The notes: a model not told the origin generated them from the letters alone. A stretch of DNA of 63,705 nucleotides, filler included, from Octopus bimaculoides (GCF_001194135.2; 7 parts of 7 records of this genome joined end to end with filler, not necessarily neighbours in it), one strand, 5' to 3'. Numbered from the whole stretch's first letter, positions 1 to 63,705 are shown. Made by a program: numbers and translations.

Positions 1-96
1 ATATATACATATATCCGAATATATATATATATATAAATATATATATACATATATCCGAATATATATATATATATAAATATATATATACATATATCC

Positions 97-120
<24 letters not shown>
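1..120. repeat. 40-bp AT-rich tandem repeat x3
   Basis: atatatacatatatccgaatatatatatatatataaatat. Confidence 0.85.
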
Positions 121-138
<18 letters not shown>

Positions 139-1149
139 ATATGTGTGTTTATTTGTATTTTTGTATTTTCTGCACTAACTCAGTCTTTATAGTTCTCAGA
201 TAAAGTTTTTATAGCTGTCAAATAAAGACAGTACACCAATTATTGAATATTGCACGAGCCAAATATCCAATACATTATGAGGTTGACTTAAGTATAATGC
301 TTAACTAGCCTAAAAGCCGCTCGGGCTTTTAAGCTAATGACCCCAAATGGGAAGATCTGCAAACAGATCTCCGACTTGTGGAGTGTTTAGTGCACATATT
401 CGTCGCGAAAAATCACGTAAAAAATATCGTTGAAAATAATCGCTCTATTCCTCCCCAAATTTGTTTCCAAGTTACAAAAATTGTTATTGCACAAAAAATT
501 TCGTCGCAAAAAATCACGTAACATTCGCAGTAATATAAACTTGGGAATCCCACATTTCATAATTGCATGTCTGGATTCGGCTCGGAATGTTTTTAATTTA
601 CTCACGACGGTGTCGGCCTGATTCCAAAATGGTATAATATGTTGGGCTACGGCCTGTAGGAGTAGAGTTGAGAAAGTGTGACACACTGACATTCGCATTT
701 ATTATATTAGATGTTTCAACCTGTATGTAGTATCCTGATGTGTTAGAAACAGCAGTAAAGTTTTCTGCCTGTTATACTTGAAATATTTTTTTTTTTTTTA
801 AAGAGGACACATCGGTTCATGTAATACACCAACATTATACTTCAAAGTCCTCTATTATGGCTTTTTGTACAACTATTGGGTAACGTATACAAAAAGTGAA
901 AGTACAAAGTGAAAGCATTCGCACACACAACAAAGAGAAAAGAGCGGAGAGAGAGAGACGGAGGAAGTGGTCATGACAATAAAATACAAGAGATTTGAAA
1001 GTAAATTCCGTGTTATTTCTGAAAAAAAAAAAATACCCGAAAAATTAATTAAAATAAGGCGGTGCTTCAGCATAACCACAGTCAAATAACTGAAACAAAT
1101 AAAAGAATAAGGAGAAGAAACCGAAATTATGCCACATACTTGATATTCT

Positions 1150-1700
1150 TTTCTACTCTAGACACAAAACTCGAAAGTTTTGGGGAGGGGGACCAGTCGA
1201 TTAGATCAATCTCATTGCGCAACTGGTACTTAATTTATCGACCCTGAAAGGGTGAAAGCAGAGTCGACCTCGGCGGAATTTGAACTCAGAACGTAATGAG
1301 AAACGAAATACCGTTAAGCATTTCGCCCGACGTGTTAACGTTTCTTATTTCTTTATTGCCCACAAGGGGCTAAACATAGAGGGGACAAACAAGGACAGAC
1401 AAAAGGATTAAGTCGATTACATCGACCCGATTGCGTAACTGGTACTTAATTTATCGACCCCGAAAGGATGATAGCCAAAGTCGACCTTCTACCAGCTCGT
1501 CGCCTTAAAAAAACATACTTGATATTATAGAATATGACCTGTAGAGTCATTAACATCCCGGACAAAATGCTTAGCGGCATTTCTTCCAGTTCTTGATGTT
1601 TGGAGTTCAAATTCCGTTGTGGTGGATTTTGTCTTTCATTCTTGCGGCGAAGATTAAATAAGTACCAGTTGAGCACAGGGGCTGATTTAATCGACTTACT
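1150..1700 (-). mobile_element. Cluster of SINE family A fragments
   Basis: Repeated reverse complements of the 7836-8252 sequence, for example gagtcgacctcggcggaatttgaactcagaacg. Confidence 0.8.
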
Positions 1701-2578
1701 TCTCCCATAAAAATTTGCCAACTTTTGAAACCATTATACAACGTGAAAAGAAACAAGGCAATATACATATATTTAAGGTAGGATTATTGCATTCCGGTAA
1801 TTGCTCAGTTTGGTGAAATTAAGAAAGATCATAAAAATTAAGGTAGTAAAAGAAGCAAAAGGACGAATCAATATTAGAGGAATCATGGACTATCATTCAA
1901 TTAGGAAAAACTGGAGACAACATTCTTCAGTGGTTGGCACGGCATCGACTAATTATGAATATGTACACCTGTGAAAATTGTAATTCACCATGTGGCCTTA
2001 CTATACGTGGTGACTTTACTGCTGGAAAGTTATAGCACTGCAACCGTTGTAAAAAGAGCACATCTGTTCGTTACCGTTCATTTTTTTGAGAGAAGTCATT
2101 ATCTCTCCAGTGTTTATCATGTTGTGTAAGAAGTAAAGTGTAAAAAGTTATTTCTTTTTTAAACTAACCAAACTGAACAATTACATAGCATTCAATTATA
2201 CAAGACAAAGATTCGCAAATATATGTACGTGATTGCTAAACTTACTTTCGAATATGTTCCCAGCAGCATCAACGTCGCAGTTTCTGCTTTGCACATTGCT
2301 TAGAGACTGTGGAATTAAGTGATTCACAACACAGTCCCACATATGAAGGCCTGTTATTGAGGCATATTATCGAAAGCATGTGGACGCATCATAATTTATA
2401 CTGCTCATCTTATAAGATGACAATTCATTGTATAGAATGACTGTTCTAAAAAAATTTTTAAAAATCATACTACGTTGAAGAAATAGTACATTTACTACAT
2501 CTGGTATTTTACGTCCGTCACTTCCGCCTTTTCTATGAATTCTTTAGTGTTCTACTTTCAGGATTTCAACCTGTTAGT

Positions 2579-2867
2579 CAACTGTTTCTCAAACTATCTG
2601 CTGTGGCGTACCGGCAGTTTTTTTCCCAATGTGCCTGGGATCGGTAATATTTCATAGTAATATTAATTTATACTGGAAACAATATATATAATGAATATAA
2701 TAAAAGTTGACAATTTTTTTTAATCCTATTAATTTTGTAAAGAAATAATACAATATTAGATAAGCATTTTATAATGTTTCTTTCTTTTCTGAAAATTCAC
2801 CGCGCACCGGCAGCTGATGGTTCGCAGGCCGGCACCGATCTGCGGACTACCAATTTGAGAAACAATG
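2579..2867. mobile_element. hAT (Charlie-like) MITE, diverged
   Basis: Termini actgtttctcaaa / tttgagaaacaatg resemble CAGTGTTTCTCAAA TIRs. Confidence 0.5.
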
Positions 2868-3248
2868 TTCTGTTTTATTATTCCAGTATGAACAGTGAAG
2901 GTTAAGAAGGTCTTATACACTTACAAATAGTTCCAGTCCGGAGTTGTTTCCCATACATTCACAAACAATCAAACTACTATACTTTTCAGACAATTATTTT
3001 ATTTGAATGTACATTGATAGTCGAAATCTAGGTACATATAGCGGATATTGAAAATGTTTTTATTTTTCATCCCCTTCGAAATTAATCTTAACAGTGGTTT
3101 GGGTTTTGACTGCTCCTTTTAGCATTAAGGTGTCCTGTTAGGGTTACCTCTTTTGTGTATCAATGTACACTAATTGTATATATATATATATATATGTATA
3201 TATATGTATATGTATATATATATGTATAGGTATATATATATGTATAGG

Positions 3249-3279
<31 letters not shown>

Positions 3280-3387
3280 GCATATGTATATATGTAAGTA
3301 TATATATATATATATATGCATATATATATATATATAGGTATATATATGTATATATATGTATGTATATATATGTATATATATATATAT

Positions 3388-3487
3388 NNNNNNNNNNNNN
3401 NNNNNNNNNNNNNNNNNNNNNNNNNNNNNNNTTAATTAATTAANNNNNNNNNNNNNNNNNNNNNNNNNNNNNNNNNNNNNNNNNNNN
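3388..3487. other. Artificial scaffold-joining spacer (also 20866-20965, 43896-43995, 53866-53965, 60106-60205, 62564-62663)
   Basis: Identical 44N + TTAATTAATTAA + 44N cassette six times. TTAATTAATTAA puts a stop codon in all six frames. Confidence 0.95.
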
Positions 3488-3710
3488 GTGTGTGTGTGTG
3501 TGTGTATTTTTCCCTTGTTAACAATTAATACGGAAAAAATAAATTAAAAGTTACCAGGGTAGCAAAAAAATCACACAAGTAAAAAGAGTGTAACTCTTTG
3601 TTTTCGAAGGTAGAAACTCCGGGTTTACGTGGAATATATTGTATAATAAATAAATAAATAAATAAATAAATAAATGGAGTTAAACGCAGGTGTTATTCAA
3701 ATTCTTTTAC

Positions 3711-3782
3711 TTCCGACACATGTTTTGAAGATATCACTGGTATTATTCCAAAGGAATAAAATGGTGTAATCTCTTCAAGGAA
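3711..3782 (-). ncRNA. Degenerate minimal type-I hammerhead ribozyme-like motif downstream of the Penelope ORF
   Basis: The minus strand reads TTCC-TTGAAGA-(stem II region)-AAAA-C-ATGT-G-TC-GGAA. Stem I is TTCC/GGAA with a GUC triplet. Two core changes (C3U, G12A) and a weak stem II base. Confidence 0.45.
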
Positions 3783-4020
3783 ATGAAGAAATGAAACTCG
3801 TCAATACAGAAAATGATGGATATGTATAGTGATTAACTGAACGCTATTAAGTTTGTTTCAAAAAAACGTTAGAGGATATAACGTCAAAGGTAGCCTATAG
3901 AAAGAGGAGGGGTAAAGGAAAGAAAAAAAACCCAAAGAAATGAGTGGTATATAATGATATGTATATTAAATAAAACCCTAAGAAGAAAATTAATGTTTAA
4001 ATTATATATAATGATAGATA

Positions 4021-4290
4021 TCATTTATATGAACTAAAGGTGTGTTTCTGCCAATGTTTACATCGGTATGCACGCTCTATAACCGTGTCTACAAGAAGAT
4101 TTTTAGAAAAAAGAATAAAAAATAGTTCAGAATTACAGAGAAGACAGAATTCCTTGCCTTTATCATAAGGGATCGAAATTGAGGGAATCAACCAATCTAA
4201 ATTAAATTGTTTATTGTTGTCTTTTAGATACCAAATTAATTTACTAAGCCCTGTACTGTTACATTTATTCCTATCCATAAATATTGAATA
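4021..4290 (-). mobile_element. Penelope-like element, C-terminus of GIY-YIG ORF
   Basis: NSTGLSKLIWYLKD..PYDKGKEFCLLCNSELFFIL.SKNLL..AYRCKH..HTFSSYK* resembles the conserved PLE end (STxLSxxIWxLK..CxLC..E..CRH). Confidence 0.75.
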
Positions 4291-4859
4291 ATGATTAGAA
4301 ATTCTTTTAGATAACTGAGAAGTTGAACTGCCTATATTAAAAAAAATACATCGTTACATGAAGTAATTTTACACTGGTATATAGAATTTTTTATTTTAGA
4401 TGTTATCGTATTCCTGGAATAATTCACCATCGAACGTGTAGCTCATGGATTTATGGGGCCATCACCTGCATACAGCCGGTCCGATTCACTATATAACCCA
4501 TGACTGTCCTGCTGTGGCAGACGTCGTTCTTTCTCGATATTTTCGTGGTTGAAACAAACCCCACTCAGTTGTTTCTAGCTCTCTCAGGCATAAAAAGTAC
4601 GGTCTTTTCAATTTTCTTTTTGTCTCGGCTTCCTCAACTGACCTCAATTTTTATAAGGTCTTTAAAAATACAAATTCATCATGACCCCTACTGATCACGT
4701 GTCATCGCTTGTCGATCCTGCTATACTGCGATACGAAAACCAACGTCAACCAGGGATCTACAACATTTTCGAAGACCTGGTTCATTATCCTTGTATTTCT
4801 CTGCTCCATAGACTGGTGTGTAAGTGTAAGCGGCGCTTCATTTAAATGTTCGTTAAATA

Positions 4860-4926
<67 letters not shown>

Positions 4927-4949
4927 GTTGTTGTTGTTGTTGTTGTTGT

Positions 4950-5363
4950 TATCATTGCCTTTGCACAGCTTCTAACGCTGGAGGTGTGCTACAGTGTCAG
5001 CTGTTCACTACCAGTGAACCAAGGTAACATCTCTTATTTTTCGAGCACCTTCCGGAGTATTCGAGCGGTTCCAAGCAGTGCTGTTTTCTGCAAGTGCTCC
5101 ACCCTTATTGCAACCCCTGTTTGTTCCACGTACTTCTGGAGATTTTTGCTCACTCTTCCCAGGGCTCCGACAATTATTGGTACTACTGCTACTACTACCC
5201 TTTTCATCGACCACAACTGCTTAACTTGCCAAGGTAACCTGTCGTATCTCTCGACTTTTCTTTCTTCCTTATCGCATATCTTGTTGTCAGAAGGGCATGC
5301 TATGTCTATGATCCAGCATAGTTTGTTTTCTTTCTCAATTATGACTATGCCCGGCTTCCTATT
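4950..5363 (-). mobile_element. R4/Dong-like RLE non-LTR retrotransposon 3' end
   Basis: IDIACPSDNKICDKEERK..VPIIVGALG..EHLQKTALLGTARILRKVLEK*. Both sides are bounded by (TAA)n tracts. Confidence 0.85.
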
Positions 5364-5364
5364 C

Positions 5365-5426
<62 letters not shown>

Positions 5427-5439
5427 GAAAACTCACAGC

Positions 5440-6330
5440 TGATTTTGCTGGGTATAATGGAAAGTGTCAGCTGTCCACAGCCAGCAGACTAAGGAGACAC
5501 TTGTTTACTGGTCATGCTTCAAGAACCCTGCAGAGAACTCTTGCAGTTCCAAGCAATACTGATTTTTGTAGGTGTTCTACCTTCAAACTTGCGCCAATCT
5601 TTTTCGGCCATGTTGGTAGTTGAGTGCTGATACTTCCAAGAGCACCAATTACTTTTGGTATCACGTCTCTTCTCTTCATTGGCTACAACATTCGTATTTC
5701 CCACTTCAAATCGTCATAGTTATTTATTTTTTCTTCTTTCACATTGATCCTGTTGTTACTGGGGTTTGCTATGTCGATTATTATACATGTTCCTTCTTTT
5801 TTTATTCACCACAACAATGTCCGTTTTCCGATGTCTGGTCGGGTGATCGCACAAGATCATTACACCGCACAAGATTTTGCAGCTCTCATTTTCGGTGACT
5901 CCTTCTGGAGTTTGTTCATACCACGTCTTTACCTTTTGTAGGCCGTGATTTCCACAGAGCTCCCAATGGCTCATTCCTGCCACATTGTCATGGCGTCGTT
6001 TGTACTCACGTTGTGGCAATTTGGGGCATTCGCTAACGATGCGCCATACCGTTTCACTCCTTTCACCACACATTCTGCATTTGTCGCTATCAGTAGTGTT
6101 GTTGTCTAATCTGCACTTCATATAGTTGGTCCTTAAAGCTTGTTCATGAGCTGCACATATGAGTGCTTCTGTCTCTATCTTCAGGTCACTCTTCCTCATC
6201 CATAGCCACCTATCCTCTGTATCTGTCTTCATGTTCACATCCCTTGCAAACTGACTGTACATTTTCTTGTCCTTCCATGCTTTTTCTATTTTTTTTGCAC
6301 ATTTCTTATTTAAATTTTTCATTATCTTCA
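5440..6330 (-). mobile_element. R4/Dong-like RLE non-LTR retrotransposon 3' fragment
   Basis: LKIETEALICAAHEQALRTN..CRMC..ETVWRIVSECPKL..YKRRHDNV (CCHC + RHD), RKTDIVV, LQKSVLLGTARVL. Bounded by (TAA)n/(CAA)n. Confidence 0.88.
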
Positions 6331-6365
6331 TTATTATTATTATTACTATAGCTATTGTTATTGTT

Positions 6366-6410
<45 letters not shown>

Positions 6411-6900
6411 AAAGGTAGTAGTAGTAGAAGGCGGCGTGCTGGCAGAATCCTTTGCACGCCGGGAAAATATCGCGGCATTTCGTCGGTCGTTACGTTCTGA
6501 GTTCAAATTCCGCTGGGGTCGACTTTGCTTTTCGTCTTTTCAGACTTGATGAAATAAGTACCAGTTACGTCATGGGGTCGATGTAATCGACCAGTCCCCC
6601 TACCCCAAAGTTCCAGGCCTTGTGCCTATTGCAGAAAGAGATATCCTTATTATTAGTATCAGTAGTAGAGTTCCCTGAAAGAGCGTAATTTGCTCTTGGG
6701 TTGTGTATTTGTTTTGTGCGCTTCTTCGGGGTCGAACGTAGTTGAGAGTTTGAGATGAGTCTCTGGTGAAAATCTGAAAGCAGGTGAAATAAATGTGGAA
6801 GGGAAATTTTACTCTACCCCCGAGTATTTGCGGGTGCGGGGGACATCTACAATCAGCAGGTGCTCCAAAGAAGTTTCACTTCGTATAGTAATTCTTGAAA

Positions 6901-7015
<115 letters not shown>

Positions 7016-7835
7016 ACACACACACACACGGTCTCTCTCTCTCTCTTGAACACACACACACATACACACACATACACATACACACAAACACGTATATATG
7101 TTCATATTTACTAGCATTTGCACACACATACGCATAAAATAAATAAATACAGATATACATATATACAAATACGCGTGTGCACACCCGTACGCATGCGTGC
7201 ATATGTTAGTGCTACATAGCTTAAAAAGCAAGGGCTTACCGAGGGTTATTTCCGATTACTTAATTTCAATGTAAACAATATATAAACAAAAAAACATCTA
7301 AAAATTTTTTATTGTTTTAAATAATGGAAGATGAAACAAGAATATTTTAAATAGTTTGATATTATTTGCCAAGAAGCCAGGAAAACATCAACGCTGATTT
7401 AGCAAAACGGAAAAATTTCAATTTTATCATTCGATATGATCATCAGAGACAAACGATCGATAAGTGTATTCTTTTATTCTTTTATTTGTTCCAGTCATTT
7501 TGACTGCGGTCATGCTGGAGCACTGCCTTTTAAGTCGAGAAAATTGACCCCTGAGCTTATTCTTTGTGAGCCCGGTACTTATTCTATTGGTCTCTTTCGC
7601 CGAACCGCTAAATTACGGGGACGTAAACACACCAAAATCGGTTGTGAAGCGATGGTGGGAGGACAAACAAACACACACACGCACAAATCCACTCTCAAGG
7701 TTTTGGTCAGCCCGAGGCTATAGTAGAAGACACTTGCGCAAGGTGCCACGCAGTGGGACTGAACCCAGAACCATGTGGTTGGTAACTAAGCTACTTTCCA
7801 CACACAGTCACTCCTACGCCTATGTATGTTTATAG

Positions 7836-8252
7836 GGCGGCGAACTGGCAGAATCGTTAGCACGCCGGACGAAATGCTTAACGGTATTTCGTCTGCCACT
7901 GCGTTCTGAGTTCAAATTCCGCCGAGGTCGACTTTGCCTTTCATCCTTTCGGGGTCGATAAATTAAGTACCAGTTACGCACTGGGGTCGATATAATCGAC
8001 TTAATCCGTTTGTCTGTCCTTGTTTGTCCCCTCTGTGTGTAGCCCCTTGTGGGCAGTAAAGAAATAGGTATTTCGTCTGCCGTTACGTTCTGAGTTCAAA
8101 TTCCGTCGAGGTCGACTTTACCTTTCATCCTTTCGGGGGTCGATTAAATAAGTACCAGTTACGCATCGGGGTTGGTGTAATCGACTTAATCCCTTTGTTC
8201 ATCCTTGTTTGTCATCTCTGTGTGTAGTCCCCTGTGGGCAATAAAAAAATAA
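7836..8252 (+). mobile_element. SINE family A, tandem full + partial copy
   Basis: ggcggcgaactggcagaatcgttag (A box) ... gagttcaaattccgccgaggtcgac (B box) ... gtgggcagtaaagaaata. The same family recurs at 1150-1700(-), 6431-6645(+), 25520-25618(-) and 53970-54035(+). Confidence 0.85.
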
Positions 8253-8696
8253 ATATGTTTGTTTATATTTCTTAATCATTTGCCGTGATGTAAATAGAAA
8301 ACGTTACAGTTTAACTTTAGAGAAACCATCACGAACAATTTGTGGTCCTATTGATACTGGCGATAAGTGGATTAAGCTAATTTATAATTTTTCTTTTTTT
8401 TTTTTGTTAAACTAGTAGAACTTTGCTTTCTTTTTGTAAATAATTAGAGCCATAAGTACTTAAATAAGCAGAAATACTTAACATATGATATATAGCATAG
8501 TTTTGTTTTTTTAATTAAGTATAATCAGAGCAAACATCGAAATACATACATGCAGACTGTAAAGTCGCAGTCTGCCTGATCTTTACAATAAATTCGAATC
8601 TCCTCTTGGCATCGAGTCAACTCATCAGTCAATACTCAATCGTTATTCTTAAAAGTGCTTTGAAATAATAGCAGACACACACACGCGTGTGTGTGA

Positions 8697-8743
<47 letters not shown>

Positions 8744-8833
8744 NNNNNNNNNNNNNNNNNNNNNNNNNNNNNNNNNNNNNNNNNNNNNNNNNNNNNNNNN
8801 NNNNNNNNNNNNNNNNNNNNNNNNNNNNNNNNN

Positions 8834-8998
8834 TAGCCCCAGGAGGACATCTCCTCCAGCTGGCTTATCGACACACTTCTGTGTCCTGACACAGGACACA
8901 GAAGTGTGTCGATAAGCCAGCTGGAGGAGATGTCCTCCTGGGGCTAAAAGCAACAGTAACATCCACCCCTAGGGGTCAGCCACATTTAAGTGGCAATA
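8834..8998. repeat. Perfect 55-bp-arm hairpin (3-nt loop), same foldback family as 21570-21840
   Basis: 8834-8888 is the exact reverse complement of 8892-8946. The continuation ggggctaaa..aacagta.cat..gccacatt.aa.tggcaa matches the right arm at ~21770-21832. The left side is cut by an N gap. Confidence 0.8.
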
Positions 8999-9099
8999 TA
9001 CTTCACTTTATCGTGCAGTTACTGTTAATACCTCGTTTAGAGAATTAACATTGCTTATATATATATATATTTGGTGTACAATGCAAACAAAAATTGCTG

Positions 9100-9730
9100 T
9101 GTTCCGTGCATGAGTACTGACATCGCTCCTTTACTTATGTGAGACATGGACCCTTTTCAAACGATATTTAAAGGTCCTTGAACGCTTTCATCAGAGATGT
9201 CTGAGACACATTCTAATTGTTGGCTGGAGCTTAAAAACTATAGACATAAATGTCGTGAGGCGATGTTACACAAGCACCGGTTACGTTGGACCGGACACCT
9301 TATTAGAAGAAAGGATAGTAGGATCCCTTAGCAGATGCTTTATGAGGAACTTATGAATGGAAAGATACCCCGGCAAAAACCAAGTCTGCGATTTAAAGAT
9401 TGTGTCAAGTCTTCATTAAAGGCCTGTGATATGCAGGAGACTGACTAGGAGAGCAATACCTATTATCGACAATGATGGTGAAAGCAGGTTAAGGAGGGGG
9501 TCGTCACCTTTGAGAGAACACGTATTCTGCGAGAAGAATTTAAGCGCACGGCTGGTGTAGTGAATGGGGAGAGCTTGGTTTGCAATGCTTGCAGTCGTGT
9601 ATGCTTGCCAAGAGCAGGGCTCATTAGCCACCAACGGAGCCGCAAATGCAAAATATAAGTTAGTCCTAGAGCGCACAATGTTCCAGAAGGTCAACAATGG
9701 TCTTCCTCGGTCACGAGTGGACGGCCATCA
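9100..9730 (+). mobile_element. RTE-clade LINE 3' fragment
   Basis: LKRFHQRCLRHIL..HRLRWTGHL..RIP..KPSLRFKDCVKSSLK..CNACSRVCLPRAGLISHQRS, with stops and frameshifts. Confidence 0.8.
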
Positions 9731-9732
9731 TG

Positions 9733-9775
<43 letters not shown>

Positions 9776-11677
9776 NNNNNNNNNNNNNNNNNNNNNNNNN
9801 NNNNNNNNNNNNNNNNNNNNNNNNNNNNNNNNNNNNNNNNNNNNNNNNNNNNNNNNNNNNNNNNNNNNNNNNNNNNNNNNNNNNNNNNNNNNNNNNNNNN
9901 NNNNNNNNNNNNNNNNNNNNNNNNNNNNNNNNNNNNNNNNNNNNNNNNNNNNNNNNNNNNNNNNNNNNNNNNNNNNNNNNNNNNNNNNNNNNNNNNNNNN
10001 NNNNNNNNNNNNNNNNNNNNNNNNNNNNNNNNNNNNNNNNNNNNNNNNNNNNNNNNNNNNNNNNNNNNNNNNNNNNNNNNNNNNNNNNNNNNNNNNNNNN
10101 NNNNNNNNNNNNNNNNNNNNNNNNNNNNNNNNNNNNNNNNNNNNNNNNNNNNNNNNNNNNNNNNNNNNNNNNNNNNNNNNNNNNNNNNNNNNNNNNNNNN
10201 NNNNNNNNNNNNNNNNNNNNNNNNNNNNNNNNNNNNNNNNNNNNNNNNNNNNNNNNNNNNNNNNNNNNNNNNNNNNNNNNNNNNNNNNNNNNNNNNNNNN
10301 NNNNNNNNNNNNNNNNNNNNNNNNNNNNNNNNNNNNNNNNNNNNNNNNNNNNNNNNNNNNNNNNNNNNNNNNNNNNNNNNNNNNNNNNNNNNNNNNNNNN
10401 NNNNNNNNNNNNNNNNNNNNNNNNNNNNNNNNNNNNNNNNNNNNNNNNNNNNNNNNNNNNNNNNNNNNNNNNNNNNNNNNNNNNNNNNNNNNNNNNTATA
10501 TATGCATATACAGACACATATATATCTGTATGAGCGTCAGTGTTTGGCCCCACTTCGCCGTTTGAGAGCCGGTACTCGTGTGTTTGCGTCTCTGTAACTT
10601 AGCAGTTCGGTAAGAGATTCTGATAAAATAAGTAACAGGCTCCAAAAAAAGTACTGGAGTCGATTTATTCAACCCCACCATTCGTCTAAAATCTCCTCAA
10701 GGCAGTGCCTCATCATGGCCGCTGTCTAATGACTGAAACAAGTAAAAGATTAAAAAAGTAAAGATAAACCTCTGTCTTCTCTGTGTGGTACGTTGCAGTC
10801 GGATGTCCTCGTCCGAAGACTGGCTTTCTGCATTAGTTGATACTATTTTGCTTTATACTCGACGATATTCAATGGTTGTGAGGAAACTCAGTGGTGTACT
10901 CCCGGTTCCAATTCAGTTTTAAAATGGCGTCTGTGAAGATTACCGATGTAAAATTCAATGCGACTGACTCCCTCATGGGAGATTTGCTGAATATTGTAAC
11001 TGTTCGATTTGTAAGGGTATCAGCTTCACCCTCGCTGGCAATGGGGGTTGCGGTCCCAGCGTCTCTGTAGGGACCGAAGTCGTTGCCCCTGAAAGATATC
11101 TGCGGTTTCCATATTTTCGTCCCACTCAGACTCCCTGTTGTTACACCAAAATTGTTCCTTCGTTATTTTGACATTCATTTTTGACAGAAAGAAGATATCC
11201 CTTGTCAGGTGTAATGATTTGAAGGCCGCTTATGATGATGATGGCGAGGATGCTTATTGGTGGTGGTGGCGAGGGTAAGGGAGATGGTGGCTGTAGTGAT
11301 AATGATGGCGATGTTAGTGGTGGTGGTGGTGTTGATGATAGTGATGATGANNNNNNNNNNNNNNNNNNNNNNNNNNNNNNNNNNNNNNNNNNNNNNNNNN
11401 NNNNNNNNNNNNNNNNNNNNNNNNNNNNNNNNNNNNNNNNNNNNNNNNNNNNNNNNNNNNNNNNNNNNNNNNNNNNNNNNNNNNNNNNNNNNNNNNNNNN
11501 NNNNNNNNNNNNNNNNNNNNNNNNNNNNNNNNNNNNNNNNNNNNNNNNNNNNNNNNNNNNNNNNNNNNNNNNNNNNNNNNNNNNNNNNNNNNNNNNNNNN
11601 NNNNNNNNNNNNNNATCATCATCATCAACTTCACAACCACCGCCTCTGCCGCCACCGCTGCCACCACAGTTGCCGCC

Positions 11678-11708
<31 letters not shown>

Positions 11709-12087
11709 GCAGCAGCAGCAGCAACAACAACAACATCATGTGTAACAACAAATAACCCTAAAACTAAAAACTTAAATAAAATCTAACAAAAGATTAAATG
11801 AAGTTGACTGGTGTCGTGGAGGGGGGATATAGTGATATATTGTGAGAATGGCAGGGGGTGGGAGAGAGAGAGAGAGATGGAGAGAGAGAGAGATGGTAGA
11901 GCAGAAGGGTGGAGAGTGAAACTAGAGGAGAGACAATGAAAGACAGCAATGGAGAGAGAGAGAGAGAGAGAAAGAAGGCGAGAAGGTGAAAAAGAGAGAT
12001 AAAAAGAGGTGCAGGGAGAGGGAAAACATGGGTTGGAGAGAGAGAGAGAGAGGCAAAGTGAGTAGTGAAGGGTTAGGGTTAGGGTTT

Positions 12088-12119
<32 letters not shown>

Positions 12120-12623
12120 CAGACCGACAGATAGACAGAGAGACAGAGAGAGACAGAGAGAGAAAGTGTGTGTGTGGAAAGGAGGGAGAGAAATAGTGAT
12201 GCATGCAACCAAGCTGAGAGAGAGAGAGAGAGATAGAAAGAGGAAGAGAGAGAGAGAGAGAGATAGAAAGAGGAAGAGAGAGAGAGAGAGAGTGTGTGTG
12301 AAGGGAGTTATGCAGTAGCAGTGATGGTGAAGGTAAGGGGAGGAGAGGGGGTGGAGCGCGGGAGCAGGGGTGGGTGGGGCTGGAGAGTAATTCCAGCAGC
12401 TGAGTCGGAATTTCACTTGTGGAAGATGTTTCAACAGTTTTGAAGAGGAAGAGGGAGAAGAAGAAGAAGAAGAAGAAGAAGAAGACGGAGAAGCGGGAGC
12501 GGAGGAATAGAACTGGCGCAGGACAGAGAGAGGGAGAGAGAGGGAGGGAGAGAGAGAAGCAGTGTGTGTTGGAAGTAGGAAAAAAAAAAGGGCTGCTAGG
12601 AGAAGGCTGCTGCATATCAATGG

Positions 12624-12631
12624 TGACGTCA
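12624..12631. promoter_or_regulatory. Perfect CRE palindrome TGACGTCA in a GC-richer, promoter-like segment
   Basis: Exact motif between a long GA-rich tract and a CAG/CAA/GGC triplet-rich stretch. A single 8-mer can occur by chance. Confidence 0.3.
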
Positions 12632-13299
12632 AGGTAGGCCAGGCAGGCAGCCGGGCAGCCAGGCAGGCAAGCAGTGGCTGTTGCACATATTCAACAAACA
12701 ACACCAGCAGCAGCAGTAGCAGTAGTAGTAGTAATAATAATAGCAGCAACATCGGCAGCAGAAGCAACAGAGCCAACAACAACAACAAGACCAACAAGAA
12801 CGGCGGTGGCGGCGGCGGCGATAGCAGCCGGCGAACTGGGTTTGTCAAAATTGCAGCGTTTGTAGTGGTTCTTGTGTCTTGTAGCAACGAAAACGTGGAC
12901 GCAACCAGCAGGAAAATGTGAATCCAGAAAAGACCACCACCACCACCATTATGGACATAATTACTGGAAGGGGGTGGATTCAGGACTTCTAGCCGTCTTA
13001 CTGCTATAATATATATATACACACAGATTTATATATATATATATACAGGGGTATATAGAAAAATACGTATGTTTGACTAGAGATATATTAAGACGTGTGT
13101 GTGTCTCTGTATATAGAATCTACAAGTTTATTGTAGCCTATATATATATACACATAATACATACATAACATATACATACATACATACATACATATATAAT
13201 ATATATATATGTAAATACCGTCACATCGTGTTGCTGTTCTCGTAGCATAAACAGGCTTCCCTTTCTGAGGTAAGGCTCAACAAGTTAGGAAAGCAACAC

Positions 13300-13451
<152 letters not shown>

Positions 13452-14049
13452 ATTAAATTAATTGTGAACTCAGAGTTAAATTTAATACAGAGAGCATACT
13501 AGCATCACTATATACTTATCTATCACTCATTGCATAAACAACAAAGCACACACACACGTACACACACGTACACAAATACACGTATACATACGCACACACA
13601 CACACGTGCGTGTAAATTCACACGAAAACAAACACACACACACACATACTCACCTAGTAATAATTAAGAGATATACAAACGTGCATTAGCTTTCACTTAC
13701 TCTATCATTTACCGGAAGAAACAATTAAATACACACACGCCCATATTTATTCTCATAAACACACACAGATACACACTCACACGCACACACGCACACACAT
13801 ACACATATATATACATTTGTGCATCTATACACACAACTCTCTTCTTCTGTATCTCTGTTGTCCAGAGCCATCCGTCTCTACAAACAGTTTTCCTATCTCC
13901 ACAGCTATCTTTCTCCGTATCGGAATTTAACAAAAGCAGTTGGCCACTATCGCCAGTTATTTATCCATTCATTCTTTTAGTCAATGAATCATTGACTGAA
14001 GTCTATACACACACACAAACACACACACACGCATTCACAAGCGCTGGGG

Positions 14050-14093
<44 letters not shown>

Positions 14094-14297
14094 GGGGGAG
14101 AAAAAGCTTTCGTATATAAGAAGGAATCTCCTTTGCATGTGTCCTAGATAGCTACTTCGATCTTTCATCGAAAACAAGACAAACAGACACACGTAAACAC
14201 ATACTCTAAAATATATACACATACGTATATATATATACATATATATATATATATTTATATCTGTATTTGTACTGACAAAAACACGTGGATGTTTAAA

Positions 14298-14371
14298 ATG
14301 AAGGACCAGAAACCAAATGCGACCAAATGTAACAACCATCAGACCAAGGGACCAAGAGTGGATCTGAAAAG
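14298..14371 (+). CDS. Possible small first coding exon of an unidentified gene
   Basis: aaaATGA start, MKDQKPNATKCNNHQTKGPRVDLK, then a strong donor AAG|GTAAGC at 14372. No homology recognised and no partner exon found. Confidence 0.2.
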
Positions 14372-15932
14372 GTAAGCGTTTAGGCTCGTATCTTATATCT
14401 AGACATATTCATATGGCAAAATACGCACAAACACACATGCATAGATGTGAAAGTATGTGTGTGTATTATATATGACCATGCATATATATATATATACACA
14501 CACACATATATATTTGTGTGTGTATGTATATATATATATATATATCCTTATGTATTTATATGTATGGNNNNNNNNNNNNNNNNNNNNNNNNNNNNNNNNN
14601 NNNNNNNNNNNNNNNNNNNNNNNNNNNNNNNNNNNNNNNNNNNNNNNNNNNNNNNNNNNNNNNNNNNNNNNNNNNNNNNNNNNNNNNNNNNNNNNNNNNN
14701 NNNNNNNNNNNNNNNNNNNNNNNNNNNNNNNNNNNNNNNNNNNNNNNNNNNNNNNNNNNNNNNNNNNNNNNNNNNNNNNNNNNNNNNNNNNNNNNNNNNN
14801 NNNNNNNNNNNNNNNNNNNNNNNNNNNNNNNNNNNNNNNNNNNNNNNNNNNNNNNNNNNNNNNNNNNNNNNNNNNNNNNNNNNNNNNNNNNNNNNNNNNN
14901 NNNNNNNNNNNNNNNNNNNNNNNNNNNNNNNNNNNNNNNNNNNNNNNNNNNNNNNNNNNNNNNNNNNNNNNNNNNNTATATATATATATATATATATTAA
15001 ACTTCGTTTCACGGCTTATGGTTGGAAAGCTGAGCTATGGAGTATGGGACCAGCCCATATCCGATGAATATCTTATTTCATATAAATATTTATGTAAGTA
15101 TAACTGTAAATACATTTGCATGTCGGGTGGCCGGGTGTGTGGTGCATATTTCTGATAGCGGGGTGGGGCTGTTTATAAGTATAGTGTGATACTTGTGCGC
15201 GCGCGCGCGTGTTCGTGTACTTTTGAATGGGTACCCGTGAATGGTTGCGTCTTTGTATAGGAATGCTTGTGTGTAGTGGCGCGTGTCTGGGTGCACCACG
15301 TGTATGTCCGTGTGTGTATGCGCACGTATGCATGCATGCATGTGTGTAGAGAGGTGGTTGTTGAGTTTATATTTGCATGTGTAATGTAGTGATGTTAGTG
15401 TGTGCTTTTATAAATATATACATACACACGCACATACACATATATATTTACACATATATATATGCGTGTATGCATATATGTATGTATTTACACACATATA
15501 TATATATATAAATTTGGAGGGGTATATTAATGGTGGTGGTGTGTGTGTATGTTTGTGCATGTAAATTCCTATCTCCACATGTTCCTTTCTGAACACATTG
15601 CATCCGGGTATATATCTGAGTCATGTGTGTCTGTATACATGTGGGTAAATGTTTTTGTTCATGTGTATGTGTGTATGTGTGTGAGTGTGTGTGTGAAGAA
15701 ATAATGATGTGTGTTTTATATATGCAATTTATATGTGTATATATATATATATATATCTATGAGTGTGAATACACCGTGTGCACGTGTGTATGTGTGTGTA
15801 TGTATGTATGTATGTATGTACATAAAGTGTGTGTGCGTGTGTATATCCCTATAATTTGTGGCGCTAAATATCAATGAGTGTGTATGTGTGTGTGCGCACG
15901 CATTTATATATATATGTGTGTGTGTGTTTGTG

Positions 15933-16003
<71 letters not shown>

Positions 16004-17623
16004 TTGTATATATATAGATATATGTATGTTTGTTTGTGTATATATATATATATGTGTGTGCGTGTTTGTGTATATGTATATGTGTGTATGTGTGTTTGTA
16101 ACTGTGCTTTTTTGCGTGTATATATTTCGTGTATTTGCATATATTTGCGTGTATGTTCGTGCATGTTTATGTGTATGTCTGCGCTCATGTGTGTGTGTCT
16201 GTGTGTGCCTGTGTGCGTACGTTCATACCCTGTGACAGGCATCGATGTTGGCGCTGCTCTTAGCTGTGTGTGTGTATAGAGAGTGTATAGCTATGCGTTC
16301 TTCTACAGCATTCAACACGTGTTTGCGATGTCTCGCTGCTGATGGCGCCACTAGTCAACGTACAAAAGATGTTGGTGCAGCAGCAGCAGGAACCCTTTGT
16401 TTCCCCAGCTAGACACTGTGACAGGGGTGGCCAGGGTGCAACTCACACACCACCCGTACTTGGGTCATGGATAAAAATCCTTGATAGGGTTTCCCATTTT
16501 TTGTCACAATTCTATAAACTAGAAACAAACGACAAGCTTCATAATTCCATGCAATCCGAGTTTCCTACTTTGAGATATATTTCAACCACCCCAGTCGACT
16601 CCCATTGAACATATATAACACGCTGGCCATGGCCACCCTATCTTTTTATATATTTCTGAATACATCGTTCAATGTACCCTTCTTGTTTACGATCGTGAAA
16701 TATGATTTGTGTTAGATTTGCCTCCTGTTTCTAGCGTGTCGAACGACCTCAAATACGATTCATTTTTTTTTGTTTACCTTGATATAATATTCATTCGGAG
16801 TAAATAATATTTCGGGGTCTCGTTCAGCAGGTCTTTGGAAAATCATTTACAACTGGACCTGTTGGAAGAAGAGAGCATTGAGGGAGCTATCAGCCAGAGC
16901 CCAGGTCTACTTCATAGTTATACTCAACATAGCTCTCTCTCTCTCCATCTGTCTCTCCCTCTCTTTCTCTCTCTCTCTCTCTGTTTCTCTCTCTTATCTC
17001 TTTCTCTCTCTTTCTCTCTCTCTTTCTCTCTTCTCTCTATACACACACGCGCGCACAGGCACATACCCACCCATATTCAAACACACATACATGCATATAT
17101 GTATGTGCATATGTATTTATAAGTTTGTGTATATGTACATATATATATATGTATGTGTGTATATATATACATATATATATATATATANNNNNNNNNNNNN
17201 NNNNNNNNNNNNNNNNNNNNNNNNNNNNNNNNNNNNNNNNNNNNNNNNNNNNNNNNNNNNNNNNNNNNNNNNNNNNNNNNNNNNNNNNNNNNNNNNNNNN
17301 NNNNNNNNNNNNNNNNNNNNNNNNNNNNNNNNNNNNNNNNNNNNNNNNNNNNNNNNNNNNNNNNNNNNNNNNNNNNNNNNNNNNNNNNNNNNNNNNNNNN
17401 NNNNNNNNNNNNNNNNNNNNNNNNNNNNNNNNNNNNNNNNNNNNNNNNNNNNNNNNNNNNNNNNNNNNNNNNNNNNNNNNNNNNNNNNNNNNNNNNNNNN
17501 NNNNNNNNNNNNNNNNNNNNNNNNNNNNNNNNNNNNNNNNNNNNNNNNNNNNNNNNNNNNNNNNNNNNNNNNNNNNNNNNNNNNNNNNNNNNNNNNNNNN
17601 NNNNNNNNNNNNNNNNNNNNNNN

Positions 17624-17675
<52 letters not shown>

Positions 17676-18190
17676 TTCTTTAGGCTGTTCCAGTGGCCTT
17701 TTGGCTCTGGAGTTTACCCTCTGCTGCTGGATCCGATGAAATCCTGTCTTACAAGGCAATGAGGTTTGCTTGAAATGGAGCAGATCAAAATCAAGACTTG
17801 CCAAAGAGAGTGATGAACCCAGCCTAGGGGTGTGGGGGTCAATGATTGTCTAGTAGCAGTACTATAAGGCATTTTAGGACGTGATGTATCCCTAAAAATC
17901 TCAACCATTGCAGTAGATGGTTTGATGGGCCATGTTCTGGCGTCTTTTTATACTTTATGTAATCCTCTTTGCGCCTGCGTTTCTGTTGCGCTGTATGTTT
18001 GGGTGCAGAAGTGGTTTCACCAAAATTGATAGTTGTGCTTGTTCTTCCTTTGGCTCCGGATCAATTATGATCTCTGAGATCTTTGATCCAAGGCAGTCCA
18101 GAATTGCAATTTCACTATGTTCATTATTTGACTGGTGTTTCTAAACGGTCAAGAGATCACGTAGAGAACTTTCCACGGCTATTTTCGTGT

Positions 18191-18600
18191 CAAACTACCT
18201 GTTGCCAACGTTGGATGTCAAAATACCTGTTGCTAATGATGATTGCCTAACTACTTGTTGCTAACGCCGGCAACGAGAATACCTGTTGCTAAAGGTGATT
18301 TCTCTGGCTATCTGCTGTTAACATTGGTAATCGAGATACCTGTTGCTAATGATGTCTTACCTGACTACTTGTCGCTAACGTTTGGTGTCGAAATACCTGT
18401 TGCTAATCATGATTGCCAAACTGTCGCTAGTGATGCTTATCGAACCATCTGTTATTACCTGTGATTTTCAATCTACCTGTTGCTAACTCACCTGTTGCTA
18501 ACTTACCTGTTGCCAACTTACCTGTTGCTAACTTACCTGTTGCTAACTTACCTGTTGTTAACGATGGGCGTCTAACTACCTGTTGCTTGCGATTACTGTT
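18191..18600. repeat. Minisatellite: four ~57-bp units then six 15-bp units, all built on (T)ACCTGTTGCTAA
   Basis: The 15-bp unit acttacctgttgcta repeats at 18473-18560. The ~57-bp units start at 18195, 18251, 18308 and 18365. Confidence 0.88.
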
Positions 18601-20133
18601 GGATCAACTGTTGCCAACTACTCGTAAAGATGGTTGTCCAACTAATTTTTGCGATGCACTGTTTCTTTCCTTTTTTTTCTATTTATTTGCTGCTGATAAT
18701 AGCTGATGACTTATCAGGTGCTATCGATGGTTGTTGAATTATCTGTTGCTAATGATGTTTGATATACTACAAACTGTTATCTGTGATTTTTGAACGATCT
18801 GTTGCTAACGATGGTCTTTGACATAAACGTTGATATTTTAGTTACTAACAACATCAGCTGGTATATCTGTGCTGCAGTTGTGCAGCCTGGTCAGTTTGAC
18901 CCAATCAATTACTGGTACTTGAGTGATTTCCTGATCTATGAACAAATAAAATCGACGCAGTTGACGTTAGAATACAGAATACAAAGCGGCGGAACCCCAA
19001 GGAGCCAATCTACATCCGTGGAGTGAACACTACGCGCGCGCGTGTGCATGTGTATGCGCTTTGTATGTTAAGATGAGTATGTTTGTAGAAGGGACAGGAT
19101 ACGCACAAGTCGTCCTGCATGTATGACTGGTATTTATTTCAACAAATGTAGAGATGATTTGTGCAAGTTGAACCAGCTTTCTTTACTGCCCTTAGTCCGA
19201 CGTAAATCACCTTTTTGTCTCTACAATTTCACCTTAGAATCTGCATGACGTTTCCTTTACCGAAAGATAAAATCACAGACACATCAATGGCACCTTTTCT
19301 TCCAGTTTGTATTCTTTCGAACTTGTCAGCAAGACCTGCAAATCTCCAACTGCAGGGTTTGTCAATGAATTCCAAATTGTTGTCTACATAAACTGCCTTG
19401 AGTTTCTACAGTTTAGTACCAGCAATGCTAAACGCAGTCTTTGTTAAGGAACTTGACCAGAGGTTTGAAGGATTTAACCGCTTTAAGCAAACCTAGCATG
19501 ATAATGGTAAATGAAATATCTAAAGCTGTGTAACACACAGTGTGATTGGTGGAATAATAAGATAGCAGTCCGTTAGCCGATCATGCCTGTGATCGAGGTA
19601 CTTAGCTTTGAAACAGCTCAGCTCACTTGGCTGTCAATCATATCACAAATCAAGAATACTAAACCATACCGCTGCTTGACGTAGAATCACAATAAAATCA
19701 ACTGGCTGGAAGTGAGTTCAAACCACGCTAGTTACTCTTCACTACATAGAAACTTATTCAGCTACAAACAGATATGTCTCACTTGGAGCAATTAAAATAC
19801 ATTATATCACACAACGCCAGTAAATAACTCTTCTACAAACATTTCCCCGTCAAATTAAGCGATTAATGAACGAACGAATAGTAAGAACGCCGCTCAAGAC
19901 TCAAACACGGATATAAATTAGACCAGTAACTCAGGTCTCGATTAAGCACACACTTGCTATACACCAGTAGTTGACACACATAATATGCACCAGTTACAAA
20001 CTAAAACAAACACTGTGGTAGTAAAACACAATAAAGGATGAAATTAAGATTCCAGAAATTATTACCAATCCCACATATGTATATAAATGTGTATACATAA
20101 ATGCATGTGTCTATGTATATATATGTATATAAG

Positions 20134-20176
<43 letters not shown>

Positions 20177-20978
20177 NNNNNNNNNNTACATAGGCACACA
20201 CACAAACAAACACATCGTATATTATCCTATTATCCCATTATCGTTTCAAGCGGAAACTGTGGCCATGCAGGAGCATTGCAATTAGCGCTAATGTTTGTAT
20301 ATATACGCATGCGTATAAGAGTTTATATCTATCTATCTATCTATCTATCATTTTCTCTCTCACTCTTTCTTTTTCTCTCTCCTCCTCTCTCTCTCTCTCT
20401 CTCTTAGACATATACACGTACATGCGTACGTGTATGTGTGTACATACGCATGTAATATATGCATATATGCACACATACACACACACATATATATGCTTAT
20501 ATGTATATATATATANNNNNNNNNNATATATACACACACACACATATACGTACATGCATATATATATATGTATGTATGTACGTATGTTTATATATCCATA
20601 TATAATATTTCCTACTTCGATACACTACTCCATGTGAGGATGTGTATATGTATGTCAGTAACTAGCAGCAAGTGTGTAGAATATCGATTGTGCCAATGTG
20701 TGCCAGAAGAAGAAGAAGAAGAAGACAGAAGTGTAGTGGATCAGTATGCAACAGTGAGATAAGGCAGAAAACACGTGTCTCCACTCTCTGCAATCGACAT
20801 TCCCCTACAATATCAACAATAGCCGGCATGTTCACAAAATCGATATTGAACTCGGCTCAACGCTGNNNNNNNNNNNNNNNNNNNNNNNNNNNNNNNNNNN
20901 NNNNNNNNNTTAATTAATTAANNNNNNNNNNNNNNNNNNNNNNNNNNNNNNNNNNNNNNNNNNNNATATATATATATA

Positions 20979-22245
20979 TAAGGTCGTCAAACATAAAATT
21001 TGTAGTATGGTAAACTTTGACAGCTGTTCATTTTGCGCCATTATTATGTTTTGACAATCTTTATTTTTTGTTAGAAAGCTGATACATCAAGTACCCGTGA
21101 ATTACGGTTGTTGTTTGGTGTTAGCAGGCAAGTGATATTGACTCACCTAGTTCAAATTGGTAAAGTGAAAAAGTGGGTCCCACATGAACTCAATGAAAAC
21201 CAGAAACAGCAATGTTTGAAAGCCTGCATTATGCTACTTTCTTGTCACAAAAATGGATTATTTTTTAATCAAATTGTAACATGTGATGAGAAATGGTTCC
21301 AATACAACAACCGTAAGCGTTCAGCACAATGGTTGAACAAAGACGAGCCACCAAAACAAGTTCAAAAAGCAAAATTTATCAAAAGAAGCTAATGGTGTGT
21401 GTGTGTTGGTCTGGCGCAGGTGCGATCCATTATGATTTCATTAAACCTGGCTCATCAATCGCGGTCGACGTATACTACAGCCAACTGGAGCAAATGATGC
21501 AGAAACTTACAAAAAACCCCAGAAATATTGCATTTCTAAATCTCTCAGTGAGACTTATACACGATAAAGTGATGGTCTGTTGCCAACTTAATGTGGAAGT
21601 TTTAGGAAAAGGAAGAATGCTACAACTTTTTAGCCCCATAAAGCATCGTTGATATGTGACACAAGTGTTCTGTGTCCTTAAGTTTTCAAGGACATACAGT
21701 TATCTTCTCTGTTTGAAAACTTAAGGACATAGAACGCTTGTGTTACATAATCAACTGAAAACGTTGTTTCCTGGGGCTAAATAACAGTAGCATTCTTCTC
21801 CTTCCTGGGACTGCCACATTAACTTGGCAACAAATCATCAAAAAGAAAAAAAACAGCCTAGATTATTCAACAGATCCACTCCTATTTTATTGCAAGAAAA
21901 CGCCAGACCTCACATCGCAAAAATGACATTGGCGAAACTACAGGAGTTGGAGCTGGAAGTTCTCCATCATCCACTATACTGACCTGATCTCGCCCTCACA
22001 GACCACCACTTCTTCCAGAATTTGGATAACTTTTTGACAGGAAAACAATTTAATTCCGACGATACTGTAAAACAGGCCTTCCAAGATTTTATTTACTCTA
22101 CATTGCCAAGCTTTTACAAGAACGAGCTCGACAAGCTGCCGCTGAAATGACAAAAGTGTATTGACAATATGGGTGTATTCCTTGTTTTTATGAACATTAG
22201 CAAACTTTTTTTCCTTTTCTACAAATTTCATACTTGAAGACCTAA
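20979..22245 (+). mobile_element. Mariner element, degenerate, with TIRs and TA TSD
   Basis: KKWVPHEL..IVTCDEKW, KKLMVCVCWS and LLQENARPH..HHPLY*PDLALTDHHFF motifs. TIRs of ~28 bp (taaggtcgtcaaacataaaatttgtag / ctacaaatttcatacttgaagacctaa) are flanked by TA. Confidence 0.88.
21570..21840. repeat. Foldback (~120-bp imperfect inverted arms) nested in the mariner
   Basis: 21570-21689 is the reverse complement of 21713-21840 with scattered mismatches, and it interrupts the transposase. Confidence 0.8.
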
Positions 22246-24057
22246 TAGAAAAAGGAGGTCGCCAGAATTTTGGAAAACACTTTTTATGCATTCATTATTA
22301 TTAGCGCCTTCGTTCTTTTTCTCTATATAAAAGTGAAACGGCCAAAAGTAGTGTTTGCGTGTCTCATTTAGTGGTTATGCAGGGTTCAATGGCAGTAGGC
22401 GTGTTCGGATTGCGGCGAAAATTTACAAGGACACGTAAAATGAAGCGAGGAAACGACTGGACTAGGTTAGAAATCTCCATCTCAAAAGCTGTGGTTACTA
22501 GGGCAACAAAATCCATTTTCGATCGATTCTGCAAGCTGTGGAGGTCATGCTTTATGGGCAATTTTAATAAAAACACACTTGCATAATCTACAGTCTCTTC
22601 TGTTTAATAGTTCGTCAATTTTTTATGGAAATTGTTTAAAAGAAAATATTTTATGAAGTGAAAAAAAGTTACATTTCTAGTCGTTTTACAGTTTGACTTT
22701 TGGCTGCTTGCATCTTTGGTTTGTTCAGGATAAAAATTATACCACCCGGTAGGATTTAATAAGAAATGTTTTTTGGATTTTGATTCGTTCAAAAATTCCG
22801 CCGATAAGTACAAAAATAATAAAGTTCACGGTTATTTTTCATTTTATTTTCTCGATTTAGTGGCAGGTGACAATAGGCGTGAAATATTTTTAAAGACTTT
22901 TTTTTTTTTTTTTNNNNNNNNNNNNNNNNNNNNNNNNNNNNNNNNNNNNNNNNNNNNNNNNNNNNNNNNNNNNNNNNNNNNNNNNNNNNNNNNNNNNNNN
23001 NNNNNNNNNNNNNNNNNNNNNNNNNNNNNNNNNNNNNNNNNNNNNNNNNNNNNNNNNNNNNNNNNNNNNNNNNNNNNNNNNNNNNNNNNNNNNNNNNNNN
23101 NNNNNNNNNNNNNNNNNNNNNNNNNNNNNNNNNNNNNNNNNNNNNNNNNNNNNNNNNNNNNNNNNNNNNNNNNNNNNNNNNNNNNNNNNNNNNNNNNNNN
23201 NNNNNNNNNNNNNNNNNNNNNNNNNNNNNNNNNNNNNNNNNNNNNNNNNNNNNNNNNNNNNNNNNNNNNNNNNNNNNNNNNNNNNNNNNNNNNNNNNNNN
23301 NNNNNNNNNNNNNNNNNNNNNNNNNNNNNNNNNNNNNNNNNNNNNNNNNNNNNNNNNNNNNNNNNNNNNNNNNNNNNNNNNNNNNNNNNNNNNNNNNNNN
23401 NNNNNNNNNNNNNNNNNNNNNNNNNNNNNNNNNNNNNNNNNNNNNNNNNNNNNNNNNNNNNNNNNNNNNNNNNNNNNNNNNNNNNNNNNNNNNNNNNNNN
23501 NNNNNNNNNNNNNNNNNNNNNNNNNNNNNNNNNNNNNNNNNNNNNNNNNNNNNNNNNNNNNNNNNNNNNNNNNNNNNNNNNNNNNNNNNNNNNNNNNNNN
23601 NNNNNNNNNNNNNNNNNNNNNNNNNNNNNNNNNNNNNNNNNNNNNNNNNNNNNNNNNNNNNNNNNNNNNNNNNNNNNNNNNNNNNNNNNNNNNNNNNNNN
23701 NNNNNNNNNNNNNNNNNNNNNNNNNAAAACTCTAAAGACACCTTCTATATAATGCACTCGCTTTGATCAATTGTCTCACAACTTGAGTGCGAGTATCACC
23801 TCTCACACATAAGAGTGCCATCATCGTTCTTTCTCTCTCTCCACCAGACTTAAAGACCTCCTGTGTGGGGCAACCTTCAACACCATTTCAGCTCTCTCAT
23901 CCACCTTCAAAGTCGGCTGCCTTCGCTTTTCGTATCTGGCTATTATTGTTGCTATCTTCAGGCCGAAAGTCCACTATTTCATCCCTGCAGCAGCTCTACT
24001 TGACCAGTTGCTTCTATTGTTCAACTTTGACTGACCACTGTCACACAGAGAGAAACA

Positions 24058-24106
24058 ATGGCTACGTGTAGTGTACGTTTCCGCTTCCTGTTTGGCGTAT
24101 TATTCG
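24058..24106 (+). CDS. Exon 1 of M4 metalloprotease gene (start of signal peptide)
   Basis: ATG at 24058 (acaATGG) reads MATCSVRFRFLFGVLF plus 1 nt, then a consensus donor G|GTGAGT at 24107. The phase-1 junction matches the acceptor at 26570 and gives MATCSVRFRFLFGVLFAFLGRHIVMS-AKW, a basic-hydrophobic-polar signal peptide. Confidence 0.8.
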
Positions 24107-24439
24107 GTGAGTTTAACATATTTTTCTATGTATCTATCTGTAGGTCTGTATGCGTGTGTTTGTGTCTGTACATAAACTTGTGCGTGCGTTTGCTTGTATG
24201 TATGTATGTATGTATGTATGTATGTATGCATGCGTATATGTCGGTGTCTGTGCTTGTTCTCCCACCATCGCTCCACAACCAGTGTTAGTGTGTTTACGTT
24301 CCCGTAATCTAGCGGTTCAACAAAAGAAAGTGATAGAATAAGTACTAAGCTTAAGAAAATTCTTGGGGTCGATTTGTTCGACTAGAAACCCTCAATGCGG
24401 TGCTCCAGCGTGGCCGCAGTCAAATGACTGAAGCAAAGA

Positions 24440-24900
24440 AAGCTGGAAAGTAGGTTGTCTCCGATTTTAAAGTCTTTATTTATAAATGAAAAACTTATAT
24501 TTTTCGAAATATTTAATCCTTAACATAACGTCCATTACTTCGTAGAATCTAATTCCATCTCTCAACAAGTTCATGGACGCCACTTGAAATATAATGCAAA
24601 GTACGGTCCCAATTAGATTTCAATTTCTTCTTCTCTCGATGTCAGCCTGAAGCCATTGAAATTGATTCTGTAATTCCCTAAGCAAATGATAATCAGAAGC
24701 TGCAAGGCCAGAAGAAGGTGGAAAATGAAACAATTCCTCCCAATGGATCTCTTCTAAGAGATTCTTAGTCAGTTGTACAGTGCGTGGGCGAGCATTATCG
24801 TGAAGCAAACTTCCTCTCTGTTGACCAAGGACGGGTGATTTTTGTCCAAAGCTGCTTTCAAGCAACGAAGCGGATCGCAATAAAGATTGGTGCCAAGAGG
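24440..24900 (-). mobile_element. Mariner transposase 3' remnant in the M4 intron
   Basis: LLHDNARPRT..WEELFHFPPSSGLAASDYHLLRELQN. Confidence 0.8.
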
Positions 24901-25515
24901 GGTCAATTCACTGGTCTTTTCCAGAAGACTTTCGGGCCAGGGCCTATGGATAACTTCCAGAAATCAAGCTCTACAGACAAGGAAGTGCTGCCAGACGGAC
25001 CTGTCCGAGGTGTGCGCAGGGCGGTGAAACCGTCTTGCATGTACTCACCCAGTGTCCGTGCATTACTGACCTGTGGAGTTTTGTCGAACAGCTGTTGTCA
25101 CGTGCCAAGTCCATTGTGAGGCCCTCCCCCACGCCACCTATTGGTCAGGAGGTAAAGGCAGTTTTCCTTTGCCTGGTGTCTATAACGAAAGTGGTAGTGT
25201 AGTGGACGAGATTGAAAGGACTGAAGAAGTTGAAAGAACTTCAACCTTAGCCCTCATCAACTTTTTCAAGTTTCACTTCAAAAGGAATGCGAGGGTAGAG
25301 AGGGAAGTACTGTCCCTCAGTAAGTTTGTTGAAAGGTGGTTGAATGTTGCGGAAATGGCTCGTGTGAAATGGGCCTACTCAGAATCTTCGTCTGTAAGTC
25401 GGAGCAGTTGAAGGGAAGAAAGGTGTCTACCGAGCGCGCCATTGGTCGTCTGTGCGGTGTGTCTTGGTTGGAGAATTTTGTTGTTTGATTTTTTTGTTAA
25501 CTCCTTTGTTGTTTT
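24900..25515 (+). mobile_element. L1/Tx1-like LINE ORF2 3' end in the M4 intron
   Basis: TCPRCAQGGETVLHVLTQCPCITDLWSFVEQLL (CCHC knuckle, from 25002), followed by a T-rich 3' region. Confidence 0.7.
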
Positions 25516-25616
25516 TTTTATTGCTTACACGTTTTTTGCTTTAAACTCCACTTGTCCCTTGTTTGTATTGTCCCTAATTGTTCTTGTGTTCGGCCCTTGT
25601 GGCCAATAAAGAAAGG

Positions 25617-25648
<32 letters not shown>

Positions 25649-25688
25649 CGAGTGTGAGAACAGTGCATGCCAACAAAGTGACACTGGG

Positions 25689-25757
<69 letters not shown>

Positions 25758-25819
25758 ATTATTATTATTATTATCATTATTATTATTATTATTATTATTA
25801 TTGAAACAAAGCATAGGTT

Positions 25820-26090
25820 CGTATTCATGTGGGTAGCGGGTTATTGTCTGTAATCTTAAGTATCAACACGTTTTCGGTAGTCTTTCTAGTTTTTAGAACC
25901 CTCCTCATAATTCTTACTGTCCTTAAGAAGCAAACTGTCTGTAGAAGCTCTACCGGCCATTCTATTTTAATACCCTTCAGCCATTTGTCCATATCTTCGC
26001 TCACTGTTCCCGACGCACCAATCATTATAGGCTCGATCTTTACTGTTCGCAAGCTCCAAAATTTTCCTAATTCAAATTTTAACGGATTGT
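25820..26090 (-). mobile_element. R4/Dong-like 3' fragment in the M4 intron
   Basis: LWSLRTVKIEPIMIGASGTV..ELLQTVCFLRTVRIMRRVL, next to a (TAA)n tract at 25690-25802. Confidence 0.7.
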
Positions 26091-26200
26091 ATATTCTTTC
26101 TTTCTTTCCTTCTTTCTTTCTTTCCTTCTTTCTTTCTTTCTTTGTTTCTTTCTTATTATTAATATTTATAGGATTGATGTTACTCCCCCAGAAAGTAAAA

Positions 26201-26432
26201 AAACAATAAAAAAAGAGTGCAACTGTTATCAAAAGAACGATATTTCGACATCTCGTGTATCTTCCACAGGTTCAAAAATAAATTTGTCGATCTATTTCAT
26301 TTTGTAACATCAATTCTATAAATATTAAACAAAATGAAGTAGATTGACAAGTTTATTTTTGAACCTGTGGAAGATACACGAGATGTCGAAATATCGTTCT
26401 TTTGATAACAGTGCCACTCTTCTTTATTGTTT
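26201..26432. repeat. ~100-bp inverted repeat (23-nt spacer) in the M4 intron
   Basis: 26204-26305 and 26329-26429 are near-perfect reverse complements with a few mismatches. Confidence 0.88.
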
Positions 26433-26439
26433 CTATCAC

Positions 26440-26453
26440 CATTATTATTATTA

Positions 26454-26520
<67 letters not shown>

Positions 26521-26553
26521 CATTATTATTATTATTATCATTATTATTATTAT
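26440..26553. repeat. (ATT)n microsatellite just upstream of the M4 exon-2 acceptor
   Basis: This is the source of the spurious poly-Ile N-terminus in ORF 26402..28420. Confidence 0.95.
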
Positions 26554-26570
26554 TCTCTTCTCCCGTCTAG

Positions 26571-28420
26571 CTTTCCTGGGGAGACACATCGTGATGTCAG
26601 CGAAATGGCGGCAGGCCAGGGACGTGTTCCTGTCAAATGTTGATACACTTAGTGAGACGATGAAGCGACAGCCTAGTCACATGATCACCACACGTGACCT
26701 ATTCGGTCTAACGAAGGGCGAGGACGTCGCACTAATGGACTCGGCACTGAGTGAACAAGGAACCGATATCAAAAAGTACCGCGAGACTTACAGAGGAGTT
26801 CCAGTATTTGATGCCAGCCTCACTTTAGAAGAGGACGCCAAAACGCATGTGTACACTGGTCAGGTGACTGGTAAACTAGTTGAGAACCTTGACGATGACA
26901 TCAACTCTACGATACCAAATTTGACCGACGAGGAAGCGATGCAATTAGCTGCCAACTACGGCAACTTCTCTATGGAAGGGGCCCGCATAGAGTATGATAA
27001 ACCCCAGTTGATGATCTTTGTGAAGGATGATATAGGAATCCTAGTCTATCGAGTTCAATATTATGCCGTGTCTGATGGAAAAAATTATCGATTTTGTATG
27101 ATGATTGATGCAAAGAACGGAACACTTGTCTCCAAATGGAATACATTAGAAACTGTAACGAGCAAATATGAAATGAAAGGTGTTGGTGGTAACATGTTGA
27201 TAGGCAAACAGAGATACGGAGAAGAACTACCATATTTGAAGGTGACACGTGAAGGCGATGAGTGTTATTTCGCGAACGATATCGTCAAAGTGGTGAATTT
27301 GAAAGGAGAAGAGTTTCTGCCTAATGAGGAAGAACAAGTCTATCACGTCAACTGCAAAGATGGTACGAAAGATGAAGCGAACGGAGCTTATTCTCCGATA
27401 AATGATGCTCTTTTCTATGGCAACATCATCTACAGTATGTACATGGAATGGCTGAAAGTTCCTCCGAAAAAGGAGTTGCCTATGGTCTTCCGTGTGCACT
27501 ATAGTAACGATGTAGTGAATGCTTTTTACAATGGCAGAAACTTTACGTTTGGTGATGGAGACTGGGATTACATGCCACTTGTGACCCTCGATATTGCAGC
27601 CCACGAAGTATCCCATTGCTTTACAGAGGAACACTCAGGTTTAATATACGAGGGACAGTCGGGTGGTATCGACGAATCGTTCAGTGACCTGGCTGGTGAA
27701 GCAGTTGAAATCTTTTTTAATATAAACGAAAATAACAACTGGAAAATTGGAGAAGACATTGCAGCAACACCAATTCGCAATATATGTAACCAATCAGAAG
27801 ACGGGATGTCGATCATACATGCCGGCGACTATAAAAGCAGTTTGGACGTCCATTACCTAAGCGGAGTATTCAACCGGTTCTACTGTTTGTTGTCCAATCG
27901 GAAAGAATGGGGTGTTCAAAAGGTGTTCCAAACAGCAGCACATTCCAACCGTTTCTACTGGCACCCAACAACCAGCTTCGTTGAGGCCGCTTGTGACTTT
28001 ATGAAATCCGCGTATGACCTTGGCTACGACACTGGACCTGTGTCACAAGTTTTCACGAAGGTAGGCATCGAAGTATGTGGTTTATCCTCATACATCAGAA
28101 CAGTCCATCAGAACTCAAAAATCGAGGGTCTAAGTGCGATTACCGGTCAAGAAGTCTTATTTCAACTAATCTTAACAAATTTACCATTAAAAAATGTGAA
28201 AATTGTTACATTTGGCAGTGGTGAAGCAGATTTGTTTGTTTGCTCCGAGAAGATTCTCTGTAATGAACATTTGTCGGAATGGCGATCGAACAAGCCTGGT
28301 TCCGACCAGCAGCTTTTCATTAAAAGTCCGAAGCAAGGCAAATATTTCATAATATTAAAACCAAAAGTCTCGAGCTATATCGAAGGTGTAACTTTAGCAG
28401 TGACATTTGAAGATAATTAA
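26571..28420 (+). CDS. Exon 2 of secreted M4-family (vibriolysin/pseudolysin-like) zinc metalloprotease: FTP + PepSY propeptide, M4 catalytic domain, C-terminal PPC-like domain
   Basis: Acceptor ttctcttctcccgtctAG at 26569-26570 and an uninterrupted frame to TAA 28418-28420. Motifs: YRETYRGVPVFD (FTP), LVYRV..IDAKNGTLVSKW (PepSY), NAFYNG..FTFGDG, HEVSH (27602-27616), GGIDESFSD (E at 27674), DVHYLSGVFN (H at 27851), and SGEADLFV..GKYFIILKP (PPC-like). Confidence 0.95.
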
Positions 28421-28422
28421 CA

Positions 28423-28466
28423 AATAAATTTGTTTTGTTTTAAAGCAAAAAAAAAAAAAAAAAAAA
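28423..28466 (+). terminator. Polyadenylation signal and genomic A-tract after the M4 gene
   Basis: AATAAA at 28423-28428, just after the stop codon, followed 18 nt later by 20 A (28447-28466) that run into an N gap. Confidence 0.6.
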
Positions 28467-29439
28467 NNNNNNNNNNNNNNNNNNNNNNNNNNNNNNNNNN
28501 NNNNNNNNNNNNNNNNNNNNNNNNNNNNNNNNNNNNNNNNNNNNNNNNNNNNNNNNNNNNNNNNNNNNNNNNNNNNNNNNNNNNNNNNNNNNNNNNNNNN
28601 NNNNNNNNNNNNNNNNNNNNNNNNNNNNNNNNNNNNNNNNNNNNNNNNNNNNNNNNNNNNNNNNNNNNNNNNNNNNNNNNNNNNNNNNNNNNNNNNNNNN
28701 NNNNNNNNNNNNNNNNNNNNNNNNNNNNNNNNNNNNNNNNNNNNNNNNNNNNNNNNNNNNNNNNNNNNNNNNNNNNNNNNNNNNNNNNNNNNNNNAGAGA
28801 GAGAGAGAGAGAGAGTGAGTGAGAGAGAGAGAGAGGGAGAGAGAGAGAGAGAGAGAGAGAGAATTTAGTAATTACATATATAACAGGTATGTATATGATA
28901 CAAAAGCATATTGAAATACGAATCCAAAACCGAAGAAAATAACAAAGAAAGAAAGAAATATTGAAACAAAGGAAAGAAAGAAAGAAAGAAAAACATCAAA
29001 GCAACAGCGTTTCAATTGGTCGCAAACCACAAGGTTCAACGGAACCTGCTAAAGTAAGCCAACGCATGCGTAGCATTACCGCCTGTGATGACGAGGCTAA
29101 GGCTTTGGAAGAGCCAAGTACACTCACGGAATTAAGCAATAGCAGCAACCCTACAGTAAAATCTTTCTCTACTCATGCTTATAGAATGTGCAAGGTTGAA
29201 AATCTAGAAACTACAGACAAAAAAGCAGCAAACCCTTTATATTAATATTGTGTTAAAAATAGACCAAAACAAATATATTCTTCAAAGCTATGAGAAATGA
29301 GATGGAGAGCAACAGACGCGTGTTTCATTGTAAGTCAATGTGACATACTACTATCACTTTCGAAAGGAAGTCGAAAAAGATTTTACTCTAGAGCTGTCGA
29401 TGCATGACGGGAAACTGAGAGAATCCCGTTGTCTCATCA

Positions 29440-29925
29440 TCATAATTCCATCATCATCGTTTAACATCCAGAGAAGGAAAAGTATTGGCCCCAGCATCGA
29501 CCCCTGGGGAACGTCACTGCAGGCATTCGTCTGCGCGGAGAAATCTCCATTTATCTGCACTGGAAAGGTTCGATGGCTCAGGAAGGAAGAAATCCACGAA
29601 GTCACCAATGGGTGAATCTTGTATGCTTGAAGTTTGCGCAAGAGAAGTCGGTGATTAACGGAGTCAAACGCCTTTGCGAAGTCCACCGAGTCTTTTTCAT
29701 CCATGGTACTTGTAATCCACTCTTCAAGAAGGAGAAGATTTGTCAGGCAAGATCTTCGGCGTTGAAATCCATGCTGCGAGTCGGATATAGCATTTGAAAT
29801 AAGGAGGTGATCCATGAGAGATTACTTGACGATGATCTCCATGACTTTGCAGAGGATGGATCTCAGACTGACCGGTCGATAATTAAGGGGATCTTCCTTA
29901 CTGCCCTTTTTGAATATTGGATTAA
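29440..29925 (-). mobile_element. CR1/L2-type LINE reverse transcriptase fragment
   Basis: PIFKKGSKEDPLNYRPVSL..QHGF..RSCLTNL..DFAKAFDSVNH..VPQGSMLGPILF. Confidence 0.88.
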
Positions 29926-30298
29926 CTGAGTTTAGCTAATTTTAACTAACTTGAGTTTCACTGTGGCTGGGCAGCATTGTTAGTGAAGTACCTTTGTATA
30001 TTCCTGTACTCCAAAATTGTATGTAGGTACTAAAATTGTTAATCAATCGCTTAAATATCAAACCAACTAAACTAGTCATCCGTTTGTTGAAGTTGTTTAA
30101 ACAACTAATTGTTTGTCAAAATTATTTTGTTGCTATTCACAACCTTATCAATGACAGACCTCCTCCCTTCACTCTCAACATCGAATCCCCTGAGAATGAA
30201 TTTTATGCCTATGTGCATGTATGCTTGTGTGTGGGTATGTAGATGTGTGGTAGCTTACAAAGGAAAGGACGAGTGAGATAATCGAAGAATGCAACTGT

Positions 30299-30365
<67 letters not shown>

Positions 30366-30823
30366 ACTTACGCGCCTGCCCGTATGTGTGCTCGTGCGTA
30401 GGTGGAACCTAGCCATCTGTGACCTATTTCGATGTTCGTCTTTTTTCTGAAGGCCAGCTCGGTGTCAGATCTGCGGGAGATTGATTGTCTCGTAAAGATT
30501 TGATTGCAGTTCGTTGTATATGGAGGGGAAAGGGGTGGAAAATAGGGTGAGTATTTATGTGTGTGCGCACGAGTTAGTATGATCTAATGTGCGTGTAGCG
30601 GTTGAGTCGGTTCTGTGAATGTATATGCTCGAATGCGTGTAGGTGAGAATATGTGTTTACTTCTGTGTGTGCATTCCTATGTGTGTATGTGTGTGCGTGT
30701 GCGTTTGTGGATGTGTGTGTGTGTGTGTGGTTGTGTGTTCTTGTGTGTGTCTATGCATACGCAAATGCGTGCGTGAATATGTATGGCAGTGTATTGGGAT
30801 TGTTCATTATCACATGTACCTAT

Positions 30824-31160
30824 GGCGCATGGCTCAGTGGTTAGAGCGTCGGGCTAATAATCATAAAGTAGTGAGTTCGATTCCTGGACCGGGCTGTGTG
30901 TTGTGTCTTTGAGCAAGACATTTCATTTCACGTTGTTCCAGTTCACTCAGCTGTTGAAGGGAGTTTCGACGTCATTGGTGTCAAGGTATATCGGCCCCTT
31001 TACCTTTCCCTTGAATAAGATCGGTGACATACAGAGAGAAGGCTGGTATACATAGGCCACTGCTGGTCTTCCACAAACAACCTTACTCGGACTTGTGCCT
31101 TGGAGGGTAACTTTCTAGGTGCAATCCCATGGTCAGTCATGACCGAAGGGAGTCTTCACT
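30824..31160 (+). mobile_element. SINE family C (tRNA head)
   Basis: ggcgcatggctcagtggttagagcg ... gagttcgattcc ... gtctttgagcaagacatttcatttcacg. Related heads at 43500-43680(-), 51145-51300(+) and 59477-59605(+). Confidence 0.8.
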
Positions 31161-31479
31161 TTTATTTGTATGGATTCCCTTGCATCCTGCTGTCAGTCTA
31201 ATCCTGCTCTCTATATATATACCTGCACACATATGCCCACCCACACACGGACGCACACATGGATTGATATATTTTCTATTCAGTATTGGTAATGTCTCAT
31301 TTATGAGAATAGATTTTGGAACATCATTGAAGTCGCGAATAGCGAAGAAAGGGATTTGACAAACCAACACCGATTCGTTGTTTAACTAACACATTAAACA
31401 AACGCTCGATTAGTTAGAAATGCTAACATATTTAACCGATTGATTAACAAATTTAACAATAAAGAAGTGATATTGAACT

Positions 31480-31717
31480 AGTGCGTCTGTTTATTATTAT
31501 TGGCAATATGACCTTCAACTATCCAACCAAGTGTTTCTTCTTTGAAGACGTTCAAATGGCCTTCACCATTTTTCCCTCGCTTTCTTCTTTGCCATTCTTT
31601 ATTACTACTGTTCCAAGTGAAATACATGGATTCTTCATCATAAATGTTTTTGCAAAGACATCATTGATGCACAATGAAAAGAATTCTGTCAGTGTTCTCA
31701 TATGTTGTTCATTGACA

Positions 31718-31760
<43 letters not shown>

Positions 31761-32130
31761 TCATTATTTCTGAGCAGTATTCTTTGTTCACCTGGTCGAT
31801 GAACTTGCAGTCTCATTATTGTAGTTGCTCTTTCATCCTAAGATGGATGCAACTGCTTCGAATGGACCAGTATACCTACCCATTACCTATTGACTAATTT
31901 CGTTATCAATTTTTATTTGAACAGCAGCCTAGAGCACAGAAGGGCAAAGGCAGACAGCTAAGGACATCTATCGCCAAGAAGATTTGTGTAGATTTGTATA
32001 CATTTCATGTCTTTACCTCTCCGTTACTAGCTGCTGATGTTGCGATGGCAATGTCGCGGTGATTAATTCCATTTGCACTGGGATATGTAGAAGTCATCGT
32101 GAAAAACCTGCAACTAATTTGTTCTCGTGT
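31480..32130 (-). mobile_element. Helitron Rep/helicase remnant
   Basis: Frameshifted DNEISQ*VMGRY..EAV, LQVHRPGEQR, TLTEFFSLCINDVFAKT and YFTWNSSNKEWQRRKRG..FKEETLG. These match the region just C-terminal of the Helitron Rep domain. Confidence 0.72.
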
Positions 32131-33645
32131 AGATTTCAATTTGAATTACACGCGCTTTTGGGTGTTCGTTGGTGGGTATGATGGGTAATTCTTGTAGAAT
32201 TCTTAATTCTTGTAGAATTCCGTAGAATTCCGTAGAATTTAAACAAGCGAAGGTAAGGTGGACGAGAATTTAAACAAATGAAGTTCAGTTTAAAGTTTAT
32301 AAATAAATATATTTCATTCCATGTTCCGTTTAAACTTTATGAATAAATGTATTTTTGCATTATTCATTATTGTTTTTAAAAATAAATCACATATACCCAT
32401 CNNNNNNNNNNNNNNNNNNNNNNNNNNNNNNNNNNNNNNNNNNNNNNNNNNNNNNNNNNNNNNNNNNNNNNNNNNNNNNNNNNNNNNNNNNNNNNNNNNN
32501 NNNNNNNNNNNNNNNNNNNNNNNNNNNNNNNNNNNNNNNNNNNNNNNNNNNNNNNNNNNNNNNNNNNNNNNNNNNNNNNNNNNNNNNNNNNNNNNNNNNN
32601 NNNNNNNNNNNNNNNNNNNNNNNNNNNNNNNNNNNNNNNNNNNNNNNNNNNNNNNNNNNNNNNNNNNNNNNNNNNNNNNNNNNNNNNNNNNNNNNNNNNN
32701 NNNNNNNNNNNNNNNNNNNNNNNNNNNNNNNNNNNNNNNNNNNNNNNNNNNNNNNNNNNNNNNNNNNNNNNNNNNNNNNNNNNNNNNNNNNNNNNNNNNN
32801 NNNNNNNNNNNNNNNNNNNNNNNNNNNNNNNNNNNNNNNNNNNNNNNNNNNNNNNNNNNNNNNNNNNNNNNNNNNNNNNNNNNNNNNNNNNNNNNNNNNN
32901 NNNNNNNNNNNNNNNNNNNNNNNNNNNNNNNNNNNNNNNNNNNNNNNNNNNNNNNNNNNNNNNNNNNNNNNNNNNNNNNNNNNNNNNNNNNNNNNNNNNN
33001 NNNNNNNNNNNNNNNNNNNNNNNNNNNNNNNNNNNNNNNNNNNNNNNNNNNNNNNNNNNNNNNNNNNNNNNNNNNNNNNNNNNNNNNNNNNNNNNNNNNN
33101 NNNNNNNNNNNNNNNNNNNNNNNNNNNNNNNNNNNNNNNNNNNNNNNNNNNNNNNNNNNNNNNNNNNNNNNNNNNNNNNNNNNNNNNNNNNNNNNNNNNN
33201 NNNNNNNNNATAAGTATCACATTTATTTTGAAACTTAACTTCAAACTTCATTTGTTTTCTATTTTGATAAATTCTCTCTGTTGAAAATTATATTTTTATA
33301 TTTTAAATAATTTGCAATTTCAGGAAATATGTTTTTATATTAAATTTGTGTTTTCTAATAATTGATAGATAGATACATAGTAGATAGATATCAGTAAGTA
33401 AGTAAGCCAAAGTATCAACTCAAACCAGCAGACAGACAGACAGACGGACACACAGATAGCTCAGCAGGCATGCAGGCAGACAGGCAAGCAGGCTGACAGA
33501 CCAGCATGCAGGCATGCAGGCAGATAGGCAGACAGACGGCGACTACTTTCACTTCTGACATCTAATAGCGTGATAGTGCCGTTTACACTTTATTGGGAAA
33601 CCTGCTGAATGTATTTCAAGTTGATGTAACGCTGCACAAGAAGTA

Positions 33646-33747
33646 TATTGATATCATTGTTATTGTTTTTATTGATATCATTGTTATTGTTTTTATTGAT
33701 ATCATTGTTATTGTTTTTATTGATATCATTGTTATTGTTTTTATTGT
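33646..33747. repeat. 24-bp tandem repeat x4
   Basis: tattgatatcattgttattgtttt. Confidence 0.85.
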
Positions 33748-35032
33748 TCGTCCGTGGACACTATTGCACATCGCTCACGTAAGTTTGTTGTTATTCATAT
33801 TGTTACACAAAGCTATATATATATAACTTTTGTATTGCTATACAGATAAACTAAACAGGACTTTAGGAAGCTGGCTAGTTTTTTTTTTCCATTTGTAGCC
33901 CTTAGAGGCTAATCTGGGTTTTGTTTAGTAAACACGCCCCTCAATTTTTGTTTAAAAACAAAGATGATGGACGAACAACCCTCGTCCGCTGAAAAGAGCA
34001 GCCATTCATCTGCAGAATAGAACAGTCAATTTCTAAACGTCAGTAACAGCCGCAGGAACAACATCAACAATAAGAACAACAACAACCACAACAGACTACA
34101 TGAAATGTCAGAGGCAGAATAACCAGATTTCTTCAGATTATAGGAAGTTTTCTCGGGAACCTCGCGGGCTTTACTTCTAATGGGTGACAGAACGCTCTCT
34201 TAGATTGTGTGGGGTTAGCTGTTACAAGACGTGGGTGCAAAAGCGTCGCAAACCGGCTCACACACATTTCCGACTGTCTGACAGGTATGGACTGGATTTC
34301 CTGAATGTGCCAGTATTACAAATTAANNNNNNNNNNNNNNNNNNNNNNNNNNNNNNNNNNNNNNNNNNNNNNNNNNNNNNNNNNNNNNNNNNNNNNNNNN
34401 NNNNNNNNNNNNNNNNNNNNNNNNNNNNNNNNNNNNNNNNNNNNNNNNNNNNNNNNNNNNNNNNNNNNNNNNNNNNNNNNNNNNNNNNNNNNNNNNNNNN
34501 NNNNNNNNNNNNNNNNNNNNNNNNNNNNNNNNNNNNNNNNNNNNNNNNNNNNNNNNNNNNNNNNNNNNNNNNNNNNNNNNNNNNNNNNNNNNNNNNNNNN
34601 NNNNNNNNNNNNNNNNNNNNNNNNNNNNNNNNNNNNNNNNNNNNNNNNNNNNNNNNNNNNNNNNNNNNNNNNNNNNNNNNNNNNNNNNNNNNNNNNNNNN
34701 NNNNNNNNNNNNNNNNNNNNNNNNNNNNNNNNNNNNNNNNNNNNNNNNNNNNNNNNNNNNNNNNNNNNNNNNNNNNNNNNNNNNNNNNNNNNNNNNNNNN
34801 NNNNNNNNNNNNNNNNNNNNNNNNNNNNNNNNNNNNNNNNNNNNNNNNNNNNNNNNNNNNNNNNNNNNNNNNNNNNNNNNNNNNNNNNNNNNNNNNNNNN
34901 NNNNNNNNNNNNNNNNNNNNNNNNNNNNNNNNNNNNNNNNNNNNNNNNNNNNNNNNNNNNNNNNNNNNNNNNNNNNNNNNNNNNNNNNNNNNNNNNNNNN
35001 NNNNNNNNNNNNNNNNNNNNNNNNNNNNNNNN

Positions 35033-35033
<1 letters not shown>

Positions 35034-35081
<48 letters not shown>

Positions 35082-35300
35082 CAAAAACACCAGGACTTAC
35101 AAATATATATAACATACAGAAAATTGCACTACTGGGCACAGCACACATCCTACACAACACTTTCAATACAGTAACCATAAGAGCATCACAGCAAACCACA
35201 GCACATACCCAAGGCTCACAGAGCTGCGCTCGGTAGTGAAGTGAAAGCACGTTATAAAAATAAAACTACTGAACAATAATAATAATAATAATAATAATAA
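35034..35300 (+). mobile_element. R4/Dong-like extreme 3' fragment
   Basis: PGLTNIYNIQKIALLGTAHIL, with (AAT)n at both ends. Confidence 0.75.
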
Positions 35301-35457
35301 ATCTCCCGTTTATTTAGACAAGAAAATTTCGTTAAACTCCATCCATGCCCACCATGCCAAACGTACAGGTTTGGTCGAGTTAGAATACTTCATGTTTTGA
35401 TCCCAATAATAATAAGAACTGTGAAACTATGTTTATTTAAACCAATTATTATCAGTT

Positions 35458-36373
35458 CTATCGTATTTCTTGGGAAATCACTTTATAAACATGCCGCATA
35501 ATATCGATTGTTTGGAATTTGTCTTCCTCTATATCACATATTGCAACAATGGCCGGAGACTTGGAATACTTCTGAGGTTGGTAATGTTCCAAAACTTTGT
35601 AGAGCTTAAATTGTTTTTGATGAAAAAGTACTTTAAGACTTAGCTTCTCAGTCAGAATACCAATCCAGACATCAGTCGGCATAAAATGAGTATTCTTCAA
35701 AGCTGCCAGATAAAGTTTGTTGAATACTTTGATGTGTGCAACATAAGCAAAGCCGTGACAATACCGGGGATAGAACTGTCCTTGATATAATTTTCGGGGT
35801 TCTAACACACGAAACCGCTCTAGCTCAAGATGATGGGCTCGTGCCTGGCCAACAGGATAACAAAGTGCAAAGTGGTCTTCGCGAGCACCTTTGGAGAAAT
35901 CCGTGCCAAGCCACGATACAAGTCTGCCGTGATCTATCAAAGACTCATCATTCATCATCGCAACATATTCGGCATTGGCACAGAACTCTCCAATCCATTT
36001 CCACGCCATAATTGCTTTCATAGAAACATTCGTATATGATTCCTTGAAATCCTCCTGAAGGATATCATGATACATTTCGCTCTCTTTTTGAATGAGGGAT
36101 TCAATTGTAGAATTATCTGTCTTAGCGAAAAGAAAAACGTGTTTAATAATGACGCCTCTCGCACAAGAGTCACTTGGAATATTTTTAAAAGATTTTCTTA
36201 ATATTTCCCGCCGATCAAAATGATTGTACATAGTGATAATAGCATAAATAATAAATATTCTTCCATGTTGTGAACAGAGATTCGGTTCATTAATAACTCT
36301 TTGGAAATTATGTTCGTATGGTATTGGCTGATCATAATACATTTTGGGGATCACTGATCCTTTTGGCCGTTGT
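35458..36373 (-). CDS. GT31 / Galactosyl_T family beta-1,3-glycosyltransferase catalytic exon (5' exon(s) not located)
   Basis: 298-aa open frame with DRREILRKSF, ESEMYHDILQEDFKESYTNVSMK..WKW..FC, YPRYCHGFAYV and TDVWIGIL. Candidate acceptors at 36374-36375 (tctttctcAG) and 36450-36451 (ttcttctacAG; the gene frame has a stop at 36429-36427). AATAAA on the minus strand at 35437-35432. Confidence 0.85.
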
Positions 36374-36589
36374 CTGAGAAAGATTGAGGCACTTTTTAAT
36401 GCATTTGCTCTTTCAGAAAAATATCTTCAATTTGCGTAAGAAACAACACCTGTAGAAGAAAACAATTAAATAACATTATCAAAAGTAAAATTATTTATAA
36501 ATTACAATTAGAAAATTTCTCTGAATTTCTATATTTTACGGAATCTTATTGATTTATTTCGACTTTTATATTTTACTCTTTGTTTTTAT

Positions 36590-37240
36590 ATTAAAAAAAC
36601 GGCATCTCAAGAGCTACGAGGAAGGACACGTTAAAATTTGCTTTAAATTGTTGGCAATAGGTGTGAGCAGTAATTGTTGCCTTCGTTAGTAGCAACTCAA
36701 AGTGGTTGACTTCAATGCAATCCCACCAAACAGAAAGAACCGCTTTTTGCATGGGAGTCCTTTTAGAGTACTTTTAGGATTGTGGTTTAGCCTGTTCTCT
36801 ACAACTAAGCCATTGCCTGCATTACTTAACATTTTTATTGGAAATCTGTTTTTCATCACCAGTCACTAATCTGTCCAAAAGTAGGGAGATACGTTCACGC
36901 GAGGGAAGAGATGAGCATATGTTCACTCGTGATTTTTGGTTGGTTTCCACCAAATCACAGGGAACCCATTTTCCGAGTTCTGGAACCTTTCGAAGCTGTT
37001 GAAAATGGTGATGAACATAGAATTATCCTTCTCAAATCTGACAAAAGAAGTTCATCGTCCTATTCGTGGCATCTCTTTTGGGCTGAAATCACTATTTTGG
37101 CACTTTGCAAACCATTTGCAACTTCTTTCGTTCAAGCGTTCTTCCCCGCTAAACAAAGTGGGTATTTTCGGGTTGGTTTTGTTACATCGATTCCATTTTT
37201 GAACTTATAAAGTATTATGTGTCTTAAATTCACCTTCGTA
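36590..37240 (-). mobile_element. Mariner transposase remnant upstream of the GT31 exon
   Basis: Frameshifted pieces: KWFAKCQNSDFSPKEMPRIGR, GKWVP-DL, LDRLVTGDEK, LSVWWDC..HFELL. Confidence 0.75.
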
Positions 37241-37446
37241 CATTTTTGAGGGATTGATATTAGTAATTAAATCAGGCAGATTATTCTGTGAAAAGAAATT
37301 ATGTTAAGTTAAAGGTTTCCAAATCCATGTCAGTATCGATTAATACCATTTCTACATTTTAGTCTATTGTAAGATTTGATAGAAATGACATATATTTCGG
37401 ACATTAATTATGGGATGGCTTCTAAGTGAATCTCTTTGTAAATATA

Positions 37447-37500
<54 letters not shown>

Positions 37501-38803
37501 TAAACACACATGCATTGACATATGCATGTGTATGTGTGAGAGAGAAAGAAAGAAAGAAAGAAAGAGAGAGACGTAAAAACCTTAACTTGGCAACCACTTG
37601 GTTCCAGATATGATCTCGTTGCGTCGCTTAGCAACAGACTTCTGCTAGCCTCAAGTTGAAATAACTTAGGCAGGAAACTTGATAAATGCAAACTGTGAAG
37701 AAACTTTTAGCGTGTATGTGTATATGTATATGTACAGGTGGTACTGGTGGCAGTGTAACCAGTACGTTCCTATACATGTATATACGCACGCACGACACAG
37801 ACCTGTAACAGGGCCATCCGAGTACGCATCAGACTGGTTGGCCACGGCCGGACACACAATCTTCTCCCATCTGATTTCTTTGGTCATCGTCGACAACGAC
37901 GGAAAAATTCATAATAAAAATATACGTAGGTATGCAAGCATGTGTACAAATGTGTGCGTGTGTGGGGTGGAGAGAGAGTGCGGGAGAGAGAGAGGAATAT
38001 AGTAAGAATGAGAGGAGAGTAAGAGGCACTAAGAGGGAGGGAGCATTGCATCCCAGAGGTAAGAGAGAGGAACAGGATTAAAAAAATCCTCTGGGGATGA
38101 CACGGATATGGGGTCCGAGATTATCGGTGAGTAAGTCTCCGTTGAGAGAACCTTATCCTTCTGATAGTTATGACACACTCAATGATTAGAAGGGGTTGAA
38201 AGTCGTATCTGGAGGGATCTAAAACAAAGTTTTAGGTTCGAGTGATTCTGATTTGTAATTTCTGATGATGACATCCAGAATGAAGAGATTGTGTTTAATG
38301 TGGCCGTACGTTAACTATATCATAAAAAAAAGAAGTGACACGATGTGTTTATTTTGACGATTGACAGAGTTAAAATAAAGAGTTATCTTACGAGACATAT
38401 AATGGTCAGAGATAGACTGCGGTTTATATTGCCGATACCAAGATTCAAGGTTGCAGTGGCTTTTTTTGAATTCAAGAGTCTCATCTGTCTCTGGGAAGAA
38501 CCCTGCAGGTGAAAGAGGTGTCATTATATAAGTAATAACATAATACTGGAAACAGTATTATTCGTTTTTAATTTTAAAAAAACTGAAGAGGGAAAAGAAA
38601 GGACAGAAAGAAGTGCAAAGCGAAAGAGGAAAATATGAACAACTCACAAATAAATGTGCAGCACACATAAGTAACCATTCCAATAATGAATATGTGTAAT
38701 TTTCTCATTTCCTACAAAGTCAAAAAATATGAAAATAATTTTAAAAATTGAAAGCAATTTGAAAGATAATTATGCAAATTTTAAATTGCCATCACCGTGC
38801 ATT

Positions 38804-38996
38804 ATTTACATTGGACGGACAGGTGTCTTCACTTTGTTTATTGTTACCACAATGTTTCGGCTAATGTACTCTCCAGCCTTCACCAGGGTCCTGGTGGAAT
38901 GTCGAACCCAACCCTGATGAAGGCTAGAGAGTGCATCAACAGAAACGTTGTGCTAACAACAAACAAGGTGAGGACACCTGTCCGTCCAATGTAAAT
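38804..38996. repeat. 86-bp inverted repeat with a hammerhead-like core in each arm (Penelope-type terminus)
   Basis: 38804-38889 versus 38911-38996. Plus arm: CTGATGA-A-GGCTAG..AACA-GAAAC. Minus arm: CTGGTGA-A-GGCTG..TAGCC-GAAAC. Confidence 0.65.
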
Positions 38997-39179
38997 GATT
39001 TAGCAATGTGTATATGTATCCACTTTTCTTGCGATCTATGTATCCACTTTTCTTGCGATATATGTAGTAATCTGCAGAAAACGAACACCGTCACCACTCA
39101 CTGTCTCTCTTCCTTTCTCTCTCATTTCCTCTCTCTTCTTCTCTGTCCCACTTTGCCACTCACTTCTTCCTTTGAAGTG

Positions 39180-40095
39180 TGAAAATAGGTGGGTGAAGAA
39201 AAGAATGCATGGTCAATTTCATAGTGATGTTGAAGGTAAGACAGACAGACAAAAAAGATGGCTGTAGATGATTAAAAGTGATTTAAAACCGGAAACGGAG
39301 GATCTAATTTATGCTGCCTAAGACCGAGCACTAAGAACAAACTACATACAATACAGAATAGACAACACAGCAGAAAGTGATAAGTGCAGAGTCTGTGGAC
39401 AAAACGGTGAAATCGTATGGTATATTACCAGCCAATGTACGCCACGAGCCCAGAAGGAATATAAGAGACGCCACGACAATATAGCAAGGCTTGTCCATTG
39501 GACACTTTGCAACAAGTATGGACTTGACAGAAAAAAATTGGTACGACCACAAACCTGAAGGCATCATCGAAAATAGAAATGCAAAGATCCTATGGGATTT
39601 TATGATTCTGTGCAACCATAGAGAATAGGAAACCGGACATAGTCTTAATTAAGAAAGAAAACAAACTATGCTGGAGCATAGATATAGCATGCCCAGCTGA
39701 CAACAAGGTATGCGATAAGGAAGAAAGAAAAGTTGAGAGATATGCCAGGTTAGCTTGGGAGGTTAAGCAGTTGTGGTCGATGAAAAAAGTAGCAGCAGTA
39801 CCACCAATAATTGTCGGAGCCTTGGGACGAGTGAGTAAAAATCTCGAGAAGTACGTGGAGCAAATAGGGACTGCAATAAGGGTGGAGCACTTGCAGAAAA
39901 CAGCACTGCTTGGAACCGCTCGAATACTCCGGATGGTTCTCGAAAAATAAGAGGGGTTACCTTAGTTCACTGGTAGTGAACAGCTGACACCGTAGTACAC
40001 CTCCAGCCTTAGAAGCTGTGCAAAAGCAATAATAATAAAAATAATAATAATAATAATGGTAACAATCACAACAACAGCAACAATAATAATAATCA
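39180..40095 (+). mobile_element. R4/Dong-like RLE non-LTR retrotransposon 3' fragment
   Basis: DKCRVC..YKRRHDNIARLVHW..RKPDIV..IDIACPAD..LQKTALLGTARILRMVLEK* (stop 39948-39950), ending in an (AAT/AAC)n tail. Very similar to 4950-5363. Confidence 0.9.
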
Positions 40096-40170
40096 CATAA
40101 CAACGGTAAAGGTACTAACCATTTTTTTAGTGTTAAAAGAGGAGAGAAGACGAGAAGAGGAGATACACGA

Positions 40171-40376
40171 AAAGCCACTTAATTAAAAAATCGACAACTG
40201 ACCAGTGATGCGCATCCAACCAGAACCACTGAATGCAACAACACAGTCAGTAACTAGGTCAGAGTACGGAGCGATGGAAATATTGGGATCGTAACAAATA
40301 AATGTAAAATTGAAGTAAATGGACTTGGTTTCTAGTCTGAATGTCTAACATGTGTCATCCAGGCGGCAAGTGACAT

Positions 40377-40471
<95 letters not shown>

Positions 40472-40609
40472 ATAGATACATATATATACATATATATGTA
40501 TACATACATATTTATATATAGACGTACATACATACACACACACACAGTGTTGTTCTGAATGGATGCGCATCGCTGGTCAGTTGTCGATTCTTTTTAATTA
40601 AGGTGCTTT
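40171..40609. repeat. ~60-bp inverted repeats enclosing microsatellites (MITE-like)
   Basis: ttaattaaaaaatcgacaactgaccagtgatgcgcatcca (from 40179) versus tggatgcgcatcgctggtcagttgtcgattctttttaattaa (to 40601). Confidence 0.7.
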
Positions 40610-42215
40610 GGTAGTAAGGTGCTTCTTCATTCGGACGTGGCATGGTCGGATTGTATTACCGATGTAACAGGTGTTGTATTTCGAGTATCGCACCTGGTAT
40701 ACTACGTGTGTATGTAGGAAGATGTTAGCGTTGCGAATAGGGCAGCGTGCGAGTGTGCAGCAGGGCTGTCGTTCAGTGTGTGACCACCTGATAGCTCTTT
40801 ACGCAAGGATGGTCCTGAATGGACCAGTCGGATGTCGAAGTACAACGCTCTCACGTACACACACGCGCGCACACATACATACATACAATATATATTTATA
40901 TATATATATATATATNNNNNNNNNNNNNNNNNNNNNNNNNNNNNNNNNNNNNNNNNNNNNNNNNNNNNNNNNNNNNNNNNNNNNNNNNNNNNNNNNNNNN
41001 NNNNNNNNNNNNNNNNNNNNNNNNNNNNNNNNNNNNNNNNNNNNNNNNNNNNNNNNNNNNNNNNNNNNNNNNNNNNNNNNNNNNNNNNNNNNNNNNNNNN
41101 NNNNNNNNNNNNNNNNNNNNNNNNNNNNNNATATATGTATGTATGTATATATGTATGTATTGTATTCTTCCTTTCTACTTGGAGAGTTTAAATGTAGTTA
41201 TAAATATATGTCGTACTGTTGAAATGTAATTTCAGTAAATTTCTATATCTTTGTGCAGCTTTGATAAAATGAAAACTATGAAGTGATATTGCTGGCAGAG
41301 CTGTTTGGAACGTTCTAAGCCTTATAATAATAACTATGTGATCGCTGCTGTTTCTATCACGCGAATCGTAGTTTAAGTTTGTTCAAATTAGAGATATATT
41401 ACTACTACGATAAATTACTGAAATAAATCTTTAGTAAGCAAATGAGACTTTTTATAAATTGAAGTTTTCAAGAAAATTGACCTTCTGAACTTCTTTTTTA
41501 TTATTGAATATTTCAAGTTCCTAAATTTAGATATTCGGTACAAGATAGTTTTTAACGAGCTTTTATAGGTTTGACTCTCTGGAAAATTCTAATAAATTCT
41601 TCTGTTAATATGTATCGATAAAAAGGCAGTTTCGAAGTTTCTGTTATTATTTAATATCACAAAACATTCGCTCACTACAGAGTAGGTTTTAACATTTGAT
41701 AAACAATATTATATTCTGGCGAAATTTTTCGTTTTAATTTGCAACACAGTCTCTCTAGGCTTTGATCAGCCCAAGGTGCCATGCAGTGGAACTGAACGTA
41801 GAAACACGTAATGAAGTAAACTTCTTTATACATATATTTGTATATTCATACATGCATACTTATAGATAGTTAAAGCTGCAATTTTCATTTCCACTTTCCA
41901 TCAAAGGAGAATGAAACAGAAGAACCATACCAATATCCCTATAATTTATAAACCCTTAAGTTTCCAACGTAATCATTTCCATGATGTTGAATAAACCTCA
42001 CTCACAATGACAAACACTAACTTCACAAAACCATAAAAACATTCAAAATAAGAGCTAAATATAAATTTTAATTAATCATCTTCCAAGAGAAAAACTATAA
42101 AGACAACTAGCAATGGCAGTAGTTGAGACCTCAATCAAATGTTCGAAAGATGTTTGCCTACAAACAACACACTTACACACATGCACGAACGCGCACGCAC
42201 AGACATACATACACA

Positions 42216-42254
<39 letters not shown>

Positions 42255-42662
42255 ACATAATATATAATTATATGTATATATCCACACATATATGTACATA
42301 CCTACATCTATATGTATACATACAAGCATATATAGGTACAGGACATCACAAAAAACGTTAAACACAATGAGAAACGAAAACATAAAGTCGAAGACAGAAA
42401 ACGAACTTTTTTTCGAACAACGAAAAAAACAAACAGAGAAACGAGACATGCAACATAAAGAATATTTCCCTTCATCAGNNNNNNNNNNNNNNNNNNNNNN
42501 NNNNNNNNNNNNNNNNNNNNNNNNNNNNNNNNNNNNNNNNNNNNNNNNNNNNNNNNNNNNNNNNNNNNNNNNNNNNNNNNNNNNNNNNNNNNNNNNNNNN
42601 NNNNNNNNNNNNNNNNNNNNNNNNNNNNNNNNNNNNNNNNNNNNNNNNNNNNNNNNNNNNNN

Positions 42663-42699
<37 letters not shown>

Positions 42700-42873
42700 C
42701 ATAAACAATAAACATGTACATGCACACACACACAACCAGACGATATGAAATATGATCTTGTAAACGAAAGTGAAATACACACAGATACACACATACAAAT
42801 ACATATATATATACATATATGTACATATATATACACATATATGGATAAACTATACAAATGCATATATTTACAT

Positions 42874-42905
<32 letters not shown>

Positions 42906-43768
42906 GCTCACGCACACAAAGACACACAAACACAAGATCACACATACGCACACGATCAGGCATATATATAGAGAGAGAGAGAAAAAGAGAGAGAGAGAGA
43001 GAGAGAGAGATAAAGAGAGAGAGAGAGAAATAGAGAGAGAGAGAGAGGGAGGGAGAACGAGTGGTAGATAGATATAAATATCGATATATGTACATATATA
43101 CACATGTATATGGAAAAGCCTTGTTTTACTGAAGTACAAGGCTGCTGGGAAGAGTGATCAGAAAAGTTATATTGCCGTAAAAAGTACAAAAATCTTTTGT
43201 CATACCTTTCTGTTTTATCTGTCCTCATTTCACCAAACGTGCTATTCTATATACCCTCTTGTATAATCACGAGTGATTAAATATTTCCTTTAAATATAGG
43301 TAAACTGTGAAATCTTATTTTAATAGACTGCTATGTAGCAGTTTTCTATTGGTTGACTCAAATAGATCTATGGTTTTTATTCATTCGCTACCCAGTCTGT
43401 TACAATGAGGAGTGTTTCAGTTGATCCGATTATCAGAACAGCCTACTCATCGAATTAATGTGAAAAAGGATGGGCACTCTACTGACATGCGTAATTCAAA
43501 CCTGGTTCTCAGGGCGATTCAGCATGATATAGAATGTGGCAGGTACATCTCATTTTTGTCAGTAGAGTTAACTAGAGCAACGTGAAATAAAGTGTCTTGC
43601 TCAAGGACACAATGCACCGACGGAAATCGATCTCACAACCTTATCATCAGCAGCCAACCACTCAGTCACATGTCTTCAGTGCCTAAATATACATACATAC
43701 ATACATACATGCATACATACATACATACATACATAATGGCTGCTACTTAATTTGCACGTGTAGCCATC

Positions 43769-43895
43769 ACATTCTTGCGGCGCCAGACAGGTTCTTCCAA
43801 GCCTGGCACGTTCTTGCAGTGCCGGGCAGGTTGCTGCGGTGCCGGGCACGTACTTGCAGCTCCAGACACGTACATGCGGCGCCGAGCACGTTATT
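43769..43895. repeat. GC-rich 20-bp minisatellite (about 6.5 units, truncated by spacer)
   Basis: acgttcttgcagtgccgggc-like units. Confidence 0.75.
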
Positions 43896-44706
43896 NNNNN
43901 NNNNNNNNNNNNNNNNNNNNNNNNNNNNNNNNNNNNNNNTTAATTAATTAANNNNNNNNNNNNNNNNNNNNNNNNNNNNNNNNNNNNNNNNNNNNTGTTA
44001 TGGGGACGCAAATACACCAACACCGGTTGTCAAGCGGTGGTAGGGATATAGTAGAAAGTGGGTTATATATCTTTAGATTGTATACCTGACTTTCTACTAT
44101 AAAATTAAAGAAATAGACGGAACGCTGAACTCAAGACTAAACAACTTAAACAACATTTATTTACTTGGTAAAACATACATATCTTTAGTTATACATCTTT
44201 AGAGGTGAGAATAACGAGCTGTCGAGTATAAGACCGAAAGATGTAGAGACAGCTTTAAACACACGTCCATGCTCAATCGCTGGCCAGCGTGAAAGAGAAT
44301 GAATTGAGCGGGAAACGCTTGGTTGTTTAATTCTACGCATGCGTAAGACTACGCATGCGCAGGCGTTACTACAGGGACAAACAGAAACACAAAGACACAT
44401 ACGACAGGCTTCCTTCAGTTTCTGTCTATTACATCCACTCACAAGGCTTTGGTCGGCCCGGAGCTATAGTAGAAGACATTCTCTCAAGGTGCCACGTAGT
44501 GGGACTGAACCCGGAATTATGTGGTTAAGAAGTAAGTTTCTTACCAAATAGCCATAAGCAAGCGTTTGTTCGTTCATATTTCGGGGGAACGTATTTAGAG
44601 AGAGATATCATATTTTAACCGAGAGCAAAGTATAGCTTTGTTAAGCTATACGCAAACAAATTAGTGGAGACGAGAATACATTTACCAAAGGTTTATTACT
44701 TTACGT

Positions 44707-45085
44707 GTAGAGGCGCAATGGCCCAGTGGTCAGGGCAGCGGATTCGCGGTCGCAGGATCGCGGTTTCGATTCTCAGACCGGGCGTTGTGAGTGTTTATTA
44801 AACGAAAACACCTAAAGCTCCACGAGGCTCCGGCAGGGGATGGTGGCGAACCCTGCTGTACTCTTTCGCCACAACTTTCTCTCACGTTTACTTCCTGTTT
44901 CTGTTGTGCCTGTAATTCAAAGGGTTAGCCTTGTCACGCTGAATATCCCCGAGAACTACGTTAAGGGTACACGTGTCTGTGGAGTGCTCAGCCACTTGCA
45001 CGTTAATTTCACGAGCAGGCTGTTCCGTTGATCGGATCAACTGGAACCCTCGACGTCGTAAGCGACGGAGTGCCAACAACAAAAA
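44707..45085 (+). mobile_element. tRNA-derived SINE inserted in the 3' LTR
   Basis: A box (tggcccagtgg), B box (ggtttcgattc) and a CAA/A tail. The 11-bp TSD is ttactttacgt (44696-44706) / ttactgtacgt (45086-45096). Confidence 0.85.
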
Positions 45086-47575
45086 TTACTGTACGTAATA
45101 AGTCGTCAGTTATTTTTGTCTAGTTCACTCAGATTCGTTTCACGCTTGCTGTTGACATTCTTCTGTTTTCCTTCTCCTTCCGGAAGTCCTTTTTTGTTTC
45201 CCTGCTGACCAACTTCCTAGCTAGCCCACAACGAACATTCTGTCTACAGTTCGTCTGTCACGAATGCTTCCCTACATAGCTCCCCACTCAGAGCTGTAGA
45301 CTGTCATTGGAAACGGGAAGGCGTTTTAATTGCCCTGCCCCTGCGTGTGGTTACTCGATTCTCTGGTGACTGTTCCTTGTCAAGGGTTTGTGTGATCTGT
45401 CCAAGACGTCCCCTGTGTGGTGGTCGGGCCACCTGAACGGGGCTGTCAATATCGAGATGGGCCGGTTTCAATCTATCGATGGAGATTGTGTCTTGTCGTC
45501 CGCCAATTAGGAGTTGGAATGTTTTATCTCCCGGATGTATGACTTGATATGGACCGTCGTAGGGTGACTGGAGGGGTTTTCGTCGTGTGTCACGTCGAAC
45601 GAACGCAAAGTTAGCCGTGCGGAGGTCATTTGGTACAGATGATCTGGGTGTTCCGTTTGTCGACATGGGAACAGGGCGCAACTGGCCCGCACTATGATTC
45701 GATGTCCCAAAAAGTCGATTTCTGTCGCACCAAAAACGCACTTGGCGGGGTTGATCACTAAACCATGCTGTTCCAGCCTATCAAATAGAATCACTAGGTG
45801 CTTCTTATGTAGCTCTGCGTTAGGGCTTGCAATAAGGATATCATCTAAGTATGCAAAGACAAAATCGAGACTTCTGCACACAGTGTCCGTCAAGCGTTGG
45901 AAGGATTGCACCGCGTTTTTCAGCCCAAAGGGTGTACGTATGAATTCGTTCAGACCGAAAGGAGTGATCACGGCGGTTTTCGGTACATCGTCATCTTGTA
46001 CTGGTACTTGGTGGTATCCCCGGATGAGCTCAAGCTTGGAGAAAACCAAGCACCCGGCTAGCTGGACTGAAAAATCTTGTATGTTTGGAATGGAGTAGCG
46101 TTCAGGTGTCGTATCCGCATTGAGACGGTAGTAATCTCCGCAGGGTCGATAACCTCCGTTGGATTTGGGGGCCACATGCAGGGTGATGACCAGGGATTGC
46201 TTGATCGGCGAACTATACCCAGTGTCTCCATATTGTCGAACTCGGCCTTTGCGATTGTCTGGTGATAGACGACGTGCGCGGCTGTGCTCTGGGGTGGTGG
46301 TGGAGATGTGGTGTGTCACCCTGTGGGCTTGGAGAACGTCGGAGTGGTGAGATTGAGGCGACTTACAAGAAGATCCGAGAATTCATTCTTGGTCTGCAAG
46401 ATGGTTGCTATGTGAGGAGCGGCATGTGCANNNNNNNNNNNNNNNNNNNNNNNNNNNNNNNNNNNNNNNNNNNNNNNNNNNNNNNNNNNNNNNNNNNNNN
46501 NNNNNNNNNNNNNNNNNNNNNNNNNNNNNNNNNNNNNNNNNNNNNNNNNNNNNNNNNNNNNNNNNNNNNNNNNNNNNNNNNNNNNNNNNNNNNNNNNNNN
46601 NNNNNNNNNNNNNNNNNNNNNNNNNNNNNNNNNNNNNNNNNNNNNNNNNNNNNNNNNNNNNNNNNNNNNNNNNNNNNNNNNNNNNNNNNNNNNNNNNNNN
46701 NNNNNNNNNNNNNNNNNNNNNNNNNNNNNNNNNNNNNNNNNNNNNNNNNNNNNNNNNNNNNNNNNNNNNNNNNNNNNNNNNNNNNNNNNNNNNNNNNNNN
46801 NNNNNNNNNNNNNNNNNNNNNNNNNNNNNNNNNNNNNNNNNNNNNNNNNNNNNNNNNNNNNNNNNNNNNNNNNNNNNNNNNNNNNNNNNNNNNNNNNNNN
46901 NNNNNNNNNNNNNNNNNNNNNNNNNNNNNNNNNNNNNNNNNNNNNNNNNNNNNNNNNNNNNNNNNNNNNNNNNNNNNNNNNNNNNNNNNNNNNNNNNNNN
47001 NNNNNNNNNNNNNNNNNNNNNNNNNNNNNNNNNNNNNNNNNNNNNNNNNNNNNNNNNNNNNNNNNNNNNNNNNNNNNNNNNNNNNNNNNNNNNNNNNNNN
47101 NNNNNNNNNNNNNNNNNNNNNNNNNNNNNNNNNNNNNNNNNNNNNNNNNNNNNNNNNNNNNNNNNNNNNNNNNNNNNNNNNNNNNNNNNNNNNNNNNNNN
47201 GGGGGGGGGGATAATGCCAACATCCTGTCCATTAGTTCCGAAGGTTTGGAATCGCCTAATTCCTCCCCCAGTATCTTGGCTGCCGCTTCTCTTTCACTGC
47301 GTCGGAATGCATCCACTAGTCTATCTTTCAATATGGCGTATTTTTTCGTTAGTGGGGGTGGTGTTAAAATGTCCAGCACCCTCATTGCTGTGTCTTCGTC
47401 TCGTGCCGCCACAACGTGCGAGTACTTTGTTTGGTCGGCCGTCACCTTGTTTATATCGAATTGAGCTCCGCCTGCGCGAACCACAGTTCAGCCTTCTGAG
47501 GCCAGAACTGTGATAGCCTCAGTGTTGTTTTGTTGCAAGCCATGTTTGTTTCGGTAGCGGGAGTTGTTGTGCTAT

Positions 47576-47590
47576 CGTCGGGGGTCACCA
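47576..47590 (-). promoter_or_regulatory. Primer binding site complementary to tRNA-Trp 3' end
   Basis: TGGTGACCCCCGACG lies 2 nt inside the 5' LTR. It matches the complement of the tRNA-Trp end (..CGTCGGGGTCACCA) with one extra base. Confidence 0.8.
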
Positions 47591-47685
47591 GTTATAGCTT
47601 TGTTAAGCTATATGCAAACAAATTAGTGGAGACGAGAATACATTTACCAAAGGTTTATTACTTTACGTACATCAGGGCTTAAGTC

Positions 47686-48073
47686 GGATCTATTTTAAAA
47701 CGGGGGCCACATTTTTCATTAATGTTTTACGTAGTGTTTTTGGTACGGAAAGACTTTCAAACTTCGTATACTTATCTATTTTGTGTTATAGAACAGAAAA
47801 ATATTTTTGTATTCGAATTTATTTCATGTAAAAAATTGTCTTATTTCGATAATTTCAACCAATCACTGACAAGTATTCAGTTGTTTATATTTACTCCTTT
47901 GGCTGATTAAGCGATGTAAAGCGTATTTAATCTCCATACCTTCGTTTTATTTGCTTTTTTCATTTTAANNNNNNNNNNNNNNNNNNNNNNNNNNNNNNNN
48001 NNNNNNNNNNNNNNNNNNNNNNNNNNNNNNNNNNNNTTAATGAAAAATGTGGCCCCCGTTTTAAAAAAGATCC
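47686..48073. mobile_element. MITE with ~37-bp TIRs and 8-bp TSD inserted in the 5' LTR (Merlin-like termini)
   Basis: GGATCTATTTTAAAACGGGGGCCACATTTTTCATTAA ... TTAATGAAAAATGTGGCCCCCGTTTTAAAAAAGATCC, with TSD CTTAAGTC at 47678-47685 and 48074-48081. It contains an N gap. Confidence 0.8.
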
Positions 48074-49559
48074 CTTAAGTCATCAGTTATTTCTGTTTAG
48101 TTCATTCAGATTCGTTTCACGCCCACTGTTAACATTCTTCTGTTTTCCTTCTACTTCCGGAAGTTCTTTTTGTTTTCCTAGCTAGACCGCAGCGAAGTTT
48201 CTGTCTACAGTTCGTCTGTCACGAATCCTGCCCTACAAAAGTAAATAAACTCCTCTCTCTTTCGACAACCCCAAATCCAGTACACACACACACACACATA
48301 CCAGTAATGTACCTAGGTTCCAAATGTAGCGAGAGCGAGTACATATAAAAAAAAGACGCTGTGACACATATCAAACAATTCTAAACTAATTTTTCCTGTA
48401 AGATACGAAAGATTTCATTAATTATAACGTATGTAATTGTATATTATGTTTCAGTTGCAATGTCATTATATATGACACTTCGAACTACTAATATAGGTGT
48501 GACGTGAATGAAAAAAATGAAACTCCGCGGGATCGTCCAGTATCGAGAGGTTATGACGTCAGAATGTGTACTAGTTCTTCCGATGTCAGCGGCCACCTAC
48601 ACATCACAGGAGATTGAGCAGACAATTCATAAACACGGGAAGGTAGTCGAAGAAAGTAATGACACCAGTAAATTCTTCGAAGACCATGCGATTATCAAAA
48701 ACGATTCGACTTTAATCGCACAACTGAACTAAAAGAAAACTATTGAAAAGGCGCCAATTTTGAAAACTGTGCTCAATGGGGGGAGCGTGTAGATCTCCTA
48801 CCTCCCCTATTAGTTATGTCACTGACACAGATACATGTCTATTGTCATTCATTCACAGTGAGCTTTATATGGCCGTCTAACTTTATAGTGTTACAAATCA
48901 AATTACAAGACGCACATAGCCATCTTTCAAACACGGCAGATGAAATTTGGTAGAGAAAAACTTCGAAGATGGCGAAGTGAGCTTGTTTGGCCGCTATTTC
49001 GTACATATCGCCCCTTTGGTGGAGTTGTAGATCTGGATCAAACGAAAATCTAGACTGGGCTCCTGGTATATTGTTAGATATTCGCACTTTTCTGCTTGTG
49101 GGATAAGGTTTCTGGAAAAGAAAATCACAGGAAAAAAAGTCACAGAGAAGTTTCAATTTTAACCAGGAAAAAGTTACATTTCATCTATTATCTTTTACTT
49201 GTCTCGTCATTAGACTGCGGCCACGCTGGGGTACAACACCGAAGAATTTTTTAAATTCATTTTCTTTTTTTAAAGCCTGGTACATACACTGTCAGTATCT
49301 ATTGCCGAACCGCTAAGTTACAGGGACGTAAACACACCAACACCGATTGTCAAGCGGTGGTGAGGGACAAACACAGATACGAAGACACAAGAATACATAT
49401 ATACATGTCGTTGAATGCTCGAAATGAGGAGTAGATAGAAAGTCAGCAACTGATGAAGGGTCCTTTCTCTGTGTTTACTTGTCCTGTTTTCCATTTTTTT
49501 CTCGTTCTTTGCGTATTTCAAGTTATTTCCACCGTTGGTGATGTCCTGTACCCATATAT

Positions 49560-49630
<71 letters not shown>

Positions 49631-51374
49631 NNNNNNNNNNNNNNNNNNNNNNNNNNNNNNNNNNNNNNNNNNNNNNNNNNNNNNNNNNNNNNNNNNNNNN
49701 NNNNNNNNNNNNNNNNNNNNNNNNNNNNNNNNNNNNNNNNNNNNNNNNNNNNNNNNNNNNNNNNNNNNNNNNNNNNNNNNNNNNNNNNNNNNNNNNNNNN
49801 NNNNNNNNNNNNNNNNNNNNNNNNNNNNNNNNNNNNNNNNNNNNNNNNNNNNNNNNNNNNNNNNNNNNNNNNNNNNNNNNNNNNNNNNNNNNNNNNNNNN
49901 NNNNNNNNNNNNNNNNNNNNNNNNNNNNNNNNNNNNNNNNNNNNNNNNNNNNNNNNNNNNNNNNNNNNNNNNNNNNNNNNNNNNNNNNNNNNNNNNNNNN
50001 NNNNNNNNNNNNNNNNNNNNNNNNNNNNNNNNNNNNNNNNNNNNNNNNNNNNNNNNNNNNNNNNNNNNNNNNNNNNNNNNNNNNNNNNNNNNNNNNNNNN
50101 NNNNNNNNNNNNNNNNNNNNNNNNNNNNNNNNNNNNNNNNNNNNNNNNNNNNNNNNNNNNNNNNNNNNNNNNNNNNNNNNNNNNNNNNNACATATATACA
50201 TACATACAAGCATGCATACATATATGCATGTATGCATGCATAATGCATACATACATACATACATACACAAACACACACACATACATACATACATACATAC
50301 ATACATACGACGGGCAGCTTTCAGTTCTCGTCTACCAAATCCACTCACAAGGTTTTTGACGACCCGAGGCTATAATAAAAGCCACTTGCCCAAAGTGCTG
50401 TTCACTGGTGCATTGGGAAGTAAACTTCATACCACACAGCCAGGCCAGCGCCTATTTTATTTAAATACTATAACGAATTAAAGTAATAAAACTAACAAAA
50501 ACATTTAAGTCAGTTATTAGCAGACAGAATATGTCTTGTGCACAGTCTATAGACGTTGGCATAACACACGTGAAAGAAAAAACCCCACATTTTATTCAGT
50601 TTTTTTAAGCAAACTAAGACAATAAAACAAAAGCATTAAGTCAGTCATTTATTGACAGTACATGACAGGTACAGATTGAAAACACCTTATTTAAAGATAT
50701 CGTGACATTCTGTGTATGTTCAGTATTTTTATTGTTGATAACCAAGACGACCTCTATTCCAGCCGACACCACGAAGAAATTCTGTACCAGCCTTGTGGTT
50801 CTCCCGTTGTGTAATTTCTATTTTCTGTGACTTTTTCCACCCTGGATCCGTGAAACAATGCGTCAACTCTTGCATTTTGCAGAGAATTAGTGGAAAACAT
50901 GAGCGCCTCCAAAATGTTCTGTACGCACTCGGATAATGTCTGGCTATTGCTGATTTGTTTAGTGCACTTGTGTATCAGCAGTTGGTGTTTCGTCGGAAGC
51001 CATTTCTTTCAATAGCATTTCTGTTGAACGAACTTTCAGAATAGCGATCGCTATCCCACGAGAAAAGAAAAGAGAATGGAACTGGGGTGCAAGACTATGT
51101 TAAATAGGCACAACTATTTCAGAATTGTAATTTCCGGTGTGTGTGAAGGCGCGTGGCCTACTGATTAGGGTATTGCACTCCTGATTGCTTGATCATGAGT
51201 TCGATTCCCAGACCGGATGGTGCGTTGTGTTCTTGAACAAAACACTTCACTTCACGTTGTTCCAGTCCACTCAGCTGCAAATGGGTAAGCCTGCGACGGA
51301 ATAGTCTTCAGCGGGATGACATCAATCGAAGGCTAAAACAATGGGAAGCGTGTGTAAGTAGTAGAGACTTTAGC

Positions 51375-51779
51375 TTCATTCTTTTCACTAAACATTTTGC
51401 ACAAAATGTCAACTGTGTCGGTGAAATTTATGTCGGACACTTATTTTGGCAATATGAAGTTACTATACATCTCATGCTCTGCTGTCGCTAGTTTTCTTAG
51501 AACTAGATGCGTTTTCATTTCGTCCGTCCAATCCTGACATTCTTTTCCAAAATTTTGTTGAACTCTTCAAAAGTAAGCCTCGAAGGTAACTTCTTCTTCG
51601 GGGTTATATTTGAATTCGCATAGGAAATTTGCTACATGGTCAGGTGAAAATGTATTCTCTGGTTTGGTTATTAGTTGCAACATTGGCTGCAGCAATTTTT
51701 GTCGTTTTTCTCACTGTTCCTTGAGTTGTTGTTGTTGCTGTTTTTGCAACTCATTTATCACTGCCAACAAGTCTTCCAT
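51375..51779 (-). mobile_element. Gypsy gag remnant (K02A2.6/Mag-like)
   Basis: MEDLL..QQQQ..EFKYNPEEEVTFEAYF / WTDEMKTHLVLRKLATAEHEMYSNFILPK..FTDTVDILCKMFSEK, with stops and a frameshift. Confidence 0.7.
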
Positions 51780-52652
51780 ATTTTATGATTTTCGTAAGTT
51801 TGCACAAGATTTTTGTTGCTTTTTTGTCGAGGAATTTAATTCTCCTCATGAATTAGTTTAACTTTCTGCGTGAATGTCTTTTTTTTGTGTTTCCTGGTCG
51901 CTACTGTTGTAACGCAGTCTTTTGCCACTGTTGTATCTGTCTTTTGACGAAGGTTGTCGCTCTGACAGATATTGTTAAATTCCGAAGTCACCGATAGACT
52001 GCTTCTATCTGGCATTGTACGACTCCCAGTCGTACAATGTTATTACCTTCAAAAGGTTGGATAGTTATAACGTCCACTCAGTATAACAGTATAATTACTA
52101 TATCAATACAGACCCGACTATCAACACAGTCTACACGTACTCTCCACTTTCTGACCTTCCTTTTCGACCGGCTGCTGGTCTATTCATAATGGCTGGCAAC
52201 TACCACTTTTTACCGGTGGTAGAGGGTTACAGTTTCACTATACAGCACATACATACATACATACATACATACATAATACATACATACATACATACATACA
52301 TACAAGTATAAACGGATGCATTATATTTACTGTATAAGTTGCTGTTTTTGATGGTTCCTACGTTAAACTCCCACTTTTACACGACCCAGGTGAAGTTCAA
52401 ACAATTATGACATAGTCATTACATGATATGAAGAGCTCATCTAGTATCAGAGAAAAACATGAAGCATGAAGTCGGTATTTCTTTTATTTTAGACGAATGA
52501 TCTTCATAAATTGTATTTAGAATTTAGCGTTGCTTATCGATCTTAATTATCGATCACAGAAACGTAACAGATATGAAGTAAAAGAAATACTAACTCCACA
52601 GACAGATAAACAGACAGACAGACAGATTGATTGCTCGAGAGATAGAAAGATG

Positions 52653-52689
<37 letters not shown>

Positions 52690-52761
52690 ATAGGCAGGCA
52701 GGCAGACAGACATGCATGCATACATACATACATACATACATACATACATACATACATACAT

Positions 52762-52798
<37 letters not shown>

Positions 52799-53820
52799 GA
52801 TGTGTGTGTATTTATTTACTGATGCATCACAATGTGTTTTTCTATGCTGAAAAGTACAACTTAGCGAATCAATAGAGGTCGCCACAATATGTACCAAAGT
52901 CAAATAAGTACTCTTAACTAAAACAGTTGAAGACGGTATACCAGAATGGTTACGAACCTATAACTGAGAAATATGTGTATGCATGTATGTATGTTTGTAT
53001 GTATGTATGTATGTATGTATGTATGTATGTATGTATGTATGTACGTTATGTTTGTATGTATGTATGTATGTATGTACATACGTACGTTATGTATGTAGAC
53101 AGGTAGATAGGTGGGCACATACACACTCCACACACAAATACACACACACAGATATATATGTATATACACACACATGCTAATCACACATACATACATACAT
53201 ACATACATACATCCATACATACATACATACATACATACCAATCATTCACGTATATGCGTTCATACATATACGTATATGTGTGTATGTGCGCGTAACAGTG
53301 TGGGTATTTGTGTATGCGTGTGTGTGGTCCTGAGACGCCTGTTTAAGTTCATAATTCAGGAAACGGCATTAATTTTATTGTATTTGACTTTATTTTTATT
53401 TTATCTTCGTATCTGGACTAGTTTTCCCAGTTCAGTGGAAGATACTGGAAGTAACCTAAATGGTTGGTAGAGGCGGTAAGATCGATCGGGGAGTGAAGGA
53501 AGTACATGAATTAACGAATAAAAAGTCAGAAAAAAGAGGAAAGAGTTCGAGAGATACACAGAAAGAAGGAAAGAGAAACGAAGCCGAAATAATCGTCTAA
53601 TACATACATACCTACAAACATAACGTACATACGTACATACATACATACATACATACATACATACGCATCTAATCTATACATACAAATGTATGCACACACA
53701 TGCATGCAAACACATACATACGCACATATATACATACATTCATACATATATATACAAACATACGTACGTACGTACACATACACACACGCACAGACACATG
53801 CATACATAGATACATACATA

Positions 53821-53865
<45 letters not shown>

Positions 53866-55769
53866 NNNNNNNNNNNNNNNNNNNNNNNNNNNNNNNNNNN
53901 NNNNNNNNNTTAATTAATTAANNNNNNNNNNNNNNNNNNNNNNNNNNNNNNNNNNNNNNNNNNNNCCTCGAAAAGAAAAACTCTACATTTGTATTTTGTC
54001 CCCTCTGTGTTGAGCCCTGCGTGGCTAATAAAGAAACCTATCTAGCTATCTATCTATCTATTTATCTATCTGTCTTCCTCTATCTTTCTATCTATCCCTC
54101 TGTCCTGGCCTCTACTTCACTGCTATACCCTTCTGTCCCTTCCTCCTTGTTCCACTTCCTCTCTGCTCTCGTGTGACCTGTGGTCTGCTTTCTTTTCACT
54201 CTAGCCACTGTGAAGGCAAGATGAACTACTAGCGTTCTACCTCAGATTCGCGTTTGGCCGTATGGCTTTTGAATGTTGTTTTCACTGTCCAATTTTTCCT
54301 GTCTTGGTTTGTGTTTGCCACCTTGGAATCCTCTGTGTAGTGGGTTGATCCACTACTCAGGAAGAGACTATTCTAGAGTACGTTCTGTCTAATCTTCGAA
54401 ACGTCTAGTTAGAATAGAGACAGCTGATGAAGGAATATTCCAAGTGGCTTTCTGTTTTCCTATGTGTTCGTTCCGTTGTCTGTAGTTCATTGTTCTAACA
54501 TCCTGTACCCTGATATGCATATATATACACATGTAGATGTAAGTATGTNNNNNNNNNNNNNNNNNNNNNNNNNNNNNNNNNNNNNNNNNNNNNNNNNNNN
54601 NNNNNNNNNNNNNNNNNNNNNNNNNNNNNNNNNNNNNNNNNNNNNNNNNNNNNNNNNNNNNNNNNNNNNNNNNNNNNNNNNNNNNNNNNNNNNNNNNNNN
54701 NNNNNNNNNNNNNNNNNNNNNNNNNNNNNNNNNNNNNNNNNNNNNNNNNNNNNNNNNNNNNNNNNNNNNNNNNNNNNNNNNNNNNNNNNNNNNNNNNNNN
54801 NNNNNNNNNNNNNNNNNNNNNNNNNNNNNNNNNNNNNNNNNNNNNNNNNNNNNNNNNNNNNNNNNNNNNNNNNNNNNNNNNNNNNNNNNNNNNNNNNNNN
54901 NNNNNNNNNNNNNNNNNNNNNNNNNNNNNNNNNNNNNNNNNNNNNNNNNNNNNNNNNNNNNNNNNNNNNNNNNNNNNNNNNNNNNNNNNNNNNNNNNNNN
55001 NNNNNNNNNNNNNNNNNNNNNNNNNNNNNNNNNNNNNNNNNNNNNNNNNNNNNNNNNNNNNNNNNNNNNNNNNNNNNNNNNNNNNNNNNNNNNNNNNNNN
55101 NNNNNNNNNNNNNNNNNNNNNNNNNNNNNNNNNNNNNNNNNNNNNNNNNNNNNNNNNNNNNNNNNNNNNNNNNNGGTTTCGAAATTTAACAATCTTACCG
55201 ACTGTCTATTTCTCTTCAGCCTGATTTGTAATGGAACCATAATCATCAGAACCCCATACAAAGTTGCCCACCGCCATAGGTGCGCGTGTATATGGTTCTA
55301 ATAATTACAGCTTAATGGTAAAATTCAAAAGTCTTCGTTTTGGCGTGCTAATTCCAGGAATATGTCTGCAGAGAATATTTACTGCATCGCATATATCCAG
55401 TATGAGAACTCGGTAAGGGTTAATATATTATTAAAAAATATGGCAAAAAACATATATTAATTAATATTGATTAATTACCAGGAAGCTAGCACATTTAAAG
55501 AATCAAAGAGATTCAGAAATCATCATCATCATGATTATTGTTTTAACTGCTTTTTCCATGCTGGTATGTTTTGGACAAAATGTACTGAAGAAGTATTCCA
55601 TGACCAAAATCTCATCGTTGAATAAAAGCTGGTGGCTTGATGGGAATCCACTCATAAAACTCTGTTCCAATAAGTCTTCGTCCAACTCAGGCCAGTGTGG
55701 AAAAGTGCATGCAAAAGAAACAAATTATGTGTGTGTGAGTGTATTCAATTATGTAGCACTGGTATGAAT

Positions 55770-56040
55770 GCTTTTTATGTGTCTTTTCAAGCTCAGCAAA
55801 TTGCCAGAAGTCTCAGTCCCTCGTCATCTCCTCAGTGAGGCCCAACATCTGGAGATGCTTCTTCACCACCTCATCCCACATCTTCCACAGGTTCCCTCCA
55901 CAATTAGAGATTGGTACTTCTTTAGGCAACTTTTCTCATCCATATGCATTACACGACCATACCAGCATAGTCTTCTCTCCTGCATGTAACATCTGTTGTC
56001 TCTCATTCTCAATATTTCTCTTCTACATGCACATTGACAT
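55770..56040 (-). mobile_element. RTE-clade LINE 3' coding remnant
   Basis: RRLCWYG-VM-MDEKSCLKKYQSLIVEGTCG-like reading with indels. Confidence 0.6.
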
Positions 56041-56550
56041 TATCTATCCAACAGGAAAAGGTTGACAGTGACTTCGAAGTTTTGGTTTACTAGCCATCAT
56101 CAGATGCTTTGGTGAGCTGAAACTTCAAAGACTCTAAAAAACTTTTCCTCGTAAAAATTAATAGATATGGTCCTCTACTTGTTGGGTGGTCCTTCTGTTT
56201 AATATTCAACTATTTTTATATATAACTCAACATAAAAACAAACAATAGGCCCCCCACACACACACGATGTGTGGCAAGTACTATACTTGCTAACTTTCAA
56301 GTTCAGTACAGTAACACTCACACATACATACAGTATGTTATCATCATCATCATATAATGAATGATCATTATTATCGTTCCAAAGCTGCTTTCCATGTTGG
56401 CATGGGTTGGACGGTTCAACAAGAGCTGATGTTTGGAGGAATATGTCTTGATTTAATGTCTCAGATTTGGTGTGGTTTCAATAGTTTGATGCTCTTCCAA
56501 CACCAATTATTTTATAACATGCATTGGGGAGAATTCTGTCATGGCACTAC

Positions 56551-56564
<14 letters not shown>

Positions 56565-56582
<18 letters not shown>

Positions 56583-57030
56583 CATCGTTTAACGTCCGCT
56601 TTCCATGCTAGCATGGGTTGGACGATTTGACTGAGGACTGGCGAATCAGATGGCTGCACCAGGCTCCAATCTTATCTGGCAGAGTTTCTACAGCTGGATG
56701 CCCTTCCTAATGTCAACCACTCCGAGAGTGTTGTGGGTGCTTTTACGTTCCACCGGCACAAAGGCCAGTCAGGTGGTACTGACAACGGCCATGCTCAAGT
56801 GGTGTCTTTTACATGCCACTTGCACAGGAGCCAGTCCAGCGGCACTGGCAACAACCTTGCTCAAATGTTTTTTTCACATGCCACTGGCACAAGTGCCAGT
56901 AAGGCGACACTGGTAACGAACATGTTCAAATGGTGCATTTTACATGCCACCGGCACGGAAGCCAGTGAGTTGCTCTGGCAGCGATCACACTCGGATGGTG
57001 TTCTTAGTGCTCCACTGACACAGGTGCCAG
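56565..57030 (-). repeat. RTE-tail-related repeat with (GAT)n tail and internal ~60-bp tandem units
   Basis: catcatcgtttaacgtccgctttccatgctagcatgggttggacg head (also at ~56370 and 59860-60105), followed by about 5 degenerate units containing acatgccac(c/t)ggcac..gccag. Confidence 0.65.
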
Positions 57031-58029
57031 TCATCGATTTTGAGTTCAGTCCATTATCACTGAAGATTTGGGCATGTGACTCGTGTCTGCCAAGTTTGAG
57101 CCAAAACTGCTTTCAGCTGACCAAAAAGACACACAGGTTTCAGTGGCACAAAATCTCTTTGATTGTGTTGAGAACGATGAGAACATTTTGAAAACTTTGT
57201 GTAAGCCTCTGGGCAGGTATCACACACACACACACACACACACATTGTTTTACTCATTTATTTGTTTCAGTCATTTGAATGTGGCCATGCTGGAGCACCG
57301 CCTTTAGTCGAACAAATCAACCCCAGCACTTATTCTTTGTAAGCCTAGTACTTATTCTATTGATATCTTTTGCTGAACTGTTAAGTTACAGGGACGTAAA
57401 CACACCATTATCAGTTGTCAAGCAATTTTGTGGTGGGGGGNNNNNNNNNNNNNNNNNNNNNNNNNNNNNNNNNNNNNNNNNNNNNNNGGGGGTGGACAAA
57501 CATAGACACGCAAACATATATATATATATACATGACAGGCTTCTTTCAGTTTCTGCCTATGAAATCCACTCACAAGGCTTTGGTTGGCCTGAGGTTATAG
57601 TAGAAGACACTTGCCCAAGATGCCATGCAGTGGGACTGAACACAGAACCATGTGGTTGGTAAGCAAGCTACTTACCACACAGCCACTCTGTATACACATA
57701 TATATATTTTCAAGATGTTCCTCATATAAAGCACTTCATCCACCTGAATGGGAAACACCTTGAAAAAACCTGTATATGAATGTCAGTCATTGAATTGGAA
57801 TTTGTACTATAATTGATTTAATATAAATTGATTAGCTGCACAGAACTGTCATATCTAAGTACCTTAAGACATTTTATGCAACAAGATCATGTATCACAAT
57901 TTTATATGCTGAAAAATATTTTAATTATCGATATATACTTCTCCATGTTTATATATATATAGAATGACATAATAAAACAAAAAATTAACCCCATACAGCT
58001 GTCATATACATGTATATACACATATCATT

Positions 58030-58560
58030 AGGAAAAATGAGTCACCCCAGAAAGCATTCACTAAAAATTAAAGGGCATGACTGATCTTGATTATTGGAAC
58101 TGCCTTCAAACATTGAATCTTTATTCTCTCCTGCGCTATCATAAGCAATAATATCATTTGCACAACATGGAGAATATACCACCAGCATTGCCCAAACGAC
58201 TTTAAAACATTAAATTCAAAACTCATCCAAGGCAGGGCTCACATGCCATATTCCCCCTATACAATTTAGGGTCACAACACATAAATTCACTGCAACACAG
58301 TTTCTTTTCTTCAACAGGCCCTGCTCTATTTAACATTATCTCAAAACAAACCAAAGAAGAAAAAGATCCCAACACCTTCAAATGAAACTTGGACAAATTT
58401 GTTCAAGAGATACCAGATTAGTAATCTATACATCTCAGTCAACATCATCTCATTACTTGAATGGGCCATGATACCACAAAACTTACTTAAAAACGTCTTA
58501 ACAGATCCACCCATCAGGTGATGCTATCAAGTTATACATAGCCTGGGCCAATCTTTGAAA
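58030..58560 (+). mobile_element. CR1-type LINE 3' remnant
   Basis: Degenerate LYSL.R..IICTTWRIYHQHCPND and NLDKFVQEIPD readings. Confidence 0.5.
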
Positions 58561-58924
58561 CAAACCTAAGTTATTTAAGCTATACATATCTATGTACACA
58601 CATACTCCCAATCATTGTCTTCATCCACTTTCTTTTTCTCCTTTTGTTTCTCTCTTTCTCTTTTTCACATGCATAAACATATTCTCATACATGATATGTG
58701 ACCTTTGTAATTATATATAATTAACAGCAGTACCCAGTGTATTCTGGGTTTATTAATATCTAAAGATGACATGATTCACTATATTTTGGATAAAGTGCTT
58801 CAAAAAGATGCTGACAATCCTAATTTGATACAGAAATATTGATTAACTTAGAATTGTTGTACCTAATCAATACAGAAGACAGTTTAATATGAACTTTAAA
58901 AAAATTGCTTAAAAAAAAAAAAGA

Positions 58925-59108
58925 AGTGGCTGTGTGGTAAGTAGCTTGCTTACCAACCACATGGTTCCGGGTTCAGTCCCACTGCGTGGCACCTTGGGCA
59001 AGTGTCTTCTACTATAGCCTCGGGCTGACCAAAGCCTTGTGAGTGGATTTGGTAGACGGAAACTGAAAGAAGCCCATCGTATATATGTATATGTATATAT
59101 ATATATGC

Positions 59109-59140
<32 letters not shown>

Positions 59141-59340
59141 TTGTCCCACCCAACATTGCTTGACAACTGATGCTGGTGTGTTTAATTCCCCATAACTTAG
59201 CGGTTTGGCAAAAGAGACTGATAGAATAAGTACTAGGCATCCAAAGAATAAGTCCTGGGGTCGATTCGCTCGACTAAAGGCAGTGCTCCAGCATGGCCAC
59301 AGTCAAAGGACTGAAACAAGTAAAAGAGTAAAAGAGTAAA
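58925..59340 (+). mobile_element. SINE family B, full length, with internal microsatellite
   Basis: gtggctgtgtggtaag (A box), ggttcagtccc (B box), ccttgggcaagtgtctt, internal (TA/TG)n and tail gactgaaacaagtaaaagag. Other copies at 7480-7820(-), 10535-10765(+), 24250-24430(+), 44400-44535(-), 49190-50440(-, gapped) and 57250-57690(-). Confidence 0.88.
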
Positions 59341-59624
59341 CACAGAAACTAACATAAAGTTTTGCTCTTCAATTTTTTTCCCAATTTTCTAGGAAAATAT
59401 CTCTTTGTTTTGTAAATACTATACTAAATGACATAATTACCCCCAATGAATTACTTTCTCTTTTTTTCTGCTGTGAAGGCATGTAGCTTAGTGGTTAGCG
59501 TATTGGGCTTACGATCATAAGGTCACTGGTTCAATTCTTGAGCTGGGTACTACATTGTCTTTGAGCAATGCGTTTCATTTCATCTTGTTCCGACCAACTC
59601 ACCTGAAAAATAAATAAATAAATA

Positions 59625-59820
59625 TACGACAGGGTGCTGAAAAGTTCATGGCTTTGAGTAAAAGAAAATACCGGAGGATCAGTTAACTATGATTTAATTC
59701 AACATATTCCCCTTTCAGGAATATTGCAGCAGTCCTTCAATTTTTCTAAGCCCTGTAAAAGAACTCAGAAGGCCTTTTGTGATACCCTTAAAGCTAGGAA
59801 CTTTTCAACACCCCCTTGTG
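59625..59820. mobile_element. Mariner-type MITE
   Basis: TIRs of ~31 bp: tacgacagggtgctgaaaagttcatggcttt / aaagctaggaacttttcaacacccccttgtg. Confidence 0.72.
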
Positions 59821-60205
59821 CATGTGTGTGTGTGTGTATATCATCATCATCAGCATCATCATCATCGTTTACCGTCCGCTTTCCATGCTAGCATGGGTTG
59901 GACGATTTGACTGAGGACTGGTGAAACCGGATGGCAACACCAGGCTCCAGTCTAATTTGGCAGAGTTTCTACAGCTGGATGCCCTTCCTAACGCCAACCA
60001 CTCAGAGAGTGTAGTGGGTGCTTTTACGTGTCACCCGCACGAAAACGGCCACGCTCGAAATGGTGTCTTTTATGTGCCACCCGCACAAGCCAGTCCAGGG
60101 GCACTNNNNNNNNNNNNNNNNNNNNNNNNNNNNNNNNNNNNNNNNNNNNTTAATTAATTAANNNNNNNNNNNNNNNNNNNNNNNNNNNNNNNNNNNNNNN
60201 NNNNN

Positions 60206-62540
60206 GCATCGACTCCATATTTTTCCCCTAACATATCATAAAAGGTTGAAAAATTATCAAGTTTGTTTTCGAGTACAGTTCTAGTTTTATCTATTTGCTC
60301 TTTACAACACACTATGTCATGACTTTTACTCTGGAGGATGTTAAATAAGACGTCAGTAAAAGAAAAAATGTCACTGAATACTTCTAACAAAAATAAGAAA
60401 TCAGGAGCTTTTAAAGTGTGTAAGAATCCAATTACTGAATTTATGGTGGTATCATCCCATGCTTCAGGATTTTCAATGATGTGTTCAAAAAGGCTGATTA
60501 TGAAATTATAATTTTCCTTTGTGGTAATAATGAGATGTTAGGAGTAATTCCATCTAGTTGCTGTTGCTTTCGAAAATCTTTTTTTAACTATGTTATCTAA
60601 TGCATTAGCCCTTTTCGGTGATTTCGTAAAAAATGTACCCAGTCCGTTTATTGTAGAAAAAAATATCTTGCATTCTTTCATAGCAGAGCATGATTGTGAA
60701 AGAACTAAATTTAGGATATGGGCACAACAATGAATAACGATCGCACATTCATATTTCTTTCTTACTTTTGTCTGTAACCCATTTAATTGTCCTGCCATTG
60801 TAGTGGCACCTTTATATGTCTGTGCAATCAATTTGTTTCCACATTCCCACGTCTCAATGCATTTAAAAACATGTTCAGATAAAGCATTTGCAGATCGATC
60901 TGCACTAACATCACTAAAACCGATAAATCGTTCTTTTGTCACACAGTCTTCTGTAACATAATGTAAAACTGTTGACAGTTGTGAATATGCTGAGACATCA
61001 GATGTCTCAACAAGAATAGAAACAAACTTAGCTTGCTCAATTTCCTTTTGCATCTCATTCAACATAACTTTATGAATTGCATCGATCAAGTCATTTTGAA
61101 TTCTGTTTGACAGACCGGTGAAGATAGAAGCTGTATCTAGATGACTTTCCATTTTTTTGTCATATTTACTGATTAAATATACAAGTTCTTTATAATTTCC
61201 ACAATTATTAGAGCCTTCAGATTCAAAATGACCCCGGAATGATAATTCCTGGAGGCCTAAAAAAATAACAACATCGATCAATCGTTGTAGAATGGATCTG
61301 TTTCGTCTAACTTTCTCATTATGATGTTGTATGCTTTGATTTTTACATGCATCTAATTGTAAGTCTATGCGAACATTCCCATATATTTTAAGATCTATCA
61401 AAGATTTATATGCTTTGAGAATGCTCATGCTTTAGCATAGCCATATGTAAATTATTTAAATCATCATAGCCTTTATCATTCCAAAAACGCCAACAGAATA
61501 ATTTATTAAGTGTAGCACTTCCAGTTAACCATTTTTTCTTTTCATACAAATTAACCTGAAATTGTCTTGTGAATTTCTTGTAGCTTCTCAGATTAGGTAA
61601 ATAGGGTGCTGGTCTCCCACCGTTTATAATTAATTGTTTTCCCTTGAAGTCTCTTTTCGAAAAACTATTTCTCAAAATATCGTTTATAACACACATTTCA
61701 CTCATTTCGAAAAAAGTAACACTTGTGTAAGTGTCTGCGTAAATTGTAAGTGAATTTCAACAAAACGGAAAAATAACGTTGGTTAAGTTAATTTAAGATT
61801 AATTAGCTACTTCTGAAATAAGAAATATAATATAGATAATATTTTTGTTTTCAGAACACTCCAAAAATATAATAGTGCAAACAGATGTTTTGGATAAAAA
61901 AATTCAAACTTACCGCCAGGTTATTCCAAGAATTATGGCTAACTCAAGAACTGCTCTTGTTCCGGTCAAAAATTTTAGAACTGCACTTGTTCCGGTCAAA
62001 AATTTTACGGGTCAAAAAGTGGAACCAGGTTAGCAACAATTCTACACTAACAAAGAGACAGAGATGGGGTGTCATGCAATTTTCTCAAAGCATGACATAC
62101 CATAATGAATTTGTCGATTCACTGAGGAAGAGAGAGGAAGGGGGTACAAAATATTATGAATGACCTTTCTTCCTAGCACTTTAAACAAGTCACTAAGAGA
62201 GAGAAGAAGGAGAGACAAACTAACAAAGAAACAGAGAGGGAGGTCATGCGGATCTTCTCAAAGCATGACATGCCAATGAATTTATGGAGACACTAAGAGA
62301 GAGAGGAAGGGGGTAGGACAAACTAACAGAGACAAAGAGGGAGTGTCTGTCATGTGGGTATTCTCAAAGCAGAAGTATGAGTCACTGAGAGAGGGGAAGG
62401 GGAGACAAAATATTTCGAAAACAACTGGAGGGATTTTCTTTGAAACAAAGTAACTATTTTATCTAATTTTCCGATTATATGGATAAAAAATCACAGACCA
62501 TGTAGTGCATACCTTGCATACTCGAGAGTGCATGCCCCTG
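60206..62540 (-). mobile_element. hAT transposon (ZMYM1-like/DUF4371 transposase), pseudogenised, 5' end present
   Basis: LSFRGHFE..GNYKEL, SNRIQNDLI, ILVETSD, QTYKGATTMAG, IHCCAHILNL, TRWNYS*. Frameshift near 61420 and a premature stop at 60538. Terminal CAGGGGCATGCAC starts at 62540. Confidence 0.85.
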
Positions 62541-62663
62541 GTATATACATATATATATATATANNNNNNNNNNNNNNNNNNNNNNNNNNNNNNNNNNNNN
62601 NNNNNNNTTAATTAATTAANNNNNNNNNNNNNNNNNNNNNNNNNNNNNNNNNNNNNNNNNNNN

Positions 62664-63705
62664 ACTTACGTACGGGAGTACGTACGTCCGTGCGAACATA
62701 TACGTACGTGCGACCGTACGTACGTGCGTACGTACATATGCGTACGTAGATATACGTACGTCCGTACTTACGTAAGTACATAACGTGCGTGTGTACGTAC
62801 ATACATACATATACGTACGTGCGTACATACATATACTTGCGTACGTAATTACGTAGATACATATACGTACGTGCGTTCTTACATACATATACGTACGTGC
62901 GTTCGTAAGTACGTACGTACTTATATACGTACGTAAGAACGTACATACGTATATGTACGTGCGTAAGTACGTACGTACATACATATACGTGCGTACGTAC
63001 GTACATATATACATATAATTACGTGCGTGCGCGCATACGTGCGCGCATACGTAGGTACATACAAACATATACGTACCTGCGTACGTACATATACGTACGT
63101 ACATACATATACGTACGTGCGTACGTACGTACATACATATACGTACGGACGTACGTACATATACGTACGTGCGTGCGTACGTACATACATATACGTAAGT
63201 GTGTACTTACATATATGTCCGTGCGTACGTACGTACATACATACATATACGTAAGTGTGTACGTACATATATGTCCTTGCGTACGTACATACATACATAT
63301 ACGTAAGTGTGTACGTACATATATGTCCGTGCGTACGTACGTACACACATACATATACGTAAGTGTGTACGTACATATATGTCCGTGCGTACGTACGTAC
63401 ACACATACATATACGTAAGTGTGTACGTACATATTTGTCCGTGCGTACGTACGTACACACATACATATACGTAAGTGTGTACGTACATATATGTCCGTGC
63501 GTACGTACGTACACACATACATAAACGTAAGTGTGTACGTACACACATACATATACGTAAGTGTGTACGTACATATATGTCCGTGCGTACGTACGTACAC
63601 ACATATATATACGTAAGTGTGTACGCACATACATACATATACGTAAGTGTGTACTCACATACATACATATACGTAAGTGTGTACGCACATACATACAGAT
63701 ACGTA
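62664..63705. repeat. TACG/ACAT minisatellite with ~56-bp higher-order unit
   Basis: The unit acgtaagtgtgtacgtacatatatgtccgtgcgtacgtacgtacacacatacatat repeats from ~63180. Confidence 0.88.

Follow-up and report, generated by a model that had tools for sequence, protein, structure and literature searches.

How a protease of the kind secreted by bacteria came to stand, split by an intron, in the DNA of Octopus bimaculoides is the question raised by positions 24,058 to 28,466 of the window (the whole stretch of 63,705 nucleotides that was analysed). The locus is a two-exon octopus gene on a 110.5-Mb chromosome scaffold (CM046607.1), and it encodes a predicted secreted zinc protease of bacterial type, a 632-aa prepro-M4 metalloprotease. 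Its spliced product is 100% identical to XP_014767445.1, which RefSeq lists as "elastase [Octopus bimaculoides]" (UniProt A0A0L8I2B8). The gene comprises the following parts:

23748–24057, plus strand: 5' flank with putative promoter and 5'UTR; conserved, matching the orthologous locus of O. vulgaris at 85% and the paralogue loci L014 and L016 at 69–72%
24058–24106, plus strand: exon 1, n- and h-regions of the signal peptide; 49 nt; MATCSVRFRFLFGVLF and the first base of Ala17
24107–26570, plus strand: phase-1 spliceosomal intron; 2464 nt, GT..AG, with polypyrimidine tract
26571–28420, plus strand: exon 2, remaining signal peptide, propeptide, catalytic domains, PPC-like domain and TAA; together with exon 1 gives XP_014767445.1
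28423–28428, plus strand: AATAAA polyadenylation signal, 3 nt past the stop codon; also present in the O. vulgaris orthologue

The ATG start codon lies at 24058, and exon 1 ends in ...TTATTCG/GTGAGT, the donor being at 24107. Exon 2, which begins at 26571, is preceded by the acceptor (...ctcttctcccgtctAG) at 26569–26570. Joining the exons in phase 1 gives 632 codons followed by TAA at 28418–28420, with the N-terminus MATCSVRFRFLFGVLFAFLGRHIVMSAKW. An earlier note on this DNA had put forward the 49-nt exon with its G/GTGAGT donor, the splice in the correct phase and the length of 632 aa, and the predicted model is exactly XP_014767445.1; the signal-peptide N-terminus given there agrees letter for letter with the computed one. 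The predicted signal peptide was assessed by rule, and its n-, h- and c-regions agree with the -3/-1 rule. Judged from the sequence, the locus thus has the features of a eukaryotic gene, namely a canonical intron, a signal peptide and a poly(A) signal. As the 5' flank can be aligned among paralogue loci, the duplications included both exon 1 and the sequence upstream of it. Logan contigs were considered as transcripts of the gene and were ruled out because they are genomic.

The suspicion in the earlier note that an annotation might already exist was justified. Beside the database entries, the gene has been published as ZnMP1, one of seven horizontally acquired Zn-metalloproteinases of O. bimaculoides (Liu et al. 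2018; Gene doi 10.1016/j.gene.2018.05.013; Data in Brief PMC6011040). A primer of Liu et al. matches 27318–27340 of the window exactly, and their cDNA amplicon, obtained by RT-PCR from hepatopancreas cDNA (Liu et al. 2018, PMC6011040), is 98.4% identical to 27318–27565, wholly inside exon 2. Horizontal transfer from a bacterium to octopus was already proposed for ZnMP1 (Liu et al. 2018), whereas the data paper (PMC6011040) describes neither the exon and intron of the signal peptide, nor the members from cuttlefish and bivalves, nor the intron common to them. Both the gene and its origin by horizontal transfer are therefore already known, annotated and published in 2018, so that the finding itself contributes little.

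Four parts can be distinguished in the predicted protein:

26600–27202, plus strand: propeptide, probably an FTP/PepSY-type intramolecular chaperone-inhibitor; about residues 27–227, boundaries approximate, from the pro-elastase 8cr4 alignment
27203–27628, plus strand: Peptidase_M4 catalytic N-domain; residues 228–369, Pfam E 1.1e-20
27635–28069, plus strand: Peptidase_M4_C helical domain; residues 372–516, Pfam E 4.9e-25; contains Glu385, Tyr376 and His444
28106–28417, plus strand: diverged PPC-like C-terminal domain; residues 529–632, from hhalign profile comparison

Both catalytic parts lie far above the Pfam gathering cut-offs (Peptidase_M4 75 bits and Peptidase_M4_C 89 bits, cut-offs 22.4 and 24.4). 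FTP (E 0.034) and PepSY (E 0.0027) score below threshold in the octopus propeptide, and the relatives P0008 and P0011 clear the Pfam cut-off for FTP. The best solved relative, Pseudomonas pro-elastase 8cr4, aligns with octopus residues 39–517 (E 2e-81). Pfam PPC had no match in the octopus protein itself; a profile of the mollusc C-termini matched the bacterial PPC profile in hhalign (probability 98.1%, E 1e-13, 101 columns, GxGDxDLYV conserved). From the pro-elastase alignment and the PPC profile match, the four-domain architecture appears to hold, with three of the four parts at profile level only; of the FTP-PepSY-M4-PPC order claimed beforehand, M4 stands by Pfam and PPC by profile comparison, and FTP and PepSY are candidate assignments at that weaker level.

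The motif HEVSH (H361-E362-V-S-H365), checked by translation at 27602–27616, corresponds to thermolysin H142/E143/H146, and HExxH is conserved in 26/26 animal-clade and 206/206 bacterial sequences. By alignment, the third zinc ligand E385 (GGIDESFSD) equals thermolysin E166 and D389 equals D170, while Y376 and H444, equivalent to thermolysin Y157 and H231, are invariant across the animal clade. Zinc and catalytic residues as well as three cysteine pairs are kept in all 26 animal-clade sequences. By its motif and both Pfam domains, the predicted protein belongs to peptidase family M4. The dN/dS ratio was 0.34 against the orthologue, 0.16–0.20 against paralogues and 0.10–0.34 over all pairs, and the gene appears to be intact and under selective constraint.

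Compared with pseudolysin (LasB, the elastase of Pseudomonas aeruginosa; 8cr4, MEROPS M4), the octopus protein has homologous propeptide and catalytic domains over residues 39–517, with zinc ligands, catalytic Glu/Tyr/His and two disulfide cysteine pairs in common at roughly one-third identity. It differs from LasB in its eukaryotic signal peptide on an own exon, an extra cysteine (HEVSHC), six N-x-S/T sequons and the PPC-like C-terminal domain, PPC being absent in LasB. Vibriolysin-type proteases with PPC (Vibrio zhugei P0026; MCP-02, PDB 3nqx) appear to have the FTP, PepSY, M4 and PPC layout in common with it and are among the best bacterial matches (36%), but no bacterial group is nearer than others; the bacterial PPC is recognised by Pfam (E 2e-20), whereas that of octopus is detectable only profile to profile.

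The surroundings of the gene bear on whether it belongs to the animal at all. Both exons and the intron are held in one gap-free stretch (23726–28466) flanked by N runs (22914–23725 and 28467–28795), and the intron carries microsatellites and the following elements:

24196–24436, no strand assigned: SINE-like interspersed host repeat; in both orientations, at 74–76%, in several places in O. vulgaris, O. sinensis and O. bimaculoides loci
24482–24847, minus strand: putative decayed mariner-like transposase fragment; translation LLHDNARP...SDYHLL with one stop
24960–25199, plus strand: non-LTR retrotransposon 3' remnant (reverse transcriptase zinc-binding tail); zf-RVT E 1.6e-4, under the gathering score
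26209–26425, no strand assigned: 97-nt inverted repeat, MITE-like hairpin; arms 26209–26305 and 26329–26425, 94% complementary

The fragment at 24482–24847 is taken to be mariner from its signature, and Pfam on its translation gave no confirmation of mariner identity. Outside the gene, the window has a mariner Transposase_1 fragment (21329–21652) and an RVT_1 fragment (29354–29815), and at 7 kb downstream of the protease gene there is a Galactosyl_T gene. From the repeats listed in the earlier note, the SINE-like and microsatellite elements were recovered in the intron and mariner Transposase_1 at 21329–21652. The GC content of the intron (0.369) resembles the host flanks, and collinearity with the O. 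vulgaris locus extends to exon 1 and to parts of the intron.

Bacterial contamination or a chimeric assembly, with the ORF coming from an octopus-associated bacterium, might be suggested by the uninterrupted ORF and by the fact that all closest non-mollusc relatives are bacterial. However, the ORF shares its gap-free contig with octopus repeats and is placed on a 110-Mb chromosome scaffold, four other cephalopod genomes have orthologues and paralogues with the same exon-intron structure, identity to bacterial proteins in a search of 5.8 billion clusters was only 33–37%, and a eukaryotic AATAAA follows the stop. Contamination is thus next to impossible. The host-DNA context invoked against it before is confirmed by contig, repeats, scaffold and collinear O. 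vulgaris locus, and fixation of the gene in animal chromosomal DNA is supported.

Relatives of the gene extend well beyond octopus. A neighbour-joining tree, the only type of tree built, was calculated from the animal clade, 206 bacterial sequences and thermolysin as root. The animal clade was monophyletic with 100% bootstrap, its internal topology tracks taxonomy, and its members come from octopods, cuttlefish, scallops, oysters, pearl oyster and mussel (four bivalve families); four further eukaryote contigs also carry members. Named animal matches were molluscs only, and no other animal phylum occurred, among the matches listed (120 per search). Models called 'elastase-like', 'virulence metalloprotease' or 'hap' in Pecten maximus, Argopecten, Mizuhopecten, Ylistrum, Saccostrea, Pinctada, Mytilus and Acanthosepion pharaonis fall into this clade and have the domain layout and the phase-1 signal-peptide intron in common with the octopus gene, at 35–51% identity. 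Derived features of the clade are an A-[KRQH]-W motif after the signal peptide, Cys422/Cys455 in all members and the loss of Asn112.

The earlier note had named a gamma-proteobacterium as donor. A recent transfer into the octopus lineage from a marine member of this group, e.g. Vibrio, would fit the presence of Vibrio, Photobacterium and Xanthomonadales, with the FTP-PepSY-M4-PPC layout in common, among the best bacterial matches. However, these matches are 33–37% identical to the animal clade and never above 37% (5.8 billion clusters searched), and the distances from animals to all 206 bacteria are alike (1.27–1.56), about twice the mean distance between bacteria (0.66). Moreover, cuttlefish and bivalve genes join the octopus genes with 100% bootstrap and have the signal-peptide intron in common, which makes a recent transfer very improbable. 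With thermolysin as root, the animal genes branch as a sister group of the bacteria sampled and are not nested among them, so that direction of transfer and donor rest on distribution and parsimony, and a gamma-proteobacterial donor is not supported.

Conservation of the phase-1 intron in related genomes was a check proposed in the earlier note, and a phase-1 intron lies within the signal peptide in every genomic copy examined. ZnMP7, O. sinensis, O. vulgaris (93.6% identical) and Argonauta have exon-1 equivalents of 49–55 nt ending in G/GTGAGT. The cuttlefish P0238 and mussel P0132 proteins look spliced, as they have exon-1-type N-termini joined exactly at the predicted junction, unlike a genomic read-through. 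In all octopod and cuttlefish copies, as in two further eukaryote loci, exactly 35 nt separate the acceptor AG from the conserved Trp29 codon that follows it; this spacing is 29 nt for mussel and oyster and 14 nt for Pecten. Given these unequal spacings, one same intron across the classes is plausible but not proven. Two or more independent transfers, into cephalopods and bivalves separately and from related donors, would agree with the acceptor codon of Pecten, mussel and oyster, which differs in the alignment from that of cephalopods. Against such transfers stand the monophyly of the animal genes (100% bootstrap), their common derived features, an intron equal in phase and location class in every copy, and a eukaryote lineage that groups with bivalves and yet has the cephalopod-type 35-nt spacing; repeated acquisition is hence highly unlikely.

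One clade, equal distances to bacteria and a signal-peptide intron in every copy thus point to a single and ancient transfer with an unassignable donor. The title of the 2018 article in Gene opens with 'Ancient', and part of this reading may already be stated there. What the earlier note had called a domesticated transfer holds as regards a bacterial-type M4 gene in host DNA with a signal exon, but its restriction to octopus does not, as octopods, cuttlefish and four bivalve families have the gene. A vertically inherited, broad metazoan M4 clade, named beforehand as evidence against transfer, is nearly what emerged, with vertical inheritance within molluscs (octopods, cuttlefish, bivalves). 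Judged from these comparisons, the clade appears to be vertically inherited within molluscs, which moves the event to before the cephalopod-bivalve split.

This pattern also raises the possibility that no horizontal transfer took place and that an ancient eukaryotic or metazoan M4 gene was passed on vertically and lost in nearly all other animals. Vertical inheritance within molluscs, the position of the clade beside and not inside the sampled bacterial subfamily, and the four further eukaryote contigs would agree with this. However, very many independent losses would be required, and molluscs alone appear among the named matches listed (120 per search). Also, a single exon contains the bacterial preproenzyme in full, its 'bacterial pre-peptidase C-terminal' domain included, and the sole intron is located in the added signal peptide. 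Purely vertical descent is therefore improbable. Very probably, the locus (ZnMP1, an intact and constrained two-exon nuclear gene) descends from a bacterial pseudolysin/vibriolysin-type M4 preproenzyme gene that an early mollusc acquired a single time, before the split of cephalopods and bivalves. A more detailed scenario is favoured with some reserve: the gene entered molluscs once, before the divergence of cephalopods and pteriomorph bivalves (Cambrian or earlier), gained signal exon and phase-1 intron then and kept them since, with a cathepsin-L digestive cluster forming in bivalves and an expansion to seven copies in octopods. If true, this would be among the oldest and best-preserved transfers of a protease from bacterium to animal. 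A modest addition to the published account is that the event was apparently mollusc-wide and ancient, not octopus-specific, and that the donor is not resolvable.

Domestication of the acquired gene would have consisted in adding a host promoter, a short 5' signal-peptide exon, a phase-1 intron and a poly(A) signal, leaving the bacterial ORF whole in one exon. By analogy to the family, the signal peptide, cleaved after VMS26, would direct the zymogen to the secretory pathway, where the FTP/PepSY propeptide may fold and inhibit the enzyme until its autocatalytic removal near residue 215–220. The released Zn endopeptidase would use H361, H365 and E385 as zinc ligands and E362, Y376 and H444 in catalysis, and the PPC-like C-terminal domain might serve in substrate binding or be trimmed. 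Such a gene would be a textbook case of a domesticated bacterial secreted enzyme, in which the eukaryotic signal peptide of a tiny upstream exon replaces the bacterial export signal.

As to function, extracellular protein digestion in the digestive gland is most likely, the basis being the hepatopancreas RT-PCR (PMC6011040) and the cathepsin-L neighbours in bivalves. Scallop and mussel copies sit between cathepsin-L-type genes, whereas no such flanks are found in octopus. Copy-number expansion is often seen in venom or immune genes. Seven copies in O. bimaculoides (Liu et al. 2018) and the proteolytic activity of octopus saliva (cited in PMC7656900) would thus also agree with a role of the same gene in venom, saliva or antimicrobial defence, as the earlier note had suggested. 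However, the sole expression evidence is from hepatopancreas cDNA, the scallop and mussel copies have their cathepsin-L-type flanks, and M4, elastase and thermolysin are not mentioned in the octopod venom-gland genomics paper PMC7656900. The suggestion thus found no support, and such a role is possible but rather doubtful.

Several public gene models of the family are defective: the O. vulgaris model CAI9743214.1 is without exon 1, that of ZnMP7 ends in a false C-terminus, and prokaryote-style gene calls falsely take the intron tail for the N-terminus.

Along its whole length, the spliced ZnMP1 protein shows 100% identity to the RefSeq entry "elastase [Octopus bimaculoides]" (XP_014767445.1, UniProt A0A0L8I2B8), whose gene is located on the 110.5-Mb scaffold CM046607.1 of assembly GCA_001194135.2. 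It has also been published before: Liu et al. 2018 named XP_014767445.1 ZnMP1 (Data in Brief 19:1274, PMC6011040) and counted it with six other Zn-metalloproteinases in a set of 12 genes reported as bacterium-to-octopus transfers, with a companion article in Gene (doi 10.1016/j.gene.2018.05.013). The suspicion in the earlier note that annotations might already exist was correct: the gene model is in RefSeq and UniProt, and horizontal transfer has been published as its interpretation. Bacterial ancestry is the best explanation of ZnMP1. Literature searches on M4/thermolysin transfers in bivalves or cephalopods, on venom- or digestive-gland proteomics and on the accessions returned only PMC6011040. 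Possibly new are only two points: that the gene arose once for molluscs as a whole and kept its signal-peptide intron, and that in bivalves it has cathepsin-L neighbours.

The surrounding piece (20966-43895) is AT-rich animal DNA with a GC content of 0.377 and six assembly gaps, and both exons and the intron of ZnMP1 are contained in the gap-free stretch 23726-28466:

24058-24106, plus strand: exon 1 of ZnMP1, 49 nt, donor end G|GTGAGT
24107-26570, plus strand: intron of ZnMP1, 2464 nt, phase 1, predicted from sequence

Conceptual splicing of exon 1 to position 26571 onward in phase 1 gave a 632-aa protein, and this translation reproduced the proposed N-terminus exactly, which bears out the exon/intron layout read earlier. 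The open reading frame 26402-28420 is real, but in its 5' portion it reads through an (ATT)n microsatellite; the true exon begins past the acceptor AG at 26569-26570. A polyadenylation signal (AATAAA) begins 2 nt past the TAA stop and is kept in O. vulgaris. Retrogene origin, suggested by an A-run past this signal, was rejected; the O. vulgaris orthologue is merely A-rich there.

Repeats are found within the intron and on both sides of the gene. Within the intron are microsatellites, the tail of a retrotransposon and a SINE-like repeat, copies of which occur in either orientation at other octopus loci. A decayed mariner-like fragment, called at motif level and not confirmed by Pfam, is also present there. 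Features in and around the gene are as follows:

26209-26425: inverted repeat, MITE-like hairpin with 97-nt arms, 94% complementary, and a 23-nt loop, between two (ATT)n microsatellites in the intron
21329-21652, plus strand: mariner Transposase_1 fragment (E 6e-14), flanking ZnMP1 across an assembly gap
29354-29815, minus strand: reverse-transcriptase RVT_1 fragment (E 3e-13), flanking ZnMP1 across an assembly gap
35458-36354, minus strand: intact single-exon Galactosyl_T open reading frame, 298 aa (E 8e-25)

In the chromosome-level assembly, the gene annotated directly downstream of ZnMP1 is this galactosyltransferase, as a model of 294 aa. The O. vulgaris locus is collinear, with 85-94% identity in the 5' flank and exon 1 and 89% in parts of the intron, followed by exon 2. 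Contamination is excluded by the intronic and flanking repeats, the galactosyltransferase neighbour and the collinear O. vulgaris locus, and the claim of host integration stands. The coding sequence has a GC content of 0.43 and a GC3 of 0.46, and the intron and neighbouring host frame have 0.37-0.38; base composition is not informative about the origin of ZnMP1.

In every genomic copy examined, a short exon 1 ending one base into a split codon is followed by an intron and a single remaining exon, and a phase-1 intron is present in cephalopod and bivalve copies alike. These copies comprised ZnMP1 and the second locus ZnMP7 of O. bimaculoides, O. sinensis, O. vulgaris, Argonauta, another octopod, cuttlefish, two metagenome-contig eukaryotes, Pecten, Saccostrea and Mytilus. 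The acceptor AG lies exactly 35 nt ahead of a conserved Trp codon in all cephalopods and the two metagenome-contig eukaryotes, 29 nt ahead in mussel and oyster and 14 nt in Pecten; the differences are multiples of three, and the region tolerates in-frame indels. We infer that one ancestral signal-peptide intron is shared across the classes. Splicing of this gene type would be indirectly supported by two related proteins. Cuttlefish P0238, on a 2-kb Logan contig, has a signal-peptide-like N-terminus and diverges from the genomic read-through precisely where the junction is predicted. In mussel P0132, an exon-1-type N-terminus is directly joined to exon 2, and the two are 1.4 kb apart in the M. 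edulis genome. The 2.1-2.5 kb Logan contigs with proteins P0006 and P0008 were considered as mRNAs and discarded as genomic, having microsatellite ends, a polypyrimidine tract and an AG acceptor; the called N-termini of both proteins are intron read-through.

Close relatives were identified in O. vulgaris, O. sinensis, Argonauta hians and at the ZnMP7 locus. A 51%-identical protein sits in a cluster including Acanthosepion (Sepia) pharaonis "hap", and the gene is therefore present in cuttlefish. A profile search added Pecten, Argopecten, Mizuhopecten, Ylistrum, Saccostrea, Pinctada and Mytilus, plus several further contigs, whose retrotransposon genes and low gene density point to a eukaryotic source. 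In a neighbour-joining tree of the 26 animal-clade sequences, 206 bacterial matches and thermolysin, the animal-clade sequences formed one group (200/200 bootstraps), within which cephalopods were separated from the metagenome-contig group plus bivalves, and sub-groups matched taxonomy. Distances from the animal clade to every bacterial sequence were about equal, at 1.27-1.56 substitutions per site (bacterial mean 0.66). Rooted with thermolysin, the animal clade was sister to the sampled bacteria and not nested among them, a position to which long-branch attraction to the outgroup may contribute. One bootstrap-backed clade equidistant from bacteria points to a single ancient acquisition, which would be common to at least two mollusc classes and is well supported. 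Neither the gamma-proteobacterial donor proposed in the earlier note nor a Vibrio donor found support, as the clade is about equally distant from all 206 bacterial sequences and sister to them. Three long metagenome-assembly contigs, L011 and L012 (ERZ25073293, ERZ25073280) and L013 (ERZ25084522), carry retrotransposon genes together with animal-clade M4 members; these have cephalopod-type intron spacing and grouped with bivalves in the tree. A neighbouring MFS gene, searched from these contigs, matched ENA/Logan sequences only.

Pfam detected Peptidase_M4 (E 1e-20) and Peptidase_M4_C (E 5e-25) in ZnMP1, both far over the cut-offs, whereas FTP and PepSY stayed under threshold and PPC was undetected in the protein itself. 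Pseudomonas pro-elastase (8cr4) aligned to residues 39-517, covering propeptide and catalytic domains (E 2e-81), and a profile-profile comparison matched the clade's C-terminal region to a bacterial PPC segment (probability 98.1%, E 1e-13). The four-domain layout proposed from the sequence was correct overall, but three of its four parts are detectable at profile level only. Thermolysin H142, E143, H146, E166, Y157, D170, R203 and H231 (reference sequence checked against PDB) correspond to ZnMP1 H361, E362, H365, E385, Y376, D389, R419 and H444, and these eight residues were kept in 26/26 animal-clade sequences. The two disulfides of pseudolysin match ZnMP1 cysteine pairs 248/278 and 491/519, and pair 422/455 is likewise conserved. 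By the Nei-Gojobori method, comparison with the O. vulgaris orthologue gave a dN/dS of 0.34 at a dS of 0.20, and other pairs with unsaturated dS gave 0.10-0.23. To judge from the sequence, the ZnMP1 gene is functional.

Judged by rule, the N-terminus (Arg7 and Arg9, hydrophobic core F10-G20, V-M-S at -3 to -1) fits a cleavable signal peptide. By homology, the product would be a secreted zymogen, the propeptide of which may act as folding aid and inhibitor before its autocatalytic removal, leaving a putative zinc endopeptidase of ~300 residues that carries a PPC-like domain at its C-terminus. Zymogen, propeptide and processing steps are established for pseudolysin and vibriolysin.

The forward primer of Liu et al. 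(PMC6011040) matches window 27318-27340 exactly. Their 248-bp hepatopancreas cDNA product is 98.4% identical to 27318-27565 and only 91% to the O. vulgaris orthologue; lying wholly within exon 2, it is uninformative on the splice. In scallop and mussel, cathepsin-L-type genes (Inhibitor_I29 plus Peptidase_C1) lie on both sides of the M4 gene:

Pecten maximus locus (L010), 1-2342 and 20780-24731: cathepsin-L-type flanks
Mytilus edulis locus (L019), 1-3168 and 16892-19292: cathepsin-L-type flanks

The arrangement is conserved microsynteny between the two bivalves and hints at a digestive protease cluster; the octopus gene showed no such neighbours. ZnMP1 is rather unlikely to act in saliva, venom or immunity, and the M4 family goes unmentioned in an octopod venom-gland genomics paper. 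Our best guess is a digestive role, based on the hepatopancreas RT-PCR (PMC6011040) and the cathepsin-L-type neighbours in scallop and mussel.

Several gene models of this family are defective. Prokaryote-style calls on the cuttlefish-type Logan contigs (L003-L009), L011 and L013 translate the intron polypyrimidine tract, and the resulting false hydrophobic N-terminus (e.g. MNEPHLLLFS...) could pass for the signal peptide of an intronless gene. The 579-aa O. vulgaris model CAI9743214.1 misses the signal-peptide exon, its start being placed at an internal Met; at its locus (L017, OX597841.1), the missing exon is found at about 860-908, ~9 kb upstream of 9891 onward, with ATG and G|GTGAGT donor conserved. 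At the ZnMP7 locus (L016, XP_014783435.1), the open reading frame enters an assembly gap just past ...VTFQEK, where the stop is expected. The RefSeq model of 712 aa adds 80 C-terminal residues from a supposed third exon, and these are probably artefactual. Some 8 kb upstream of ZnMP1 and outside the given piece, a 334-bp copy (L001, 1535-1868), 98.8% identical to window 23738-24071, spans the 5' flank, the 5'UTR and the initial 14 nt of exon 1; either the 5' end of the gene was duplicated locally or the copy is an assembly duplicate.
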